64,000 nucleotides of DNA. It comes from a bacterium. Its GTDB lineage: Bacteria; RBG-13-61-14; DATKZS01. Where the stretch lies: assembly GCA_046484135.1 (NCBI GenBank), contig JAWOBU010000269.1:401-64400 (forward strand). Direction: 5' to 3'. The translations under genes were made by a program, and so were the position numbers. The notes beneath the pieces are model-generated. The model had not been told where the DNA came from. It saw nothing but the letters and a program-made list of their open reading frames with translations, and searched no databases. Position 1 is the stretch's first letter. Each line of letters opens with the position of its first letter. Positions 1-64,000 of this stretch are shown piece after piece.

Positions 1-103
1 AGGGATAACCCGGCGGGGCTCATCAGACGATGAGAGGGGCGTAGGGATTTCCCCTGCGCCCACCCGATAAATCTCTCATCGGATGATAGACCCCTTATGC
101 CTC
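1..103 (-). repeat. Window-truncated second copy of a ~100-nt hairpin-forming repeat module (homologous to 20575-20677, opposite orientation)
   Basis: Reverse complement of 1-103 aligns almost base-for-base with 20575-20677; differences concentrate in the apical loop and include a compensatory stem change. Confidence 0.75.
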
Positions 104-128
104 AAAAAACTCCCGCCCGAAGGGCGGA
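103..128 (-). terminator. Rho-independent terminator after the 165-416 gene
   Basis: Minus strand reads CCGCCC-TTC-GGGCGG followed by GAGTTTTTT, about 40 nt after the stop codon at 165. Confidence 0.55.
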
Positions 129-164
129 AACAAAGGCAGTGAGTACCACCATCGTACTCACAAA

Positions 165-416
165 TCAAAAACGGAGGCTCTCCAATTCACGCTGAACCAG
201 GACAAAAAGTGGAGAGCCCACTTCCATATTGAAGCTTACGGTGCAGTCGGCCGAACAACCGTCTCCCACAGTAAGGTTTCCATCGTCGCATTGCTCTCCC
301 GCGTCAACACTGCCGTCTCCGCAAACGTCTTTTTCAAAAACAAAGTAGGAGATCAAAAAAAGACCGACAAGCAGAAAAAAGCAGATGAATATAAAGAATT
401 TTGATTTGTCATTCAT
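165..416 (-). CDS. Small membrane-anchored protein with one cysteine-rich repeat (CGDG..D.GE.CDDGN...GDGC...C, Myxococcus-type Cys-rich repeat pattern)
   Basis: ATG at 416 is preceded by GGAGAG; the track start at 455 is a TTG. Hydrophobic N-terminal helix followed by the Cys-rich repeat. Confidence 0.5.
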
Positions 417-483
417 TCTTCTCTCTCCAAAAATAAAGTGAAGCAAGTTTATCAAAACATCTTATTCTTCTACATTGGTGTTG

Positions 484-2262
484 TTATTCTCGCCCCCTCT
501 GGTCGGAGTAGGGTTTGCCGGGAGTGTACTTGAACAACATGCTGTTGGATTCCGGAAGACGGTAGACAAGCTGGAACCGTTCCCGAAAGTTGTTTATGGC
601 CGGCTGAAAGTGTTCCTTCATGGCCGGATAGACTTCGTCCACCAGCATGTAGCTCACCCGCTTTTGTTCCATCTGGCGGATGAACTCGGCAGGCTCAGGC
701 GCGAACGGAGGGCCCACCGTGGTTCTCTCGGAGGCGAACGCCACCAGGCGGGGCTTCCGGGCTATAATGACCGTATCGGGTGAAGTGTTTTCCCTTGCGT
801 AAATGGCGACTCCCAGCATATGGGCCATTCCCCGGTTGAAGCTGATAATATGGAAGTTCTCGTTTATCTCGACCCCTCGAGCTCTTTTCATCCTGGAGGC
901 CCGGCTCAAGAAATCGAGGTTCTCGGGAACGTAAGAGCCGAGCAAAAGGACGCTTACTATCAGGATGGCCGCATATTTAAAGGCAGGATGTCCCACTCTC
1001 TTGTCCGCCCTGGAGAGCAGAACCGGCACGGTTTCCACCCCTTTTAGAAAGTAATATATAAGCACGGGGTAAAGCGGGATAAGAAAGCGGTTTTCCACGA
1101 AAGTCCATATTACGATGAGCGCCGAGTAAAAGAGCGCGTAGAGCTCGGAAGCTCCGCGCCTGTTCAGCAGGCTGCGCACAAGCCCGACCGTGGCCACCGC
1201 AAAAATAATGGCTCCCGGAACAATAAGCTCGCTTTCTTGCGCCTTGTCCAGGTAAGGCCATAAGGTTTTGGCGAGCTCCTTCAAGTAAAAGACAAAGTGC
1301 TCACCGACCCTGGAGATGAATCCCCCCACCCCTATAAGCGGAGAGTCCAGGTTGGAAGGGTCCTTTAACAGAAGCTCTTGCCAGTAAGCCGTGCCCTCGC
1401 CTCCAGTAACCGAGCGATTCCTCAAAGACCAGCCCAAAAAGCCGATTATAAAAGGACCGGTCATGACAGCGGCCAGGACCGCGTTCTTCTTGAGCCTTGG
1501 CCTTATCGGGCTTCTAAGGAGTGCCGCTCCCACAACCACCGGCGCCAGCACGATGCCCGCCGATCGGGTGAAGTAGGCTATCACCAGAAATATGGCGGCG
1601 AGATAGGTATAGGGACTTTTGAGAGAGTCTCTATCGAGGGCGAGCTCAGTGAAAAGGAGTGTCAAAACCACAAACGCGGTAAAAGGTATCTCTGACAAAA
1701 GACGGATGGAATAGGACAGTGTAAAAGGCACGGACATCAGGAGAAGCGCGGCAAGAAAAGCTATCAGGTTATGGTCCCTTTGCTTGTAGAGCAGGGCCGT
1801 GCCTGCAGTAGCGACAGCGGCAGACAGCGCTATCAGTGATTTCATTAACACCATGTTCTTTCCGAACAAAAGAATAATGCTCGCCAGCATGAGCGGGAAG
1901 AAAGGAGGATACTTGGTGTGGGGCTCGGGTGGAGAGCTGTTGATGCTCATGTACTCGCCGTCGAGCAGGGAGCGGGCCAGGTTCAAGTACTCGGCGTTGT
2001 CTCCGCCCTGGAAGAAAAAAAGCTTGTTGACTCCCCCCCAATACTGGAGCAGGCAGAGGAGTGCGACCAGTATCACCCAGTAGCTCAGCAGCACCCGCAC
2101 CTCGGGTCTCTGGAGAAGTTGCTGGTAAGGGGACGGCTCCGGGGGTTTAGGGGCTTTTGGGGAGGAAGGTTTCTTGGCCCCCTTCTTGGCTGGTCTTTCT
2201 TTTTCGGGTTGGTCGGGTTTATCTTTGGACTTTTTTGTTCTGGATTTCTTTTTCTTGGTCAA
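484..2262 (-). CDS. GT-C fold membrane glycosyltransferase-like protein (ArnT/PMT, GT39-like) with a Lys/Pro-rich N-terminal tail
   Basis: 592-aa ORF with many TM segments; paralogous to 44995-46638 (shared HTKYPP(F)FP(L)(M)L motif). TTG start, so the start is uncertain. Confidence 0.55.
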   Translation of the reverse strand: MTKKKKSRTKKSKDKPDQPEKERPAKKGAKKPSSPKAPKPPEPSPYQQLLQRPEVRVLLSYWVILVALLCLLQYWGGVNKLFFFQGGDNAEYLNLARSLLDGEYMSINSSPPEPHTKYPPFFPLMLASIILLFGKNMVLMKSLIALSAAVATAGTALLYKQRDHNLIAFLAALLLMSVPFTLSYSIRLLSEIPFTAFVVLTLLFTELALDRDSLKSPYTYLAAIFLVIAYFTRSAGIVLAPVVVGAALLRSPIRPRLKKNAVLAAVMTGPFIIGFLGWSLRNRSVTGGEGTAYWQELLLKDPSNLDSPLIGVGGFISRVGEHFVFYLKELAKTLWPYLDKAQESELIVPGAIIFAVATVGLVRSLLNRRGASELYALFYSALIVIWTFVENRFLIPLYPVLIYYFLKGVETVPVLLSRADKRVGHPAFKYAAILIVSVLLLGSYVPENLDFLSRASRMKRARGVEINENFHIISFNRGMAHMLGVAIYARENTSPDTVIIARKPRLVAFASERTTVGPPFAPEPAEFIRQMEQKRVSYMLVDEVYPAMKEHFQPAINNFRERFQLVYRLPESNSMLFKYTPGKPYSDQRGRE

Positions 2263-2488
2263 GGTATTTTACCCTTTGGTCCGGACGCCGGTTTCAGGCT
2301 CCGGGGAGGACTGTTTTTTGAAAGAGAGATGAATTTAACAACGGCAGAAATATACCGGAGGCCGGAGTTGCTGTCAAATGCACCTTGAAGACAATTTGAC
2401 TTGGCAGTTGTTTCGGAGAGAAAATAATATAATCTAGAAGCCATGCTTAGTGTATGGATTTCCCTTTAAGTTAGAGGAAGGAAGGTAG

Positions 2489-3169
2489 ATGGAAGTATTA
2501 GCTGATGCCTTGAAGAAGAAGTCCCATAGTCTCTCCGAGTATGATTCCAAGCGGGTCTTGCAGGAGTACGGCATACCGGTTACCAGAGAGCGCCTGGTGC
2601 GGGGTCAGAAGGACGCGGTGGCGGCCGCGGAGGAGATAGGCTACCCGGTGGTGATAAAGGCGACCGGTCCCGAGCTCACCCACAAGACGGAGATGGACGC
2701 CATCCGCTTGAACCTCGCAGACGCCAAGTCTGTCCGGCAGGCCGTACGCGAGCTCAAGGAGGCAACCAAGGGCGAAAAGATTCAGGGGCTGGTGGTCCAG
2801 GAGATGGTAAAGGGCCGGCGCGAGCTGGTGTTGGGTCTCATCCGGGACCCGCAGTTCGGTCCCTGCGTGATGTTCGGCCTGGGAGGCATCTACACGGAGA
2901 TTCTCCGCGACGTGTCTTTCCGGGTGGCGCCCCTCTCCGAGCGGGACGCCCTCGAGATGATGGACGAGATCAGGGGCAAGAAAATCCTGGACGCGGTCCG
3001 GGGGATGGCCGCGGCCGATCGCCAAGCCCTGGCCGAGTCCCTGGTGGCCCTGGGCAGGATCGGCATGGACCAGGACGAGGTCAAAGAAATAGACGTAAAC
3101 CCGATGATCCTGACCGGGGAAGGCCGGCCGGTGGCAGTGGACGCCCTGGTGGTATTAAAAAGCCAGTAG
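2489..3169 (+). CDS. ATP-grasp protein resembling the beta subunit/domain of ADP-forming acetyl-CoA synthetase
   Basis: 226 aa. LSEYDSKRVLQEYGIPV ... GYPVVIK ... VVQEM ... EIDVNP pattern typical of ATP-grasp_5/AcdB; ATG with GGAAGG upstream. Confidence 0.65.
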   Translation: MEVLADALKKKSHSLSEYDSKRVLQEYGIPVTRERLVRGQKDAVAAAEEIGYPVVIKATGPELTHKTEMDAIRLNLADAKSVRQAVRELKEATKGEKIQGLVVQEMVKGRRELVLGLIRDPQFGPCVMFGLGGIYTEILRDVSFRVAPLSERDALEMMDEIRGKKILDAVRGMAAADRQALAESLVALGRIGMDQDEVKEIDVNPMILTGEGRPVAVDALVVLKSQ

Positions 3170-3231
3170 CCCACACAGAGGTCTGTTAATAAGCGGCGGT
3201 AGCCCACTTCCGTTGCAGGGCTCTTTGGAGT

Positions 3232-4296
3232 TTGACAAGCCATTTTATATCCGGAGCGAACAAGACGCCATCTACGGACAGTAAAATATCAAGGGCATCG
3301 AAGAGCTTGATTAAAAAGGCCGGCGGCCGCCCGCTGAAGCTGCTGTATCAACAGGCCCTCCTCAGGTACTCCTCCGAGGTCCGGAACCTGTCGCCATACG
3401 CGCCGAACCCGCGGATCGTCCTGCTCGAACTCTCCAGCCTGTGCAACCTCCATTGCCCCAAGTGCGCGCTCAAGGCGACCAGGCGCGAAAAAGGGCTCAT
3501 GCCCGCGGAAAAGGCCATGGAGCTGATAGACCGGTGCAGCGAAATCAGTCCCGACATCATTAACCTGTCCATGCTGGGAGAGCCGCTCCTGCACCCGGAG
3601 GCAGAAAGGATCGTTTCTTATGCATCGGGCAAAGGGTTTCCGGCCGGGCTTACCACCAACGCCATTCTCCTTGCCCCGGAAAGGTCGAAAAAGCTCCTGC
3701 AAGCCGGGATCAAGTTAATCGTGGTTTCCATAGACGGATGGGACCGCGAGTCGAACGCAAAGCGCCAGCACGGCGCCGACCTGGACAAGATGCTTTTCAA
3801 CCTGAATAAACTCCGCGAGATGCGAGGAAAGAGCGCAAAACCCCGCATCGTGGCCAACACCATCTGGGACAGGGAATGCCTCGAGCATCTTTCCGAAATA
3901 AAAGCGCTGCTCGCTCCCTACGTGGACGACATCCGCCCCATTCCCCTCATAGACTTCGGGGTCCCCGGCCATGAAATAGACCCCGCTCTTGTGCCCGGAA
4001 CCAGATCGTGGAAAAGAGTGCCCTGCCGCTACCTGTGGAACATATTGAGCATCGGGTGGGACGGAGCGGTCACAGCCTGCTGCAGCGACTACGCCTACAT
4101 GCTGAAATACCACCACGTAGACTTAGCCCCCCTTTCCGAAATATGGAACAGCGAAAAGATAAGAAAATGGCGCGAGCTTCATATCGAGGGCAGGTTCAAC
4201 GAAATGCCCATGTGCGGCAGGTGTACAAAAGACTATCTCGATTCCTTTGCCTTCTACCGGCTGAAAGACCGCTTCCATGGAATCGAGGTAAGCTAA
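3232..4296 (+). CDS. Radical SAM enzyme with a C-terminal SPASM/twitch-like Cys cluster
   Basis: CNLHCPKC (CxxxCxxC) plus a C-terminal C..C..CC....C..C region. Track start is TTG; the true start is uncertain. Confidence 0.65.
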   Translation: MTSHFISGANKTPSTDSKISRASKSLIKKAGGRPLKLLYQQALLRYSSEVRNLSPYAPNPRIVLLELSSLCNLHCPKCALKATRREKGLMPAEKAMELIDRCSEISPDIINLSMLGEPLLHPEAERIVSYASGKGFPAGLTTNAILLAPERSKKLLQAGIKLIVVSIDGWDRESNAKRQHGADLDKMLFNLNKLREMRGKSAKPRIVANTIWDRECLEHLSEIKALLAPYVDDIRPIPLIDFGVPGHEIDPALVPGTRSWKRVPCRYLWNILSIGWDGAVTACCSDYAYMLKYHHVDLAPLSEIWNSEKIRKWRELHIEGRFNEMPMCGRCTKDYLDSFAFYRLKDRFHGIEVS

Positions 4297-4300
4297 GGCA

Positions 4301-4330
4301 TATAAAAAGGCCGCTCTTTAAGGCGGCCGG
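4301..4330 (-). terminator. Terminator after the tRNA pair (hairpin may also stop the convergent + strand gene)
   Basis: GGCCGC / GCGGCC stem (4309-4314 with 4323-4328), followed on the minus strand by TTTTTATA. Confidence 0.5.
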
Positions 4331-4337
4331 AATCTTA

Positions 4338-4415
4338 TGGCGGGGCCGACGGGACTTGAACCCGCGACCTCTGGCTTGACAGGCCAGCGTTCTATCCGGA
4401 CTGAACTACGACCCC
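4338..4415 (-). tRNA. tRNA-Asp (anticodon GTC), CCA encoded
   Basis: Manual cloverleaf: GGGGTCG acceptor, GTTCAGTCCGGATAGAAC D-arm, CTGGC-CTGTCAA-GCCAG anticodon arm, GGTTCAAGTCC T-arm, ends GCCA. Confidence 0.9.
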
Positions 4416-4479
4416 TTATGTTTTACGGATACGCGGAACTCTCTTTCATCAAGACTGAAGCGTGCCGCTACTTCTTAAA

Positions 4480-4552
4480 TAGGCGGGACAGGGATTGAAC
4501 CTGCGACTTTCGGCTTGTAAGGCCGACGCTCTCCCAACTGAGCTACCCGCCT
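4480..4552 (-). tRNA. tRNA-Val (anticodon TAC), CCA not encoded
   Basis: Manual cloverleaf: AGGCGGG/CCCGCCT acceptor (7 bp), GCTCAGTTGGGAGAGC D-arm, TCGGC-CTTACAA-GCCGA anticodon arm, GGTTCAATCC T-arm. Confidence 0.9.
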
Positions 4553-4567
4553 TTATGACATCAGATT

Positions 4568-4595
4568 ATTATAATAGCAGTTTCTCCAAAGTCAA
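4568..4595 (-). promoter_or_regulatory. Sigma70-type promoter for the tRNA-Val/tRNA-Asp unit
   Basis: Minus strand has TTGACT, a 16-nt spacer, then TATAAT; the -10 element ends 15 nt before the tRNA-Val 5' end. Confidence 0.5.
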
Positions 4596-4681
4596 TCACC
4601 CCCGCATCAGAAAACCCGGAAAATCTGCATGAAACCGCTGTCGGCATGAGCTCCGATCAAATGCCCGGCTTCTTACCATGC

Positions 4682-5731
4682 TCAACCAGGGGGATTAGCC
4701 GGTATGAGCCCTGCGCCGGGAACGTGAACACGATATTTTTGCGGCGCGAGCATTTCAAAGGACACGGACACACTGAGAAAGCTTTTTATGACCTCGGCGT
4801 GGGTCCGAGTGTGCTCGGTGACTTCAGAGGTCAAGAAACTTCCGCCTTGCCCCAGCGCCAGCGGCAGAAGCAACTGGTCTGCCAGCCGGGGATCAACCGG
4901 CACCCGGGTCCGGACAAAGTTTTTCGCCTCCCGCGCCGCTTCCCTCGCGACCCGCTCCGCTTTCTTGCCCGGCTGGCCAAAGCCGGTTATAAGGACAGTC
5001 CGGTCTCCCGACTCATACCTTATGAGAAGGGCATTGCCGGGCCCCACTTCGCCGGGAAGCACTCGCGTGTGGACAGAGGCGGGGTCCAGCCCCAGCCGCT
5101 CCGAAAGCTCCATCTGCTCTCGGTCCGCAACGTGCTCCGGCAGGTTGCTTATCAGGACCTCGCAATCGGGCCCCCGCCAGTCCGTCTCCTCTTCCAGCCG
5201 GAGAGGCGAAGAAAAACGCCAGGGACGCACAACCGCACGGAGCGCGCCGCCTCCCCTCGGATAAAAGCCGTGCCTGATAAGCTCGACCTCTGCGTCCATG
5301 CCCAGCTTGCGGACCTCGGGAAGGAAGCACTCCGAAAGGTACTCCACCGGCGGCGCGCCCGGGTTATGGGTCCCGCCGTGAATGGTTATCACGCTCTCGT
5401 CCTTTCCGAAAGAGAGTACCGGCAAAAGGGTCTGGAAAACCAGCGCAGTGCTTCCCGCGGTGCCTATCTCGAAGCTGTACCTGCCCGGCCGAACTTCGCC
5501 CGGCTCGAACTCGAGATCGCCGGAGAAGCGCTTGGCCCCTGTTGCCGTGCCCTTAACCACCTTGTTTATTGACCGGACCGCGGAGAGGTGCTGGGGCTGC
5601 AAACCGGGCTTGGAACGGCGCGAGCGGATGTTCTCCATCTTAAGACTGCGGCCCGAAACCGCGGCCAGGGAAAGCGCGCTCCGGAGTATCTGCCCTCCGC
5701 CCTCGCCGAAACTGCCGTCAATAAATATCAT
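4682..5731 (-). CDS. rtcA: RNA 3'-terminal phosphate cyclase
   Basis: 349 aa. N-terminus IDGSFGEGGGQILRSALSLAAVSG and overall length are typical of RtcA. Confidence 0.85.
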   Translation of the reverse strand: MIFIDGSFGEGGGQILRSALSLAAVSGRSLKMENIRSRRSKPGLQPQHLSAVRSINKVVKGTATGAKRFSGDLEFEPGEVRPGRYSFEIGTAGSTALVFQTLLPVLSFGKDESVITIHGGTHNPGAPPVEYLSECFLPEVRKLGMDAEVELIRHGFYPRGGGALRAVVRPWRFSSPLRLEEETDWRGPDCEVLISNLPEHVADREQMELSERLGLDPASVHTRVLPGEVGPGNALLIRYESGDRTVLITGFGQPGKKAERVAREAAREAKNFVRTRVPVDPRLADQLLLPLALGQGGSFLTSEVTEHTRTHAEVIKSFLSVSVSFEMLAPQKYRVHVPGAGLIPANPPG

Positions 5732-5874
5732 AACCGCTCCCGCGCCGGAGGTCTCGACTCGCGAAGAATGAACATATCCTCCTCCGGCTTTTCAAGCCCC
5801 TATGATAATAGCGCCTTTGCTTAAAAAAAAGTCCTTCCGGGCCGGGAATGCATAAGATAAGCTCTTTTCGGTGA

Positions 5875-5902
5875 TTGACACTGCCGGTGAAGCGTTTATA
5901 AT
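5875..5902 (+). promoter_or_regulatory. Near-consensus sigma70 promoter upstream of rplC
   Basis: TTGACA (5875-5880), 16-nt spacer, TATAAT (5897-5902); GAAAGGAGAG RBS and GTG start follow. Confidence 0.5.
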
Positions 5903-5944
5903 AAATAGTTCAGTTTTTCCTCACGGCAGAAAGGAGAGTCGGCG

Positions 5945-6607
5945 GTGATTGAAGGAATAATAGGCAAGAAGCTCGGAATGACCAGTATATTTGACGAAGC
6001 GGGCCGGATGATACCGGTTACGGTCATCGAGGCGGGGCCGATAACGGTGATGCAGATCAAGACCCCGGAGCGGGACGGCTACGCCGCCTTGCAGGTGGGG
6101 TTCGAGGACAAAAAGCTTCAGCGGGCCACAAAGCCCGAGATAGGCCGGGCCCGGAAGTCCGAGACCAGTCCCAAGAAGGTGATAAAAGAGGTCCGCATCG
6201 AACCGGAGGAAGTTGCGAACTATAAGCTCGGCCAGGCGTTAAGCCTTTCCGAGATGCCGTTTGCCAAGGGAGACTTGGTAGACATAATCGGCAAGAGCAT
6301 CGGCAAAGGCTTCAGCGGGGTAATGAAGCGTCACAACTTCTCCGGCGCCCGCGCGACGCACGGGACCCACGAGTACAAACGGCATGGCGGCGCCATCGGC
6401 CACTCCGCGGACCCCTCCCGCGTGTTCAAGGGAAAAAAGATGGCAGGCCAGCAGGGCAATAAAAGAATCACGACCCAGAACCTGGAGATCGTCGAGGTCC
6501 GGCCGGAAGAGAACCTGATCATGATTAAAGGAGCGGTGCCCGGCCACCGGAACGGCATTTTGAAGATAAGAAGCGCCAAGAAAAAGAAAGCCGGCCGGGC
6601 CGCTTGA
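5945..6607 (+). CDS. rplC: Ribosomal protein uL3 (stand-alone copy)
   Basis: GKKLGMTSIFDE.G..IPVTVIE ... FKGKKMAGQQGN ... IKGAVPG match the L3 pattern. GTG start with RBS; no rpsJ or rplD neighbours. Confidence 0.85.
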   Translation: MIEGIIGKKLGMTSIFDEAGRMIPVTVIEAGPITVMQIKTPERDGYAALQVGFEDKKLQRATKPEIGRARKSETSPKKVIKEVRIEPEEVANYKLGQALSLSEMPFAKGDLVDIIGKSIGKGFSGVMKRHNFSGARATHGTHEYKRHGGAIGHSADPSRVFKGKKMAGQQGNKRITTQNLEIVEVRPEENLIMIKGAVPGHRNGILKIRSAKKKKAGRAA

Positions 6608-6643
6608 TTCAATCACTCCGCCTTCGTAAAACAGCCGCTCGAC

Positions 6644-7453
6644 ATGGATGAATCTTTTAAAAAGGCCATAGACCATCCTCTCATAACCGAGGTCCTGTTC
6701 TTTCCCCGCCGGATCAGCGAGCACGACCTGCCCAAAGACCCGAACGGCCGGGTGGAACGCATTCCTGCAGGGAACGACACCCTGGGCGCTTACTGGTACC
6801 GTCCTTTTCCGGAGTCGCCCACCGTTTTGTTCTTCCACGGCAACGGCGAGGTCATAAGCGATTATCTTATGGACTTCCACGGCTTCCTGGAAAAGCTCTC
6901 GCTGAACTTCCTGCCCGTGGATTATCGCGGTTACGGCCTTTCCACCGGCTCTCCCTGCCTGTCCGCGATGCTGGAAGACGCCCGGGCGGCATGGGACTAC
7001 GCCGTGTCCGAGCTGGGGTTGTCCTCCCGGGACATCATCATCATGGGAAGGTCGCTGGGTTCCCTGGCCGCGCTCGAGATCGCAGGCGGGCCAGGCAAGG
7101 ACGCCCGGGCTCTCGTGATCGAAAGCGGCATCGCCAGGTTTGACAACTGGATCAAACGGATGGAGTACCTCCTGCAACAGATGGGAGTTGACGTCGAGCT
7201 TTTAAGGAAAGCACTTAATCAAGCCTTTGACCACCAGACCAAAATACGCTCATATAAGGGGCCCCTCCTTGTCATGCACGCGCCCAACGACGAGATAGTG
7301 CCGGTCGAACAAGGCAAACAGCTCGCCTCATGGGCCGACCCCGAAAAAACCACCCTCCACGTCTTTCCCCGCGGCGGACACAACGACATCCAGATTTTCA
7401 ACCGCGAGGAGTACTTCCGGGTGCTGGCCGACTTTATCAATAATTTCTGTTGA
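6644..7453 (+). CDS. Alpha/beta-fold serine hydrolase
   Basis: FFHGNGE oxyanion region, GRSLGS nucleophile elbow, C-terminal ND...GGHND. Confidence 0.65.
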   Translation: MDESFKKAIDHPLITEVLFFPRRISEHDLPKDPNGRVERIPAGNDTLGAYWYRPFPESPTVLFFHGNGEVISDYLMDFHGFLEKLSLNFLPVDYRGYGLSTGSPCLSAMLEDARAAWDYAVSELGLSSRDIIIMGRSLGSLAALEIAGGPGKDARALVIESGIARFDNWIKRMEYLLQQMGVDVELLRKALNQAFDHQTKIRSYKGPLLVMHAPNDEIVPVEQGKQLASWADPEKTTLHVFPRGGHNDIQIFNREEYFRVLADFINNFC

Positions 7454-7601
7454 CCCGCGTTTCCGGAAAAACATGAGCTTCTTTGCAAGTGCTCCATTGG
7501 AAGCGATATGCTTTTAATGAGAGACAATTAAAGTGAAAAGATTGCCTTCTCTCGCGTGTGCACTTCTTTCGGTCCGCAAAAGCGGAAGAAGAGAGAAGGG
7601 G

Positions 7602-7633
7602 AAAAAAAAAGCGGGCCGAAGCTGAAAAGCCCT
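7602..7633 (-). terminator. Weak hairpin plus T9 tract after the radical SAM gene
   Basis: Minus strand reads GGGC...GCCC followed by GCTTTTTTTTT, immediately after the stop at 7636; the stem is short. Confidence 0.35.
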
Positions 7634-7635
7634 TC

Positions 7636-8586
7636 CTACATGTCTTCAGAGAGTCCGAGGTAGAACGGGTCCTGGACCCAGCCGCGGCCGAGTCCCAGGC
7701 TTTCCATGGTCTCGACTGCCTGCCGGTACTCGGCGCGGCTCGGTCTTCTTGCAAGGCCCGGAAAGTCGAAGGCCTGGTAAGCGGGGAAGTACTGGCTCAT
7801 GAGGCTGATGGCGGTATTGGGCGATATCTTGCGGGCGATAAAATCGAGCACTCCTTCCGATCCGGCGTGTCCAGCGGGAAGCACCAGGTGGCGGATAAGC
7901 AGGCCCCGCATGGCAATGCCGTCTTCGTCCAGGACCAGGTCTCCCGCCTGCCGGTGCATCTCTTTAACAGCGGCGCGGTTCCGCCGGGGGTAGTCGGGAG
8001 CTTCGGATATGAGGCGGGCCGAGTCGCTGCTGCCGTACTTCATGTCCGGCATGTAAATGTCCACGACTCCATCCAGCAGCTTGAGCGCTTCCACTGATTC
8101 GTACCCTCCGCAGTTGTAAACCAGGGGCAGCCGGAGCCCCAGCCGGACGGCGACGGGCAGTGCCTCCACTATAAAAGGCATCATGTGGGTGGGGGTTACG
8201 AAATTGATGTTGTGGCAGCCCCGGTGCTGGAGGCGCATCATCATGTCCGCGAGCTCGTCTGCATCCGTCTCGTCGCCGTTTTCCAGGTGGCTTATGGGAT
8301 AGTTCTGGCAGAACACGCACCTTAAGTTGCAGTGGCTGAAGAAGATGGTTCCCGATCCATGCCGGCCGGAGACAGGCGGCTCTTCACCGTGATGGGCGTT
8401 AAAGGACGCCACCCTGGCCTTGCCGCCGGCCCCGCAAAATCCCTTCTCGCCGGAAAGCCGGTCCACGCCGCAGCCGCGGGGACACAGCCGGCAGGAGGCA
8501 AGCAAGCTCCTCGCCTTTTCTGTCCTTTCGGCCCACTCCCCTTGGGCTATCCCCAGGTAAGCGGGCCACGGCTCATTAACCCGCAT
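7636..8586 (-). CDS. Radical SAM protein, PflX-like (pyruvate formate-lyase activase homologue family)
   Basis: CNLRCVFCQN CxxxCxxC motif plus an N-terminal CRLCPRGC cluster; 316 aa. Confidence 0.7.
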   Translation of the reverse strand: MRVNEPWPAYLGIAQGEWAERTEKARSLLASCRLCPRGCGVDRLSGEKGFCGAGGKARVASFNAHHGEEPPVSGRHGSGTIFFSHCNLRCVFCQNYPISHLENGDETDADELADMMMRLQHRGCHNINFVTPTHMMPFIVEALPVAVRLGLRLPLVYNCGGYESVEALKLLDGVVDIYMPDMKYGSSDSARLISEAPDYPRRNRAAVKEMHRQAGDLVLDEDGIAMRGLLIRHLVLPAGHAGSEGVLDFIARKISPNTAISLMSQYFPAYQAFDFPGLARRPSRAEYRQAVETMESLGLGRGWVQDPFYLGLSEDM

Positions 8587-9199
8587 AGACCTTGTCCTTG
8601 ACCGGGCGGGGCGCCCGTTCGTACTTCGTGTTCAATAAGATAAGAGAAAGAAGCAGCTCATCCGGGTCGCCGCCGTTTTTTCTTAACTCCTTGAGCTTCT
8701 TCTTGATGTGTTTTTTGGCGGAATAAGGATGGACGCACAGCGCGTCAGTGGCATACCAGTCCTCGCCCAGCGGGAAGATGCGCAGGTCAGCCATGTCACC
8801 TTTACCAAGGGTAACCGGCGCCCGCTTTACTTCTTTATAAACTTTGTTCGAAAGCATGTCCTTGAGGTTGACCTTGCCGGGCGCGCGCTTTTTTACCAGG
8901 AAGATGCTGTGGACCGCCTGCTGGAGGCCCTGCAGGGCTTCCTTGACCGGCGCGTCAAGCTCGGGGTGGCGCTGAAGGCACTCGGCAGCGGGTGTACGGC
9001 CGGAGGACAGCAAAGGCCGGTCGAACGCGAACCACTCGACGAAGCTGCCCAGCCTGATCTCCTCCAGCGGCTCGCCCGGCAAAGGAGCGCCTACTTTACG
9101 GAAGTAATCCTCCTTGGCTTTCTGCAGCTCCTCCCGGAACTCTTCATTGCCGATCATTTCGTGGACCAGCCGCAGAGCTTCATAAACCGCTTCCGCCAT
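8576..9199 (-). CDS. Hypothetical protein (207 aa), no motif recognised
   Basis: ORF overlaps the carA stop (ATGA at 9199) and overlaps the next gene by 11 nt; coding-like composition. Confidence 0.5.
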   Translation of the reverse strand: MAEAVYEALRLVHEMIGNEEFREELQKAKEDYFRKVGAPLPGEPLEEIRLGSFVEWFAFDRPLLSSGRTPAAECLQRHPELDAPVKEALQGLQQAVHSIFLVKKRAPGKVNLKDMLSNKVYKEVKRAPVTLGKGDMADLRIFPLGEDWYATDALCVHPYSAKKHIKKKLKELRKNGGDPDELLLSLILLNTKYERAPRPVKDKVYAG

Positions 9200-10344
9200 C
9201 AGCGTTCCTCCAAAAGCTCGATGAACTCGTCGAACAAACCAGCCGCGTCGTGCGGTCCCGGCGAAGCCTCGGGGTGGTACTGCACGCTCATGACGGGCCT
9301 CTCAAGATGCTGCATCCCTTCGCACGTCTTGTCGTTCAAGTTAAGGTGGGTCATTACCAGGTCAGTGCCTTCTCGCTCGACCCAGTCGGTGGGCACGGCA
9401 AAGTTATGGTTCTGGCTGGTGATGGCGACCTCCCTGGTGCGCAGGTCCATGACCGGATGGTTGGCCCCGTGATGACCGAACTTGAGCTTCAAAGTCTTGC
9501 AGCCCATGGCCAGGCCCAGAAGCTGGTGCCCGAGACAGATGCCGAAGAGGGGAAGCTCGGGTTTCCGGTTCATGATCTCCCGCACCGCCTGGAAAGCGTA
9601 CGGCACGCCTTCCGGGTCGCCCGGGCCGTTGGACAGGAATAGCCCGTCCGGCTGGTGCGAAAGGATGGTTTCCGCGTCAGTGGACGCTGGCACAACAACC
9701 ACCCGGCAGCCCCGGTCGGAGAGCATGCGCAGGATGTTGGTCTTGATGCCGAAGTCCATGGCCACTACCGTAAAGCGCGGTTCTTGCTCCGGCCTGCAAT
9801 GCCCGGTCTCGAGCTTCCAGGTGCCTTCGTAAAACTCGTAGGGTTCGGCGCAGGTGACCTCTTGGACCAGGTCGCGGCCCACGATCTCGGGCGCTTCCCT
9901 CACCGTCGTCAGAAGCTCGTCCGGGTCGCGCTCGCCGGTGGCGATGATACCCGGCATGCTGCCTTTGTCGCGAATAAGCCGGGTGAGGTACCGGGTGTCA
10001 ACTCCCTCGATGCCGATAATACTGTTTTCGACCAGGTAGTCTCTCAATGTCATGGCAGAACGGAAGTTGCTCGGATAGTCAATGCACTCCTTTACAATGA
10101 AGCCGTTTAAGTTCACCGCGGATGACTCCGTATCTTCCGGGTTGACACCGGTGTTTCCGATCTCGGTGTAGGTCATGGTGACGATCTGGCCGTAATAGGA
10201 AGGATCGGTCAGAATCTCCTGGTAGCCGGTCATGCCCGTGTGGAAGACGACCTCTCCGATGGTCTCGCCATCCGCGCCAATGGACCGGCCCGACAACACG
10301 GTACCGTCCGCCAAAACCAGCGTGGCCTTTTGTCTACTCTTCAA
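9199..10344 (-). CDS. carA: Carbamoyl-phosphate synthase small (glutaminase) subunit
   Basis: LVLADGT...[27 protein letters not shown] (Cys nucleophile), QYHPEA. TTG start preceded by GAGAGGTGA. Confidence 0.85.
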
Positions 10345-10558
10345 GCTTCACCTCTCTCCCCTGAGCTCACAGATTCAGTTTAATAGAGATTATCCGCAAA
10401 GTAAGGTGCGAAGTAAAAAATTTTTTCGTGCACGAAGTCGGCAAGTCAAAGGCCGGTCTCTGGGGGACAGGAGTGTTCACTCGGCAGGGTCCGCGCATTG
10501 AGGAGTACTCGAAACGAGGTGCCTCAATTTCGGTTACGCGAGACGTGTCTGTTGGTCA

Positions 10559-12205
10559 TTAGTCGCTTTGTAATTTGCCGGCACGCGAGTCGCCGCCTTC
10601 TTCCGGCGGCAGAATCTTGTATGCGTTGATCCCCAAAGAGTGCAGAAACACCGGCCGCGGGTAGAACGGGTAATGAAACCTATCCATGAGACCCAGCCGG
10701 TAGAGGCGGCCATAGTCCTTCTTTACGCCGGTGATCCTTTCGGAGTCGTGTCTTACCATGGCGAAGTAATGGGTGGCATTCTTTTCCATCAGATATGGGC
10801 CGGTGCGGTCCTTCTCCAGCCAGGGGATTACCGCCGGGTCTATAAGCCCGCCCAGGTCTATAACGTATCTTTCCGAGTAAAAGCCCAGTATGCCCACGTC
10901 CAGGCAGGCGATGCGGGCGTCCTTCTCCAGGAACACATTAGCCCATTCTGCCGCGGCTTTATGCTCCTTCTGGAGCTGGTCCGTGTTCCTCGCATAGTAG
11001 GTTCTCCACCTTTGGATTCCCATACCTTCGATTATTACAGGCGCGAGAAGAAATAAAATCGCTAGAACGAAAACCGCGCGGCTTCGGCCGGCGCGAGCAA
11101 AAGCGGCTGCACAGTAGAAGAGCGAAATCGCGGAAAGACTGAAGACGGCGGGGAACAGCATGGGATGATACCTGAGGTTGTGATAGGGGGTGATGATCTC
11201 CGCGGAACGGAATAACAGCATGTGGGCGCCAAAATGAAGGACAAACCACAGGCCGAGCACGGACGCGGGTGAGAGGGAGGCTATGCGTTCTGCAAGGCGT
11301 TTTCCGTCTCGGGTTTGGGTATCCTTGTTTTTCTTTTTTGTAGCAAGGTAAAGAACGAGCGACAGGATTGCCGCGGCCAGGCAGATAAGGGCCATGATCA
11401 CGATGCCGCGCTCGTAGAGCCACAGGTGGGCCAGGTGCCGCCAGGCATAGAGTGCCGCGCCTTTGGCTGAAGGTCCGGCGTTGAAGAGGTTGGAGGCCAG
11501 CTTTCCCGCCCGGGTGGGCGGGATCAGGTGGCCGGTGGCAATAAAGGAGTAGAGGTGCCATGCCGCCGGCAAAAGAACTGCCACGGCAAGTCCCGCCCAC
11601 GCCCGCAGGCTGCGCTTTCGGCTGAAGACGGTTATAAGGGCGATTATTATGATAAGCGCGAGCGCGCTGGTGCGGGCCAGCCCTGCCAGACCGAGCAGTG
11701 CTCCCGCGCAAAGCGGTTTCGGCTTTTCGGTTTGTACAAGAAGTATGGCGCCGAGTCCGAGCGCCAGGAACAAGAACGGCTCCATACCCGCTCCTGCGAG
11801 CCAGAGCATGTTTCCGGAGAGAAACACGCCGGCGCTCGCGAGCATGGCCATGGCCAGATGCCGCCACTGGTCAGCCTGATCTTTTGGCAGGGACCTCCTG
11901 GTTATCTCGAAGACGAGTGCGCAGGATATTGCGAAGGCGATCTGGGAGAAGACTTTTGCGGCCTGGACCAGTGCCGCGCCTGCGAGCTTCGCTCCGGCGA
12001 GGAGAGCTATCCAGAGGGGGCTGGAGAACCCGAGGCTGAACTCTCCGGGATTGAAGCACAGGCCTTTGCCCTGGGCCAGGTTGCGGGCGAAGGTGAGATG
12101 GATATAAGCATCGTCCAGGGGCAGGCCGGTCAAACCTCGGCTAAAGGCCGCGGCTGCCGCCAAAGAGGCCGCTCCTACGGCGGCCATGATGATCTTGTAA
12201 CGCAT
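10559..12205 (-). CDS. Polytopic membrane protein, probable GT-C type glycosyltransferase (family unassigned)
   Basis: 548 aa with at least 10 hydrophobic segments; N-terminal LDDAYIHLTFARNLAQGKG motif followed by a soluble C-terminal domain. Confidence 0.45.
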   Translation of the reverse strand: MRYKIIMAAVGAASLAAAAAFSRGLTGLPLDDAYIHLTFARNLAQGKGLCFNPGEFSLGFSSPLWIALLAGAKLAGAALVQAAKVFSQIAFAISCALVFEITRRSLPKDQADQWRHLAMAMLASAGVFLSGNMLWLAGAGMEPFLFLALGLGAILLVQTEKPKPLCAGALLGLAGLARTSALALIIIIALITVFSRKRSLRAWAGLAVAVLLPAAWHLYSFIATGHLIPPTRAGKLASNLFNAGPSAKGAALYAWRHLAHLWLYERGIVIMALICLAAAILSLVLYLATKKKNKDTQTRDGKRLAERIASLSPASVLGLWFVLHFGAHMLLFRSAEIITPYHNLRYHPMLFPAVFSLSAISLFYCAAAFARAGRSRAVFVLAILFLLAPVIIEGMGIQRWRTYYARNTDQLQKEHKAAAEWANVFLEKDARIACLDVGILGFYSERYVIDLGGLIDPAVIPWLEKDRTGPYLMEKNATHYFAMVRHDSERITGVKKDYGRLYRLGLMDRFHYPFYPRPVFLHSLGINAYKILPPEEGGDSRAGKLQSD

Positions 12206-12255
12206 GGGAGTCCATTATTAAGGGAAGTGCGGGGGGATGCAACCGCGGAGGAGTT

Positions 12256-15200
12256 TCAGAGTCGTGCGACTGCCCTTGCTATCACGCGCAGCCAGTTGGA
12301 GACGTCGTCGAAGATGGAGTAGATCATGGGAATGATAAAGGGCGTCAGGAAGGTTGACACGAGCAGTCCTCCCAGGACGGCGATGGCTAGGGGGGAGTAC
12401 ATCATTCTTCCGGTGTCGTTCAGGCCCAGCGCCATGGGCAAGAGCCCGACAATGGTGGTGAGGGCTGTCATCATGATGGGCCGGAGCCGGTCGCGGGATG
12501 CGTTTATGAGGCTGTCGTGATGGGAGTAGCCGCGCTTTCTCAGGTTATGAATGTGGTCCACCAGCACGATGGCGTTGTTGACCACGATGCCCACCAGCAA
12601 GAGGCATCCGGCTCCGGAGAGGATATTGAAGGTTGCGCGCGATATGAGTAGTGCCAGGACGACCCCTATCATGGCGAAGGGGAGGGTGAACATGATGACA
12701 AAGGGCAGGAAGAAGGACTCGAACTGTGCGGTCATGACCAGGAACACCAGTACCATGGCGAGAAGGATGGCGACGCCCAGAACCATGAGGTCCCGCTTTA
12801 CTTCCTGGAACTCCTCTCCCAGTACCCAGGAGTATCCGCTGGGAAGCCGGTAGTTGGCGAGCCGTTCATGGATACGTTTCGAAACGGTGCCCAGGTCTTT
12901 GCCCTTGGGAATGACGGGTATGCGTACCGTAATCAAGCGGTTGTCCCTGCGCACCATGTCGGGTATGGGGACCTGTCGGAAGGAGGCGATGTTTTTCAAG
13001 GGGATGTACTCTCCCCTCATATTTTGGACCATCATGGACTGGAGCTCCGGCAGGCTCTTTTCGTCCGCCCCCTTGATCTGGATGTAGATGTCCAGGGGGG
13101 TCTCGGCTGACAAAAGCTGGCCTACCGGGACGCCCCGGATGGAGTAGGATATGGCCATGGCCACTTGAGAGGGATCAAAGCCGAACTGCTTGGCTTGCAG
13201 CCTGTCCACTATTACGTGGACCTCTTCCTCTCCGGAGCGCTCCAGCGGTTTTATCTCTTTGAGGCCGTCAATGGTCAAGAGCTTTTTGCGGATGTCCTCG
13301 GCAAACTTGTAGACCTGGTGCGGGTCCGGACCCCGGACCTTGATGGAAGTGCTCATTCCGCCCATGCCGGGCGGACCGCCTCCCATGCCCTCGCCTCCCA
13401 CGTCCAGCTTGATGCCGGGCCAGTTAACGTTTTTCTTGACATACTCGCGGGCTTTGTCCTGGACCTCTGCCGCGGTGTACTTGGGGGTCTCGTCGAAAGG
13501 GAGCACGAGAAGGATGCGGTTTACCCGCTGGCTCACTATGGCGGCCACGGTGTCAATCCCCCAGTCTTCTCTTTTGTCCATGAACATTCTTTCCAAGAGG
13601 GCCATCTTCCGGTCCACTTCTTTCAGGGTCGGTTTTTTCTCGAAGTCGACTTTGATGCGGACGATGCGCAAAAGCGCCTTGGGGATGGCTTCCTTTTCTA
13701 TGAGCGGATAAAACTTGTAGTCCTTGAACTTTTCGTTCTTGTCCCAGGGACTGGGCCAGATGAAGATGAGTACGGATACGATAAAGATGGCCCCGACCGT
13801 GCTCATGGCCAGGAGGCGGTGTCGTAATGCCTTTTCCAGCAGACGGATGAACCGGTCGGAGAGGGCGGCGTACCAGCGTGGTATTCCTCCGGCGGTGGGC
13901 TTCATGATGCGTGAAGCCAGAAGAGGTATGAGGGTCAGGCTTACCACCAGGCTGGACCCGATGGACAGCACCAGCACTATCCCCATCTGGCGCATCAGCA
14001 CCGTCTCCATGCTCTTCTCCACGAAGATGAGCGGCAAAAACACGATCAGGGTGGTAGTGGTGGCCACGCTGATGGCCAGTCCCACTTCCCTGGCGCCGAA
14101 TATGGCCGCCCGGATGGGAGACATTCCCTGCCGGTGCCGGAGGTCTATGGCCTCCAGGATGACCACGGAGTTGTCCACCAGCATGCCCACGGCAACGATG
14201 AGACCGGAGAGGGTGATCATGTTGAAGGTAAGGCCCATAAAGTACATGCAGGCTATGGTGGCGAGGATGGACATGGGAACCGCGGCGGACACGATCAGGG
14301 TGGACCGGAAGTCCCTGAGAAAAAGCCACAGCACGAAGAAGGCGAGCAAAGCTCCCGCCACTCCGCTTTTGACCAGGATGTCCAGCGAGGTCGTGATCTC
14401 CTGGGACTGGTCGAACCATATCTTCAGCCTGGCCCCCTCGAGCCGTTCACTGGCAAGAAGCTCGTCCAGCCTTTCCCTGACGTTCCGGCAGACCTCGACC
14501 GTGTTGGCTCCGGACTCCTTGAGCACCGTGAGGAAGTAAGCACGGCGGCGGTTGAACCTGCCCACGAAATAAGGCTCCACGTAATCCACGTGCACGTTGG
14601 CCACGTCCCTTATGTCCACCTTCGAGTTCAGCGGCAGGTCGCGGATGTCCTCCAGGTCCTGGAACTCGCCCACGATCCGGACGTTGTGGGTCTTGTCCGC
14701 ATAGTCCACCGACCCCGCGGACATGGTCATGTTGCCCGAGGTCAGGCTTTCGAAGACCTGGATCACGGAAACGCCGTAGTTGGTGAGCCGGTCCTCGTTC
14801 ATCTCCACCAGGACGCGCCTCTCCTCCAGCCCCTCGATCCGGATGTCGGCCACACCGTCCAGGGTCTTCAGCGGCCTTACAATGTAGCGTTCTATGAGAC
14901 GGTTGTTCTCCGCCCGGTCCTCGGTAAAGGTAAGGGCGCCCATGATTACGGGGAACTGCTCGGTGTCGAACTTCATGATCATGATGTTGCGCACGTCGTC
15001 GGGTAGCTCGTTCCGGACTGCGTCTATCCTTTCCTGCACGTCCATGACCATGTAGTCCATGTTGGCGGAGGAGGCGAGCTCGAGGCCTATGTAGCCATAG
15101 CCGGGGGAGCAGCGGGAGCGTATCTTGTCTATTCCGGGAAGGGTGGCCACCGACTCCTCGATGGGCTCGGCGATCTTGTCGCAGATTTCGACCGGGCTCG

Positions 15201-15360
15201 CTCCTTCATAGGGCACGTGGATTTCCACGAAAGGCACGTCCAGCTTGGGCATGAACTCGAGCGGTATCTTGGGAATGGCCACCGACCCCAACAGCACCAG
15301 CAGCACGTAGCACATGGCAGTGGTGATTCCCCGCCGGATGGCCTTTTCCGATATCTTCAA
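12256..15360 (-). CDS. RND efflux permease (second of two tandem permeases)
   Basis: 1034 aa with AcrB-like organisation (12 TM, two large periplasmic loops). TTG start preceded by AAGGGAGGG. Confidence 0.85.
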   Translation of the reverse strand: MKISEKAIRRGITTAMCYVLLVLLGSVAIPKIPLEFMPKLDVPFVEIHVPYEGASPVEICDKIAEPIEESVATLPGIDKIRSRCSPGYGYIGLELASSANMDYMVMDVQERIDAVRNELPDDVRNIMIMKFDTEQFPVIMGALTFTEDRAENNRLIERYIVRPLKTLDGVADIRIEGLEERRVLVEMNEDRLTNYGVSVIQVFESLTSGNMTMSAGSVDYADKTHNVRIVGEFQDLEDIRDLPLNSKVDIRDVANVHVDYVEPYFVGRFNRRRAYFLTVLKESGANTVEVCRNVRERLDELLASERLEGARLKIWFDQSQEITTSLDILVKSGVAGALLAFFVLWLFLRDFRSTLIVSAAVPMSILATIACMYFMGLTFNMITLSGLIVAVGMLVDNSVVILEAIDLRHRQGMSPIRAAIFGAREVGLAISVATTTTLIVFLPLIFVEKSMETVLMRQMGIVLVLSIGSSLVVSLTLIPLLASRIMKPTAGGIPRWYAALSDRFIRLLEKALRHRLLAMSTVGAIFIVSVLIFIWPSPWDKNEKFKDYKFYPLIEKEAIPKALLRIVRIKVDFEKKPTLKEVDRKMALLERMFMDKREDWGIDTVAAIVSQRVNRILLVLPFDETPKYTAAEVQDKAREYVKKNVNWPGIKLDVGGEGMGGGPPGMGGMSTSIKVRGPDPHQVYKFAEDIRKKLLTIDGLKEIKPLERSGEEEVHVIVDRLQAKQFGFDPSQVAMAISYSIRGVPVGQLLSAETPLDIYIQIKGADEKSLPELQSMMVQNMRGEYIPLKNIASFRQVPIPDMVRRDNRLITVRIPVIPKGKDLGTVSKRIHERLANYRLPSGYSWVLGEEFQEVKRDLMVLGVAILLAMVLVFLVMTAQFESFFLPFVIMFTLPFAMIGVVLALLISRATFNILSGAGCLLLVGIVVNNAIVLVDHIHNLRKRGYSHHDSLINASRDRLRPIMMTALTTIVGLLPMALGLNDTGRMMYSPLAIAVLGGLLVSTFLTPFIIPMIYSIFDDVSNWLRVIARAVARL

Positions 15361-15387
15361 GCGCGGCCCTCCCTTATCAGCATGAGC

Positions 15388-18300
15388 TCAAGAAGAGGAG
15401 TCGCCGGAGGAACCGGGAGTGAGGTGCTCCTCCCTGCTCTCTTCCTCCGCGGTTTCATACTCTTTCACCATCTTCCGCCGGTGCTGGTAGGACCGGGGAA
15501 TTATTTTGTCCAGGACCAGGTAGAGGCAGGGGATGGCGAAGATGGTAAAGATGGTGGACGAGGTCAGCCCGCCTATAACGCTGAGGGCCATGGGCGTCCG
15601 GAGCTCCGCGCCCGGTCCCAAAGCCAGCGCCAGCGGCACCATGCCGAGCGCGGTGGTGAGAGTGGTGATGGCGATGGGCCGCAACCGCGATTTGCCCGCT
15701 TCCACGATGGCGTCGGAGCGCTCCATGCCCTCGTCCCGCCGGTTGTTGATGGTGGTGACTAACACGATGGCGTCGTTCACCGCGATCCCTATCATCATCA
15801 GCATCCCGATCAGGGAGAAGATGTTGATGGTCTGGCCCGTCAAAAAGAGGATCACGGCGAGCCCCACCAGCGAGAAGGGCACGCAGAACATGATGACGAA
15901 AGGATGGAGAAGGCTCTCGAACTGGGCGGCCAGCACGATGTAAACCAGGGCGATGGCCAGGGTGAGGGCCAGGTAAAGGCTGGACTTGGACCTTTCCATC
16001 TCCTCGTTCTGGCCGGTGATGTCCCACCGGATGTCCGGCGGGAGCGAGCGGACCGTCTCCTCTTCGGAAAGCGCTCTCTTGATGTCCGCCACCACGTCTC
16101 CCAGAGGACGGCCGTGGATATTGGCCCGGATCAATGCCACCCGGCTGTTCTCAGAGCGGGTGATATTGGCCGGTCCCTGCGCGCGCCGGATGGACGCCAC
16201 CTGGCCGAGACGGATGTTCCCGGAAGCCGAAGGAATAGTGATACGCCGCAGCCGCTCCGGGGAGTTCCGGTCCCTCTCCTGCAGGGCCACCACGATATCA
16301 ATCTGTTCTTCCGGAAGCTCGAAAGTGGTGGAAGCTTCTCCCTTGACCTTGCGGCGGACCACCTCGGTGATCTCGGAAACCGACAGGCCCAGCGCCGCCG
16401 CCCTGTCCCGGTCAATGGTAATGTTGACCTCCGGGTTCTTCTCCGCCATGCTCGACTCGATCTCCAAAAGACCCGGGATGCGCCGGATGCGGCCCATGAC
16501 CGTTTCCGCGGCGCTGGAGAGACCCGCCAGGTCGTTGCCTTCCAGCTCGATCTCCACCGGCGTCTTGTAGCTCAGAATCCGGGGCTTGCTCGAACGGGCG
16601 TCCACCTCCACCGACCTCTCCACCCCGTGCATGGCCTGGGTGATAATGACCTCGTCCACCACGTCCCGCATGTCCCGGTCCACCAGGTTCACGTGTATCT
16701 CGCCGATGTTCTCCGCCTTCTCCTCCGCGCCTTCTCCTTCGGCCGAGCCCGTGCCCACGGTGGCGAAAAGCGAAGTGATCTTGTCCGCGTGGGAGATGGT
16801 TTTGATCTTGTCCTCCAGGTCGGCGATCCGCCGGTTGGTCTCCTGGATGGGGGTCCCGGTGGGAAGCTCGACCCGGATGCGGAACTCTCCCTGGTCCACC
16901 GAAGGCAGAAGCTCCCATCCCAGCCGATAGAGCCCGTAGGCCGCGGAACCTGCCAGGGACACGGCCACCAGGATGACAATAAAAGGATGGGCCAGGAGCT
17001 TGCGCAGGGCGCCCGGGTACCACGCCTTCAAGCGGTTGAAACCGGCGTCGAACAGAGCGAGCGGGTACCTGGCTATGGCACCCGCGCCGGTTGAGGCGCC
17101 CCGGCCGAGCTTTTTTGCCACAAAGGCCACGGGCACGATCATGATGATAAAGAACAGGTAAGATACGATAGTCATTACGAGATGAAGACAGCCGGGCTTT
17201 TCTCCTTTTTTCCGCAGGGCGTTTTCCCGGAGCTCCCTGAAGTTCCTGAACCTGACGGAGGAGCCGGCAGTGGTTTTTTTGTCTTCCGGTGCCGGTCCTG
17301 TTTGCCCGGCATTATTCTCCTCCCCGCGGGTGGGGGAGCCTCCGGTGGCCCCGCTTTCCCGGAGCATCTCGGGGGGCAGTCGGACCCGGTTTCCCATGAC
17401 CACCGAGAGCATGGGCACCACGGACAGGGCCACGGCCTCGGAGCACACCAGGCTGAAGGCCACGGTATAAGCCAGGTCCCCGAAAATCTGTCGGAACATT
17501 CCTTCCAGATAAAGGATGGGGAAGAAGACCATGATGTTGGTCAGGGTGGAAGCGGTAATGGCGGATGCGACCTCGGAGGTCCCGCTATGGGCGCTTTGAC
17601 CGAGGTCGGGCTCGAAGGTTCTTCGTCGCAGGATGTTCTCGAGGACCACGATGGAGTTGTCCACCATCAGGCCCACTCCCAGGGCCAGTCCTCCCAGGCT
17701 CATGACGTTAAAGGAGATGTCGCCGAAGTACATGAGGTTGAAGGTCGCGATAATGGAGACCGGAATGGCTATGCCCACGATAAAGGTCGAGCTTATGTTG
17801 CGGAGGAACACGTAAATGATAAAAACGGCCAGGAGCGCTCCCCAGATCGCGGTCTGGGCCACCGAGAAGACGGACTGGACAATGAACACCGACTGGTCGG
17901 AGATGACTTCCAGGTTAATGCCGTGTTTGAGCTGGACCGGTTCTTTCTCGATCTTGAAAGGACGGTAGTTTAAAAGAACGTGGGAGACGCCGTTTGCGAA
18001 CTTCTTCAGATGGCGCCGCGGGTCTTTCAGTTTTTTCTGCCACTCGATGGAGCGCGGCTCCGCCCGGTGCCCCAGCCGTATGCCTTGCAGGGCTTTCTCC
18101 ACCTCGTCGGCCACGGTGACAATGTTGGCGTCGCCTTCTTTGTATACCGAGACCTTGATGCACTCGTTGCCGTTGAGCCTGGCTATCTCGGTCCTTTCTT
18201 TATGTCGCTTGCGTACGCGGGCCACGTCCTTGACCCGGATCAAGGACTTATAGTCCTCCTCTGCGGCGGGAGCGGCGGCAGCCGGTGTTTCCATGTCTCC

Positions 18301-19161
18301 CAGCAGGCCGGACAGGCCGGCGGGAAAGCCGCCGCCCATTCCCATGCCGCTCATTCCCATGCCTCCCATGGAGATGGAAGGAAGGGAAGGACCGCCGCTT
18401 ACAGCCTCCTTTTCGCCCTTCTCCGCCACCACCACGTTCCTTATGTCCTCGAGGCTTTGAAAGCGGTTGATGGTCCGGACCGCCAGCTTGGCCCCCCCGT
18501 GCTCCAGGGACCCGCTCGCCACGTTAAGGTTGGCCCGGGAGAGACGATCGGAGACGGTGGAGATGCTCAAACCGTAGCGGCTCAGCTTCTCTTCGTCTAT
18601 TTCCACTCTGACTTCGTCCTGGTAGCCGCCTTCGATCTTGACCGCGGCGATCCCGTCCAGGCGCTCGAGCTCGAGCTCCACGTTCATCTCCACCCACCGG
18701 CGAAGCTCGGAGAGGTCCTCCATCTCCCCGCTTACCGCCAGCGTCATGATCGGGTCCTGGTTCGGGTCGTAACGGAGCAGGATGGGCTTTTCCACCTCCT
18801 CCGGAAGAAGGTTGTTCAAAAGCTGGAGCTTCTCCCGGATGTCCATGGCGATCACGTCCACGTCCGAGCCCCAGATGAACTCGACGTAAACGTCGGACCA
18901 GCCGGGCCGGGAGACCGAGCTCACCTTGACCACGTTGTTGATGATGCCCACGTAGCTCTCGATGGGCTTGGTTACCCTCTCCTCGATCTCGCGGGGTGCC
19001 GCGTGAGGGTACTCGGTCCGGATGGTTATCTTGGGGTAGGTGATGTCAGGCAGAAGGTTTAAGGGTATCTTTTGCAGGCTCACGAACCCGAGAAGCAGTA
19101 TCCCCATTACCACCATGGAGACCGCCACCGGGCGGCGTATGGAAATACCGGACAGGTTCAA
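15388..19161 (-). CDS. RND efflux permease, enlarged (1257 aa) with Gly/Met-rich and inter-half insertions
   Basis: AcrB-like N-terminus (ISIRRPVAVSMVVMGILLLG). TTG start overlaps the MFP stop (TTGA). Confidence 0.8.
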   Translation of the reverse strand: MNLSGISIRRPVAVSMVVMGILLLGFVSLQKIPLNLLPDITYPKITIRTEYPHAAPREIEERVTKPIESYVGIINNVVKVSSVSRPGWSDVYVEFIWGSDVDVIAMDIREKLQLLNNLLPEEVEKPILLRYDPNQDPIMTLAVSGEMEDLSELRRWVEMNVELELERLDGIAAVKIEGGYQDEVRVEIDEEKLSRYGLSISTVSDRLSRANLNVASGSLEHGGAKLAVRTINRFQSLEDIRNVVVAEKGEKEAVSGGPSLPSISMGGMGMSGMGMGGGFPAGLSGLLGDMETPAAAAPAAEEDYKSLIRVKDVARVRKRHKERTEIARLNGNECIKVSVYKEGDANIVTVADEVEKALQGIRLGHRAEPRSIEWQKKLKDPRRHLKKFANGVSHVLLNYRPFKIEKEPVQLKHGINLEVISDQSVFIVQSVFSVAQTAIWGALLAVFIIYVFLRNISSTFIVGIAIPVSIIATFNLMYFGDISFNVMSLGGLALGVGLMVDNSIVVLENILRRRTFEPDLGQSAHSGTSEVASAITASTLTNIMVFFPILYLEGMFRQIFGDLAYTVAFSLVCSEAVALSVVPMLSVVMGNRVRLPPEMLRESGATGGSPTRGEENNAGQTGPAPEDKKTTAGSSVRFRNFRELRENALRKKGEKPGCLHLVMTIVSYLFFIIMIVPVAFVAKKLGRGASTGAGAIARYPLALFDAGFNRLKAWYPGALRKLLAHPFIVILVAVSLAGSAAYGLYRLGWELLPSVDQGEFRIRVELPTGTPIQETNRRIADLEDKIKTISHADKITSLFATVGTGSAEGEGAEEKAENIGEIHVNLVDRDMRDVVDEVIITQAMHGVERSVEVDARSSKPRILSYKTPVEIELEGNDLAGLSSAAETVMGRIRRIPGLLEIESSMAEKNPEVNITIDRDRAAALGLSVSEITEVVRRKVKGEASTTFELPEEQIDIVVALQERDRNSPERLRRITIPSASGNIRLGQVASIRRAQGPANITRSENSRVALIRANIHGRPLGDVVADIKRALSEEETVRSLPPDIRWDITGQNEEMERSKSSLYLALTLAIALVYIVLAAQFESLLHPFVIMFCVPFSLVGLAVILFLTGQTINIFSLIGMLMMIGIAVNDAIVLVTTINNRRDEGMERSDAIVEAGKSRLRPIAITTLTTALGMVPLALALGPGAELRTPMALSVIGGLTSSTIFTIFAIPCLYLVLDKIIPRSYQHRRKMVKEYETAEEESREEHLTPGSSGDSSS

Positions 19162-20285
19162 TTGTCGGGCTCTCCCGTGGTGCTTCCGGAACTTCCTGCA
19201 GGCTTTCGGGAGGGAAGCTCTTTAACTACGACCTTGCTCTTCGAGGTCAGCGCCGACTGGCCATCCACGATGACCTTATCATCCGGGGACAGGCCGGAAA
19301 CCACCTCGATGCCGTGCTCGTCAATAAGCCCCCTCTTGATTCGGACCATGTGCGCGCCGTCCCCTTTTACTACCCATACCCGATTGCCGTCCTCGGTCGC
19401 GGGCGCACGGCGGGGAATGACCATGGCCTCCGGATGGAGCTCGGTTACGATCTTCAAGCGGGCGAACATGCCCACCCGCAGACGCGGGTCCTGGTTGGGA
19501 AGGGTGACCTCGACCTGCACCGTGCCCGTCTGGGGGTCCACCCTCGGGGATATCCGGGAGACCTCGCCTTCAAAAGGAAAAGAGGAGGGATCGTCAGTAA
19601 GCGCGTCCACCCGGACCCGGACCTCCTGACCCCGCTCGAGCTCGGACACCTCCGACTCGGTTACGGTAATGGGGACCTTGAACTCGGAAAGATCGGCCAC
19701 CGTGAAAAGCTGCTCCATGGCTCCCGCCCGGTCATGAAGCTCGATCTTGCGGTTTACTACTATGCCCTTTATAGGGCTCTTGATCCGGGTCTCGGACAAG
19801 CGGAGCTCGGCCATCTCCAGGTTAGAGCGGGCGTCGTCATAGCTCCTTTTCATCTTTTCCATCTCCGACCGCGACTTCATCCCCTGCTCGTAGAGCTCCT
19901 TGGTGGAAAGATAGTCCGACCGGGCCACCCGATAGGCGCTCCGGGCCTGCTCCAGGCTGAGCCTCGCTTCATTGTCCTCAAGCCGCGCCAGTACCTGGCC
20001 CGCGCTTACCTTGTCCCCCTCTTCCGTCAGAAGCTCAACCACTTCGCCGGAAGTCTTGGCGGTGACCTCTACCTTGTCAACAGCCTCCAGGTTGCCGTGG
20101 ACCTCGATGACCTCCTCCATGGGACGGAGCTCCGGCTTGACCGCGTGAACGTAGATCGGGGCCTCTTCTATCTTCTCTTCCGACTCCGAGGGGTCCTTGC
20201 GCTGGCAGGAAAAAAGAACCAGAAAGACAGCAATAACGAAAACAACAAAGGTTAAGTACGAAAAACAAGAAAATCTTTTTATCAT
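19158..20285 (-). CDS. RND efflux periplasmic adaptor (membrane fusion protein, HlyD-like)
   Basis: 375 aa: N-terminal anchor, coiled-coil hairpin region, beta-barrel domain; directly upstream of the two RND permeases. Confidence 0.8.
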   Translation of the reverse strand: MIKRFSCFSYLTFVVFVIAVFLVLFSCQRKDPSESEEKIEEAPIYVHAVKPELRPMEEVIEVHGNLEAVDKVEVTAKTSGEVVELLTEEGDKVSAGQVLARLEDNEARLSLEQARSAYRVARSDYLSTKELYEQGMKSRSEMEKMKRSYDDARSNLEMAELRLSETRIKSPIKGIVVNRKIELHDRAGAMEQLFTVADLSEFKVPITVTESEVSELERGQEVRVRVDALTDDPSSFPFEGEVSRISPRVDPQTGTVQVEVTLPNQDPRLRVGMFARLKIVTELHPEAMVIPRRAPATEDGNRVWVVKGDGAHMVRIKRGLIDEHGIEVVSGLSPDDKVIVDGQSALTSKSKVVVKELPSRKPAGSSGSTTGEPDN

Positions 20286-20536
20286 TTTGCCGACCCTTGT
20301 CCGTAAGTGGTTCTAAAGCATTGGAACTATCCATTCCATCATCCGCCCGAGCTGACTTTTGAAAAAGTTTCCAGGATAAAGAATGTGTATGTTCGACTAG
20401 TGTAGTGTCACACTCTGTTTGATCCTTATTAATTCAGTGTAAAGGTTACGGGAGCACCTATGCGATGACAGCTTTCCCTCGCCCTTTCAATATAGACCTA
20501 TGTCCGACCGCTCTCTTGTTTCCGCCCTTTGGGCGG

Positions 20537-20574
20537 CCTGCCTGCCGCGCTACGGCGCAGGCAGGGGGTTTTTT
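20537..20574 (+). terminator. Inward-facing intrinsic terminator just inside the left end of the element
   Basis: CCTGCCTGC...GCAGGCAGG stem followed by GGGTTTTTT on the + strand; preceded by a second small hairpin CCGCCC-TTT-GGGCGG. Confidence 0.5.
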
Positions 20575-20677
20575 GAGGCATGAGGGGTCTATCATCCGAT
20601 GAGATTTATCGGGTGGGCGCAGGATGTGTTTCCTACGCCCTTCTCATCGTCTGATGAGCCCCACCGGGCTATCCCTT
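20575..20677 (+). repeat. Structured ~100-nt module (candidate ncRNA or DNA hairpin), copy 2
   Basis: Rod-like fold: 20584-20596 with 20650-20662, 20597-20604 with 20642-20649, 20615-20623 with 20632-20640. The second copy is at 1-103. Strand of function unknown. Confidence 0.5.
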
Positions 20678-20755
20678 GGCGGGTTGCTCCCCAGCAGAGC
20701 CCGCCTCCGTTTGACCCGGCAAAAACATATTAGCATCCTAACAATATCAAGGCAA

Positions 20756-21526
20756 TCACTCGGCTCCTCCCAGTTCGTCATCAATGGCAAGGTACTCGCG
20801 CACCAACGACAGGCCCATGTTAAGCGTGTAAGCGGTCTCCTCCACGCCAAGGCCTTGAAGTCGGCAGTGGCGTACGCGGTCGTATTGACCCAGGTAGCGG
20901 TCTACCGACTCAAGGCTGTGATAGGTTTCCTCCGCGATCTGGTGCGGCTCCTTGCCTTGGGCGTAACGCTTCAGGCAAATTATCCGCTTGTGGGTCAGGC
21001 CGCTGCCCATGTCGTGAAGAGTGGAGCGGCGAGGAACGATCTTGCCCGTCTTCCGTTCGTGCTCGCAAAGCAAAGAAGCTATTCCGCTGTCAGTGATATT
21101 CATCATCATGGCAAGGTCGCAATTGGACAATAACGCCCCCTGCTCGTAGGCCTGGCGGCACAAACGCAGGGCCTTTTGCAGATGCCTTTCTCGATATCCG
21201 GTCCTTTCCAAAATCAAATCGAGGTCTTCGGGTGTCACCAGATCAAGGACCACGGGAACAAGATCGCTGTCCCGGGTGAGTCGGTATTGCTTCGGCGGAT
21301 CGTTGATGGAATAGCCGAGCCAGAGAACCTGGCCGTGGCTCAAGTTCTCGCGGGAACGCACGTGATCGTCGATCACTTCAAGGACCATGTCGGCGCAAAG
21401 ATCGAGGATGCGAGCGCCACCGAGCCGAGGGAACTCCTTGCCGATCTTGTGGGCAAGCGCGGCCCGCAAGTCCTTGTCCTTGAGCGGGAGGCACTTCTTG
21501 GACACGTAATCAACCTTGCCGCCCAT
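20756..21526 (-). CDS. DUF1670-like helix-turn-helix protein (paralogue B, 256 aa)
   Basis: ATG at 21526 with AAGGAG 8 nt upstream. Motif QGALLSNCDLA...IVPRRSTLHDMGSGLTHKRII plus a second HTH-like segment. Family name is from memory only. Confidence 0.6.
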   Translation of the reverse strand: MGGKVDYVSKKCLPLKDKDLRAALAHKIGKEFPRLGGARILDLCADMVLEVIDDHVRSRENLSHGQVLWLGYSINDPPKQYRLTRDSDLVPVVLDLVTPEDLDLILERTGYRERHLQKALRLCRQAYEQGALLSNCDLAMMMNITDSGIASLLCEHERKTGKIVPRRSTLHDMGSGLTHKRIICLKRYAQGKEPHQIAEETYHSLESVDRYLGQYDRVRHCRLQGLGVEETAYTLNMGLSLVREYLAIDDELGGAE

Positions 21527-22229
21527 GGCCGACGCTCCTTGTTCTTTTTTTCCCCCGGGTCCGGCCGAGTCGCAAAAGCTCGTCAAGGTGGTAACTCATG
21601 TTCTTGTCGCCCTCGCATTCGTTCAAAAGATCGAGGTAATGCTTGATGAGGCCGGGCCCGCGCTTGAGAAGGAAGGCGATCTGACCGACCTGCATCTCCT
21701 GCCGGGCCAAGTGAGCGCACCTTGCGAACGTGGACAAATAGTTGGCCACCGCCTCCGGAGAATGGCGCATGATGCTGCAAATCTGGGTCGTGGTCTTTCC
21801 TTGAAGAGCAAGGCGGATGATCTGCACTCGATGGGTCAACACCGGCCCGATGTCATGCACCGTGCTCCGCAGAGGAAGCGGGACCCCGGGATCGGCCTGC
21901 CTGAGCCAAGAGAGGTCCCGGGTGATGGTGCGAGTAGAGACGAAAAAGATGCGATAGGCAAGGTCCTCGCGGGTCAGCAAAGCTCCCTGGCTCATCGCCT
22001 CTTGGCACAGCTTGGGAATTTTAGTTCTTCTAAACGAGGACGCTCCTTGCCGGCAAAGAAGCTCGTCGTCTTGTACACCATTATGAACGGTAAGGTGGAC
22101 CGTCCGCTTCTCGCAATCCACCACCGGCTTGCCCGCCGGCTCGTCAGCGCTGACCGCCACGAGCGTGATTTTGCCCGGATGACCGGTGGGAGCCTCACGG
22201 TCAATGAACGGTAAATACACTGACAACAT
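21510..22229 (-). CDS. DUF1670-like HTH protein (paralogue A), main frame
   Basis: Homologous to 20756-21526 from FIDREAPTGHPGKITLVAV onward. The region upstream of 22229 in this frame looks non-coding (Arg-rich). Confidence 0.5.
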   Translation of the reverse strand: MLSVYLPFIDREAPTGHPGKITLVAVSADEPAGKPVVDCEKRTVHLTVHNGVQDDELLCRQGASSFRRTKIPKLCQEAMSQGALLTREDLAYRIFFVSTRTITRDLSWLRQADPGVPLPLRSTVHDIGPVLTHRVQIIRLALQGKTTTQICSIMRHSPEAVANYLSTFARCAHLARQEMQVGQIAFLLKRGPGLIKHYLDLLNECEGDKNMSYHLDELLRLGRTRGKKRTRSVGHGRQG

Positions 22230-22356
22230 TAACAACCGCCTCCGCCTCGAAAGGCGAGCAGTTAAGCCCGTGCTGTACTTCGTTTTTGAACCTGGCATCA
22301 AGCGTCTTGCACTCCAGCCTGAGCAACTCCTCCCTGCTTTGGTTGCGTATACCCAT
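22201..22356 (-). CDS. 51-codon ORF likely encoding the N-terminus of paralogue A in a different frame
   Basis: ATG at 22356 has AAGGAGGTG 5 nt upstream. The product (..REELLRLECKTLDARF..FEAEAVVNVV) aligns with the N-terminal helices of paralogue B; overlaps the main frame by 29 nt. Confidence 0.4.
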   Translation of the reverse strand: MGIRNQSREELLRLECKTLDARFKNEVQHGLNCSPFEAEAVVNVVSVFTVH

Positions 22357-22534
22357 CGCAACACCTCCTTTCCATATGCCAATATAATGTATAAATTACC
22401 GGTGGGACATATGTCTAGAAGGGTAGGGCGGAAACAAGAGAGCGGTCGGACATATGTCTATATTGAAAGGGCGAGGGAAAGCTTAAAAGGAATTCATAAG
22501 TGCCAAACAAAGTGATACACTAGCTCCCGTCCGC

Positions 22535-22592
22535 CTCCCACCATCCAAAACCTTTATTGCCGCCTCGATAATCAGACTTTTGCAAGGGGCTC
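22535..22592 (+). repeat. 3' half of a MITE of the 55563-55693 family
   Basis: CTCCCACCATCCAAA...CCTCGATAATCAGACTTTTGCAAGGGGCTC matches the right half of the 55563-55693 element; starts 12 nt after the mobile element flank. Confidence 0.55.
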
Positions 22593-22728
22593 CTACAAAA
22601 TGGATTTTTTCACTCAAAGGCGCGAAAGCCGCAAAGAAAAAACATGACAAGATGGCGCCGCTTCGTTATTCTATTGTAAGAATCTACAAGGGACTTAAGC
22701 CGGAAAGAAAGGGAGGTGTGGAGGTCCC

Positions 22729-23001
22729 ATGAGCAAAAAGATACCTGAGTTTAAAAACGAAGAGGAAGAGCGGGAGTTCTGGTCAAAGCATGACTCCACC
22801 GAGTACGTGGATTGGGAAAAGGCTGAACGCGCAGTGCCTTCTAAGTTGAAACCCGCGTTGAAGACCATTTCGATCCGGCTGCCCCTGTCCATGATCGAGG
22901 AACTCAAGCTCCTCGCCAATAAAAAAGACGTGCCCTACCAGTCACTTTTGAAAATCTTTCTCGCGGAAAGAATCCGAGAGGAGAGGCAGTCTTCCAAGTA
23001 A
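22729..23001 (+). CDS. BrnA-like / ribbon-helix-helix antitoxin (orphan)
   Basis: 90 aa. EEREFWSKHDSTEYVDW...ISIRLPLSMIEELKLLANKKDVPYQSLLKIFL is the BrnA-type pattern; no intact toxin gene upstream. Confidence 0.6.
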   Translation: MSKKIPEFKNEEEEREFWSKHDSTEYVDWEKAERAVPSKLKPALKTISIRLPLSMIEELKLLANKKDVPYQSLLKIFLAERIREERQSSK

Positions 23002-23033
23002 CGCCTCGCCGGTTTTTGCCAAGGGTTCGTCTG

Positions 23034-23918
23034 CTACATGCTCTCTTCCGCCTCGGAGAGCTCCAGTAGCTTCAGGGTCACACTTCCGAAAAACACGTCC
23101 GCTTCCGCCTTGATAATGTGACGCGGCTTGTCCTTGGCCATCCAGACGTGGACTTCTTCGATCATGTGCATCTTCTCTTCGTCTTTCTTCTTGATCTTCT
23201 CCCACCAGTGCTTGGACTCGCGGGTGTGGTCGCTGGGCCCTTCAAAAATGCTGGTCTGAAAACGAACGCAATCATAGGTCCCGGTTTTCACTTTCACGCT
23301 TTCCTCTTTGTCCGCCTTGATGACCAAAAGGTAGCGGTCATTGCCGTCAATGACCTCGAAGCGCCGCTTCTGGCCCACCTCCCAGGGAAGGCTCCGGATC
23401 AAGAGGTAGGTGCTTACCGGGCAGTAGGCGTTGGTATAGGTGAAGTCCTTGGTGCTCTCGCCATCCTTGTCCACCTTCCGCCGGAAGGCGGTCTCTTGTT
23501 CGTGGTTGAAGTCCACCACCATGTTGTACTTGACCAGGGTCTCGTTGATGCTGACCGAGTAAGAGTCCGGCTTGAAACTCTCGGCGTTCATGCAGGAGTG
23601 GACCGAGTCGCGCGCTTTATAAAGGGCGGCTACGTGGCCGAAGATGCTGCCCTTGGCGCCCGCGCAAATCCAGCCTTCCCGCTCCGGGTGCTTCGTAACC
23701 TCCAGCTTGGCCGTAACCGCGGGAATGCCGTTCCAATACGCCCGGTAAACCGCGACCTCGCCCGGACAAACTATGTCAAAGTGCGGCTCGTAATCGGGAT
23801 AAGCAACCTTGCCCTCCGGATAAGGAGCAGGACCCAGAGCAGGCAAGGTCCCCCCTGCAACGATCACCAGAAAACAGGAAACAACACAAATCGAAGCTAC
23901 TGATAATAATTTTCTCAT
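23034..23918 (-). CDS. Secreted DUF3108-like protein
   Basis: Signal peptide, then EVAVYRAYWNGIPAVTAKLEV, resembling the DUF3108 N-terminal motif; GGAGGG RBS. Confidence 0.5.
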   Translation of the reverse strand: MRKLLSVASICVVSCFLVIVAGGTLPALGPAPYPEGKVAYPDYEPHFDIVCPGEVAVYRAYWNGIPAVTAKLEVTKHPEREGWICAGAKGSIFGHVAALYKARDSVHSCMNAESFKPDSYSVSINETLVKYNMVVDFNHEQETAFRRKVDKDGESTKDFTYTNAYCPVSTYLLIRSLPWEVGQKRRFEVIDGNDRYLLVIKADKEESVKVKTGTYDCVRFQTSIFEGPSDHTRESKHWWEKIKKKDEEKMHMIEEVHVWMAKDKPRHIIKAEADVFFGSVTLKLLELSEAEESM

Positions 23919-23982
23919 AGAACCCTCCGGGAAAAGATTATTACATGAACCGGACCACAGCTAACATCTTGTTACTTGTGAT

Positions 23983-24211
23983 CTAGTTAGTGCCTGCGAA
24001 ACTCCGTTTTAGAGTGCGAAAGCCTGCTTTCGCTTTCATAAGTCCCGGCTTGCCGGGACTAAAAAAAGGCGCTCCGTAAACTATGAGCCCTTTGTGGAGC
24101 TGATTTCCGGGAAGCAAGCTTCCCGGCAGACAAAGCGGCAGCAAGCTGCCGCAGTCCAAAGTGGCGCACCAGAGCCAGCAAAACCTCCCTTTCGCATCAG
24201 GCACTAGTTAA
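23983..24211. repeat. MITE-like cassette of four consecutive GC-rich hairpins with short terminal inverted repeats
   Basis: TAGTGCCTG..GCGAAA at the left end and its complement at the right. Internal hairpins: GCGAAAG/CTTTCGC, AGTCCCGG/CCGGGACT, CCGGGAAGC/GCTTCCCGG, GCGGCAGC/GCTGCCGC. Confidence 0.5.
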
Positions 24212-24267
24212 TACCCCCAACAGGGCCGATGGGAAAGACACCTCTCGGAGTGATTAGCCGGGGGACT

Positions 24268-24609
24268 TCAAGTTAAAGGCTTTCCCTGTGCGTCCACCGA
24301 TATCGTGCAGATCTCTACTATCACCCAGATGAATACCCCTACCAACGGCAGAACCAGCCAACCGGCAAAGATAGTTATCAAAAGTTGAGCCAAGCCTCTA
24401 CCCGTGTATCCGGCGTAGAAGTTGTGGACACCAAGTGCTCCCAGGAAAAGGCCGAGCAAGATATACCCCACCCTGCTTTTCGAGGGACTCGCCGGCTGGT
24501 ACACGTTAGTCTGCATGGCGAGGTTGGGAAATCTGTTGGTGGAGGCACCGCAGTGCGGGCACATAACTGCGTTATCAGCTAACTGTTGTCCGCAATTCTG
24601 ACAAAACAT
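24268..24609 (-). CDS. TM2-domain membrane protein with an N-terminal zinc-ribbon
   Basis: CQNCG...CPHCG ribbon, then LGLFLGALGVHNFYAGYTGRGLAQLL (TM2 pattern); GGGAGGGAG RBS. Confidence 0.7.
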   Translation of the reverse strand: MFCQNCGQQLADNAVMCPHCGASTNRFPNLAMQTNVYQPASPSKSRVGYILLGLFLGALGVHNFYAGYTGRGLAQLLITIFAGWLVLPLVGVFIWVIVEICTISVDAQGKPLT

Positions 24610-24652
24610 GATCGGATTCTCCCTCCCTTACACTGGATAATCACTTTTAATT

Positions 24653-25960
24653 TCAATGTGAGCTCTTCATAAGATCATTATCCCACAGGTCTTCGATCAT
24701 GGCCAGCCGGTTGATCTGGTTGGTCCCTTCATAAATCTGGGTAAGCCGGGCGTCGCGCAAGGTTTTCTCCACGTTGTTTACCTGAAGATATGCGTGGTCC
24801 CCCATGAGCTCCATGACCCGCTCGCAGACCTCGACCGCGGTGTCGGAGCAGTAAGACTTGCACGCCGCGGAGGTCATCTGCATGGGCGGCATGAACCGGC
24901 AGACGGTATACCAGGCCATTGACCGGGAGGCTATCAGCTTGGCCAGCATGGAGGCCAGCTCGAGCTGGACCTCCTGGTACTCGATCAGTCTCTTGTTGCC
25001 CTGCTTTGTATTTCTGCAGAAATCCACGCAGCTCTCGAAAGCACCACGCGCGATCCCCAGCGCAATCGCGCCCACCGCCGGACGCGAGGTGTTCAGCACG
25101 TTCCGGTTTATGGCCCACCCCGCGCGCTCCGGGCCCACACGGTTCCTCTCCGGAACGAATACGTCCTCCAGGATAAGCTCGGTGGCGTCTCCTCCCTTCT
25201 GGCCCATCTTCTTCTCCTGCCGGCCCAGTGAAAACCCCTTCATCCCTTTCTCGATCACAAAGCACGTCCAGCTCTCCGCCCCTTCGTCCTCCAGGCAGGA
25301 GAACAAGGTAACGTAATCAGCGATGCCCCCGTCCGAGATAAACACCTTGCGGCCGTTTATGACATAACCCCCGGAGACGCGCCTCGCCCGGGTCACCAGC
25401 CGCGCTCTTACCGCGCCCTCGGTGTCCTCTACGTCCGAGCCTGCGCCCGGCTCGGTTATGGCAAAGGCCACCACGCACTTCTCGCCGCGGTTCAATCGCC
25501 GGTAGATGGGCACCAGCCAGCGGAAGAAGGCCTTCGTGTCCGCACCCACCAGGAGAGGCGCCACCCCCAGGTCGTGGGCCAAAAGCATGAGCCCGATCCC
25601 TCCGCAGGCCGCGCAAAGCTCTTCCACCTTTAACACCAGGCTGAAGCCCCAGTTTCGAATGCAGGCCATCTTCATCCTGCCCACCGGCGGCGGCAGCATC
25701 TCCGAGGCCCATCCCCGCCGGGCGTACTCCCGGAAGAGCCATTCTCGGTCCAAGGACGCCGGGTCCTGGTCAACCGCGAGCGCCCGCGGCCGGATGTACT
25801 GGTCGGCAAACTCCTTGTACTGCCTGCGCAGCCGTCGCAGGGTCCACGGCAGGGTCCGGGTCTCGTCCTCCCAGAAGTCGCCGTAATGCTTGCGCACCAG
25901 TAGCTTGCCCAGAAACCCGAGGTGCTCTTTGGCCACGTCCATGTGGGTGGGTGGCTTCAT
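24653..25960 (-). CDS. Acyl-CoA dehydrogenase (catalytic-type subunit, 435 aa)
   Basis: AFAITEPGAGSD and a C-terminal RDARLTQIYEGTNQI with the canonical catalytic Glu. Start ATG at 25960 overlaps the upstream stop (TGATG). Confidence 0.8.
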   Translation of the reverse strand: MKPPTHMDVAKEHLGFLGKLLVRKHYGDFWEDETRTLPWTLRRLRRQYKEFADQYIRPRALAVDQDPASLDREWLFREYARRGWASEMLPPPVGRMKMACIRNWGFSLVLKVEELCAACGGIGLMLLAHDLGVAPLLVGADTKAFFRWLVPIYRRLNRGEKCVVAFAITEPGAGSDVEDTEGAVRARLVTRARRVSGGYVINGRKVFISDGGIADYVTLFSCLEDEGAESWTCFVIEKGMKGFSLGRQEKKMGQKGGDATELILEDVFVPERNRVGPERAGWAINRNVLNTSRPAVGAIALGIARGAFESCVDFCRNTKQGNKRLIEYQEVQLELASMLAKLIASRSMAWYTVCRFMPPMQMTSAACKSYCSDTAVEVCERVMELMGDHAYLQVNNVEKTLRDARLTQIYEGTNQINRLAMIEDLWDNDLMKSSH

Positions 25961-27120
25961 CACCACCCCTCCCGGAAGCCGACTATGACCGCCTTCATGT
26001 CGCGGGGGCCGCCCCCCATGCACTTTAGCGTGTTTACGTCCCGGTAGCGCTTCTCCATGCCGTAGTCCTCCATGTACCCGTAGCCGCCAAAGGCCTGGAG
26101 GCAGTCGGTAACCGCGCGGGCGGCATGGTCGAGACCCGCGAGCCTGGCCCCGGCCGCCTCGGCCACGTTCCGGAAAGACTCGCCGCTGCCTGCGGAAGCC
26201 CGGTCCAGGAGCGACTGGCACGCCGCAATGCCGGCCTCCGCCTTGCCGAGAAGAAGAGAGTTTACCCCCGGATGGTTTATGATCTCGGTGCAGCACTGGT
26301 AACGCTCGCGCGCGTAAGCAAGCGCCGCATCCAGCGCTCCCCTGGCAACGCCGGTGGCTATCGCTAAATTTCCCAGCCAGTAAAACCGCAGATACTCGAG
26401 GACCGCTTCGTAGCCCGGATGGCCGAACTGAAGCTCACGCTCCTTTCCCACCCGCACATCTTCCAGAACCAAATGCACGACCGGAGCGGACCGCAGACCC
26501 ATGCGCCTGCCCGCGCTTTCGGCTTTAAGGCCGTGCGCGTCCGTATCAGCCAGGAAAGCACGCCATTCGTCACCGGTCCTCGCAAAAACAATATAAGCGC
26601 GCGTACCTTCGGCCTGGCAGACAAAGTCCTTCCTGCCATCGAGCGCGACCTCGTCGCCCCGGTCCTCCGCAACCGTCTCCACCGCGGCAGGGAACTGCCG
26701 GGAAGGATACCGGAGCACCTCTGGAGTAAAGGCAAACCCGCCTTCCAAAAGCGCCACCGCAGTGTTTTCCGGGACCTCAGGGCACTCCAGCGCAGAACCG
26801 GCCACCAGCGCGGAAAGCCCCAGAACATGGGCGTTGAGTGCCACTCCGCCGCAGGCCGCGGCCAGCTCCTCCAGAAGAAGAAGCGACACCCGGGGACCCA
26901 TGTCCTTCGCGAACCTGCCCCAGATGCCCGTCTCGTGCCCAGGAGCCTCGGGGTTGGACGAAGCTATGAGGCCGTTCTCCCGCGCTTTTTCCATAAGAGC
27001 GGGCACGCGGGCCAGGTCCCCGTCAGGCGTGTCATGGCCGAGCACAGGCCGGATGCTCTTTTCTGCAAACGACTCGGCCATGTTCTGGAAGGCCCTTATG
27101 TCTTCCTGGCTGAAGATCAT
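25960..27120 (-). CDS. Acyl-CoA dehydrogenase-like protein lacking the canonical C-terminal catalytic Glu
   Basis: ACAD fold motifs (FGGYGYMEDYGMEKRYRDV), but the YEGT position reads CMGGG. Translationally coupled to 24653-25960. Confidence 0.7.
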   Translation of the reverse strand: MIFSQEDIRAFQNMAESFAEKSIRPVLGHDTPDGDLARVPALMEKARENGLIASSNPEAPGHETGIWGRFAKDMGPRVSLLLLEELAAACGGVALNAHVLGLSALVAGSALECPEVPENTAVALLEGGFAFTPEVLRYPSRQFPAAVETVAEDRGDEVALDGRKDFVCQAEGTRAYIVFARTGDEWRAFLADTDAHGLKAESAGRRMGLRSAPVVHLVLEDVRVGKERELQFGHPGYEAVLEYLRFYWLGNLAIATGVARGALDAALAYARERYQCCTEIINHPGVNSLLLGKAEAGIAACQSLLDRASAGSGESFRNVAEAAGARLAGLDHAARAVTDCLQAFGGYGYMEDYGMEKRYRDVNTLKCMGGGPRDMKAVIVGFREGW

Positions 27121-27179
27121 GTCTTACCTCCGATGCCGGATGCGGGATTGAAGAAGCTGAAGAAAATCATGGGAGGGGA

Positions 27180-27211
27180 GCGACGAAAGTCGCGACTAAA
27201 GTCGCTCGCAC
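27180..27211. repeat. REP-like palindromic unit (CGCGACTRAAGTCGCTCGCAC family)
   Basis: GCGACGAAAGTCGC and GCGACTAAAGTCGC hairpins. Related copies at 31224-31237 (partial), 31320-31340, 43207-43244 and 48070-48087. Confidence 0.6.
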
Positions 27212-27305
27212 GATATTCGTCATTTTGAACTTGACAAGGGCAGTAGCAATGTTCTGCTTCTTTTTTCGCGCAAACGATGATTATCATTCTCTCATGTTTT
27301 TCAGC

Positions 27306-28565
27306 TTAAATAGCCTTGACCCGCTCCAGGATAATAATGTTCATGGCCGCTTCCTCGACCCCGATGTTGCCGCCGCCGTTCTCGCACATGCCGATCCTGG
27401 CGTTCTCAACCTGTCTTTTGTCCGCTTCTCCTCTGAGCTGCCAGACCAGCTCGCACACCTGGCCAACACCGGTGGCCCCTACCGGATGGCCCTTGCTCTC
27501 CAGTCCTCCCGAAGTGTTCACCGGAATTTTTCCATCCAGAGCGGTGGCCCCGGACTCGGAGAACGGGCCGCCTTGGCCGAGGGGACAGAACCCCAGTCCT
27601 TCCAGCGCCCGGAGTTCGCCAAACGCGGTGGCGTCGTGCACCTCGAGAACGTCCACGTCCTCCGGCCCCAGGTCGGCCATCTCGTAGGCCCGGGAAGACA
27701 GCCTCTCTCCCAGGTCGGGGGCGTTCATGTCCCGGTCCATGCCGGAGCCCAGCACCGCGGCCCTGACCTTGACCGGCTTGGTGGATATGCCCATCTTCTT
27801 GAGACCCGCCTGGGTGCAGAGGATGACCGCGGCCGCGCCGTCCCCCACCGGCGAGCACATGGGCCGCGTCAACGGATACGATATCTCGGGCGCCGCCAGC
27901 ACCTCCTCGACCGTCATGGGCTCCCGGTACTGGGCATAAGGGTTATACTGGCTGTTGGTGTGGTTCTTGGCGCTGATGATTGCGAACTGGCGCTGGGTGG
28001 TCCCGTACTTGTCCATGTGCATGCGCGCGGCCATGGCGTAAAGGTCCATGAAAGCGCTCCGCTTGCCCTTGCTCTGCTTGGCCTCGCCGCCTTCGCTCTC
28101 GCGCTTCTTCCGGGACTCCTCCTCGTTCCGGCCGGCCATCTTCATGATCATCTGCACCACGTCCTGGTCCATGGCGGCGGAGAACAGGGAAAGCCGCTTC
28201 TCCCGGTCCTCCAGGTACATCTTCTCGAACCCGAGAGCCAGGGCCACGTCCTGGATACCGAGCGCCAGGTTCATCCAGGCCACCTGGAAGGCGGTGGCCG
28301 AGCTGGCGCAGGCGTTCTCGAGGTTGAAAACCGGAATGTCGCCGATGCCCATGGCCCTGAGCACCACCTGGCCCCGGATGGACTCCTGCCCGGTGGCTAT
28401 CCCCTGGAAAGCGTTTCCCACCGCGGCCATCTCGATCTTCGACTTGTCTATGTCCGCGTGCTCGCATGCCTTGTCCACTGCAGTCTTGGAAAGCGACTTT
28501 ATGGACTCCTCCTGCCACTTGCCGAACCTGGTCATACCGGCGCCGATTACGTATACCTTTTCCAT
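27306..28565 (-). CDS. Thiolase, SCP-x / non-specific lipid-transfer-type
   Basis: VYVIGAGMTRFGK N-terminus, NLENACASSATAF active-site Cys region, C-terminal GLGFCP...NTSGGL..KGHPVGATG...NGGG. Confidence 0.8.
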   Translation of the reverse strand: MEKVYVIGAGMTRFGKWQEESIKSLSKTAVDKACEHADIDKSKIEMAAVGNAFQGIATGQESIRGQVVLRAMGIGDIPVFNLENACASSATAFQVAWMNLALGIQDVALALGFEKMYLEDREKRLSLFSAAMDQDVVQMIMKMAGRNEEESRKKRESEGGEAKQSKGKRSAFMDLYAMAARMHMDKYGTTQRQFAIISAKNHTNSQYNPYAQYREPMTVEEVLAAPEISYPLTRPMCSPVGDGAAAVILCTQAGLKKMGISTKPVKVRAAVLGSGMDRDMNAPDLGERLSSRAYEMADLGPEDVDVLEVHDATAFGELRALEGLGFCPLGQGGPFSESGATALDGKIPVNTSGGLESKGHPVGATGVGQVCELVWQLRGEADKRQVENARIGMCENGGGNIGVEEAAMNIIILERVKAI

Positions 28566-28637
28566 GGTTCATCCTCCGACTGTACTCTTGCTTTTACCAC
28601 GAGGTTAACCCTTTCGCAACGGCCTTTCCCGCCTTGT

Positions 28638-29426
28638 CTATAAAGCCTTCACCGTCATTCCTCCGTCTATCACCAGCACCGCTCCGGTTATAAAAGAGGC
28701 CTCCGGTCCGGCCAGGAAAGCCACGGCGCCGGCCACGTCCTCGGGCTCGCCCAGCCTGCGGAGCGGTATGCCCTTTTTGCACTTTTGCCGGAACCTCTCG
28801 TCAGCCAGAAGAGGCGCCAGCATGTCGGTGTTGATGGGCCCGGGACAAAGCGCGTTCACGGTGACCCCGTAGCGGGCGAGTTCTACGGCGTTGGACCTCG
28901 TGAGCCCTATCAAACCGGCCTTGGAAGAGCTGTACACCGGCACCAGGCCGGAGCCCCTTATGCCTTCCACCGATGATATGTTCACGATCCTTCCGCGGCC
29001 GCTCTCCTTAAGATATGAAGCAAAAGCACGGGTCATGCGAATAGCTCCCGTGAGGTTCACCTTGAACACCTTGTCCACGTCCTCGTCGCTCACCGACTCG
29101 ATGAAACCCGCCGCGGAAATGCCGGCGTTGTTCACCAACACGTCCAGGCCGCCCAGGAGCTTTTCGCACTCTTTGGCCAGAGCATCCACCCGTCCCTGGT
29201 CTGACACGTCCGAGGGAACCGTATACGCGTCCCCTCCCCTCTTTCGGACTTCCTCCGCGGTCTGCTCCGACCGCTCGGGGAGAACGTCACTCACCAGGAC
29301 CCGCGATCCCGCCCCCGCCAGCCGCAATGCTACGGCCCGGCCGATGCCGGAACCAGCTCCCGTAACCAGAGACCTCACCCCTTCAAGGTCCAACTTTTCC
29401 TCCTCCTTTTCATTCACGCTCTCCAC
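28638..29426 (-). CDS. Short-chain dehydrogenase/reductase (3-oxoacyl or 3-hydroxyacyl-CoA type)
   Basis: TGAGSGIGRA, NNAG, S...YSSSK catalytic motifs. Start is uncertain: GTG at 29426 or 29417; the track TTG at 29501 is unlikely. Confidence 0.75.
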   Translation of the reverse strand: MESVNEKEEEKLDLEGVRSLVTGAGSGIGRAVALRLAGAGSRVLVSDVLPERSEQTAEEVRKRGGDAYTVPSDVSDQGRVDALAKECEKLLGGLDVLVNNAGISAAGFIESVSDEDVDKVFKVNLTGAIRMTRAFASYLKESGRGRIVNISSVEGIRGSGLVPVYSSSKAGLIGLTRSNAVELARYGVTVNALCPGPINTDMLAPLLADERFRQKCKKGIPLRRLGEPEDVAGAVAFLAGPEASFITGAVLVIDGGMTVKAL

Positions 29427-29616
29427 TCGAGCCGCTTTTTCCTCTCTACCTCTCCTGAAGTTAAAAGTATATGCGGCAAACCACAAAGGCGGCATAACCA
29501 ATCTACCCGCGTCATCTTTACCCTATCAAAAGTACGGCCCGCAGACCAGGGTCCGACAAGTATGCTTGCGAATCCAAGGAGAAGGATTAAGATTATAAAA
29601 CAAGGAACCTTTCAGA

Positions 29617-30717
29617 ATGATCTACTATCTTGTGTTCGGCGTGAGCGTGGTGGCAGTGCTCCTGGCGGTGGGAATTCCCGCGGTTACGAAGCTGGTCCGA
29701 ATCCCGGCCCGCGTCCGGCTGCGGCCGGTAAACGACAGCGAGCTTTCCGACCAGGCCCGCTCTTATTTCGAAAGCGTTGATGACGAGGCCCTTGCTGTCG
29801 GGTTTCAGCATGAGCTTGACTTCGTTCTTTCCGGACACATGACCGCGAACGAGAACCGGCTTTATTACCGGCCGTCGGAGGGGACCATGCTGGTGGTCTC
29901 TCTGCAAAGCTCGGGGAGCCGCTCGGTACGGCTTTTCGAGCTCATCACCACCCTCTCCGACGGCACCGAGATCACCACCACCAATGCGCCCGTGTCGCTG
30001 GTTTTTGAAGAGCCTCCCTGGCAGGACATAAAGAGGCTCCCGAACGTCTCCCGGCTGGAGAGTCTTTATAACTCGCACAAAAGCCGCGTTGCAAAGAGCA
30101 GTGCCGGTATCCGCTACCCAGAGGAGGATCGGCTCCTGGAAGAGATTGCCGATTCCCAGGCGCGGCTTCTCAAGCACCAGGTGGAAGCCGGACTTTTCCG
30201 GGAGGACGAAGAGAGCGGCATGTATGTGGCGACCTATAAGGTGGCCCTCCGGAGCGTGGCCAACATCCTGAACCCTTTTACGGAGGAGTTCACCTGGGGC
30301 CGGTTTGCCGTGGGGGTCGGAGGTTCTCTGGGACTGTACCTCGGTGGGTTGGTTATCGCCCGGGAAGCGGGGCTATCCGGCTTTCTCCGCGATTTTCTTT
30401 CGGGGGCAACCGAAGGCCAGGTGGTGTTTGTGGTGTTCGCGCCCTGCTTTGTGCTGGCGGGCCTGGTGGCGGGCTTTGCCTTCACGAGAAAGGGGTTCCT
30501 GTGGGGGTTTCTGGTAAGCTTGCCCGCCATCCTGGTGGCGGTAGGCTTTCAGCCGGACCTGTCCCACCCCATCTTTTACTCGCTCATCTCCGCCCAATCA
30601 GGGAGGACGGCAAACGTACTGGGGGCCGCCCGCAGGGAGAGCTCGAGGCAGGCCGCCAGCACCACTTTGCTGGTTCTGTTTTTCCTTCTGGTGGTGGGCT
30701 ACTATTATTTGACCTGA
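29617..30717 (+). CDS. Hypothetical membrane protein (N-terminal TM, soluble middle, 4-5 C-terminal TM)
   Basis: 366-aa ORF with coding-like composition and clear hydrophobic segments; no motif recognised. Confidence 0.45.
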   Translation: MIYYLVFGVSVVAVLLAVGIPAVTKLVRIPARVRLRPVNDSELSDQARSYFESVDDEALAVGFQHELDFVLSGHMTANENRLYYRPSEGTMLVVSLQSSGSRSVRLFELITTLSDGTEITTTNAPVSLVFEEPPWQDIKRLPNVSRLESLYNSHKSRVAKSSAGIRYPEEDRLLEEIADSQARLLKHQVEAGLFREDEESGMYVATYKVALRSVANILNPFTEEFTWGRFAVGVGGSLGLYLGGLVIAREAGLSGFLRDFLSGATEGQVVFVVFAPCFVLAGLVAGFAFTRKGFLWGFLVSLPAILVAVGFQPDLSHPIFYSLISAQSGRTANVLGAARRESSRQAASTTLLVLFFLLVVGYYYLT

Positions 30718-30929
30718 GTTTTCTATCCAGTCCACATCTCGACTTGCAACTTTCTGGAATAATTAGACATTATACGGCCGTTCGTGTATGGTTAAAAGTC
30801 TTTCCTTCTCTCCCAGATCAAAGAGCTGCCAAAGTTTCTCTTGGAGGTGAGGTGCGGGGTCAGTTCTTTACAATTAAGTTTATGTAGGTCTTGAGACGCC
30901 ATACTTTAGAACAGCAGCAGTTATCTTTG

Positions 30930-31790
30930 GGAGTGCGGTGGCTTGCCGCCGCTTTGTGTCAGGGAGCTTGCTCCCGGTTGCCTTTCTTCCAGCTCCAACG
31001 GAGCGCCGTATATTAGCCAGGGGTTTTAACCCCTGGAAAAATGGGTATGGTTATGGCGCGTCCTGAAGGGACGCTGGAGTCCGTGGGATCGCGGGCGTCC
31101 CTGTCTGCGTGCGGACACGCACAGGCAGGCCGCCCGCTCTTGTTCTGCGGCCGAGACGGCCGCGTTCCCGGCCATTCTCCGCCGTCCCTTTGGGACTTGA
31201 GATGCTGGTCTTGATCGTGTCTGGAAGTCGCTCGCACAGGGGAGATGGGAGGAAACGCAACGGCGCTATGACGCAAGGGAAGAAGGAATATATTTTCAGC
31301 TAACGGAACAAAGACATATCGCGACTGAAGTCGCTCGCACTAAAGTCATGTTGAAAAAAAGAACCGTTGCGGCGTTGTGTCGTTGCGTTTAGAGCCAGGC
31401 TGGTGCTTGGCGGTCCCGGGGGAATTTTGCCAGGCTTCCGCCTGGCGGTCCCGGGGGGAGTTGCGTTTGGAGCCAGGCTGTGCTTATGGTGGGAGAGACC
31501 TCCAGGTCTCGATTATCGTGAGCAGGAGCTCACTCCCACCCGGATAGGCTATGCAGGCGGCGAGAAGCCGCAGGATGAAACCATCCTGTGCCAATGGCAC
31601 CCGGATAGACGAGCTATCCGGGCTACCGATCCATCCTGCGCTTTTTTCAACCGCCAGGCTGGAGCCTGGCGCTCCCAGGTTTTTTTGCCGGGCTCCCGCC
31701 CGGCGGTCCGGGGGGCAGGGCTCAGGCCCTTTCAACCAACTTCATCCTCACAACATCTTCCCTGAATATCCCTCCTGAAGCCTGCGCATG
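30930..31790. repeat. Non-coding mosaic of more than 20 short GC-rich hairpin repeats (REP-like cluster)
   Basis: Includes GCCRGGC-N4-GCCYGGC(GGTCCCGGGGG) units at 31393, 31428, 31653 and 31687; a CGCGACTGAAGTCGCTCGCAC unit at 31320; a 53-nt junction module at 31488-31540; a 28-nt direct repeat at 31381 and 31460. Confidence 0.65.
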
Positions 31791-31960
31791 ATGATAAGGC
31801 GGCTTAAAAGATCGCGTCTTTTCATGCTCGTAACATGACTTCAAAGTACTCGGAGCCGGTCGCGGAGAGCGCGTCCTGTTTATTCATTTCCAATGCCTCT
31901 TATAAAGGGACTTTGACACCTTCACCGCCTCCACCTAAAATGTCCTCGCAAGGAGGCTCC

Positions 31961-34900
31961 ATGAGCTTTTACGCTGATCTTCATATCCATTCCAAGTACT
32001 CGCGGGCCACGAGCCTGGAGTGCGACCTCGAGCACCTGGCGTTGTGGGCGGCCAGGAAAGGCATCGCGTTGGTGGGCACCGGCGACTTCACCCACCCGGC
32101 CTGGTTTGCCGAGATCAAGGACAAGCTGGTGGCCGCGGAGCCGGGTCTGTTCCGTCTTCGCGACGACATTAATCGCGAGGTCTTCAAAACGGCTGACACG
32201 GTGCCCTCCGTGCCGGTGCGGTTCATGCTCACGGTGGAGATATCCACCATCTACAAGCGCGGCGACTACACCCGCAAGGTCCATCACGTGATCGTGTGCC
32301 CGGACCTCGAGTCCGCGGGCCGCTTCCGGGAAAGCCTCGACCGGATCGGCAACATCAGCTCGGACGGCCGGCCCATCCTGGGCCTGGACTCGCGGGACCT
32401 CTTGGAGATCACCCTCGAGACGGGCGGCGACAACTACTTGATCCCTGCCCATATCTGGACGCCGTGGTTCTCCGTGCTCGGCTCCAAGTCGGGCTTCAAC
32501 TCCATCGAGGAGTGTTACGGCGACCTGTCTTCCCATATCTTCGCCCTGGAGACCGGGCTATCATCGGACCCGCCCATGAACTGGCGGCTCTCCGGCCTCG
32601 ACCGCTACACCCTGGTGTCCAACTCCGATGCCCACTCGCCGGCCAAGCTGGGCCGGGAGGCCTGCGTGTTCGAGTGCGACCCGGACTACTACTCGATTCG
32701 CAAGGCCATGGAGACGGGCCACGGCTACCAGGGCACCGTCGAGTTCTTCCCCGAAGAAGGCAAGTATCACATGGACGGGCACCGCAAATGCCGCGCCTGC
32801 CTGGAGCCGGGCGAGACCCGGTCGCGGGACGGGGTGTGCCCGGTGTGCGGCAAGCCGGTTACCGTGGGGGTCATGCACCGGGTGGAGGCGCTGGCTGACC
32901 GGGCCGACGGTGCCAGGCCGGAGAACCCAGACCCCTTCCGCAGCTTTATCCCCCTTGACGAGATCATCTCCGAGACCTTGCAGGTAGGTCCCAAGAGCAA
33001 GAAGGTCATGAGAGCCTACGAGTCCATAGTGGCGCGGCTGGGGCCGGAGCTTGATATCCTCGAACAGGTGCCGATAGAAGACATAAAAACCGGTGGCTCG
33101 ACCCTGATCGCGGAGGCTGTCTCAAGAATGCGAGAGGGCCGGGTCATAAAGCAGGCGGGCTACGACGGCGAGTATGGAGTGATAAGGCTTTTCCAGCCCG
33201 AAGAGCTCGAATGTCAAAGCAAGGGCGGGCTCCTGTTCGAGCTCCCGGAGGCGCAGAAAGAGCCCCGCAAAAAGCAGAAGGAGAAGAAAGCCGCAAAACC
33301 GGCAAGCAAAGGAGAAGCTGAAAAGCGAAAGACAGAAAAGGCGCAGCCCGAAACCGGGGTTGCTAGCGGAACAGCCTCGGAGCCCGGCACAGGCGTTCTT
33401 GCGGGACTGGACCCCGACCAGGCAGAGGCCGCCCGAATCATGGAAGGACCTCTGCTTATCCTGGCCGGACCCGGCACCGGCAAGACGCGTACGCTTACTC
33501 ATCGCATCGCTGCACTGGTCTCGGATAAAGGAGCGGACCCCGACTCCTGCCTGGCGCTCACCTTCTCGAGACGGGCGGCCTTCGAGATGAAGGAAAGGCT
33601 GGAGGTGCTTCTGCCTGAGACCTGTTCACAAGTGCCGGTCATGACCTTCCACGCCCTGGGTCTGTCCATCCTGCGCGAGCACGCGGACAAGCTGGACATT
33701 CCCCGCAGGTTCGCTGTCATGGGCGAACAGGAAAGGGTGGAGCTTTTGGCCGCGGCCGGCGGGTGGAGCGAGTCCAAGGCCCGGAAGCTGGTCTCGCGCA
33801 TCGCCCGGCAAAAGCGCACCGGCGAGGCGCCTGCGCCGGACAGCGAGTTCAGCTCTGCTTACGAGCTTTATGAAAAGGAGCGGAGCTCGCGCGGTCTGGT
33901 TGATTTCGAGGACCTGGTGGGACTCGCGGCGTGGCTTTTGGAGTCCGATCCCGGTGTTTGCGCCGACTACCGGGAGCGATTTCAGTGGGTGTCGGTGGAC
34001 GAGTACCAGGACGTGGACGAGCTCCAGTACCGGCTGGTGCGCGCGCTTTGTCCTTCGGACGGCAACATCTGCGCGATCGGCGACCCGGACCAGGCGGTGT
34101 ACGGTTTCCGGGGCTCGGACGTGCGTTTCTTTCTGCGCTTTCAGGAGGACTTCCCCGGCGCCCGCGTGGTCCGGCTCAGCCGGAACTACCGTTCGAGCCG
34201 GAACATCCTGGACGCGGGTCTGCAGGTGATCTCGGAGTCGGAGCTTTGCCTGGAGCGGTCGCTGGAGCCTCTGCTGGAGGACCCGTCTCGAGTGGCCATC
34301 CATGAAGGGGCCACCGAGCGCGCCGAGGCCGAGTTCGTGGTCCAGTCCCTGGAGCGGATGCTGGGCGGGCACAGCTTCTTTTCCATTGACAGCGGCCGGG
34401 CGGAGGAGGACGAAGGCAAGGATTATACCTTCTCCGACTTCGCTGTACTCTATCGCACTGATGCGCAGGCGGCTCCTTTGGTGGAGGCACTAGACCGGTC
34501 GGGCATCCCCTTCCAGAAGCGCTCGCATGAAAGGCTCATGGACAGGCCGGGCGTGCAAAAGCTCACCGAGCTTCTTCGGCAGGAGGAGCGCGGCAGACCG
34601 GTTTCCGAGCTGATCGGGGAGGCCGCGGAAAAAGCGAAAGAGCTAACAGAGAGCTTTTCTTCTGGAGAGCCGGAGGCGAAAGAAGAAGATTTTTCAGCGG
34701 AGCTGAACAAGGCGGTGGAGCTTTTGTCGCTCCTGGCGGACAAGTGGGACCGGGACCTGGCCGGGTTTTTGGCCGAGATATCGTTGGGCGCCGAGGTTGA
34801 TACGTGGGACCCGCGTGCGGAGCGGGTCTCGCTTTTGACGCTTCACGCGGCCAAGGGCCTCGAGTTCCGGGTGGTCTTTATCACGGGCTGCGAGGACGGG

Positions 34901-35158
34901 CTTCTGCCGCTCCGGTGGAAAAAGGAGGACGACTCGAACATCGAGGAGGAGCGTCGGCTCTTTTACGTGGGAATGACCCGGTCGAAGGAAAGGCTTTTTT
35001 TAAGCCGGGCCGTGAAAAGAAAGATCGGCTCCGCTTACCGCAAGCTCGGTCCTTCCCCGTTTTTGAAACAGATCGAAGAGCGGCTTCTGGAGAGGATCGA
35101 GTCAAAGCCGCTGCCGAAGAAGGAGAAGCCCGCCGCGGAGCAGTTGGACCTGTTTTGA
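31961..35158 (+). CDS. Fusion protein: EndoQ-like PHP nuclease plus Zn-ribbon (N-terminal) and UvrD/PcrA-type SF1 helicase (C-terminal)
   Basis: ATG at 31961 with AGGAGG 4 nt upstream. N-terminus: YADLHIHSKYSRA, LVGTGDFTHP, SNSDAHSP..LGRE, CPVCGK, GYDGEYGVIRLF. C-terminus: AGPGTGKT, VDEYQD, GDPDQAVYGFRG, NYRS, VGMTRSKERL. Confidence 0.8.
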   Translation: MSFYADLHIHSKYSRATSLECDLEHLALWAARKGIALVGTGDFTHPAWFAEIKDKLVAAEPGLFRLRDDINREVFKTADTVPSVPVRFMLTVEISTIYKRGDYTRKVHHVIVCPDLESAGRFRESLDRIGNISSDGRPILGLDSRDLLEITLETGGDNYLIPAHIWTPWFSVLGSKSGFNSIEECYGDLSSHIFALETGLSSDPPMNWRLSGLDRYTLVSNSDAHSPAKLGREACVFECDPDYYSIRKAMETGHGYQGTVEFFPEEGKYHMDGHRKCRACLEPGETRSRDGVCPVCGKPVTVGVMHRVEALADRADGARPENPDPFRSFIPLDEIISETLQVGPKSKKVMRAYESIVARLGPELDILEQVPIEDIKTGGSTLIAEAVSRMREGRVIKQAGYDGEYGVIRLFQPEELECQSKGGLLFELPEAQKEPRKKQKEKKAAKPASKGEAEKRKTEKAQPETGVASGTASEPGTGVLAGLDPDQAEAARIMEGPLLILAGPGTGKTRTLTHRIAALVSDKGADPDSCLALTFSRRAAFEMKERLEVLLPETCSQVPVMTFHALGLSILREHADKLDIPRRFAVMGEQERVELLAAAGGWSESKARKLVSRIARQKRTGEAPAPDSEFSSAYELYEKERSSRGLVDFEDLVGLAAWLLESDPGVCADYRERFQWVSVDEYQDVDELQYRLVRALCPSDGNICAIGDPDQAVYGFRGSDVRFFLRFQEDFPGARVVRLSRNYRSSRNILDAGLQVISESELCLERSLEPLLEDPSRVAIHEGATERAEAEFVVQSLERMLGGHSFFSIDSGRAEEDEGKDYTFSDFAVLYRTDAQAAPLVEALDRSGIPFQKRSHERLMDRPGVQKLTELLRQEERGRPVSELIGEAAEKAKELTESFSSGEPEAKEEDFSAELNKAVELLSLLADKWDRDLAGFLAEISLGAEVDTWDPRAERVSLLTLHAAKGLEFRVVFITGCEDGLLPLRWKKEDDSNIEEERRLFYVGMTRSKERLFLSRAVKRKIGSAYRKLGPSPFLKQIEERLLERIESKPLPKKEKPAAEQLDLF

Positions 35159-35171
35159 AACATTCCGCTAT

Positions 35172-35212
35172 ATAAAAAGCCGGGAGCGGAAGCGCACGGC
35201 CTCCGCTCCGGG
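35172..35212 (-). terminator. Terminator hairpin between convergent genes
   Basis: GGAGCGGA/TCCGCTCC stem (35183-35190 with 35202-35209), followed on the minus strand by CTTTTTATATA. Confidence 0.45.
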
Positions 35213-35240
35213 GAAGGTATACAAAGTAGAGCTCGAAAGC

Positions 35241-36029
35241 TCAGCGTTCCGGTCGGGCGCGGTGGTGCCGCATGCGGGAGCCGGGCCAGGCTTTAAGATA
35301 CGAGTGCTGGCCTGTGATGTCCTCAATGGTGTAGTCCACCACCTGGTCCCAGTTCTCCTCCCGGTCCTTCAGTATCCGCTTCATCTCTTTCAGCTTCTCC
35401 TCCAGCCGCTCGATCCTCTCCTTGTTGTTTTCATGCTGGATCTTGAGCTCTTTTTCCACCAGGGGCCGGAGCTCTTTCTCGATCTCCTTTTCCCGGCTCT
35501 CGCTGTCAGTAGTGCGGTACTCCTCGGCCAGCTCGCGGATTCTGGTAAGCCGCTCATAACGCTCGGGGTCGGTCTGTTTGATCCGCTCCAGGTGCCTGCC
35601 GCGGCCCATACCGGTTCCGGCCGCTCCCATGGAACGACCCGTGCGTGGGCGCTCTCCGGCAGCACGTCCTTTCCCGTCCCGGTCGCCGCGGCGCGCCATC
35701 CAATCATGGTGCCCGTCACCGCGCATCCGGCCATGGCCTTCCGGGTGAGCCATCCTTCCATGACCGCTGCCCACTCCAGCATCCATCAGACCGCTCCCGT
35801 CGCGACGATGGCTACGCACTCCCTTTCCAGAACCATTGCCTTCACGAGGGGAGTCCATGCCGGCAAAGAGCGGCAAGTCGGAGCTGAACTCCTCCTGAAA
35901 AGATTGGCCTTTCACGCCGGCCTTTGCTTTATCGAGCCTGTCCGCGCTTGTCTTGCCCAGATAGGCGAAGCCGCCTATCGTCAACGTCAGCACCGCCATG
36001 CCCACTATCATCCATGCCAGTTTTTTCAT
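35241..36029 (-). CDS. Membrane-anchored/periplasmic protein with a His/Met/Gly/Arg-rich region and a C-terminal coiled coil
   Basis: N-terminal TM/signal, GHGRMAHPEGHGRMRGDGHHDWM tract, heptad-like EKELKIQHENNKERIERLEEKLKEM; last gene of the ECF sigma operon. Confidence 0.55.
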   Translation of the reverse strand: MKKLAWMIVGMAVLTLTIGGFAYLGKTSADRLDKAKAGVKGQSFQEEFSSDLPLFAGMDSPREGNGSGKGVRSHRRDGSGLMDAGVGSGHGRMAHPEGHGRMRGDGHHDWMARRGDRDGKGRAAGERPRTGRSMGAAGTGMGRGRHLERIKQTDPERYERLTRIRELAEEYRTTDSESREKEIEKELRPLVEKELKIQHENNKERIERLEEKLKEMKRILKDREENWDQVVDYTIEDITGQHSYLKAWPGSRMRHHRARPER

Positions 36030-36079
36030 TGTTTTGCTCCTTTCATATTAAGTCGGTTTCATGTTTAAAAAAGCCCGCT

Positions 36080-36754
36080 TCAGTAGTCCTCCGGATATGA
36101 CTCGGCAAGGCCCATCTCATACTCGAGCTCGTTTACGGCCACCTCTATATCGTCAACCGCGGAGGCCTCCACAAACACGTAGTCCAGAACTTCATCCTGC
36201 GCATCCGCGGTTTCATTCTCCGACGCGGGGGTTTCCTGCTTTTCGGGCTGGGCTTCGGTGTAATGTTCCGCGGTGTCTCCGCCTAAAAGCAGGGCCTCTT
36301 CCCGGTACATCATCTGTTCAAGATCATCTATCTCCGTCTCCATTGCGACCAGGTAGGAAGGTACCTCGGATTTTTTCCGCGCTTGTCGGACATCAGAAGC
36401 GCGGTCCGTGAAGAAACTCTGATTTATAATGAGTGCAAGGGCCAGCACCAGCACGGCCGCCGCGGGGACCAGCACCCGCGGATTCGAGAAGACCCCGCCA
36501 AAAATGGATTTAATGGCCCTTCTTTGTTTACGTTTTGCCTTTTTCCGGACCGCGGCCACGGAAGTTTCCGAGGGGATGTCCCACGCCTCGCCGGTGGCGG
36601 CCCTTACTTCGCCTATCATGGAAAGGTAGGCCCCGCAGGCCGGGCAGTCCCGCACGTGCGCGGCGATGGCCGCGTCCGGGGACTCTCCATAAGCGAAAAG
36701 CAGAAGGTCGCCGGTGGAAACCTTGTCACAGCCGTGCTCGTAAAACGGTTTCAT
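36080..36754 (-). CDS. Anti-sigma factor (zf-HC2 type), single TM
   Basis: AAHVRDCPACGAYL (H-x3-C-x2-C), central TM segment; ATGA overlap with the sigma factor gene. Confidence 0.7.
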   Translation of the reverse strand: MKPFYEHGCDKVSTGDLLLFAYGESPDAAIAAHVRDCPACGAYLSMIGEVRAATGEAWDIPSETSVAAVRKKAKRKQRRAIKSIFGGVFSNPRVLVPAAAVLVLALALIINQSFFTDRASDVRQARKKSEVPSYLVAMETEIDDLEQMMYREEALLLGGDTAEHYTEAQPEKQETPASENETADAQDEVLDYVFVEASAVDDIEVAVNELEYEMGLAESYPEDY

Positions 36755-37302
36755 TTTTTCTCCTCCGCAAGCGGGCTCAGCTCTTGCCGGAGCTTCTTCA
36801 TGGCCAGGTGCATCCTGGAGAGGACGGTGTTCAAGTTGGTCTCCTTCATGCTTGCTATCTCTTTAAAAGAAAGTCCTCCATACTCGCGCAAAAGGAAGAC
36901 CTCTTTCTGCTCGGGGGAAAGACTTTCCAAGGCCCCCTCCAGGGCTTTTTTCATCTCGTTTTTCATGGTCCGGGTCTCGGGGTCCTCTCCTCCCGCGTAC
37001 TCAGGAGGATCGGCCTCCATGCTCACCGGGTCGCGCTTCCTCCGCCGGAGCCGGTCTTTTGCCAGGTTCGTAGCTATGGAAAAGACCCATGTCGAAAAGC
37101 TCCGGTCCGAATCAAAGCTGTCCCGGTGTTTGACCACCCTGATGAAGGTGTCCTGAAAGATGTCCTCGGCTTCCTGTCGGTCTCTAACCATTCTCATGAC
37201 CACCGTGAAAAGCGGCTTCCGGTAACGCTCCAAAAGCTCCTCGAACGATCCCCTGTCACCTGCGCGATATCTGTCAAACAGCTCCTCGTCGGAATTCTTC
37301 AT
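36751..37302 (-). CDS. ECF (group 4) RNA polymerase sigma factor
   Basis: 183 aa. Region 2 (FEELLERYRKPLF...DIFQDTFI) and region 4 (LSPEQKEVFLLREYGGLSFKEIA) patterns. Confidence 0.85.
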   Translation of the reverse strand: MKNSDEELFDRYRAGDRGSFEELLERYRKPLFTVVMRMVRDRQEAEDIFQDTFIRVVKHRDSFDSDRSFSTWVFSIATNLAKDRLRRRKRDPVSMEADPPEYAGGEDPETRTMKNEMKKALEGALESLSPEQKEVFLLREYGGLSFKEIASMKETNLNTVLSRMHLAMKKLRQELSPLAEEKK

Positions 37303-37473
37303 TATGCTCTCCGATTTCCCGCTTCCATTAGATACTACGAACGGAAGACGGATTTATTTGAACAACGCCGGGTGTTCCCGTTTGGGTTAAAATAAAAAAG
37401 CAGGGCTTCTTCGCCCCGGTGCGGAAAGGATAAAGTTTCCTGGACAAAAGTCGGGGGGGTAAAAAATATGCAT

Positions 37474-37503
37474 AAAAAAGGGCGGCAAAGCCGCCCTTTT
37501 TTA
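37474..37503. terminator. Bidirectional intrinsic terminator
   Basis: AAAAAA-GGGCGG-CAAAG-CCGCCC-TTTTTT; directly follows the RRM gene stop (37508) on the minus strand. Confidence 0.65.
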
Positions 37504-37507
37504 CTTT

Positions 37508-37789
37508 TTAAAACCTGTTTTGCTGAGGTTTCCTTTTCTGCTGCTCCCTGGCATAGTTCACCTTGAGGTTTCTTCCCTCAAAGGCATAGCCGTCGAGCGC
37601 GTCTATGGACTGCTGGGCTTCGTCTTCCGTTCCCATTTCCACAAACCCGAAACCCCTGGACCTCCCCGTCTCGCGATCGGTTATGATCCTGCATTCCACT
37701 ACCTGTCTCCCGTCGCCCTCGAAGAGCTCGCGCAGAGCCTCCTCCGAGGTACGGAAGGGCAGGTTGCCCACGTACAAACGATTACTCAT
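37508..37789 (-). CDS. RRM-type RNA-binding protein (93 aa)
   Basis: RNP2 LYVGNL and RNP1 RGFGFVEM motifs. ATG at 37789 with AAGGAG RBS; the upstream part of the track ORF is unlikely to be coding. Confidence 0.8.
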   Translation of the reverse strand: MSNRLYVGNLPFRTSEEALRELFEGDGRQVVECRIITDRETGRSRGFGFVEMGTEDEAQQSIDALDGYAFEGRNLKVNYAREQQKRKPQQNRF

Positions 37790-38265
37790 CTCTCTTTTCT
37801 CCTTTTCGAAACTTGACCGCTTACGGTCTTCCATCCTCGCTTCCGGGCCGCGATCCAGAAGCCTCCTTACCAAGCCCTGCTGACGAAGCCGTGCATCCTT
37901 TGCGATCAAGCGAACGAAAGGAGCCGATCGAGCACGAGCCGTCCGGGTAGATTACTTCGCGGCGAACTGCCCGGCTATTTAATTGTAGATTACTCCAGTA
38001 TTTTCAATCTGTCAATATGGAAATTGAAAAAAAACGAAATAAACTCTCCGCGCCGGCGAGGAAAAAGCCGGGCCTGTAGAACACTCTTTTTATGGACCGT
38101 TACCGAAAAACCTTCCCCCTCTTAAAACCATACCGGCCCTGATGCGTTTTACCCTGACAGGTTTTGGAAACAGCCGGTCGCTATATTTGGCCGGACCCGG
38201 TTGCCGGAGATAAAATTCTTCCGGTACCAAGAAAGATGAGGATTCAAACAAAGGAGAGAGTAAAG

Positions 38266-41200
38266 ATGAAATCTTACGCTGCCATCGCAACCCTGTTTCT
38301 GGCCATGTTCCTGACCCTGTTCAGCACGGGAGAAACCAGGGAGAACCCGGTACTGGACGTCTACGTTTTCTCGCCGGCGGAGCTCGATCCCGGCTCCCGC
38401 GCCTCCTTCCGGGTGGTGGTCAAGGAAGCGAAGAGCCTGACCGACTCCCGGCCGGTGGAAGGCGCCCGGGTGTGGGTAGGCTTAAAGGGCGAAGAAGACC
38501 ATTCCCTTTTGGTGGCCCGGACCAATGAGTCGGGCAGTATAACCCGGTCGGCGCGAATACCCGATGTGCCCGCGGGAGATGATTACGAGCTCGAGGTCCG
38601 GGTATCATCCCGGCTCGGAACAAAGAAGCTCAGCAAAGAAGTAAAGATAGCGCCGCGCTACCGGGTGCTCCTAACTACTGACAAGCCGCTCTACCAGCCG
38701 GGGCAGCTCATCCACATCAGGTCGGTGTCGCTGGGCATGGCCGAGCTTTCGCCCGTGGCAAATGAAAAGGTGGTCCTCGATGTCGAGGACCCGCAAGGCA
38801 ACAAGGTGTTCAAGAAGATCGGCGAGACCGACGAGTACGGCATCTTTGCCGCGGACTTTCAACTGGCGTCGGAAATCCGACTGGGCAGATACCTGGTCCG
38901 GGCCAGCGTGGGTGACCGGAGCGCGGAAAAGACAATCAAAGTTGACCGCTACGTGCTTCCCAAGTACAAGGTGGTCCTGGACACCGACCGGAGCTACTAC
39001 AAGCCGGGCGAGGAGGTGCACGGCACGGTGAGCGCCAACTACTTCTTCGGAAAGCCGGTTGCGGGCGGCAAGGTAGAGGTAACCGCAGAGGCCTTTGACG
39101 TGGAGTTCCACAAGGTGGCTGAGGTTACCGGCCGCACCGACGACGACGGCAACTTCGAGTTCGAGCTCGAGCTTCCCGACTACTTTGCCGGACAGCCCTT
39201 GGAGCAGGGGGACGCTTTTGTAAAGATCACCGCCAAGGTAACGGACCAGGCCGAGCACGAGGAAGAGGCCACGGTACAGCGCAAGGTGTCGGCCACCGAC
39301 CTCAACCTTGCGCTGGTGCCGGAGGCCGGCCGGATCATTCCCGGGGTCGAGAACACCATCTACGCGGTGGCGTCCACCCCGGACGACAAGCCGGCCCGCG
39401 CCCGCGTAACCATCAAGGCGGGAGACAAGACCATGACCGCCCGCACCGGCCGGGCGGGTATCGCGTCCGTGTCTTTCGTGCCCGAGGCCGACGACTTCCT
39501 GCGTCGCGGCAACAAACTTCATCTTTCCATCCGGGCGCACGCAGAGGACAGGCGCGGCAACGAGGTCGAGATAAAAAAGGACTTATCCGCAAAGGACACT
39601 AATGACAATGTCATGTTGCGCACCGACCGGGCGCTCTACACTGCGGGCGAGGACATGGAGCTCGAGGTCCTGTCCACCCGTGGCACCGGCACGGTTTACA
39701 TAGACCTCATCAAGAACCGGCAGACGGTGCTCACGCGGTCGGTGGAGATCAAGGACGGCAGGGGCCACACCCGGGTCTCCATTGGACCGGACGTTTTCGG
39801 GACCGTCGAGGTCCACGCTTACTCGATCCTGGGCGACGGCGAGATCATGCGGGACAGCCGGGTGGTCTACATCGAGCCGCAAGACGACCTCGATATTGAC
39901 GTGTCCCTGGACAAGGACACCTACCGGCCGGGGGAAGAGGCCCGGCTTGTATTCAAGGTTACGGATGATAAAGGCCGGGGAAAGGCCGCGGCCCTGGGCC
40001 TGTCCATAGTTGACGAAGCGGTGTTCGCCATCCAGGAGATGCAGCCCGGGCTTCTCAAGGTGTACTTCACCCTGGAGAAGGAGCTGGCCAAGCCGCGCTA
40101 CGAGGTCCACTTCTCGCCCGGCGGCTACACCATGGAAAAGGCGATACAGGAGCAAGAAGCCAAGGCGTCCCGCGACCGGGCCATGAAGGTCATGCTGGCG
40201 GGCGTGAAAAACCCCACCGAGCCGGAGTGGGCCAACAACCCGGCAAAGGAAAGGCTGGAAAAGGAGAAGAAACAGCTTCAAAGCTACGCCCGCAAGTTCG
40301 CTGGCTGGGCGAGCTCGCACCGGTTCCTGGAGAAAAACCGGCAGGGACAGTGGGTGTACCGGAGCGATGTAACCGAGCGGATGATAAAGGACGGCGCCAT
40401 CAGCGAGAAAAAGGCCCGCGACTCTTTCGGCGGGCTTTATAAGCCGGAGATGCTGGAGAGGGTGGATTCGATTTTCAAGCTCCCGAACTTTGCCCGCAAC
40501 ATGGCTTCTTACCGGCTGGCGGTGATCTACTCGGCGCTGAACATAATGTTCGAGGAGGAGGAAGAATCGTGGCTGGGCGGCATGTTTGACGGAGGCGAGG
40601 AGCCCGAGATAACGCCTGAGCTCCTGGATAAGATGGTAAAGAAAGAGTACCTGACAGAAGGCCACATCAAGGACCCGTGGGGGAAGCGCTACATAGTGCG
40701 CTATGACGAGGACAGCAAGCGAAACCCCTACAGCAACCAATACAAGCATTACGTGATAAAGTCGGCGGGACTGGACGGAGAGCCGGACACCAGGGACGAC
40801 ATCTCCGACCCGTGGGGAGCGGGACCCCGGTTTTATCAATATGTATCGAGAATCCGCAGAGAACAGGACAAGGGGCTTTTGGGCAGGGTCCTGGACCGGG
40901 TCCGGCCGTGGTTCTCGGTGGAGGAAAAAGCCCTGCGCCGGGCCCGGCCCGTAGCAGAAGCTCCCGAGGCCCAGGGGGGCGCTATGCTGGGCGACGCTGC
41001 GGAAATGGAAAGCACGGGCAAAGACACGAGCGGCAGCGGCTCGGGCAACCAGGGCGAACAAATCCGGGTCCGGGACTACTTCCCGGAGACCCTGCTGTGG
41101 GAGCCTTCGCTCATCACCGACCGGAACGGCCGCGCCGAGCTTACTTTGCCGCTTGCCGACTCGATCACCACCTGGCGGCTCACTGCGCTGGGTCATTCCG

Positions 41201-43176
41201 CGGACGGTATGTTGGGTTCGGTAACCGACGGCATCAAGGTTTTCCAGGACTTTTTCGTTGACATAGACTTCCCGGTACAGCTCACTCAGGGCGACGAGGT
41301 CGAGGTCCCGGTAGCGGTTTACAACTACCTTCCGGGCTCGCAAAAGATCAAGCTCGAGGTCCGCGAGCACCAGGGATTCGAGCTTCTTTCCGGGGCGGTA
41401 AAAAGACTCAGGCTGAAGACGAACCAGGTGGACGTGGTGTACTTCCGGGTGAAGGCGGAGGAGCTCGGCAAGCAGAGCCTGACGGTCTATGCCATCGGCT
41501 CGAAGATGAGCGACGCTGTGAAGCGGTCGGTGGAGGTTATCCCGGACGGCCTGCGCATGGAGGACGTAAAGAACGGGCAGATCACGGGAGACCTTGCCGA
41601 GACCATCAAGATACCGGATTACGCCATCGAGGACGCCAGCCGGATCATGGTGAAAGTTTACCCGGGCGTGTTCGCGCAGGTGCTGGAGGGGCTGGACAGC
41701 ATCTTCCGCATGCCCAACGGCTGCTTCGAGCAGACCACCTCGACCACCTACCCCAACGTCATGGTCCTGGCCTACATGAAAAAGACCGGCACCATCAGGC
41801 CGGAAATCCAGATGAAGGCGGAGGAGTACATCAACCTGGGCTACCAGCGACTCCTTTCCTTCGAAGTCCCCGGCGGAGGGTTCGAATGGTTCGGAAAAGA
41901 GCCAGCCCACAAGGTACTCACCGCGTACGGGCTCATGGAATTCCATGACATGAGCAAGGTCTATCCGGTAGACCCCGCGGTGATCGAAAGAACTCAGAGG
42001 TGGCTCGCTGACAAGCAGAAGGACGACGGCTCCTGGGAGCCTGCTAAGCACTGGATGGAGACCCTGTCCGGCAACGCCTTCTCGAGGTCGGTCGAGCTCA
42101 ACACCGCCTATATAACATGGTCGCTGGCCGAGACCGGCTATGAAGGACAAGAGGTGCAGAAAGGGATCAATTACTTGAAGGAGAACATGAAAGAGATTGA
42201 TGACGCTTATACCCTGGCGCTGGCCCTGAACGCGCTGGTGGCCCACGACCGGAATGATCCCGCTGCCCGCGACATCATGGACAAGCTGAACCGGCTCAAG
42301 AAAAAGGACGACAAGCGCGGGACCATCCACTGGGAGCCCGCGGGCGAGACCGCGGTGAACGGCAAGGGCAAGACCGCCAAGATCGAGACCACGGCGCTGA
42401 TCCTCTATGCCATGATCAAGGCAAGGGCTTACCCCGCCACCGTGAACCAGGGGCTTGGCTGGCTTTCGCAGCAGAAAGACGCGTTCGGGACCTTCCAGTC
42501 CACCCAGGCCACTATTCTTACATTCAAGGCCATGCTGGCCGCGGAAGAAGGGACCGGCTCGGACGTAAAAGGGGACATCACCATCAAGGCGGGAGACCGC
42601 GAGCACACCGTGTCCATCACCCCCGAGACCTCGGACGTGATGAGGATGATAGACTTCAAAGGCCAGACCGTAAAAGGCAAAAACAGAATCGAGATCGAAG
42701 CTCCCGACAACATGGGCCTCATGTACCAGGTGGTGGGCATACACTACGCGCCCTGGAAAAAGGTTGCTGAGATAAAGGGAGAGCCGCTCCTGTCCCTGGA
42801 TGTGGACTACGACCGCACGAAGCTCGAGACCAATGACGTGCTCACCGCGAATGTAAAAGCCCAGTACAACGGCGAGAAGTCAACCGAGATGGTGATCCTG
42901 GACCTCGGCATTCCGCCGGGATTCGAGCTCCTGCCCGAGAACCTGCAAAAACTGAGAGATAAGAACGTGATCGAGAAGTACAACGCCACCGGCAGGCAGA
43001 TCACGGTTTACGTGCGCAGGATGAAAAAAGGCGAGCCCCTCGAGTTCTCCTATGAGCTCAAGGCCAAGTTCCCGGTCAAGGCCAAGGCACCCAAAAGCGC
43101 GGCCTACGAGTACTACAACCCGGAGAACCGGGTGGAGACCACCCCGGTGGAGATCGAGGTAAAGAAGGCAAATTAA
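38266..43176 (+). CDS. Alpha-2-macroglobulin family protein with a thioester motif (1636 aa)
   Basis: Signal peptide after the ATG at 38266 (AAGGAGAG RBS); repeated MG-type domains; GCFEQTTSTTYPN thioester (CxEQ) motif; VRDYFPETLLWEP. Confidence 0.85.
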   Translation: MKSYAAIATLFLAMFLTLFSTGETRENPVLDVYVFSPAELDPGSRASFRVVVKEAKSLTDSRPVEGARVWVGLKGEEDHSLLVARTNESGSITRSARIPDVPAGDDYELEVRVSSRLGTKKLSKEVKIAPRYRVLLTTDKPLYQPGQLIHIRSVSLGMAELSPVANEKVVLDVEDPQGNKVFKKIGETDEYGIFAADFQLASEIRLGRYLVRASVGDRSAEKTIKVDRYVLPKYKVVLDTDRSYYKPGEEVHGTVSANYFFGKPVAGGKVEVTAEAFDVEFHKVAEVTGRTDDDGNFEFELELPDYFAGQPLEQGDAFVKITAKVTDQAEHEEEATVQRKVSATDLNLALVPEAGRIIPGVENTIYAVASTPDDKPARARVTIKAGDKTMTARTGRAGIASVSFVPEADDFLRRGNKLHLSIRAHAEDRRGNEVEIKKDLSAKDTNDNVMLRTDRALYTAGEDMELEVLSTRGTGTVYIDLIKNRQTVLTRSVEIKDGRGHTRVSIGPDVFGTVEVHAYSILGDGEIMRDSRVVYIEPQDDLDIDVSLDKDTYRPGEEARLVFKVTDDKGRGKAAALGLSIVDEAVFAIQEMQPGLLKVYFTLEKELAKPRYEVHFSPGGYTMEKAIQEQEAKASRDRAMKVMLAGVKNPTEPEWANNPAKERLEKEKKQLQSYARKFAGWASSHRFLEKNRQGQWVYRSDVTERMIKDGAISEKKARDSFGGLYKPEMLERVDSIFKLPNFARNMASYRLAVIYSALNIMFEEEEESWLGGMFDGGEEPEITPELLDKMVKKEYLTEGHIKDPWGKRYIVRYDEDSKRNPYSNQYKHYVIKSAGLDGEPDTRDDISDPWGAGPRFYQYVSRIRREQDKGLLGRVLDRVRPWFSVEEKALRRARPVAEAPEAQGGAMLGDAAEMESTGKDTSGSGSGNQGEQIRVRDYFPETLLWEPSLITDRNGRAELTLPLADSITTWRLTALGHSADGMLGSVTDGIKVFQDFFVDIDFPVQLTQGDEVEVPVAVYNYLPGSQKIKLEVREHQGFELLSGAVKRLRLKTNQVDVVYFRVKAEELGKQSLTVYAIGSKMSDAVKRSVEVIPDGLRMEDVKNGQITGDLAETIKIPDYAIEDASRIMVKVYPGVFAQVLEGLDSIFRMPNGCFEQTTSTTYPNVMVLAYMKKTGTIRPEIQMKAEEYINLGYQRLLSFEVPGGGFEWFGKEPAHKVLTAYGLMEFHDMSKVYPVDPAVIERTQRWLADKQKDDGSWEPAKHWMETLSGNAFSRSVELNTAYITWSLAETGYEGQEVQKGINYLKENMKEIDDAYTLALALNALVAHDRNDPAARDIMDKLNRLKKKDDKRGTIHWEPAGETAVNGKGKTAKIETTALILYAMIKARAYPATVNQGLGWLSQQKDAFGTFQSTQATILTFKAMLAAEEGTGSDVKGDITIKAGDREHTVSITPETSDVMRMIDFKGQTVKGKNRIEIEAPDNMGLMYQVVGIHYAPWKKVAEIKGEPLLSLDVDYDRTKLETNDVLTANVKAQYNGEKSTEMVILDLGIPPGFELLPENLQKLRDKNVIEKYNATGRQITVYVRRMKKGEPLEFSYELKAKFPVKAKAPKSAAYEYYNPENRVETTPVEIEVKKAN

Positions 43177-43206
43177 ATTTCAAGTAAAACCAGTGATAAT
43201 AAAAAT

Positions 43207-43244
43207 CGTGCGAGCGACGGAGGCCGTGGCTTCCGTCGCTCGCA
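43207..43244. terminator. Long hairpin (REP-family) between convergent genes, probable bidirectional terminator
   Basis: GTGCGAGCGACGGA...TCCGTCGCTCGCAC, a 14-bp stem, between the macroglobulin stop (43176) and the hsp20 stop (43285). Confidence 0.5.
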
Positions 43245-43284
43245 CATGCATTTGTTACTGGAGCCGATTAAAGAGATATAGAAA

Positions 43285-43788
43285 TCACTTGCTGCTTTTA
43301 ACCTTGATGCTCTTCTGCTTTCCGGTCTCGGTCTTGGGGAGGGTTACGTTCAGGACCCCGTCCTTGAACTCGGCTTCCACCTTGTCCTCGTCAATCTCAG
43401 AGGGCACCGGTATGCGGCGGTAGAAGGAACCGTAGCCTCTTTCCACCACGTGGTAGCCCTCTTCGTCGCTCTCTCTTTCGTGCTTCTTCTCGCCCTTCAG
43501 TACCAGGTTGTTGCCGTCCAGGCTCAACTCCACGTCGTCTTCCTTCATGCCGGGAAGCTCCGCGGTGACCTCGATCTTGTCCTTCTTCTCCTTCACGTTG
43601 ACGCGCGGCTCGAACTCGGTCAAGATTTCCCTTCCGCTAAAGGGAGCGAGTCCGGCGTCGCCAAAGAAGCTGTCGAACATCCGGTTCATCTCGCGCTGAA
43701 AGGCGGTGAAGGGGTCCGCGTATTCCCTCGGACTCAGACCTTCCTCTGCTTCACGTCTCCTCCACGGTACCAAGCTCCGTATGGTCAT
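43285..43788 (-). CDS. Small heat-shock protein (Hsp20/alpha-crystallin)
   Basis: Alpha-crystallin domain ...VTAELPGMKEDDVELSLDGNNLVLKGEK...FYRRIPVP...A.FKDGVLNVTLPK; AGGAGGG RBS. Confidence 0.85.
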   Translation of the reverse strand: MTIRSLVPWRRREAEEGLSPREYADPFTAFQREMNRMFDSFFGDAGLAPFSGREILTEFEPRVNVKEKKDKIEVTAELPGMKEDDVELSLDGNNLVLKGEKKHERESDEEGYHVVERGYGSFYRRIPVPSEIDEDKVEAEFKDGVLNVTLPKTETGKQKSIKVKSSK

Positions 43789-43834
43789 CTCTCATCCCTC
43801 CTTTCGAGATTAGAGTTATATAGTTTGCGGCCTC

Positions 43835-44185
43835 TTACGCCGCGTTGACCTTGATCTGCCTGGGCTTCTCTTTCTCCGACTTGGGCAGGGTCAAGGTCAG
43901 GATGCCGTCTTTGAGCTCCGCGTTAATGTTGTCCCGGTCAATCTCGCCGGCGATCCGGAGAGTAGTCTCGAAATCGCCTATGTTGTACTCCCGGTAAAGC
44001 CTGGGAAGGTCTTTTGGTTCCTCGTTCACGTTTCCTTTTATGGTGAGCAGATCACCTTCGAGGTGAACTTCTATATTCTCAGAGGCGGTCCCCGGCAGAT
44101 CGCCTTTGACCAGGTAGGAGTCGCTTTTTTCCACTATATCCAGCGTCGGCGAGAACACCGGTTTTCTCGTTTCTCTCTCCGCCAT
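43835..44185 (-). CDS. Small heat-shock protein (Hsp20), short form
   Basis: YLVKGDLPGTASENIEVHLEGDLLTIKG...AELKDGILTLTLPK; AGGAGGG RBS. Confidence 0.8.
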   Translation of the reverse strand: MAERETRKPVFSPTLDIVEKSDSYLVKGDLPGTASENIEVHLEGDLLTIKGNVNEEPKDLPRLYREYNIGDFETTLRIAGEIDRDNINAELKDGILTLTLPKSEKEKPRQIKVNAA

Positions 44186-44232
44186 GCTCTGTCCCTCCTT
44201 TCGTGTGTTGGAAGTTTTTACTTTTCAGCTTT

Positions 44233-44649
44233 TCAAGCCACCTTTACGGGTATCTTGCGCGGCTTCTCCTCTTCCGCCCGGGGAAGATGGATGTAAAGCA
44301 CGCCGTTCTCATAGTTGGCCTCCACTTTGTCCGATTCCACTCCATAAGGCAGTGTCACCGAGCGGGAGAAGTCGCCGGATGCACGTTCGTTCAAAACCAC
44401 TCTTTCGTCTTCTCCCGGCTCTATCCCCTGGCGGGTGCCGCTAAGGGTCAGGTTCCTTCCCTGGATGGATATGTCCAGGTTCTCCATGTCCAGCCCCGGG
44501 ATCTCGCTCGTTATAACAAGCTTTTCATCATTGCCGTACATGTTGATGGCCGGGAACGTGCCGTAGCCGACTCCCCTGCCCCGATAAGGCGTCCTGCCTC
44601 TTGCCGCGAGGGGGGACCCCCACATATCGCTTGCTAGTCCGAAAGGCAT
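44233..44649 (-). CDS. Small heat-shock protein (Hsp20)
   Basis: VITSEIPGLDMENLDISIQGRNLTLSG...FSRSVTLPYGV...A.YENGVLYIHLPR. ATG at 44649, 6 nt after AAGGAGGTG (the track GTG lies inside the RBS). Confidence 0.8.
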   Translation of the reverse strand: MPFGLASDMWGSPLAARGRTPYRGRGVGYGTFPAINMYGNDEKLVITSEIPGLDMENLDISIQGRNLTLSGTRQGIEPGEDERVVLNERASGDFSRSVTLPYGVESDKVEANYENGVLYIHLPRAEEEKPRKIPVKVA

Positions 44650-44994
44650 AACGGTCACCTCCTTTGCTTTTTGTGCTATAACTTACTCTTTTGACTCACT
44701 TTTTCACTTCAGCCTATAAATAAATTTAAACACAACTTTCATTCTGTCAAGGCCGAAAATAAACACCCCCCTAAAATTTTTCGGACTTGAACTTGCTTCG
44801 CCATCTACAGCAACGACCCGGCGATTGCGGCACCTGGATAGGGCCTGCAAAACGGATGCAAAACTTGACTGGAGAGACGGGAAGCGCGTACCATTGTTTT
44901 GTTTTCTTTTTCCATGGCTTCTGGTTTAGGTTTATGAGTTCATGCCCTGACATTAAATGACAGGAGGCCGGCTCGTTGGCGGAGGAAGGACCTT

Positions 44995-46638
44995 TTGACA
45001 GGGGGTATTAATAACCGGGGATGGTTATGGAACCGACAGCTTGCTCTGGCAGGGGCGGGGCTTGTGTTCCTGTCTTTTTTGTATCTTTCTACCGTTCGGG
45101 ACCAGCTTGGTGATTTTGGAGGAGATGCCTGCACCTATATCATGCTGGCCGAGAACATAGCGGAGGGCCGGGGCTATGAGGACCCCTCCATGCCGGGCCA
45201 CTTTACTCATACCAAGTATCCTTTCATGTTCCCTTTGCTTCTTTCGCCGGTGGTGGCCGCCTTTGGGCGGGACCTGCTTGCTGTGCGTATCGAGACTGCG
45301 CTTATGGGCGTGCTTTCGGTCATGGCGTGGGGGGCTTTTTTCTTCAGGTCCACTTCCCGGCAAAGGGCGCTGGCTCTTACGGTCCTGTTCGCTATTCATC
45401 CGTATACCTTCAGCTTTCTTACCAGGACCCTGTCCGAGACCCCCTTCCTTTTTTTCACCGGACTTTGTCTTTACCTTTTTCACCGTTACGAACAAGAGGA
45501 TGAGAGGAAAGCGCTTCTGTTCTGCATCGGCATTGCCGCGGCGGCCTACTTGACAAGGACGGCGGCGTTGCCGCTTTTGGGGGCCCTTGTCCTGGCCATG
45601 GTTGCCTCCGGCCGTTTGCGCCGACGCAGGATCATCGGGCGGGTGCCCGACTTTGCGCCGATGCTTGTGGCATTCGCGGCCGTGGTTCTGGCGTGGTCCG
45701 CTTTCGTGGCCCTCCATCCCAATCCGTCCTATAATTACTTCCAGGAGCTGTCGCAGGTCATCAGGTCCGGACAACAGCTCGGGTTCTCCCCCCTTCTGTC
45801 GAGAATAACAACCAACCTCAATTACTACTCGCTCGAGATACCGCGGCAGATGGTGCCAGTACTGCCTGCCGGCTCCACTGCTTTGCCGGCCCTGGCCATA
45901 CCGGTATGGGCGCTTATAGGCTGGGGCATGGTTTCCATGCTTCGGGAAAAACGACTTCTCGAACCAGCTTATTTTTTGGCCTACGCCGTCATGGTGGCAG
46001 TGTGGCCTCCTCACCTCGACTTCCGCTTCTTCTATCCCTTACTGCCGCTGTTCCTGTTCTTTATGCTCCAGGGCCTGCCGGTGGAAAAGGAAGCACGGAC
46101 ACGGCGCCGGGCCTTTCGCGTGGCTTTCGCTCTCCTGTGTCTTTTCCTTCTCGGCATTAACGCAACCAGGACCGTGCAGACCATCATCGCCCAGCATACG
46201 CCGGACCCGTACCCGCCCCGTCCCGCGGTCATGTTCGGACACCAGATCAATAAACCGGTCATTGACTGGTCACACACCGTTTTCGCTTACAACACCCCGC
46301 CCCACCTCTTCGCGCTGGGAGAGTTCATCGTTTTAAACCGCATCGCCAAAGACGCCCTGCCGGCCGATTCCGTCATCGCCGGCAACAAACCGAGAGTAAC
46401 CACTTTCTATACGGGAAAAAAAGCCGTCCAGATACCTCTCAATGCCGCTCCCGAGCAGGCTTTGGAGTTCCTGGCTTCCTGGAAAGTGGATTACATTATA
46501 GCGGACAGGTTCAGTGCCGAGACCAAAAACGTTGTCCTTCCCCTGTTGCGCAAAAACCCGGAGCTGTTCGAGAGGGAGATAGGTAAAAGCGGCAAGATCG
46601 CACCTGCCATTTATCGCTTCAGCCACGGTATGGATTGA
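44995..46638 (+). CDS. GT-C fold membrane glycosyltransferase-like protein (ArnT/PMT-like), paralogue of 484-2262
   Basis: 547 aa, polytopic; LAENIAEGRGYEDPSMPGHFTHTKYPFMFPLLLSP. TTG start preceded by GGAGGAAGG. Confidence 0.55.
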   Translation: MTGGINNRGWLWNRQLALAGAGLVFLSFLYLSTVRDQLGDFGGDACTYIMLAENIAEGRGYEDPSMPGHFTHTKYPFMFPLLLSPVVAAFGRDLLAVRIETALMGVLSVMAWGAFFFRSTSRQRALALTVLFAIHPYTFSFLTRTLSETPFLFFTGLCLYLFHRYEQEDERKALLFCIGIAAAAYLTRTAALPLLGALVLAMVASGRLRRRRIIGRVPDFAPMLVAFAAVVLAWSAFVALHPNPSYNYFQELSQVIRSGQQLGFSPLLSRITTNLNYYSLEIPRQMVPVLPAGSTALPALAIPVWALIGWGMVSMLREKRLLEPAYFLAYAVMVAVWPPHLDFRFFYPLLPLFLFFMLQGLPVEKEARTRRRAFRVAFALLCLFLLGINATRTVQTIIAQHTPDPYPPRPAVMFGHQINKPVIDWSHTVFAYNTPPHLFALGEFIVLNRIAKDALPADSVIAGNKPRVTTFYTGKKAVQIPLNAAPEQALEFLASWKVDYIIADRFSAETKNVVLPLLRKNPELFEREIGKSGKIAPAIYRFSHGMD

Positions 46639-46795
46639 TCTTCTCTGAGACCGGTAGTGAAGTTCCCCCATTTTTTATGACCGGTCAATCCCTCCATCAG
46701 CGTCTCCGGCAAGCAGGACGTTTCTCTTAAGTTTCCAATCGGCCACATACATCTCTTCCTTGTCAAATGAACTACACCAGTCGGCCACCATGATG

Positions 46796-47047
46796 GCCCA
46801 CACAACTTGTTGTGTGGGCAGACTCACGAAGTGGGTCTGCAGGTACATTGTAAAAGATGTTTGCCGTACCCCTCCGTCAGCAAACAATCCGGTCTTCTTC
46901 GTGTACTTTACCAACCGAAGCGGATTCTCTCATGATCTTTGATCCCCACACAACAAGTTGTGTGGGCCATCTTCGGGAGTTGTGTGGGCTGCCTTACGGG
47001 CGTTGTGCGGGTTGGCTTTCGGGGGTTGTGTGGGCCGGCTTGCGGAA
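46796..47047. repeat. Array of GTTGTGTGGGC motifs: two perfect palindromes plus four phased direct repeats
   Basis: Palindromes at 46796-46819 and 46945-46966. Direct motif copies start at 46957, 46979, 47002 and 47025 (22-23 bp phasing). Confidence 0.7.
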
Positions 47048-47253
47048 AGGAGTCATGGCCTACATCACAGTCCGCGGCTTATGCACGCCCCGGCAGCTTG
47101 TGTGTTTTCCCATTTTCACTTTGGCCCCGAGGCATCTGTGCGTTTTCAAAGAGGACGCGAGAGTAACACGAGAATTTTTGAGGAAAGTTCAAAGACCGGT
47201 ACGCTTGCAATTCCGAACCAACCCTCCACAATAGTCAGCAAGGAGGTTTAATA

Positions 47254-48036
47254 ATGGGAGAGTGGGAGTACGAAGTAAGCAGGATTATAATTGATCGCTA
47301 CAACCGCAAGCTCATGAACGCCTTGCGCTGCGACGTGCTTATCACCGGCGCCGGTCCCGCCGGCCTGGTGGCTGGTTATTACCTCGCCGGTAACGACGTG
47401 CGGGTCACTATAATAGAGAAGAAGCTGGCGCCCGGCGGCGGCATCTGGGGCGGGGGCATGGAAAGAAACGAAGTGGTGGTCCAGGAAGAGGCCCGGTTCA
47501 TCCTGGACGAGATCGGTATCGCGGTAGAGCCGGAGGGCGATGGCTTCTACGCCCTGGATGCGGGGACCCTGGCCTCCGGCCTCGCCTTCAAGGCCCTCCA
47601 GGAAGGCGCGACCCTGTTAAACCTGGTAACGGTGGAAGACGTGATGATAGAAGACAAACGGCTTACCGGCCTGGTGATAAACGCAACCGGTGTAATGCTG
47701 GCCCGGATGCACGTGGACCCCTTGACCCTGGCCGCGGACGCAGTCATGGACGGCACCGGCCACGACGCTGTGCTGGCATCCCTGGTCCAGTCCCACGGCT
47801 ACAAGCTCGACACCGAAACAGGGAGCATGAAAGGACAGGGTCCCATGGAGGCCCAATCTGCCGAGAACTTCGTGGTGGACAACACCCGGCAGGTGTTCCC
47901 CGGCCTTTTCCTGGCGGGTATGTCTGTAGCAGCAGTGCATGGCGGACCCCGCATGGGACCTATCTTCGGCGGCATGATCCTGTCCGGCAAAAAAGCCGCG
48001 GACATGATCCTGGAAGAGCTGCGGCCAAAAGGGTAG
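47254..48036 (+). CDS. thi4: Thi4-family thiazole synthase (non-Cys, TGHD type, presumably sulfide-dependent)
   Basis: DVLITGAGPAGL, IEKKLAPGGG.WGGGM, VMDGTGHDA; GGAGG RBS. Confidence 0.8.
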   Translation: MGEWEYEVSRIIIDRYNRKLMNALRCDVLITGAGPAGLVAGYYLAGNDVRVTIIEKKLAPGGGIWGGGMERNEVVVQEEARFILDEIGIAVEPEGDGFYALDAGTLASGLAFKALQEGATLLNLVTVEDVMIEDKRLTGLVINATGVMLARMHVDPLTLAADAVMDGTGHDAVLASLVQSHGYKLDTETGSMKGQGPMEAQSAENFVVDNTRQVFPGLFLAGMSVAAVHGGPRMGPIFGGMILSGKKAADMILEELRPKG

Positions 48037-48243
48037 TAGCGGCTCACATTAAAGCTTACGAGTTGGATCCGAGCGACTTTAGTCGCGAATGGAGATGTTC
48101 GGCCGGTAACCGGGATTTTCCCTTCGAGACCTTGGATACACTTGACATAATGCTCGTGCCCGGCTTAATCTACGGGACAGCTTTGTTGAGAGTGCTTGCT
48201 TGTAAACACTGTCAATTATCACGCCTTTTGGAAGGAGGATTTC

Positions 48244-49086
48244 ATGGCTATTAATCTTGACCTGGTGGGCCAGGAATTGAAGGAGGTCGAGCACCCTTAC
48301 ACCTGGAAGGACGTGGTTCTTTATCACCTGGGCATCGGGGCCCGGGCTACCGAGCTCCAGTACGTTTACGAGAACGTGAAGGGCGGGCTCAAGGTGATCC
48401 CCACCTTTTCGGTGATACCGTCGCTGGCGGCCATGGCAACCCAGGTGATTGGAAGCCTGGGCGCAAACCCCATGATGCTTTTGCACGGCGAGCAGGGCAT
48501 CTTCATGAACAAGCCCATCCCGCAGAAGGGGACCTTCAAGACCACTCCCGAGGTAAAGGGCATCTATGACAAGGGCAAGGGCGCGCTGGTGGCGATTGAA
48601 ACGCGGACCACCGACGAGAGCGGGGAGGAGCTTTTTAGAAATTACATAAGCCTGTTCTGCCGGGGCGAGGGCAACTTCGGGGGCGAGCGGGGACCGGAGC
48701 AGCCCTCTTACGATCCCCCGGAAGGCAAGGCCCCGGACTTCGAGGACTCCTATAAAACCTCGGAGGACCAGGCCGCGCTCTATCGCCTGTCCGGCGACTT
48801 AAACCCGCTTCATATAGACCCCAACTTCGCCAAGGTGGGCGGGTTCGACCGGCCCATCCTTCACGGCCTCTGCACCTTCGGGATCGTGTGCAAGCTGTTG
48901 GTGAAGGGCCTTTGCGAGGACGAGCCTTCCCGGGTGAAGGAGTACAAGGCCCGGTTCTCGAAACCGGTCATGCCGGGCGACACCATCACCGCCAAGGCCT
49001 GGAAGCTGGAGGACGGAACTTACGCGGTCCAGGCCTTTACCCAAGAGAACCAGGTCATGAACCAGGCCTATATCAAGGTCGAGTGA
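48244..49086 (+). CDS. MaoC-like (R)-specific enoyl-CoA hydratase, double hot-dog
   Basis: Hydratase-2 motif YRLSGDLNPLHIDPNFA. ATG at 48244 with GGAAGGAGG upstream. Confidence 0.75.
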   Translation: MAINLDLVGQELKEVEHPYTWKDVVLYHLGIGARATELQYVYENVKGGLKVIPTFSVIPSLAAMATQVIGSLGANPMMLLHGEQGIFMNKPIPQKGTFKTTPEVKGIYDKGKGALVAIETRTTDESGEELFRNYISLFCRGEGNFGGERGPEQPSYDPPEGKAPDFEDSYKTSEDQAALYRLSGDLNPLHIDPNFAKVGGFDRPILHGLCTFGIVCKLLVKGLCEDEPSRVKEYKARFSKPVMPGDTITAKAWKLEDGTYAVQAFTQENQVMNQAYIKVE

Positions 49087-49126
49087 TAAGCGGCCCGCCT
49101 CCAAAATAAAGAGGGCAAGTAAAACC

Positions 49127-49939
49127 ATGACGGAGAGCTATCAGGTCATAACCCTGGAAAAAAGGGACGGCGTGGCCGAGGTGTTCTTAAACCGGCCGGA
49201 GAAGTCCAATGCCATGGGTCCGGACCTGTGGCCGGAGCTCCGGGACGTGTTCGGAAAGATAGATGCTGATGACGATGTCCGGGCCGTGGTGGTCGGAGGC
49301 GCAGGCAAGAACTTCTGCGCCGGTCTGGACCTGGCGGCCTCCGCCCAGGAGTTCGGCGGGACCATGGGCTCGGGCGAGATGAGCTCGATTTTTCATCACA
49401 TCCTTGGTCTCCAGGAGTCATTGAACGCGATCGAGGAATGCAGGAAGCCGGTTATCGCGGCCGTGCACCGGGCCTGCATCGGAGGCGGTCTGGACCTGAT
49501 TGCAGCGTGCGACGTGCGGCTGTGCACTGAGGACGCCCGGTTCTCGCTCCGGGAAGCCCGGGTCGCCATGATCGCGGACCTGGGCAGCTTGAACCGCCTT
49601 CCCGCCATCATCGGCCAGGGGCACACCCGGGAGCTGGCCTTTACCGGCAAGGACATTGACGCACAGCGGGCGCTTCGCATAAACCTGGTAAACGACATCT
49701 ACCCCGACCGGGAGAAATGTCTCGATGCGGCGCGGGAGCTGGCGCGCGAGATGGCTGCGGCCGCTCCGCTCGCGGTGCAGGGCGCCAAGGAGGTCATGAA
49801 CTACAGCCGCGACAAGTCCGTCCGGGACGGCCTCCACTACGCCGCGGCCCGGAGCTGCCTGATCCTGAAATCCAACGACCTTGCGGAGGCCATGAGCGCC
49901 TTCATGAAAAAGAAAGAGCCGGAGTTCAAGGGAAAGTAA
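49127..49939 (+). CDS. Enoyl-CoA hydratase/isomerase (crotonase) family protein
   Basis: VFLNRPEKSNAM, GAGKNFCAGLDL, AAVHRACIGGGLDL patterns. Confidence 0.8.
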   Translation: MTESYQVITLEKRDGVAEVFLNRPEKSNAMGPDLWPELRDVFGKIDADDDVRAVVVGGAGKNFCAGLDLAASAQEFGGTMGSGEMSSIFHHILGLQESLNAIEECRKPVIAAVHRACIGGGLDLIAACDVRLCTEDARFSLREARVAMIADLGSLNRLPAIIGQGHTRELAFTGKDIDAQRALRINLVNDIYPDREKCLDAARELAREMAAAAPLAVQGAKEVMNYSRDKSVRDGLHYAAARSCLILKSNDLAEAMSAFMKKKEPEFKGK

Positions 49940-49951
49940 AAAGTCAAAATC

Positions 49952-51061
49952 TCAGTTGTCTTCTCTTTCGGAGGGAGGATCGGGAAAAGGCAGGAGCATC
50001 TGCCGCCATCTTCGCGGATAGTCCTCCCAAGGCGCCAGCCCGGATATGCTCACCCCCAAAAGCCGGACCGGTTTTTCACCTACCTTTGTCTTATCAAGAA
50101 GCTTTTTAACATTCTTCATGATCTCGACCGCGGTTGCCGGCGGGTCCTCCAGGGTCAGGCTCCGGGTTATGAGTGTAAAGTCCGCGTACCTTACCTTGAG
50201 GGTTACGGTACGCCCTTTGAGCCCCTTTTGTTCGAGCCTGTCATAAACCTTGCCGGCCAGCTCTTCCAGCATCCGGAGCGCTTCTTCCCGGTCGCTTATG
50301 TCCCGCTCGAAGGTCTTTTCTTTGCCCACCGACTTGCGGTCGCGGGACGGGTTTACCTGCCGGTCATCCTCTCCGTGGGCTATGGCGTGGTAGTACTCGC
50401 CCGCCTTTCCGAAAAGCCCGGTCAGCTCTTCGCGAGATAGTCGCTTCAGGTCGGCGCCGGTTTTAATCCCGATCTCTTTCATCTTCTGTTCGGTCACCTT
50501 GCCCACTCCGTGGAACTTGCCTACCGGCAGGCGATCAATGAACTCGGGCGCCTTTTCGGGAGTGATCACGGTAAGCCCGTCCGGCTTTTGCCAGGCGGAT
50601 GCGACCTTGGCCAGGAACTTGTTGAAGGACACCCCTGCTGACGCGGTCAAGCCGGTCTTTTGTTTTATCTTGTCCTTGATCTGTTTTGCTGCTTCGGTTG
50701 CGGAGGGGATGTTTTTCTTGTTCTCGGTTACGTCCAGGTATGCTTCATCCAGTGAGAGCGGCTCGACCAGGTCGGTGTACTCGTGAAAAATCTCGTGGAC
50801 TTCTCGGGAGACGCTCTCGTAGACCCGGAAGCGGGGCCTTATAAACACGGCATGCGGACAAAGCCGATAGGCCCTGCTTGCGGGCATGGCCGAGTGGATG
50901 CCGTACTTGCGGGCTTCGTAAGAGCAGGCCGCCACCACTCCCCTGCCTTCCGGGTCGCCCCCCACGATCACCGGCTTGCCTTGATGGTCCGGATTATCAC
51001 GTTGCTCCACTGACGCATAAAAAGCGTCCATGTCCACGTGGATGATTTTGCGGGTTGTCAT
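49952..51061 (-). CDS. dinB: DNA polymerase IV (Y-family)
   Basis: IIHVDMDAFYASVEQRDNP...KPVIVGG, SLDEAYLDVT and the HhH region are typical of DinB. Confidence 0.85.
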   Translation of the reverse strand: MTTRKIIHVDMDAFYASVEQRDNPDHQGKPVIVGGDPEGRGVVAACSYEARKYGIHSAMPASRAYRLCPHAVFIRPRFRVYESVSREVHEIFHEYTDLVEPLSLDEAYLDVTENKKNIPSATEAAKQIKDKIKQKTGLTASAGVSFNKFLAKVASAWQKPDGLTVITPEKAPEFIDRLPVGKFHGVGKVTEQKMKEIGIKTGADLKRLSREELTGLFGKAGEYYHAIAHGEDDRQVNPSRDRKSVGKEKTFERDISDREEALRMLEELAGKVYDRLEQKGLKGRTVTLKVRYADFTLITRSLTLEDPPATAVEIMKNVKKLLDKTKVGEKPVRLLGVSISGLAPWEDYPRRWRQMLLPFPDPPSEREDN

Positions 51062-51126
51062 GTAATAACGGGCTTTGTTTCACTCCATCGCCATGAAGGT
51101 CTTGACAAGCTCGGTCGCGGTTTCGG

Positions 51127-52725
51127 CTACGGGCTCGAGCTCGGAGACCTCGACCTTGTCCAGGGTGTCGTGCTCGTCGAGGAGGTAGTAAGGACAGCCT
51201 CCAGGGTGTCGTGCTCGTCGAGGAGGTAGTAAGGACAGCCGATCCAGGAGATCACGGGCACTCCGGCTTCCAGCACGTAGCCGGAGGCGTCCGAGGTTGG
51301 CGCGGGCCCGAAGAAATCGGCGGGTATGGACGCGGTGGCTGCCGCGGGTTTCCGCTCCAGGCTCTTCATGACCGCGGCCACCACGTCTTCCTGCGGTGAG
51401 GTGAACATCACGGTGAGCGCGAGGTTCCCGGTTTCCTTGTACCCTCTCCCGCTCTCTTCCACTTCCTTGGCCGCCAGGTGTTCGAGGGTGATAAGGATTC
51501 GGGTCCGGTCCATGATGTCGGGATGATTGCGGGCGAAAAAGTGGCCTCCCTTGGAGTCGTAGAAATGACCGCCGTCCACCACAAAGACCATGGTCTTTTG
51601 CCTTTGTTCCTTCGGCACGCGCGACCATGCCCATGCCTGGGCCAGCACCTGGGCCACTCCGGCGCCGTCTTCCACCGCCCCTTTAAAGGGCGCGTCGTGA
51701 TGCGAGGTTACCAGTATGACTTCGTCTGACTGGCCGGGAAGCACTCCCCATACGTTGTGCATGACCCCCGGCTGTTTGATGCCGGTAAGGTTCAACGTGG
51801 CTTGTTCTCCGGCGATGGCCATCTCGCGGAGCTTTTCTCCTTCGTACTTTCCTATCCACAGGCCGGGCATGGGCTTCATGATGCCGTCGTAAGGGCCGTA
51901 ATGTGAATTGGTGCCGCCGGGCTGGTCCTTGAGTATAAGGCAGATGCCCGCGGCGCCGTTTTTTACGGAGTTCCAGTACACGTCGTTTGGCGGCGCCGTG
52001 CCTACTGTGGTGCCTCCCAGGAAGTTGGGCCGGACGAAGTTCAGGTACTGGCCGGAGCCGAGATTGATGGACCCGTGCGGATCGGACACGGTATAGGCCG
52101 CGTTCAGATATTTCAAAAGCAGGCCGCTGGGAAGGTATGGAAACGGCAGGTCAGCGACCACTATCTTGCCCTTGACGCCTTTTTCCTCGAAGTCCGCGGG
52201 AGTGCCCTCGCCCACGTACACCAGGGGAGCGGTTACTCCTTCCGGACCGGTAAAGCCGGTGTTTACCACGAAGAAGCTCGGTATGGTCTGTCCTCCTGCT
52301 TTAAGGGACCAGTTCTTTGCGTCCCATACGGTTACGGGCACGGGATCCATGGTGATGTTCTGGAGTCCGATTTCCTGGAACCGGTCGCGGACCCACTTTT
52401 CCGCGGCGTGGTCTTCTTCGGTCCCGGGCCGGCGGTGGGGCCACTGGCAGATGCCTTTGATCCAGGAGAAGATGGTCTCCGAATCCGGCACCCGGACCTC
52501 GCCCTGGTAGTCGGGCAGGTCGCGGGCTTTCATCTTTGCCTTCATGGTAAGGGACCAGACCGAAGGAAGTCTTTTCAATATCTTTACAAGGGTCTGGTTT
52601 TCACTAACCGGCGACTCGTCTCCCCACATCTCGGTGGTTCCCGACCCCATGAAAAAAGGAGCCGCGGCAATCAACAACGCCAGCATATAGATCGCTTTCT
52701 TCTTTGTCGTGCTCATGCGCTTCAT
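51127..52725 (-). CDS. Secreted M28-family peptidase with a PA domain; 3' end frameshifted by a 41-bp tandem duplication
   Basis: Signal peptide after the ATG at 52725; SHHDAPFKGAVEDGAGVA metal-ligand motif. The last 24 codons are out of frame relative to the ancestral end, which is still readable to 51080. Confidence 0.7.
   Translation of the reverse strand: MKRMSTTKKKAIYMLALLIAAAPFFMGSGTTEMWGDESPVSENQTLVKILKRLPSVWSLTMKAKMKARDLPDYQGEVRVPDSETIFSWIKGICQWPHRRPGTEEDHAAEKWVRDRFQEIGLQNITMDPVPVTVWDAKNWSLKAGGQTIPSFFVVNTGFTGPEGVTAPLVYVGEGTPADFEEKGVKGKIVVADLPFPYLPSGLLLKYLNAAYTVSDPHGSINLGSGQYLNFVRPNFLGGTTVGTAPPNDVYWNSVKNGAAGICLILKDQPGGTNSHYGPYDGIMKPMPGLWIGKYEGEKLREMAIAGEQATLNLTGIKQPGVMHNVWGVLPGQSDEVILVTSHHDAPFKGAVEDGAGVAQVLAQAWAWSRVPKEQRQKTMVFVVDGGHFYDSKGGHFFARNHPDIMDRTRILITLEHLAAKEVEESGRGYKETGNLALTVMFTSPQEDVVAAVMKSLERKPAAATASIPADFFGPAPTSDASGYVLEAGVPVISWIGCPYYLLDEHDTLEAVLTTSSTSTTPWTRSRSPSSSP
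51159..51240. repeat. Perfect 41-bp tandem duplication (2 copies)
   Basis: TCCAGGGTGTCGTGCTCGTCGAGGAGGTAGTAAGGACAGCC occurs at 51159-51199 and again at 51200-51240. Confidence 0.9.
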
Positions 52726-52750
52726 AGGTTTCACCTTCCTTGAATGAGTG

Positions 52751-54433
52751 TTATAAAAGCCCGAAGATGTCTCGCCAGGTTACGCCGCAACCGACGCCCC
52801 GCTTCTGCATGTCCTTTTTGACCCTTTTAAGACGCGACTGGAAGTGCTCCCAATCCTTGAGCTCAGGCGGGGTCCACATGACCTCGGCGTGGCCGATCAC
52901 GCGGGGAAAGGCCTTCCGGTCAATGTTGTCCACTGTAACCCGCTCGCCCCACAGGTTGACCTCGCCGCCCAGGATGTAATGGCGGAGCTCCCGGTCGAGC
53001 CCTTCCGGTATCGGCTCGAAGTGATAGAGGTTCTTCAGGGTAAAGGTAAGCTGGGGGTAATCAATATAGCAGTGGGAGGTGGGCGAGACCACCGAGTAGT
53101 GTCCTTTCTCCGCGGCGACGCGGGCGTACTTGTGCTTTCGCCAGGCCTGGACCACCGCGCCTTCAGGAATATAGTGGGTTACCTCGTCCCAGGCGATCAT
53201 GGTCTTGCCGTGCTTTTCGAGAATCTCGTTTACCCGCTCGACAAAGTACCTCTGGAGCCCTTCCCTCCCCTTATACCCGGTTTTTTCCAGGATGTCCTGA
53301 TTGGGAGGATACTCCATCCAGTCGGATGCCACGACCTCGTCGGAGCCGATGTGCAGGTAGGGCGCCGGGAATACGGTCTCGAGCTCGCCGAACAGGGTGT
53401 CCAGGAACTCGTACACCGACTCCTTACCCGGGCAGACCGCGGTGGGGTAGATGCCGGGGCCTTTTCGGAGGGGGACCTCTTTGCCGGAGCAGGAAAGCTC
53501 GGGGTAGGCCGCCAGCATGGCAGAGGTGTGGCCGGGCACGTCTATCTCGGGCACGATCATGACCTGCCGGGCCTCGGCGTACTCGACTATCTCCTTTAAC
53601 TCTTCCTGCGTATAGTAGCCGCGGTTGTCCGAGCCCCAGCCGTGCCGGTCCAAAGCACGCTTCTTTTTGTCTTCAAGGTTCGAAAGCACTCCGCCCCCTT
53701 CATGGAGCCGGGGCAGGGATTTCACCTCTATCCGCCATCCCTGATCATCCACCAGGTGCCAGTGGAGCACGTTCAGCTTGAGCTCGGAAAGGAGGTCAAT
53801 GTACTTTTTGATGATGTCGGGCGGCAGGAAGCTGCGGGCGGAGTCGAGGAGCATCCCCCTCCACTGGAAGCGCGGATGGTCGAGTACGTGGACCGCGGGC
53901 AGCTCCGGACCGCGCTCGTTTTCCCGGACAAGCTGAAGCAGGGTCATGAGACCGTTGTGCATCCCGGCCGGGCTCATGGCGGTGAGCTTGACGGTATGGG
54001 GTCCTGCTTTTATTTCGTAGCCTTCTGCTTCCGGGAAGTTTATATGCTTCTTTTCCTGCTCCTGGCACCAGCCGGGGGGGCCGGAGATGATGGAGCTCTG
54101 GCAGGGCATACATCCGGTCGAGACCGGTACCTCGTCTTTTCCGCACCTGCTTTCTGCTTCTGAAGCCGCAACCGGGCTGTAGGCCTCGAGCTTCACCCCG
54201 TGGCGTTTCTCTATTTTTTCCATGAACACCAGCGCCGGCCGCTTCCAATCTTCCTTGCCAGGAAACACAAAGGCGGCGCCGTCCCGGAGGGGAAAATCTC
54301 CGGACTTCTCTGTAAGCTGTACCGGCCTTGGTATGACAGGCATGGGCTTCTCCTTATTAATCCACCCCGGCGCTGACACCACCGGCGTGCAAAGCGTCAG
54401 GAACAATAGAGCGGCAATGATTTTTCTTTTCAT
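52751..54433 (-). CDS. Beta-N-acetylhexosaminidase (GH20), secreted
   Basis: Signal peptide after the ATG at 54433 (GGAGG RBS); RGMLLDSARSF and HWHLVDDQGWRIE catalytic-region motifs. The upstream part of the track ORF is non-coding. Confidence 0.8.
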   Translation of the reverse strand: MKRKIIAALLFLTLCTPVVSAPGWINKEKPMPVIPRPVQLTEKSGDFPLRDGAAFVFPGKEDWKRPALVFMEKIEKRHGVKLEAYSPVAASEAESRCGKDEVPVSTGCMPCQSSIISGPPGWCQEQEKKHINFPEAEGYEIKAGPHTVKLTAMSPAGMHNGLMTLLQLVRENERGPELPAVHVLDHPRFQWRGMLLDSARSFLPPDIIKKYIDLLSELKLNVLHWHLVDDQGWRIEVKSLPRLHEGGGVLSNLEDKKKRALDRHGWGSDNRGYYTQEELKEIVEYAEARQVMIVPEIDVPGHTSAMLAAYPELSCSGKEVPLRKGPGIYPTAVCPGKESVYEFLDTLFGELETVFPAPYLHIGSDEVVASDWMEYPPNQDILEKTGYKGREGLQRYFVERVNEILEKHGKTMIAWDEVTHYIPEGAVVQAWRKHKYARVAAEKGHYSVVSPTSHCYIDYPQLTFTLKNLYHFEPIPEGLDRELRHYILGGEVNLWGERVTVDNIDRKAFPRVIGHAEVMWTPPELKDWEHFQSRLKRVKKDMQKRGVGCGVTWRDIFGLL

Positions 54434-54656
54434 GGTAATGAACCTCCGGGGCCGGTATATATCATAACTTGGCAAAGAGTTGAAGTTCGGGAGGATGCCC
54501 CGCTTTTCGGGGACCATCAGGGGTAGAACCGGTTCCGGAAATCGCCGTCCCTTATGGCCCGGATGACGCGGTCCTGGTCCCGGCCGGCATTTCCAGGGCG
54601 TCGTATGGGGGTATGTACGTGGAAGGCGCACTTCATGCGGGAACAGACGTGTTGCT

Positions 54657-54947
54657 TCACAGCCCGCGTTCTTCGATCTCCTCTGCGGAGCGGTGGGTGG
54701 CCTTATCCCAATTGTCGCTCGACTTGTCAATGGCCTTGCCCATGAAGCCGCGCTCCTCGTCTTTGTTCTCCTCCTGGCCGGAGTCCTTGTTCACGAGCTT
54801 CTCGGCACGCTCTTGCGCCCTCTGTTCCTTCTTTTTCATGTCCTCTTTGCGCTCCGCTTTCTCTTTTTCGAGGATGCCGGGAAGCACGAACACGATAAAC
54901 GCAACTATCGCCCCGATCACCACTCCGAGGAAAATCTTCTTGCCCAT
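54657..54947 (-). CDS. Small membrane-anchored charged protein (96 aa)
   Basis: ATG with a strong AGGAGG RBS; one N-terminal TM, then a Lys/Glu-rich tail. Confidence 0.55.
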   Translation of the reverse strand: MGKKIFLGVVIGAIVAFIVFVLPGILEKEKAERKEDMKKKEQRAQERAEKLVNKDSGQEENKDEERGFMGKAIDKSSDNWDKATHRSAEEIEERGL

Positions 54948-54969
54948 GGCTCCTCCTGTTCCGGCCGGT

Positions 54970-55542
54970 TCAGGTCGGCCTCATTCCCGCTTTCCGGAAA
55001 ATGCGGAACATGGTGATCAATGCAGCCGCGGCCAAGAGGGCCACAACTGGTATGACGTACCCGATGGTGTGCCCGTACAGGAAAACGGTTTCTTTGGGCG
55101 AAGCAGTGAACTCCGCATACGTGCCGACCTCCATGAGCCGGGGCATGGTGATAAGACTGAATAGGCCGAGGCCCGCGGCCAACACCGCGAACGCCATCCA
55201 CGCCTGCCTGGCCCGGTTCTTACGGATAAGAGTGGCGGACACTGCGAAGCCCGCCATGGCCGCGATCATGTAGCCCGACACCGCGAAAAGGCCGGTAAGC
55301 CGCACCGCTACCGGGTCCATGGCTGCGGGGTCCGCAAAGAACATGAGGCTCCAGTCCGGGTAATAGAAGTACAGGTACGTCCCCAGCGGAATAAAGAAGA
55401 ACAGTTGGAACATGACGAGCGCCATGAAGTACCAGTTTCTGACCGCGTACCGGGCCTGCTTTACATATGCGGGGCATAAGAGCGGAACCACCAGGCCCAG
55501 CACCAGGCTTGCTGTTATGTCGAATTGAACGGTTTTAATCAC
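54970..55542 (-). CDS. Hypothetical polytopic membrane protein
   Basis: 5-6 hydrophobic segments. The track ORF extends into the MITE at 55563-55693, so the start is placed tentatively at the GTG at 55542 (poor RBS spacing). Confidence 0.4.
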   Translation of the reverse strand: MIKTVQFDITASLVLGLVVPLLCPAYVKQARYAVRNWYFMALVMFQLFFFIPLGTYLYFYYPDWSLMFFADPAAMDPVAVRLTGLFAVSGYMIAAMAGFAVSATLIRKNRARQAWMAFAVLAAGLGLFSLITMPRLMEVGTYAEFTASPKETVFLYGHTIGYVIPVVALLAAAALITMFRIFRKAGMRPT

Positions 55543-55562
55543 CCCCTTTTTTCTATCGTTTA

Positions 55563-55693
55563 GAGCCTCTTGCAAAAAGGGCGGAGAGAAGGTGGGAGAG
55601 ACCTCCAGGTCTCGATGATCGCGAGCTGGAGCTCGCTCCCACCATCCAAAGTCTAACTTACCCCCTCGATAATCAGACTTTTGCAAGAGGCTC
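55563..55693. mobile_element. 131-bp MITE with 15-bp TIRs and a 5-bp target duplication
   Basis: GAGCCTCTTGCAAAA (55563-55577) is the inverted complement of 55679-55693. GTTTA flanks both sides (55558-55562, 55694-55698). Contains the 53-nt junction module at 55591-55643. Confidence 0.7.
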
Positions 55694-55695
55694 GT

Positions 55696-58209
55696 TTATA
55701 TAAAGTCGCTCCCGTCCATCTGGATGTCGTCCTCGGGACCGCCTTCTTCCTTGCCGGCCTCGTCCATGCGGCGGTAGCCCTCCAGCATCAGGGACTCGTA
55801 GGACACGGTAATGAGCCGCTCGGATATCTCCGCGGTCGGGTCTATGGTAAAGGAGCCTTCGCTCCAGTAGAGAATCTGGTAAAAGGCCTCCTCGCCCTTA
55901 AGGTCGTCCACGGAAGCGTTTACCACCTGGCCGTCCTCCATGTCTATGGAACAGGATTTGCCGTTGTTCTCGAGAATGATCCGGCCGGTCTTCCGGCCGG
56001 CGCCCATGATCTGGATGATGTCCGGTAGCGCCATCTCGGAGAGGCTCCCGGAGACCCCCGCGGCTTTTGACTCGGTCTTCTTCTCACTCCGGAGCTTGGT
56101 CATCAGGTTGTTGATCTTGGCCGCCAGGATCTCGATCCGGACCGGCTTTATCATGTAGTCCTCGGCTCCCAGCCGGAAGCCCTTGGTAACGGAGTTGGAG
56201 TCGTCCTTGCTGGCCAGGAACAAGAAGGGCACGTCTTTGGTCTCCGGTTCTTGCTTTATCTTTTCGATGAACTCGAAGCCCGAGTAGTCGGGCAGGTCGG
56301 TCTCGGTAATGATCAAGGAAGGGTTTTCCGCGCTCGCCTTTTCCAGGGCGTCCTCCGCGGTCTTGGCGGTGGACACGTTGAATCCCATGTTCACCAGCCG
56401 GAGCTCGAGCAGGGTCAGCATCTCCATCTCGGTGTCAACCACCAGCACTTTCTCTTGCCCCTCGGAAATCTGCTGGAGGTAGATGTCGTCCCGGACCACG
56501 CCCATAAAGTAGTCCACCAGGTCGGGATCGAACAAGGACCCGGAGGCCTGCTTTATCTTTTCCAGGGCCGCGGTGGCCTCGAGCGGCTCCTGTCCGGAGG
56601 ACTTGTTGGTCAGGTCTTCAAAGGCCTCGACAATGGACAGCACCCGGGAACCCACCGGTATCTCCTCGCCCTTGAGGCCGTCGGGCAGACCGCTCCCGTC
56701 CCATTTCTCGTACTGGTGCTTGATCACGGGCTTGATATCAAAGGGGTACTTGGCGGAGGCCAGTAGTTTCAGCGGTATCTCGGTCTGCTCCATGAGCTGT
56801 TCGGGGTCGGTGTTTTTATCCACCTTGAAGGCGGACCAGTGATACATCCCCTTCTTGCCCAGGTCGTGTACGTAGCCGGCCAGGGCGATGGAATCAATCT
56901 CCTTTTGCAACAGGTCCAGCTTGGAGGCCAGGAGCCGGGAGTACTTGCCCACGTTATGGCTGTGGCCCCGCATGCCGCCGCTCTCCATCTCCAGAAGACC
57001 CACCAGTATGTCCAGGGTCTCCAGGAAGGAGGTCATCAGGTTCTTGTATTGCCTGGTCTCTCCGATTACCGCGGAAGCGTAGTCCTTGATGATACAGAGC
57101 TGTACCGCGGGGAACTGCTCGGCCATGCGGTTGGCGAACTCCTCGCCTTCCCCTAAGTCCTGCTCCTTTATTACCAGGGAATCGTACTCCTCGCTCTCCA
57201 AAGCCTCCACCGCTTCCTCCCGCGACTTGACGCCGTGCACGCGGAAGCCTTCCGTGTTGAAAAGCTTGACTATGAACTTCTTGATGTTTTCGTGGGACTC
57301 GACCACCAGCATCCGGAGGCGGTAACGCTTGGACTCCGACCGGCGGGACGGCTTCTGTTCCACCTCTTCTACCGACTGGACCTGTTCCGAGGCCTCGGAG
57401 CCTCCCACCGGCGACACCATGACCTCTTCCACGTTCTCCTCGGCACCGGAGTCCATGTCCTGGATGACCACCTGGTCCCGGGCCGTATTATCGTCCCCCG
57501 GCATGTCGGCCATCCCGCCCAGGAAAACGCCCTCTTCGTCCTCCGTGTCAGCGCCCAAGGATATCCGGTCGTCCTCCTCTGCCTCCTCTCCCTCGGGAAC
57601 TATCTCCACCTGCCCCTCGTCCTTGGAGGAAGAAACCAGTTGAGAGAGGTCCAGGGACTTGTCCTGCTCGCCCAGGTCCTGGGAAAAGCTGGACCCCTGC
57701 AGCTCGTATCCGGCCATGCCGTCCCCCGAACCCAGTATCCGGTTAAAGGCGGACTCGTCTTTTTTGTACCACTTGTCTATAGCGGCCTGGATGGCCTCCT
57801 CCATGCCCACCAGGGCCTTGACGGTGCCGATTCCGGAAACAAAGGTGACCTCGTCCACCGCGGCCACGTTCTGAGGGTTGGTCATCACGATGGTCAGGGT
57901 CTTCTCGCTGCGCTTGTACTGGACCGGGAACAGGCGGTGCTTCTCCGCCACGTTCTGGGGGACCATCTTCAAAACGATCTCGGGGACTTTTAACTCGGAG
58001 AGCTTCTTGGTGGTAAGGTACTGGGTATGGAACTGCTTGGCCAGAAGACGTAAAAGGTCGGACTCCTCGATGTAGCCGAACTCCATCAAGACTTCGCCTA
58101 TGGATTTGCCATAGGCCTGCTCCTGCGCCTGCAGAGCTTCCTGGAGCTGGGCTTCGGTTATAATGTTCTCCCGTAAAAGTATTTGCCCGATTTTTTGATC
58201 TTCCATCAT
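55696..58209 (-). CDS. Multidomain signalling protein: MshEN (T2SSE_N) / degenerate REC / HD-GYP-like (HD...GLP) / atypical REC / DUF4388
   Basis: Tandem MshEN motifs KIGQILLRENIITEAQLQEALQAQ and SIGEVLMEFGYIEESDLLRLLAKQ; HSHNV...YVHDLGK...HQYEKWDGSGLP; C-terminal LSEMALPDIIQIMGAGRKTG. Confidence 0.75.
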   Translation of the reverse strand: MMEDQKIGQILLRENIITEAQLQEALQAQEQAYGKSIGEVLMEFGYIEESDLLRLLAKQFHTQYLTTKKLSELKVPEIVLKMVPQNVAEKHRLFPVQYKRSEKTLTIVMTNPQNVAAVDEVTFVSGIGTVKALVGMEEAIQAAIDKWYKKDESAFNRILGSGDGMAGYELQGSSFSQDLGEQDKSLDLSQLVSSSKDEGQVEIVPEGEEAEEDDRISLGADTEDEEGVFLGGMADMPGDDNTARDQVVIQDMDSGAEENVEEVMVSPVGGSEASEQVQSVEEVEQKPSRRSESKRYRLRMLVVESHENIKKFIVKLFNTEGFRVHGVKSREEAVEALESEEYDSLVIKEQDLGEGEEFANRMAEQFPAVQLCIIKDYASAVIGETRQYKNLMTSFLETLDILVGLLEMESGGMRGHSHNVGKYSRLLASKLDLLQKEIDSIALAGYVHDLGKKGMYHWSAFKVDKNTDPEQLMEQTEIPLKLLASAKYPFDIKPVIKHQYEKWDGSGLPDGLKGEEIPVGSRVLSIVEAFEDLTNKSSGQEPLEATAALEKIKQASGSLFDPDLVDYFMGVVRDDIYLQQISEGQEKVLVVDTEMEMLTLLELRLVNMGFNVSTAKTAEDALEKASAENPSLIITETDLPDYSGFEFIEKIKQEPETKDVPFLFLASKDDSNSVTKGFRLGAEDYMIKPVRIEILAAKINNLMTKLRSEKKTESKAAGVSGSLSEMALPDIIQIMGAGRKTGRIILENNGKSCSIDMEDGQVVNASVDDLKGEEAFYQILYWSEGSFTIDPTAEISERLITVSYESLMLEGYRRMDEAGKEEGGPEDDIQMDGSDFI

Positions 58210-58400
58210 GGAAAAGCCTTGAGAAGCAGACTGCCCTCCCCCTGCCGATCGGATAATGCCCCTTACAATCGGTCGGTGTTTGTTAGTATATCATCAGCCC
58301 ATAATCCTCGCAACAGCCGAAAAACCTTCCTCAGAAAGGAAAACCACGGCTTCGGGGGCTGGAGATCAAGTTAGCATGGATAGCCGTTCATAAAAAGTAA

Positions 58401-58411
58401 GGGGGGGGGGG
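58401..58411. repeat. G11 homopolymer in a divergent intergenic region
   Basis: Eleven consecutive G residues between the HD-GYP gene start (58209) and the DsbA-like gene start (58538). Confidence 0.9.
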
Positions 58412-58455
58412 AATATTCGTCCCCCGGGATTTTGAACAGAACGGCGTAATGCGGT

Positions 58456-58484
58456 TTGACAGTTGCCCTCAATAAAGTTATTTT
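58456..58484 (+). promoter_or_regulatory. Possible sigma70 promoter for the DsbA-like operon
   Basis: TTGACA (58456-58461), 17-nt spacer, TATTTT (58479-58484). Confidence 0.3.
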
Positions 58485-58537
58485 TCTTAAAACAGTATGA
58501 AAGAATGCGCACGAACCCACCAAAAAGGGAGAATGAA

Positions 58538-59479
58538 ATGGAAAATACTGCCTGGAACACAAAGCTGGTCTCGCGGCTTTCGATTGCATCGCTTCTGGTT
58601 GCGGTTGCGGTCCTGGCCGCGGGTTACTTTGCCGGATGCCGGAACTCTTCCGCGGACTCGGGCGGAGAGCGGGTCAAGGTGGTGCTGGAAGACGGGACCC
58701 CCCTGGCGGATCGGCTTGACAAGCTCGAGAGCGACATCGCCGAGCTCAAGTCCGGCTCGACCGGCGCTGCCGCCGGAGGGTGCGAGAATCTTGATAAGAG
58801 CCTTTCCGACTCGAACCAGAATCTCGTAAAAGAGGTACAGAAGTTACTCAAGAACCACAGTCTTATAAATATCAATCCCACTTACCCTCCTCTTCAGCTT
58901 TTCGACCTCAGTAAGCTGCCCAGCAAAGGCTCCAAGGACGCGCTGGTCACTATCATCGAGTTCTCCGATTTCCAGTGCCCTGCCTGCCGCCGCATGGCCC
59001 TTTACCTGGACAACCTGGTAAACAAGAACCAGGGCCAGGTGCGGCTGGTGTTCGTGGACCGCATTCTTCGGGCCGAGTACAGGGACGGATACCCCTTTCA
59101 TCCTTACGCCCTGATCGCCCACGAGGCGGCCGCGGAAGCACAGGTCCAGGGCAAGTTCTGGGACATGTACATCCACATCTTTAAGAACCAGAAGGCCCTG
59201 TTCCCGGCAAGGCCCAAGAGCGAAGAGGACTACGAGAAGAAAAAGAAACAGGTGCGGGAAAAACTCATTCAGGCCGCCGGAGAGCTCGACATGGACAAGG
59301 AGGCCATGCGGGAGGCCCTTTCCAACCATACTCACAGAGAAGCTCTTTTAGATACCAACGAGATGGCTAAGAAGATGGACATAAACTCCACGCCCACTGT
59401 CTGGAGCAGCGCCTTCTTCCGGACCAAGAACCCTCAGCAGGTGGTGGACATGATAAACCGGGCCACCGAGCTCAAGTAA
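58538..59479 (+). CDS. DsbA-family thiol:disulfide oxidoreductase lipoprotein
   Basis: Lipobox-like LAAGYFAGC; thioredoxin-fold FSDFQCPACRR active site. ATG at 58538 after GGGAGAA. Confidence 0.7.
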   Translation: MENTAWNTKLVSRLSIASLLVAVAVLAAGYFAGCRNSSADSGGERVKVVLEDGTPLADRLDKLESDIAELKSGSTGAAAGGCENLDKSLSDSNQNLVKEVQKLLKNHSLININPTYPPLQLFDLSKLPSKGSKDALVTIIEFSDFQCPACRRMALYLDNLVNKNQGQVRLVFVDRILRAEYRDGYPFHPYALIAHEAAAEAQVQGKFWDMYIHIFKNQKALFPARPKSEEDYEKKKKQVREKLIQAAGELDMDKEAMREALSNHTHREALLDTNEMAKKMDINSTPTVWSSAFFRTKNPQQVVDMINRATELK

Positions 59480-59506
59480 GACAGCGCCCTGCCGGAAAAG
59501 GAGAGG

Positions 59507-61030
59507 ATGAAGATGAAAAAGGCCGCGCTATTTGCTGTCATTGCTTTGGCGGCCGCTGTCTGTTACTGCAAGCCGTCCCCTGATAAACCAGCACCCGAGC
59601 CCGCGGAACAGCCGGAAAAGGAACCGGCGCCCGCCCGGGTGCGACCGGCTGTTGCCGACGGTTCATCCCTGGCAGTCGTGTTCAAGTCCATCGAAAAAAA
59701 CCTGGACCGGCTCTCCCGGGAGGCCGAGCTTTTAAAACACAAGCCCTCGCTGAAGCGGGACAAAACCTATGAGTTCGACACCGCCGGGGCCCCCACTAAA
59801 GGCCCGGAGGACGCCGACATCAAGGTGGTGGCCTTTACCGACTTCGAATGTCCGGCCTGTGCCAAGTTTGCCTCCACCATGAAAAAGATCGTGAAAAAGT
59901 TCCCCGACCACGTGAGCATCACCGTCATGAACTTTCCCTTGAATAAAGAATGCAACCCTATGCTCGCAACCCGCATGCATCCCCGGGCCTGCTTCCTGGC
60001 CGAGCTCGCCATGGCTGCCCACGACCAGGAAAAGTACTGGACCATGCACGACTACATCTTTGGAAACCGCTCCCGCGTCCGGAGGGACAACATAAAGGAG
60101 TTCGCCAAACGCCACGGCATGGAGGGGGAGAAGCTTCTCCAGGCGGTGCAGGAGCACAAGTACAAGCAGAAAATCCAGGACCAGGCCCGGCAGCTTGCCA
60201 AGACCGGGAAGCGCGGGACCCCTGCGGTGTTCATTAACGGCATGGAGGTCAAAAAACCCGCCTGGCACAACGCCGAGAAAACCGAGAGCTTCATAAAAGA
60301 ACTGATAAGTCCCGAGCGGGAAGAGGAACCCGTGCAAAAGACGGTTTCGGACCCGGCTTCACTGCCTGCGGCCGCGGTGGTACTCGAGGACGGGACCTCT
60401 CTTGATGAGCGGCTCCGCCGTGTCCTCGACAAGCTGGAAAACATAAGACTCCGAAGAGAACGCGAATCATCCGCGACCTCCCGGCAGAGCAACCCGCGCG
60501 ACCCGGACAGGAAGTACCCCTTTCATCTCGAAAACCGGCCCGGCCTGGGGCCGGAAGACGCTCCGGTTACAGTAGTGGCCTTTCTGGACCTCCTCTCCGC
60601 CCACACCGAAAGGATGGTCCCCGTCCTTCGCGAGGTCCACAACGAGTATCCGGAAAAAGCAAGGATTGTCTTCAAGTTCAAGCCGCGCGCCCGCAGGGAC
60701 GTGGCGGGCGACGTTCACGTCATCGCGCTGGAAGCATGGCGGCAGGGCAAGTTCCACGAGCTTCTGGACCTGGTACTGGAACAAAGAAGGGACCTTACCG
60801 AGCAGGACCTCGCCAATCTCGCGAAAGAGGCCGGTCTGGACATGGAAGCCTATAAAAAGGCTTTGGATGACAACAAGGCCAGGAGACCTCTTATAAAGGA
60901 CCTCCAGGACGCCAGGCACGCCCGGGTAAAAAGGACCCCCGCCGTCTTCGTGAACGGCAAGTTTCTGCCCGAGGTGAACAAATCCTCAATCCTGGAAGCG
61001 ATCGAGAAGAAAGTTAATGGCGGTGATTAA
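59507..61030 (+). CDS. Lipoprotein with two DsbA-like thioredoxin-fold domains (first CPAC, second without CxxC)
   Basis: AAAVCYC lipobox-like; FTDFECPACAKF in domain 1; the equivalent site in domain 2 reads FLDLLSAHTER. The start may be the second ATG (59513). Confidence 0.7.
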   Translation: MKMKKAALFAVIALAAAVCYCKPSPDKPAPEPAEQPEKEPAPARVRPAVADGSSLAVVFKSIEKNLDRLSREAELLKHKPSLKRDKTYEFDTAGAPTKGPEDADIKVVAFTDFECPACAKFASTMKKIVKKFPDHVSITVMNFPLNKECNPMLATRMHPRACFLAELAMAAHDQEKYWTMHDYIFGNRSRVRRDNIKEFAKRHGMEGEKLLQAVQEHKYKQKIQDQARQLAKTGKRGTPAVFINGMEVKKPAWHNAEKTESFIKELISPEREEEPVQKTVSDPASLPAAAVVLEDGTSLDERLRRVLDKLENIRLRRERESSATSRQSNPRDPDRKYPFHLENRPGLGPEDAPVTVVAFLDLLSAHTERMVPVLREVHNEYPEKARIVFKFKPRARRDVAGDVHVIALEAWRQGKFHELLDLVLEQRRDLTEQDLANLAKEAGLDMEAYKKALDDNKARRPLIKDLQDARHARVKRTPAVFVNGKFLPEVNKSSILEAIEKKVNGGD

Positions 61031-61034
61031 AAAC

Positions 61035-61964
61035 ATGAAGAAAAAAATTCTTTTACTTTTCCTGGTCCCTGTTTTGCTTGTCGGAACCAATGCCGGCCCT
61101 TTACAGGCCGCAGAGGACGAGAGGGCCGCGTTGCAAAAATATCCCTCGCGGGAGACACAACGGCCCATTACCATGGGGAAACATCTTTACGAGACCAACC
61201 TGTCCATTAGCTCGCTTTCCACCGACCGGGCGTGGAACGAGGACGGCGAAGTAGTGGAGACCTACGGGCCCTATAACCTTTTTACTGCCGAGCTCATGAT
61301 ACGCTACGGGCTCTCCGAAAGCTGGCAGGTGTCGGCTACCCTGCCTTACATAACCGGCGAGATAGGAGAGACCACCGGCGGCTCCATCGGGGACATCCGG
61401 GCGGGGCTCGAATACGAGCTCTTTTTCGGTCCGCGTAACAGCATGAGCTTTGCCGCCGAGGCTTCCTACCCCAGCGGGCTGTCCGATTACCACTACGAGA
61501 TACTGGGTGAGGACCTGCGGGCGAAGAACTTTCGGACCGGGGACCCCGGCTATAACGTGTATCCGTCCATGGCCTACCGGTACCGCAGCGAGAGCTTCTC
61601 GTTCCGCTTGCGGGCCACCGGCGTGTTTACCGGCCCGGGCGAAATCCGTTTCAACCAGATACGGGGGTTCGAAAAAAACGTGGACATGGACCCGGGCGAC
61701 GGTTACCGGGCCAAAGTCGGCTTTTATTACCAGTTCCATGACAAGTGGGCCGGGGGACTGTTCGGCAGGTACGTAACGATCTCGGCGAGCGAGGTTGACG
61801 GCGAGAGCCTGGAGGACGACAATGAATTATTCGAAGCCAGGCCCTTCCTGGCGTATCAGCCCAATCAAAAGCTGGATGTTTCCCTGGGGGTCGGCGTTCC
61901 CGTCTACGGCAGGAACAACCCCTTGGGGTATCCGGTGCTGCTGGAAGTAAGAAGCAGGTTTTAA
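61035..61964 (+). CDS. Outer-membrane beta-barrel protein (MetA/phenol-pathway-like transporter family)
   Basis: Signal peptide MKKKILLLFLVPVLLVGTNAGPLQA, alternating beta-strand pattern, C-terminal ...LLEVRSRF with a terminal Phe. Confidence 0.6.
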   Translation: MKKKILLLFLVPVLLVGTNAGPLQAAEDERAALQKYPSRETQRPITMGKHLYETNLSISSLSTDRAWNEDGEVVETYGPYNLFTAELMIRYGLSESWQVSATLPYITGEIGETTGGSIGDIRAGLEYELFFGPRNSMSFAAEASYPSGLSDYHYEILGEDLRAKNFRTGDPGYNVYPSMAYRYRSESFSFRLRATGVFTGPGEIRFNQIRGFEKNVDMDPGDGYRAKVGFYYQFHDKWAGGLFGRYVTISASEVDGESLEDDNELFEARPFLAYQPNQKLDVSLGVGVPVYGRNNPLGYPVLLEVRSRF

Positions 61965-61971
61965 GGAGGAT

Positions 61972-63219
61972 ATGATGGAGTACTCCGACAGGTACAAGGG
62001 TTCTTATCAGTTGTTTGAAAGGGCCACCGAGGTCATCCCCGGAGGGATTCCCAGCCCCCGCACTCCCTACTTTCTGGTGTTCGGACAACAGCCCGTGTTT
62101 ATTGACCGGGCGGAAGGGGCAAAGCTCTGGGACGTGGACGGCCACGAGTACATTGATTACATGTGCGCCTATGGAGCGGTGTTCCTGGGATACAAGCACC
62201 CCGCGGTGGAAAAAGCTGTCCGCGAACAGTCGGAAAAAAGCAACTGCACCAGCCTGCCCAGCAGAAAATGGGTCGAGCTTGCCGAGTTCCTGGTGGACGA
62301 GGTCCCCATGGCGGACTGGTGCGTGTTCGCCAAGAACGGGTCGGACGTGACCTCACACGCCGCCATGGTCGCCAGGACCCACACCGACAAGCCCGGCATC
62401 GCCAGGGCACATCACGCCTACCACGGCCTCCATCACTGGTGCGTCGAGTCCCAGGTGGGAATACCGCCCGAGTACAAGGCCCACAATTACTTTTTCAACT
62501 ACAACGACATCGAGGACATGGAGGACGTGGTCGAGAAAAACAAGGACCAGCTCGCAGCCCTCTTCCTCACCCCGGTCGGACACTGGGCCCTCAAAGACCA
62601 GGAAGAGCCGGTCCCCGGCTTCATGGAAAAGGCCCGCGAGCTGTGCGACAAGCACGGCATGCTGCTCGTGATTGACGACATCCGTTGCGGCTTCCGCATT
62701 CAGTATGAAGGCACTCATGCCTACTACAGCAACATCGAACCGGACATCATCTCCTTCGGAAAAGCCATCGGAAACGGACACCCCCTGGCGGTCAACCTGG
62801 GAAAGAAAGAGTTCTTCGAGTCAGCCAAGAGGCTCTACTTCTCCGGCACCCACTTCTACTCCGCCGAGCCCATGGCAGCGGCCATGGCGTGCCTTAACGA
62901 GATCAAAGCATCCGGCGCCATCGAAAAGGTCCATAAGCTGGGCACCAGGCTCATGGAAGGGCTCCGCCAGGCCGGTAAAACCAACGGCTTCAACGTCTCC
63001 GTTACCGGACATCCCGCCATGCCCTACATCACCTTCGAGGACGACCAGAACCGTGAGAAAAACCGGGCCTTCTGCGCAGAGGCCGCCAAGCGGGGAGTGT
63101 TCTTCCACCCCCACCATAACTGGTTCGTAAGCGCCGCACTTACCGAAGAAGACATCGAGAAAACACTGGAAGCGTCCGAGCAGTCCTTTAAGGCGATGAA
63201 GGAGACATACGGCGGCTGA
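61972..63219 (+). CDS. Class-III PLP aminotransferase (glutamate-1-semialdehyde aminomutase-like)
   Basis: IDRAEGAKLWDVDGHEYIDY, LVIDDIRCGFR, ISFGKAIGNG (PLP lysine); AAGGAGG RBS. Confidence 0.75.
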   Translation: MMEYSDRYKGSYQLFERATEVIPGGIPSPRTPYFLVFGQQPVFIDRAEGAKLWDVDGHEYIDYMCAYGAVFLGYKHPAVEKAVREQSEKSNCTSLPSRKWVELAEFLVDEVPMADWCVFAKNGSDVTSHAAMVARTHTDKPGIARAHHAYHGLHHWCVESQVGIPPEYKAHNYFFNYNDIEDMEDVVEKNKDQLAALFLTPVGHWALKDQEEPVPGFMEKARELCDKHGMLLVIDDIRCGFRIQYEGTHAYYSNIEPDIISFGKAIGNGHPLAVNLGKKEFFESAKRLYFSGTHFYSAEPMAAAMACLNEIKASGAIEKVHKLGTRLMEGLRQAGKTNGFNVSVTGHPAMPYITFEDDQNREKNRAFCAEAAKRGVFFHPHHNWFVSAALTEEDIEKTLEASEQSFKAMKETYGG

Positions 63220-63552
63220 TCACTGTTTTACCCTGCCGTATCCAAGAGCGGGAGCTTCTCCTGCCTTTCGAAAACCTTCGGCATTTCCGCCGAGGATATC
63301 AGCAGAATCTAGAGGTCCGCCGAGCTCATAAAGGAAGGCCAATACGCCATGCTGACAGACCCCAACGTGGTTTACCCCCACAATAATTTCTTGCTCCTGA
63401 TGAAAATCTGCTCTGAAACAGACTTCTCAGTAACCAATATCTTGACAATATGAGCTTTCAACAAGCCGGAGGACAAATCACCCGAACCCCCAGGGATTTT
63501 GGAGGCATGGCTCCGGTGGCCCATGGCATGAGATGAAGGAGGTGTTTTTAGC

Positions 63553-64000
63553 ATGGAGAAAACGATATCGGGAGTCATAATCGAGTGTGTCATGGGAGAT
63601 ATCGCCTCGCAAACAGGGATTACCGCGGTTGTCAATGCCGCGAATGCTCAGCTCATGATAGGCGGAGGTGTGGCGGGTGCGATTCACCGTGCAGCGGGTC
63701 CGGGGCTTGCGGAAGAATGTCGTCCCTTAGCGCCCATCGAACCGGGCGAGGCGGTGATTACGGGCGGACACAATCTGCCCAACCAGTATGTCATTCACTG
63801 CCTGGGGCCTGTTTACGGCGCGGATAAACCGGAAGATGAGCTCCTTGCGAACTGCTATCGCAACGCCTTACAGCTCGCCGAAAAACATGGGATAGAATCG
63901 GTTGCGTTTCCTGCGATCTCCACCGGCGCGTTCGGGTATCCCCTGCAAGACGCGGCCGAGGTGGCATTCGGAACCATCATGGATATCGTTCCGAACCTGA
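63553..64000 (+). CDS. Macro-domain protein (MacroD/YmdB-like), 3' end cut by the window
   Basis: Not in the ORF track (no stop in the window). ATG at 63553 after GAAGGAGG. GDIASQTGITAVVNAANAQLMIGGGVAGAIHRAAG and AFPAISTGAFGYP motifs read directly from the sequence. Confidence 0.75.
   Translation, partial: MEKTISGVIIECVMGDIASQTGITAVVNAANAQLMIGGGVAGAIHRAAGPGLAEECRPLAPIEPGEAVITGGHNLPNQYVIHCLGPVYGADKPEDELLANCYRNALQLAEKHGIESVAFPAISTGAFGYPLQDAAEVAFGTIMDIVPNL

Follow-up and report, generated by a model that had tools for sequence, protein, structure and literature searches.

How the cutting of a single loop fires the very large conformational change of alpha-2-macroglobulin (A2M) and complement proteins is still being worked out. 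Two solutions for the cleavable moiety are known, an unstructured bait and an anaphylatoxin (ANA) domain, and in human A2M the slot is taken up by a bait of roughly 39 residues. A bacterial gene of the same superfamily, found in a stretch of 64,000 nucleotides (hereafter the window), raises the question of what else can occupy this slot. Between the conserved anchors of its product lie 339 residues, close to the ~330 given in an earlier note on this DNA, which had also seen there the C-terminal pattern of a type II secretion system (T2SS) pseudopilin, GspG. Our best explanation of the whole is a trap with a GspG-like domain as an ANA-like stopper ahead of a disordered bait, to which we assign a probability of about 0.55.

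The gene, recognized from its Pfam domains and thioester motif, lies on the forward (+) strand at 38266..43176. Its frame is open from an ATG at 38236, giving 1646 aa (38236/38266-43176), and residues are numbered throughout from this ATG; the likelier start codon is the ATG at 38266, which has AAGGAG 9 nt upstream. The domain order is canonical, with MG2 (E 5e-28), MG3 (1.8e-10), A2M_BRD at 461-598 (4.8e-13), A2M at 952-1041 (4.5e-22), TED_complement at 1146-1433 (3.4e-49) and A2M_recep at 1549-1635 (1.9e-15), all exceeding their Pfam cut-offs. The thioester motif GCFEQTTS, already read in the earlier note, is present in the translation of the TED domain at residues 1162-1169 (Cys1163, Gln1166; 41719..41742, +), and its G, C, F, E, Q and T are at least 90% conserved in 121 family sequences. 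The best solved relatives are CD109 (E 3e-67), A2ML1, A2M, TEP1 and C3-C5, with E values from 3e-67 to 2.5e-50 for human A2M, A2ML1, CD109 and insect TEP1. E. coli YfhM (7e-11) and SaA2M (3e-9) match only in the MG7-TED region, and bMG10 and bMG5 reach 17.5 and 14.7 bits, under Pfam cut-offs of about 26. Judged by these comparisons, the host protein is a member of the eukaryote-like branch (CD109/A2M/TEP/C3 type).

The N-terminal hydrophobic export segment, MKSYAAIATLFLAMFLTLFST (38266..38328, +), contains the highest Kyte-Doolittle 19-residue window of the protein (1.7) and no Cys; it may be cleaved off or serve as a membrane anchor. The whole protein has a single Cys, the thioester residue Cys1163, which leaves none for a lipobox, in agreement with the plain signal peptide that had been read before. 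The lack of a pbpC neighbour was also borne out, as no PBP-like gene was found within about 6 kb on either side, nor beside eight homologues. Neither absence is an anomaly, because the protein falls in the eukaryote-like branch (CD109 3e-67 vs YfhM 7e-11). The host is thus read, from its sequence, as an exported thioester-bearing protease trap of the A2M superfamily, in which trapping itself is presumed. Its neighbours are UvrD, two unknowns, an ECF sigma factor, an RRM protein, Hsp20, PMT_2 and Thi4; neither T2SS genes nor a conserved operon partner were found flanking the gene in the window or at the 8 homologue loci. An ECF sigma/anti-sigma link was considered, with such a gene near the macroglobulin in the window and at two of the first homologue loci, yet a sigma-like ORF lies in the flanks of only 2 of 80 genome loci; the linkage is therefore not general and is left out of the mechanism. 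GC content is even along the gene (0.56-0.67; 0.56-0.63 in the insert), so there is no sign of a recent insertion.

The borders of the insert can be fixed by conservation and by alignment to proteins of known structure. It runs from the MG6a anchor VDEAVFAIQEMQPG to VRDYFPETLLWEP, and Pfam places the slot similarly, with A2M_BRD extending to residue 598 and A2M beginning at 952. The upstream anchor, which ends MG6a (residues 592-605; 40009..40050, +), includes fragment positions V8, D9, E10, P20 and G21, invariant in 121 sequences. A phmmer search of the PDB using residues ~560-700 gave nothing useful for this upstream edge. Downstream, an alpha'NT-like 'plug' and the start of MG6b are formed by IRVRDYFPETLLWEP (residues 943-957; 41062..41106, +). 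This segment (RVRDYFPET) aligns with EIRSYFPESWLWEV of C5 (alpha-chain residue 86 onward; EIRSYFPE), with the C3 alpha chain from 87 and with A2M from 730. R946 and F949 are the counterparts in this alignment of A2M R732 and F735, and R946, F949, P950 and E951 are invariant in the 121 family sequences. In characterized proteins the conserved plug (R732/F735) follows the cleavable moiety, whether bait or ANA (PMC9352918). By its aligned borders, the insert occupies the slot of both the A2M bait region and the anaphylatoxin domain of C3/C4/C5.

The first part of the slot is a conserved, linker-like segment (residues 606-663; 40051..40224, +), which probably corresponds to the LNK region. It includes LLKVYFTLEKELAKPRYEVHF, for which the family consensus is LEKVYFxLEKEIxxPRYEIH, and the helix SRDRAMKVMLAGV, RRxxAARVLLASA in the family. 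Structure predictions took in the insert only, and in this model without the MG body the segment has a low pLDDT of 46-65. It is followed by an extension recognized from insert lengths and a profile match (residues ~664-748; 40225..40479, +). The extension is confined to the query and its 10 closest homologues, with inserts of 318-339 residues in this clade vs 206-275 elsewhere. The model gives it a long helix and a beta-hairpin at pLDDT 96-98, and at residues 729-735 it has DSFGGLY, a second instance of the motif D-x-[FW]-G-x-x-Y. Sequence comparison suggests that the extension probably derives, by partial duplication, from the N-terminal half of the GspG-like module that comes next: an HMM of the module, built from members outside the clade, aligns to each of the 11 clade extensions in a single register, and in a shuffle control the observed score was reached by only 0-2 of 300 shuffles. 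BLASTP of extension against module was not significant by itself.

The module itself spans residues ~749-862 (40480..40821, +) and resembles the globular domain of GspG, the major T2SS pseudopilin. Its parts are an alpha1C-like helix (749-775), the ELLDKMV helix, DPWGKRY with strand 1, strand 2 (YVIKS) and a calcium loop. The pseudopilin motif had been placed at nt ~40669-40822; IKDPWGKRY...DDISDPWG is found at residues 811-865 (nt 40666-40830), 3 nt from that start and about 8 nt past that end. The equivalent of the calcium loop, SAGLDGEPDTRDDI (residues 843-856; 40762..40803, +), was delimited by conservation and by alignment to PulG and EHEC GspG. In PulG and OutG, the calcium ligands are D117, S/T122, D124 and D125 (PMC13081927), which are matched with identical spacing by D847, T852, D854 and D855. 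G845, D854 and D855 are invariant in the 121 sequences and D847 and T852 are at least 90% conserved, so that the PulG/OutG-type ligand side chains (D, S/T, DD) belong to the small set of insert residues that are invariant or conserved to at least 90%. From these residues, the module may be expected to bind Ca2+.

Similarity searches place this resemblance at the level of the family. A check against PF08334 (T2SSG), proposed in the earlier note, left the query alone under the cut-off and gave matches in most of its family. The query scores 15-18.7 bits (E 0.002-0.03) under a 21-bit cut-off, and 36 of 52 family members match at E<=0.01, the best at 1.5e-12. With the whole insert as query PF08334 is nonetheless the sole Pfam match, and with a 90-aa module fragment it is one of two on the list; TIGR01710 gives the query alone 13 bits against a cut-off of 88.85. 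A profile of the 52-member family matches eight solved GspG/PulG/EpsG chains (E 3e-10 to 1.7e-3), which are the only matches with E <0.01 and in which both halves of the GspG domain align. The module is predicted at pLDDT >90 to have an alpha/beta, pilin-type fold rather than an MG beta-sandwich, so a model of the insert, also proposed earlier, shows this segment to be neither disordered nor an MG domain. The top 11 Foldseek matches of the model are ten major-pseudopilin chains and the type IV pilin TcpA, at E values of 0.07-0.7 that are not significant alone and TM-scores of at most 0.55. No ANATO match was obtained in the insert from Pfam at E<=10, and the insert is without cysteine. We regard it as very probable that the module in the bait slot is homologous to the globular part of GspG; the earlier reading of such a module was sound, and its homology exceeds chance at the family level.

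The insert is no peculiarity of this one gene. An insert of 206-339 aa is present in all 120 of the closest homologues, most of which keep DPWG in place. A homologue search with the insert alone came back empty, a false negative of the word index, since the full-length search found 1366 relatives (one at 80% identity). Among genome-collection contigs 438 relatives were confirmed in many phyla, with Chthonomonas calidirosea and a Gemmataceae strain as examples of cultivable carriers, and the layout is common to very many environmental bacteria. Profile matches number 7844 in all. Of the 150 best profile-match representatives, 78 are thioester proteins with 1-4 tandem modules N-terminal to CxEQ, in the same slot. 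A sister group carries 2-4 tandem modules in that slot; some of its proteins combine 3-4 of them with a CarboxypepD_reg domain at the same position, and three begin with an anti-sigma zf-HC2 domain. The leaderless module is also found, in at least two copies each, in 17 short proteins, several of them with ordinary signal peptides. Giant proteins (P0122, P0123) with many matches to the calcium-loop part only were treated as unrelated Ca-repeat proteins. At least one macroglobulin, of 1576 aa, bears the database label 'type II secretion system protein GspG', a misnaming that the homology of the module explains. A search of a library of papers found none containing both 'macroglobulin' and 'pseudopilin', no description of the layout and no biochemical study of a member of the module-bearing bacterial branch.

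Between the module and the plug lies a variable, largely disordered linker (residues 857-942; 40804..41061, +), delimited by low pLDDT and poor conservation and enriched in Met, Gly, Ala and Pro. The pLDDT is <50 over fragment residues 305-373 (protein 889-957). In 111 family members the linker is 47-100 residues long (median 75) and poorly conserved in sequence, with Met enriched 3.1-fold and Gly and Ala about 1.75-fold. Characterized baits are likewise disordered and fast-evolving (PMC4498604; PMC9352918). We propose that the downstream linker, more likely than the module, is the bait and would contain the scissile site. The earlier suggestion of a 'structured decoy or bait' was thus half right: the module is structured, and it is an unlikely bait, as the disordered linker of 47-100 residues fits that part better.

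Starting from the homology to GspG, the fold, the position, the conserved calcium ligands and the family-wide occurrence, a mechanism can be outlined. The contents of the slot are, in order, a conserved linker, in this clade a probable partial duplicate, a leaderless GspG-like domain bearing a calcium site, and ~85 disordered residues rich in Met, Gly and Ala. The conserved R-x-x-F-P-E plug of the native protein would run through the MG2-MG3 channel. The folded, probably Ca2+-stabilized GspG-like domain would play the part of ANA as a compact, protease-resistant stopper or spacer, holding the N-terminal side of the tether and limiting cleavage to the disordered stretch. Once a protease cut this stretch, the plug would retract, the protein would change shape and the Cys1163-Gln1166 thioester would capture the protease. 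Such a stopper, with a bait downstream of it, is a tentative proposal to which we give slightly less than even odds, its stopper role, cleavage site and trapping all being conjectured. In human A2M, a lengthened bait hindered the protein from reaching its native state (PMC9352918), so an insert of ~340 residues would demand a docking arrangement. A point against the proposal is that 3-4 modules and a CarboxypepD_reg domain, as in sister proteins, are bulky for a simple stopper.

Several other roles for the module can be weighed against this one. The GspG-like module could itself be the bait or decoy, as a mimic of a pilin or pseudopilin exposed at the surface, which would draw proteases that attack such filaments into cutting it and springing the trap. 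It sits in the bait slot, and the 2-4 tandem modules of sister proteins could offer several targets; moreover, PulG is degraded in vivo without calcium (PMC13081927), which shows that proteases can attack a pseudopilin fold. The fold of the module is confidently predicted, however, whereas characterized baits are disordered and fast-evolving (PMC4498604; PMC9352918), as is the downstream linker. The invariant residues also include structural and calcium-ligand positions, the DPWG aspartate and the alpha'NT residues, and are not obvious surface features. We consider this reading unlikely.

A binding or targeting domain, akin to the 'interaction module' of the earlier note, is about as unlikely, though it has points in its favor. 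Here the module would dock to a T2SS or type IV pilus component, an envelope polymer or a secreted substrate, or a released fragment would signal. Its leaderless occurrence in the 17 short proteins is typical of a portable interaction domain, the anti-sigma zf-HC2 domain of the three sister proteins suggests signalling, and the alpha3-beta1 loop of GspG governs secretion specificity (PMC13081927). The counterpart of this loop is short in the module, however, and the searched loci gave no partner: neither a conserved neighbour nor a T2SS or pilus operon occurs in the window or at the 8 homologue loci, and the ECF sigma factor is near only 2 of 80 genome loci.

Poorer still are the prospects of a calcium-gated switch, in which low Ca2+ would unfold the module and lengthen or expose the tether, so that envelope calcium would arm or fire the trap. 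The conserved ligand residues and their PulG-like spacing are consistent with it. PulG, unlike OutG, is disordered and degraded without calcium (PMC13081927), so the calcium site tunes stability. Against a switch, an A2M bait that was lengthened but unbroken did not trigger the change (PMC9352918).

A broader and distinctly doubtful idea is that these bacterial thioester proteins form a complement-like sensing system and are not simple inhibitors. The pseudopilin-derived, Ca2+-dependent domain would then be the counterpart of anaphylatoxin, unmasked or released when a foreign protease cut the bait, and would go on to signal, directly in the anti-sigma zf-HC2 fusions and otherwise through a partner elsewhere. 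If true, this would be a convergent prokaryotic 'activation-fragment' mechanism.

The resemblance is very hard to credit to a chance motif match in an ordinary long linker or an unrecognized MG domain: the query alone does fall under the PF08334 and TIGR01710 cut-offs and Foldseek E values are above 0.05, but the family profile (3e-10, GspG chains its sole matches <0.01, both halves aligned), the best single member (1.5e-12 vs PF08334) and an alpha/beta model unlike an MG beta-sandwich all argue for homology. Least probable, and contradicted by the sequence, is a functional pseudopilin that prepilin peptidase would process for assembly into a T2SS filament with the macroglobulin as its cargo, since the likeness is to the globular domain only and the internal module is without a prepilin leader (G-F-T-L-x-E is found nowhere in the protein), a hydrophobic helix (maximum 19-residue hydropathy of the insert 0.72 vs 1.7 for the N-terminal signal) or T2SS genes nearby.

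The layout has consequences beyond this locus. A large bacterial branch, nearer in sequence to CD109/A2M/TEP1 than to ECAM, has between one and four leaderless pseudopilin domains in the slot, and this offers a third, independent design for testing the plug-in-channel model. It also shows that, away from secretion machines, the globular domain of GspG occurs as a soluble and portable module. In addition, the module-bearing branch bears on the evolutionary link between the thioester proteins of bacteria and animals.

The protein can be set beside four known systems. Like E. coli ECAM (YfhM) and Salmonella A2M, it is a bacterial thioester macroglobulin, a type thought to trap proteases in the cell envelope (PMC4498604). 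Those proteins are lipoproteins and often share an operon with pbp1C, whereas the query has neither lipobox nor PBP neighbour, is distant in sequence and scores under the bMG5 and bMG10 cut-offs. With human A2M, A2ML1, CD109 and insect TEP1, it shares the Pfam domain set, the thioester and the R-x-x-F plug. It differs in being bacterial, with a simple N-terminal export signal, and in having 339 residues with a folded domain where those proteins have a short unstructured bait (PMC9352918). The module shares with GspG/PulG/EpsG (PF08334) an alpha1C-like helix, DPWGxxY, two strands and a G-x-D-G-x3-[TS]-x-D-D loop spaced as in PulG and EHEC GspG. Unlike them, it is embedded in a 1646-aa protein, lacks the prepilin leader, the hydrophobic alpha1N and a T2SS context, has a much shorter alpha3-beta1 loop and could not polymerize in pseudopilin fashion. 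The ANA domain of C3/C4/C5 is likewise a small folded domain of a thioester protein of this superfamily, placed between LNK/MG6a and the alpha'NT plug before MG6b (PMC9352918), directly upstream of the activating cleavage site. ANA is, however, a disulfide-rich helical bundle of unrelated ancestry, whereas the module has an alpha/beta pilin-type fold and no Cys. After processing by furin, ANA is moreover set free as a signalling peptide; nothing of the kind is evident for the module. The analogy is positional only, because furin frees the N terminus of ANA, whereas the module would stay joined to MG6a. The earlier note knew of no precedent for such an insert; a structured domain in this slot does have one in ANA, and what is new is the pseudopilin fold found there.

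The macroglobulin gene occupies an ORF at 38164-43176 (+), open from the ATG at 38236 to give the 1646-residue protein whose numbering is used here. Two in-frame ATGs lie within 38236-38270, and the second, at 38266 (MKSYAAI...), is probably the true start because an AAGGAG Shine-Dalgarno sequence is found 9 nt 5' of it; use of the TTG at 38164, listed by the ORF finder, is unlikely. An antisense open frame of 1053 codons inside the gene (39583-42744, -) most likely encodes no protein, being a shadow frame in coding sequence rich in GC (about 60%). The protein carries an N-terminal export signal (maximum 19-residue hydropathy 1.7) and the thioester motif GCFEQTTS (residues 1162-1169) reported in the earlier note, and since Cys1163 of this motif is its sole cysteine, the protein lacks a lipobox, again as that note held. 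Pfam assigns MG2, MG3, A2M_BRD (461-598), A2M (952-1041), TED_complement and A2M_recep, leaving a gap of 353 residues between A2M_BRD and A2M in which the only trace is a sub-threshold T2SSG match at 800-855. The nearest solved relatives are all eukaryotic: CD109 (3.4e-67), A2ML1, human A2M and mosquito TEP1, followed by C3, C4 and C5. The bacterial macroglobulins YfhM/ECAM of E. coli (7e-11) and A2M of Salmonella (3e-9) match much less closely.

The insert lies between the MG6a anchor VDEAVFAIQEMQPG (residues 592-605, nt 40009-40050, +) and the plug anchor IRVRDYFPETLLWEP (residues 943-957, nt 41062-41106, +). The earlier note put about 330 residues here, and 339 were counted; its quoted positions and peptides were right to within a few nucleotides. 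According to Harwood et al. (PMC9352918), the cleavable moiety is either a bait or an anaphylatoxin domain; after it comes a partly conserved alpha'NT segment (R732 and F735 in A2M), threaded through an MG2-MG3 channel, and once the moiety is cut this plug can retract and the conformational change is set off. The query segment RVRDYFPETLLWEP aligns to EIRSYFPESWLWEV of C5, beginning 12 residues past the C5a/C5b junction, and likewise matches A2M from position 730 onward and the alpha chain of C3 from position 87 onward. R946 and F949 match A2M R732 and F735 and are invariant across the family, which places the insert, as judged by alignment, exactly in the bait or anaphylatoxin (ANA) slot and indicates that the downstream trigger element is intact.

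The likeness of the insert to the major pseudopilin GspG had been proposed from its C-terminal motif, contained in the peptide IKDPWGKRY...DDISDPWG (residues 811-865). From the query alone this likeness is only suggestive: PF08334, whose cut-off is 21 bits, gives 15.1 bits for the whole protein and 18.7 for the module by itself, and TIGR01710 gives 13 bits. A search with the full-length query found 1366 relatives at E<=1e-10; in all 120 of those listed (1463-1853 aa, most with DPWG near position 810) the anchors are 206-339 residues apart, so that the long insert is a family trait. A word-indexed search with the 335-aa insert alone gave no match despite relatives of 80% identity in the database, which the full-length search did match; this null therefore reflects a weakness of the tool, and negatives from such searches with low-complexity-rich fragments are unreliable. 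When a 52-sequence module alignment (A3) was used as a profile against solved structures, eight major pseudopilins were matched at E 3e-10 to 1.7e-3 (EHEC GspG 3g20, PulG 1t92/5wda, XcpT-type 2kep, EpsG 3fu1/3gn9/4lw9 and one more), with nothing else below E 0.01. The alignments cover the alpha-helical half (ALxxY...GLxxLV) as well as the half with DPWG...GPDG...DDI, and PF08334 matches 36 of the 52 members singly at E<=0.01 (best 1.5e-12). At the level of the family, sequence profiles thus show the GspG resemblance to be real, even though the query by itself stays under the cut-off.

Structural modelling gives specific but moderate support, the profile weighing most. In an AlphaFold2 model of residues 585-962 built on 44 sequences, pLDDT is 93-98 over most of ~669-874 and below 50 over ~889-957. 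A module-only model (745-875; pLDDT 85.8, pTM 0.79), again from a 44-sequence alignment, has the pilin pattern, in which a long helix is joined by short ones, a pair of strands and a loop. For this model, GspG/EpsG/PulG chains take ten of the top eleven places in Foldseek, the remaining one being the type IV pilin TcpA, and more type IV pilins rank below these, at E of only 0.07-0.7 and TM-scores of at most 0.55.

Four parts can be distinguished in the insert. A conserved linker-like segment (606-663; LEKVYFxLEKEIxxPRYEIH and RRxxAARVLLASA) is modelled poorly in isolation. An extension at ~664-748 (pLDDT 96-98, containing DSFGGLY) occurs only in a clade of the query and the ten homologues nearest to it, in which the insert measures 318-339 aa versus 206-275 elsewhere. 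It looks like a partial duplicate of the first half of the module: an HMM built only from sequences outside this clade matches all 11 extensions in a single register running from the helix to DpWGxxY, with scores reached by 0-2 of 300 shuffles, although BLASTP of extension against module detected no likeness. The GspG-like module itself (~749-862) is followed by a variable stretch (857-942; window 40804-41061, +) of 47-100 residues among 111 members (median 75), poorly conserved, enriched 3.1-fold in Met and about 1.75-fold in Gly and Ala, and predicted by AlphaFold2 to be disordered. In its variability, composition and predicted disorder this stretch has the properties of a bait. A Met-rich motif of type MMKAEAMPMAAAP recurs in it and in its homologues.

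A working pseudopilin can be set aside. A G-F-T-L-x-E prepilin motif is absent from the whole protein and a hydrophobic helix from the insert (maximum 19-residue hydropathy 0.72 versus 1.7 for the N-terminal signal), and no T2SS or pilus genes adjoin the macroglobulin gene in the window or at eight homologue loci; the module is a soluble domain derived from GspG. The calcium ligands in PulG and OutG are the D117, S/T122 and D125 side chains (in some cases D124), plus the main chain at 114 and 119 (PMC13081927). The query loop S843-A-G-L-D847-G-E-P-D-T852-R-D854-D855-I has the spacing of PulG SLGPDGVPESNDDI. Only a small number of positions in the insert are kept in at least 90% or all of 121 sequences; in the module they are L806, D813, W815 and G816 (the DPWG motif), G845, D847, T852, D854 and D855, and there are others in the linker-like segment that directly follows MG6a. 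Since all equivalents of the ligand side chains are among them, at PulG spacing, we strongly infer that the module binds calcium. Some A3 subfamilies (e.g., homologues P0020, P0022 and P0030) carry W-C-x-x-C or P-C-G-C-G between the two strands, which could form a disulfide or metal site; the query module has neither motif.

The module is widespread. The A3 profile, run against 1.84 billion representative proteins, gave 7844 matches at E<=1e-3 and 526 at E<=1e-10. Among the best 150, 78 combine CxEQ with full modules, all N-terminal to the thioester (one in 9 proteins, two in 21, three in 43, four in 5). Pfam on four of these gives MG2, MG3, A2M_BRD, T2SSG (up to 1.8e-15), usually CarboxypepD_reg, then A2M, TED and A2M_recep. 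In a sister group of 1850-2140-aa thioester macroglobulins (P0121, P0126, P0130, P0138 and about 70 more), 2-4 tandem modules, usually with CarboxypepD_reg, fill the same slot from A2M_BRD to A2M. Another 17 of the best 150 are short proteins that have at least two modules but lack a thioester, and several of them start with an ordinary signal peptide. Because some short matches (P0135, P0140, P0141, P0167 and others, about 275 aa) consist of a signal peptide and three tandem leaderless modules, the module is also a portable soluble domain outside T2SS and macroglobulins. In a scan that took a single genome for each species, at least 438 contig stretches were confirmed to encode relatives; the 80 loci kept come from Planctomycetota, Myxococcota, Armatimonadota, WOR-3, Poribacteria, Hydrogenedentota, Omnitrophota, Verrucomicrobiota and others. 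The module can already be traced in databases: 11 of the 120 relatives listed have a precomputed PF08334 match, and a 1576-aa Armatimonadetes macroglobulin (P0050) bears the NCBI name 'type II secretion system protein GspG', which looks like a misannotation from the embedded module.

Divergent from the macroglobulin gene is a minus-strand run (35241-37909) in which 37508-37909 encodes an RRM RNA-binding protein and 36751-37302 an ECF sigma factor, and the ORFs at 36080-36754 and 35241-36029 are unassigned. This run, like the gene order of the window, is kept in the closest relative (80% identity), and the order is not shared by more distant ones; a sigma gene lies near the macroglobulin at only 2 of 80 genome loci, so the linkage is not general. 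Three long macroglobulins (P0121, P0148, P0153) open with an anti-sigma zf-HC2 domain (E 6e-12 in P0121), and such fusions suggest protease-sensing signalling. Literature searches of incomplete coverage found no paper with both 'macroglobulin' and 'pseudopilin', none joining bacterial macroglobulin, anti-sigma and thioester, and nothing relevant under related terms.

The query is thus an A2M-superfamily thioester protein that has an export signal, keeps the plug motif intact and holds a folded GspG-like domain in the cleavable slot, separated from the plug by a disordered variable stretch. By analogy, this domain may play the part of ANA as a compact, probably Ca2+-stabilized stopper or spacer; a protease would cut the disordered stretch, the plug would retract and the thioester would capture the protease. 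Against a stopper, arrays of three or four modules seem large, lengthened baits in human A2M hampered native folding (PMC9352918), and the module, in contrast to ANA, would remain joined to the N-terminal fragment. That the module itself serves as bait or decoy is improbable, and a role as a binding module is equally so; a calcium switch, for which the conserved loop might be invoked, is less probable still. On this computational evidence, a well-known protein machine carries a type of cleavable moiety that is widely conserved and, in the literature searched, undescribed.
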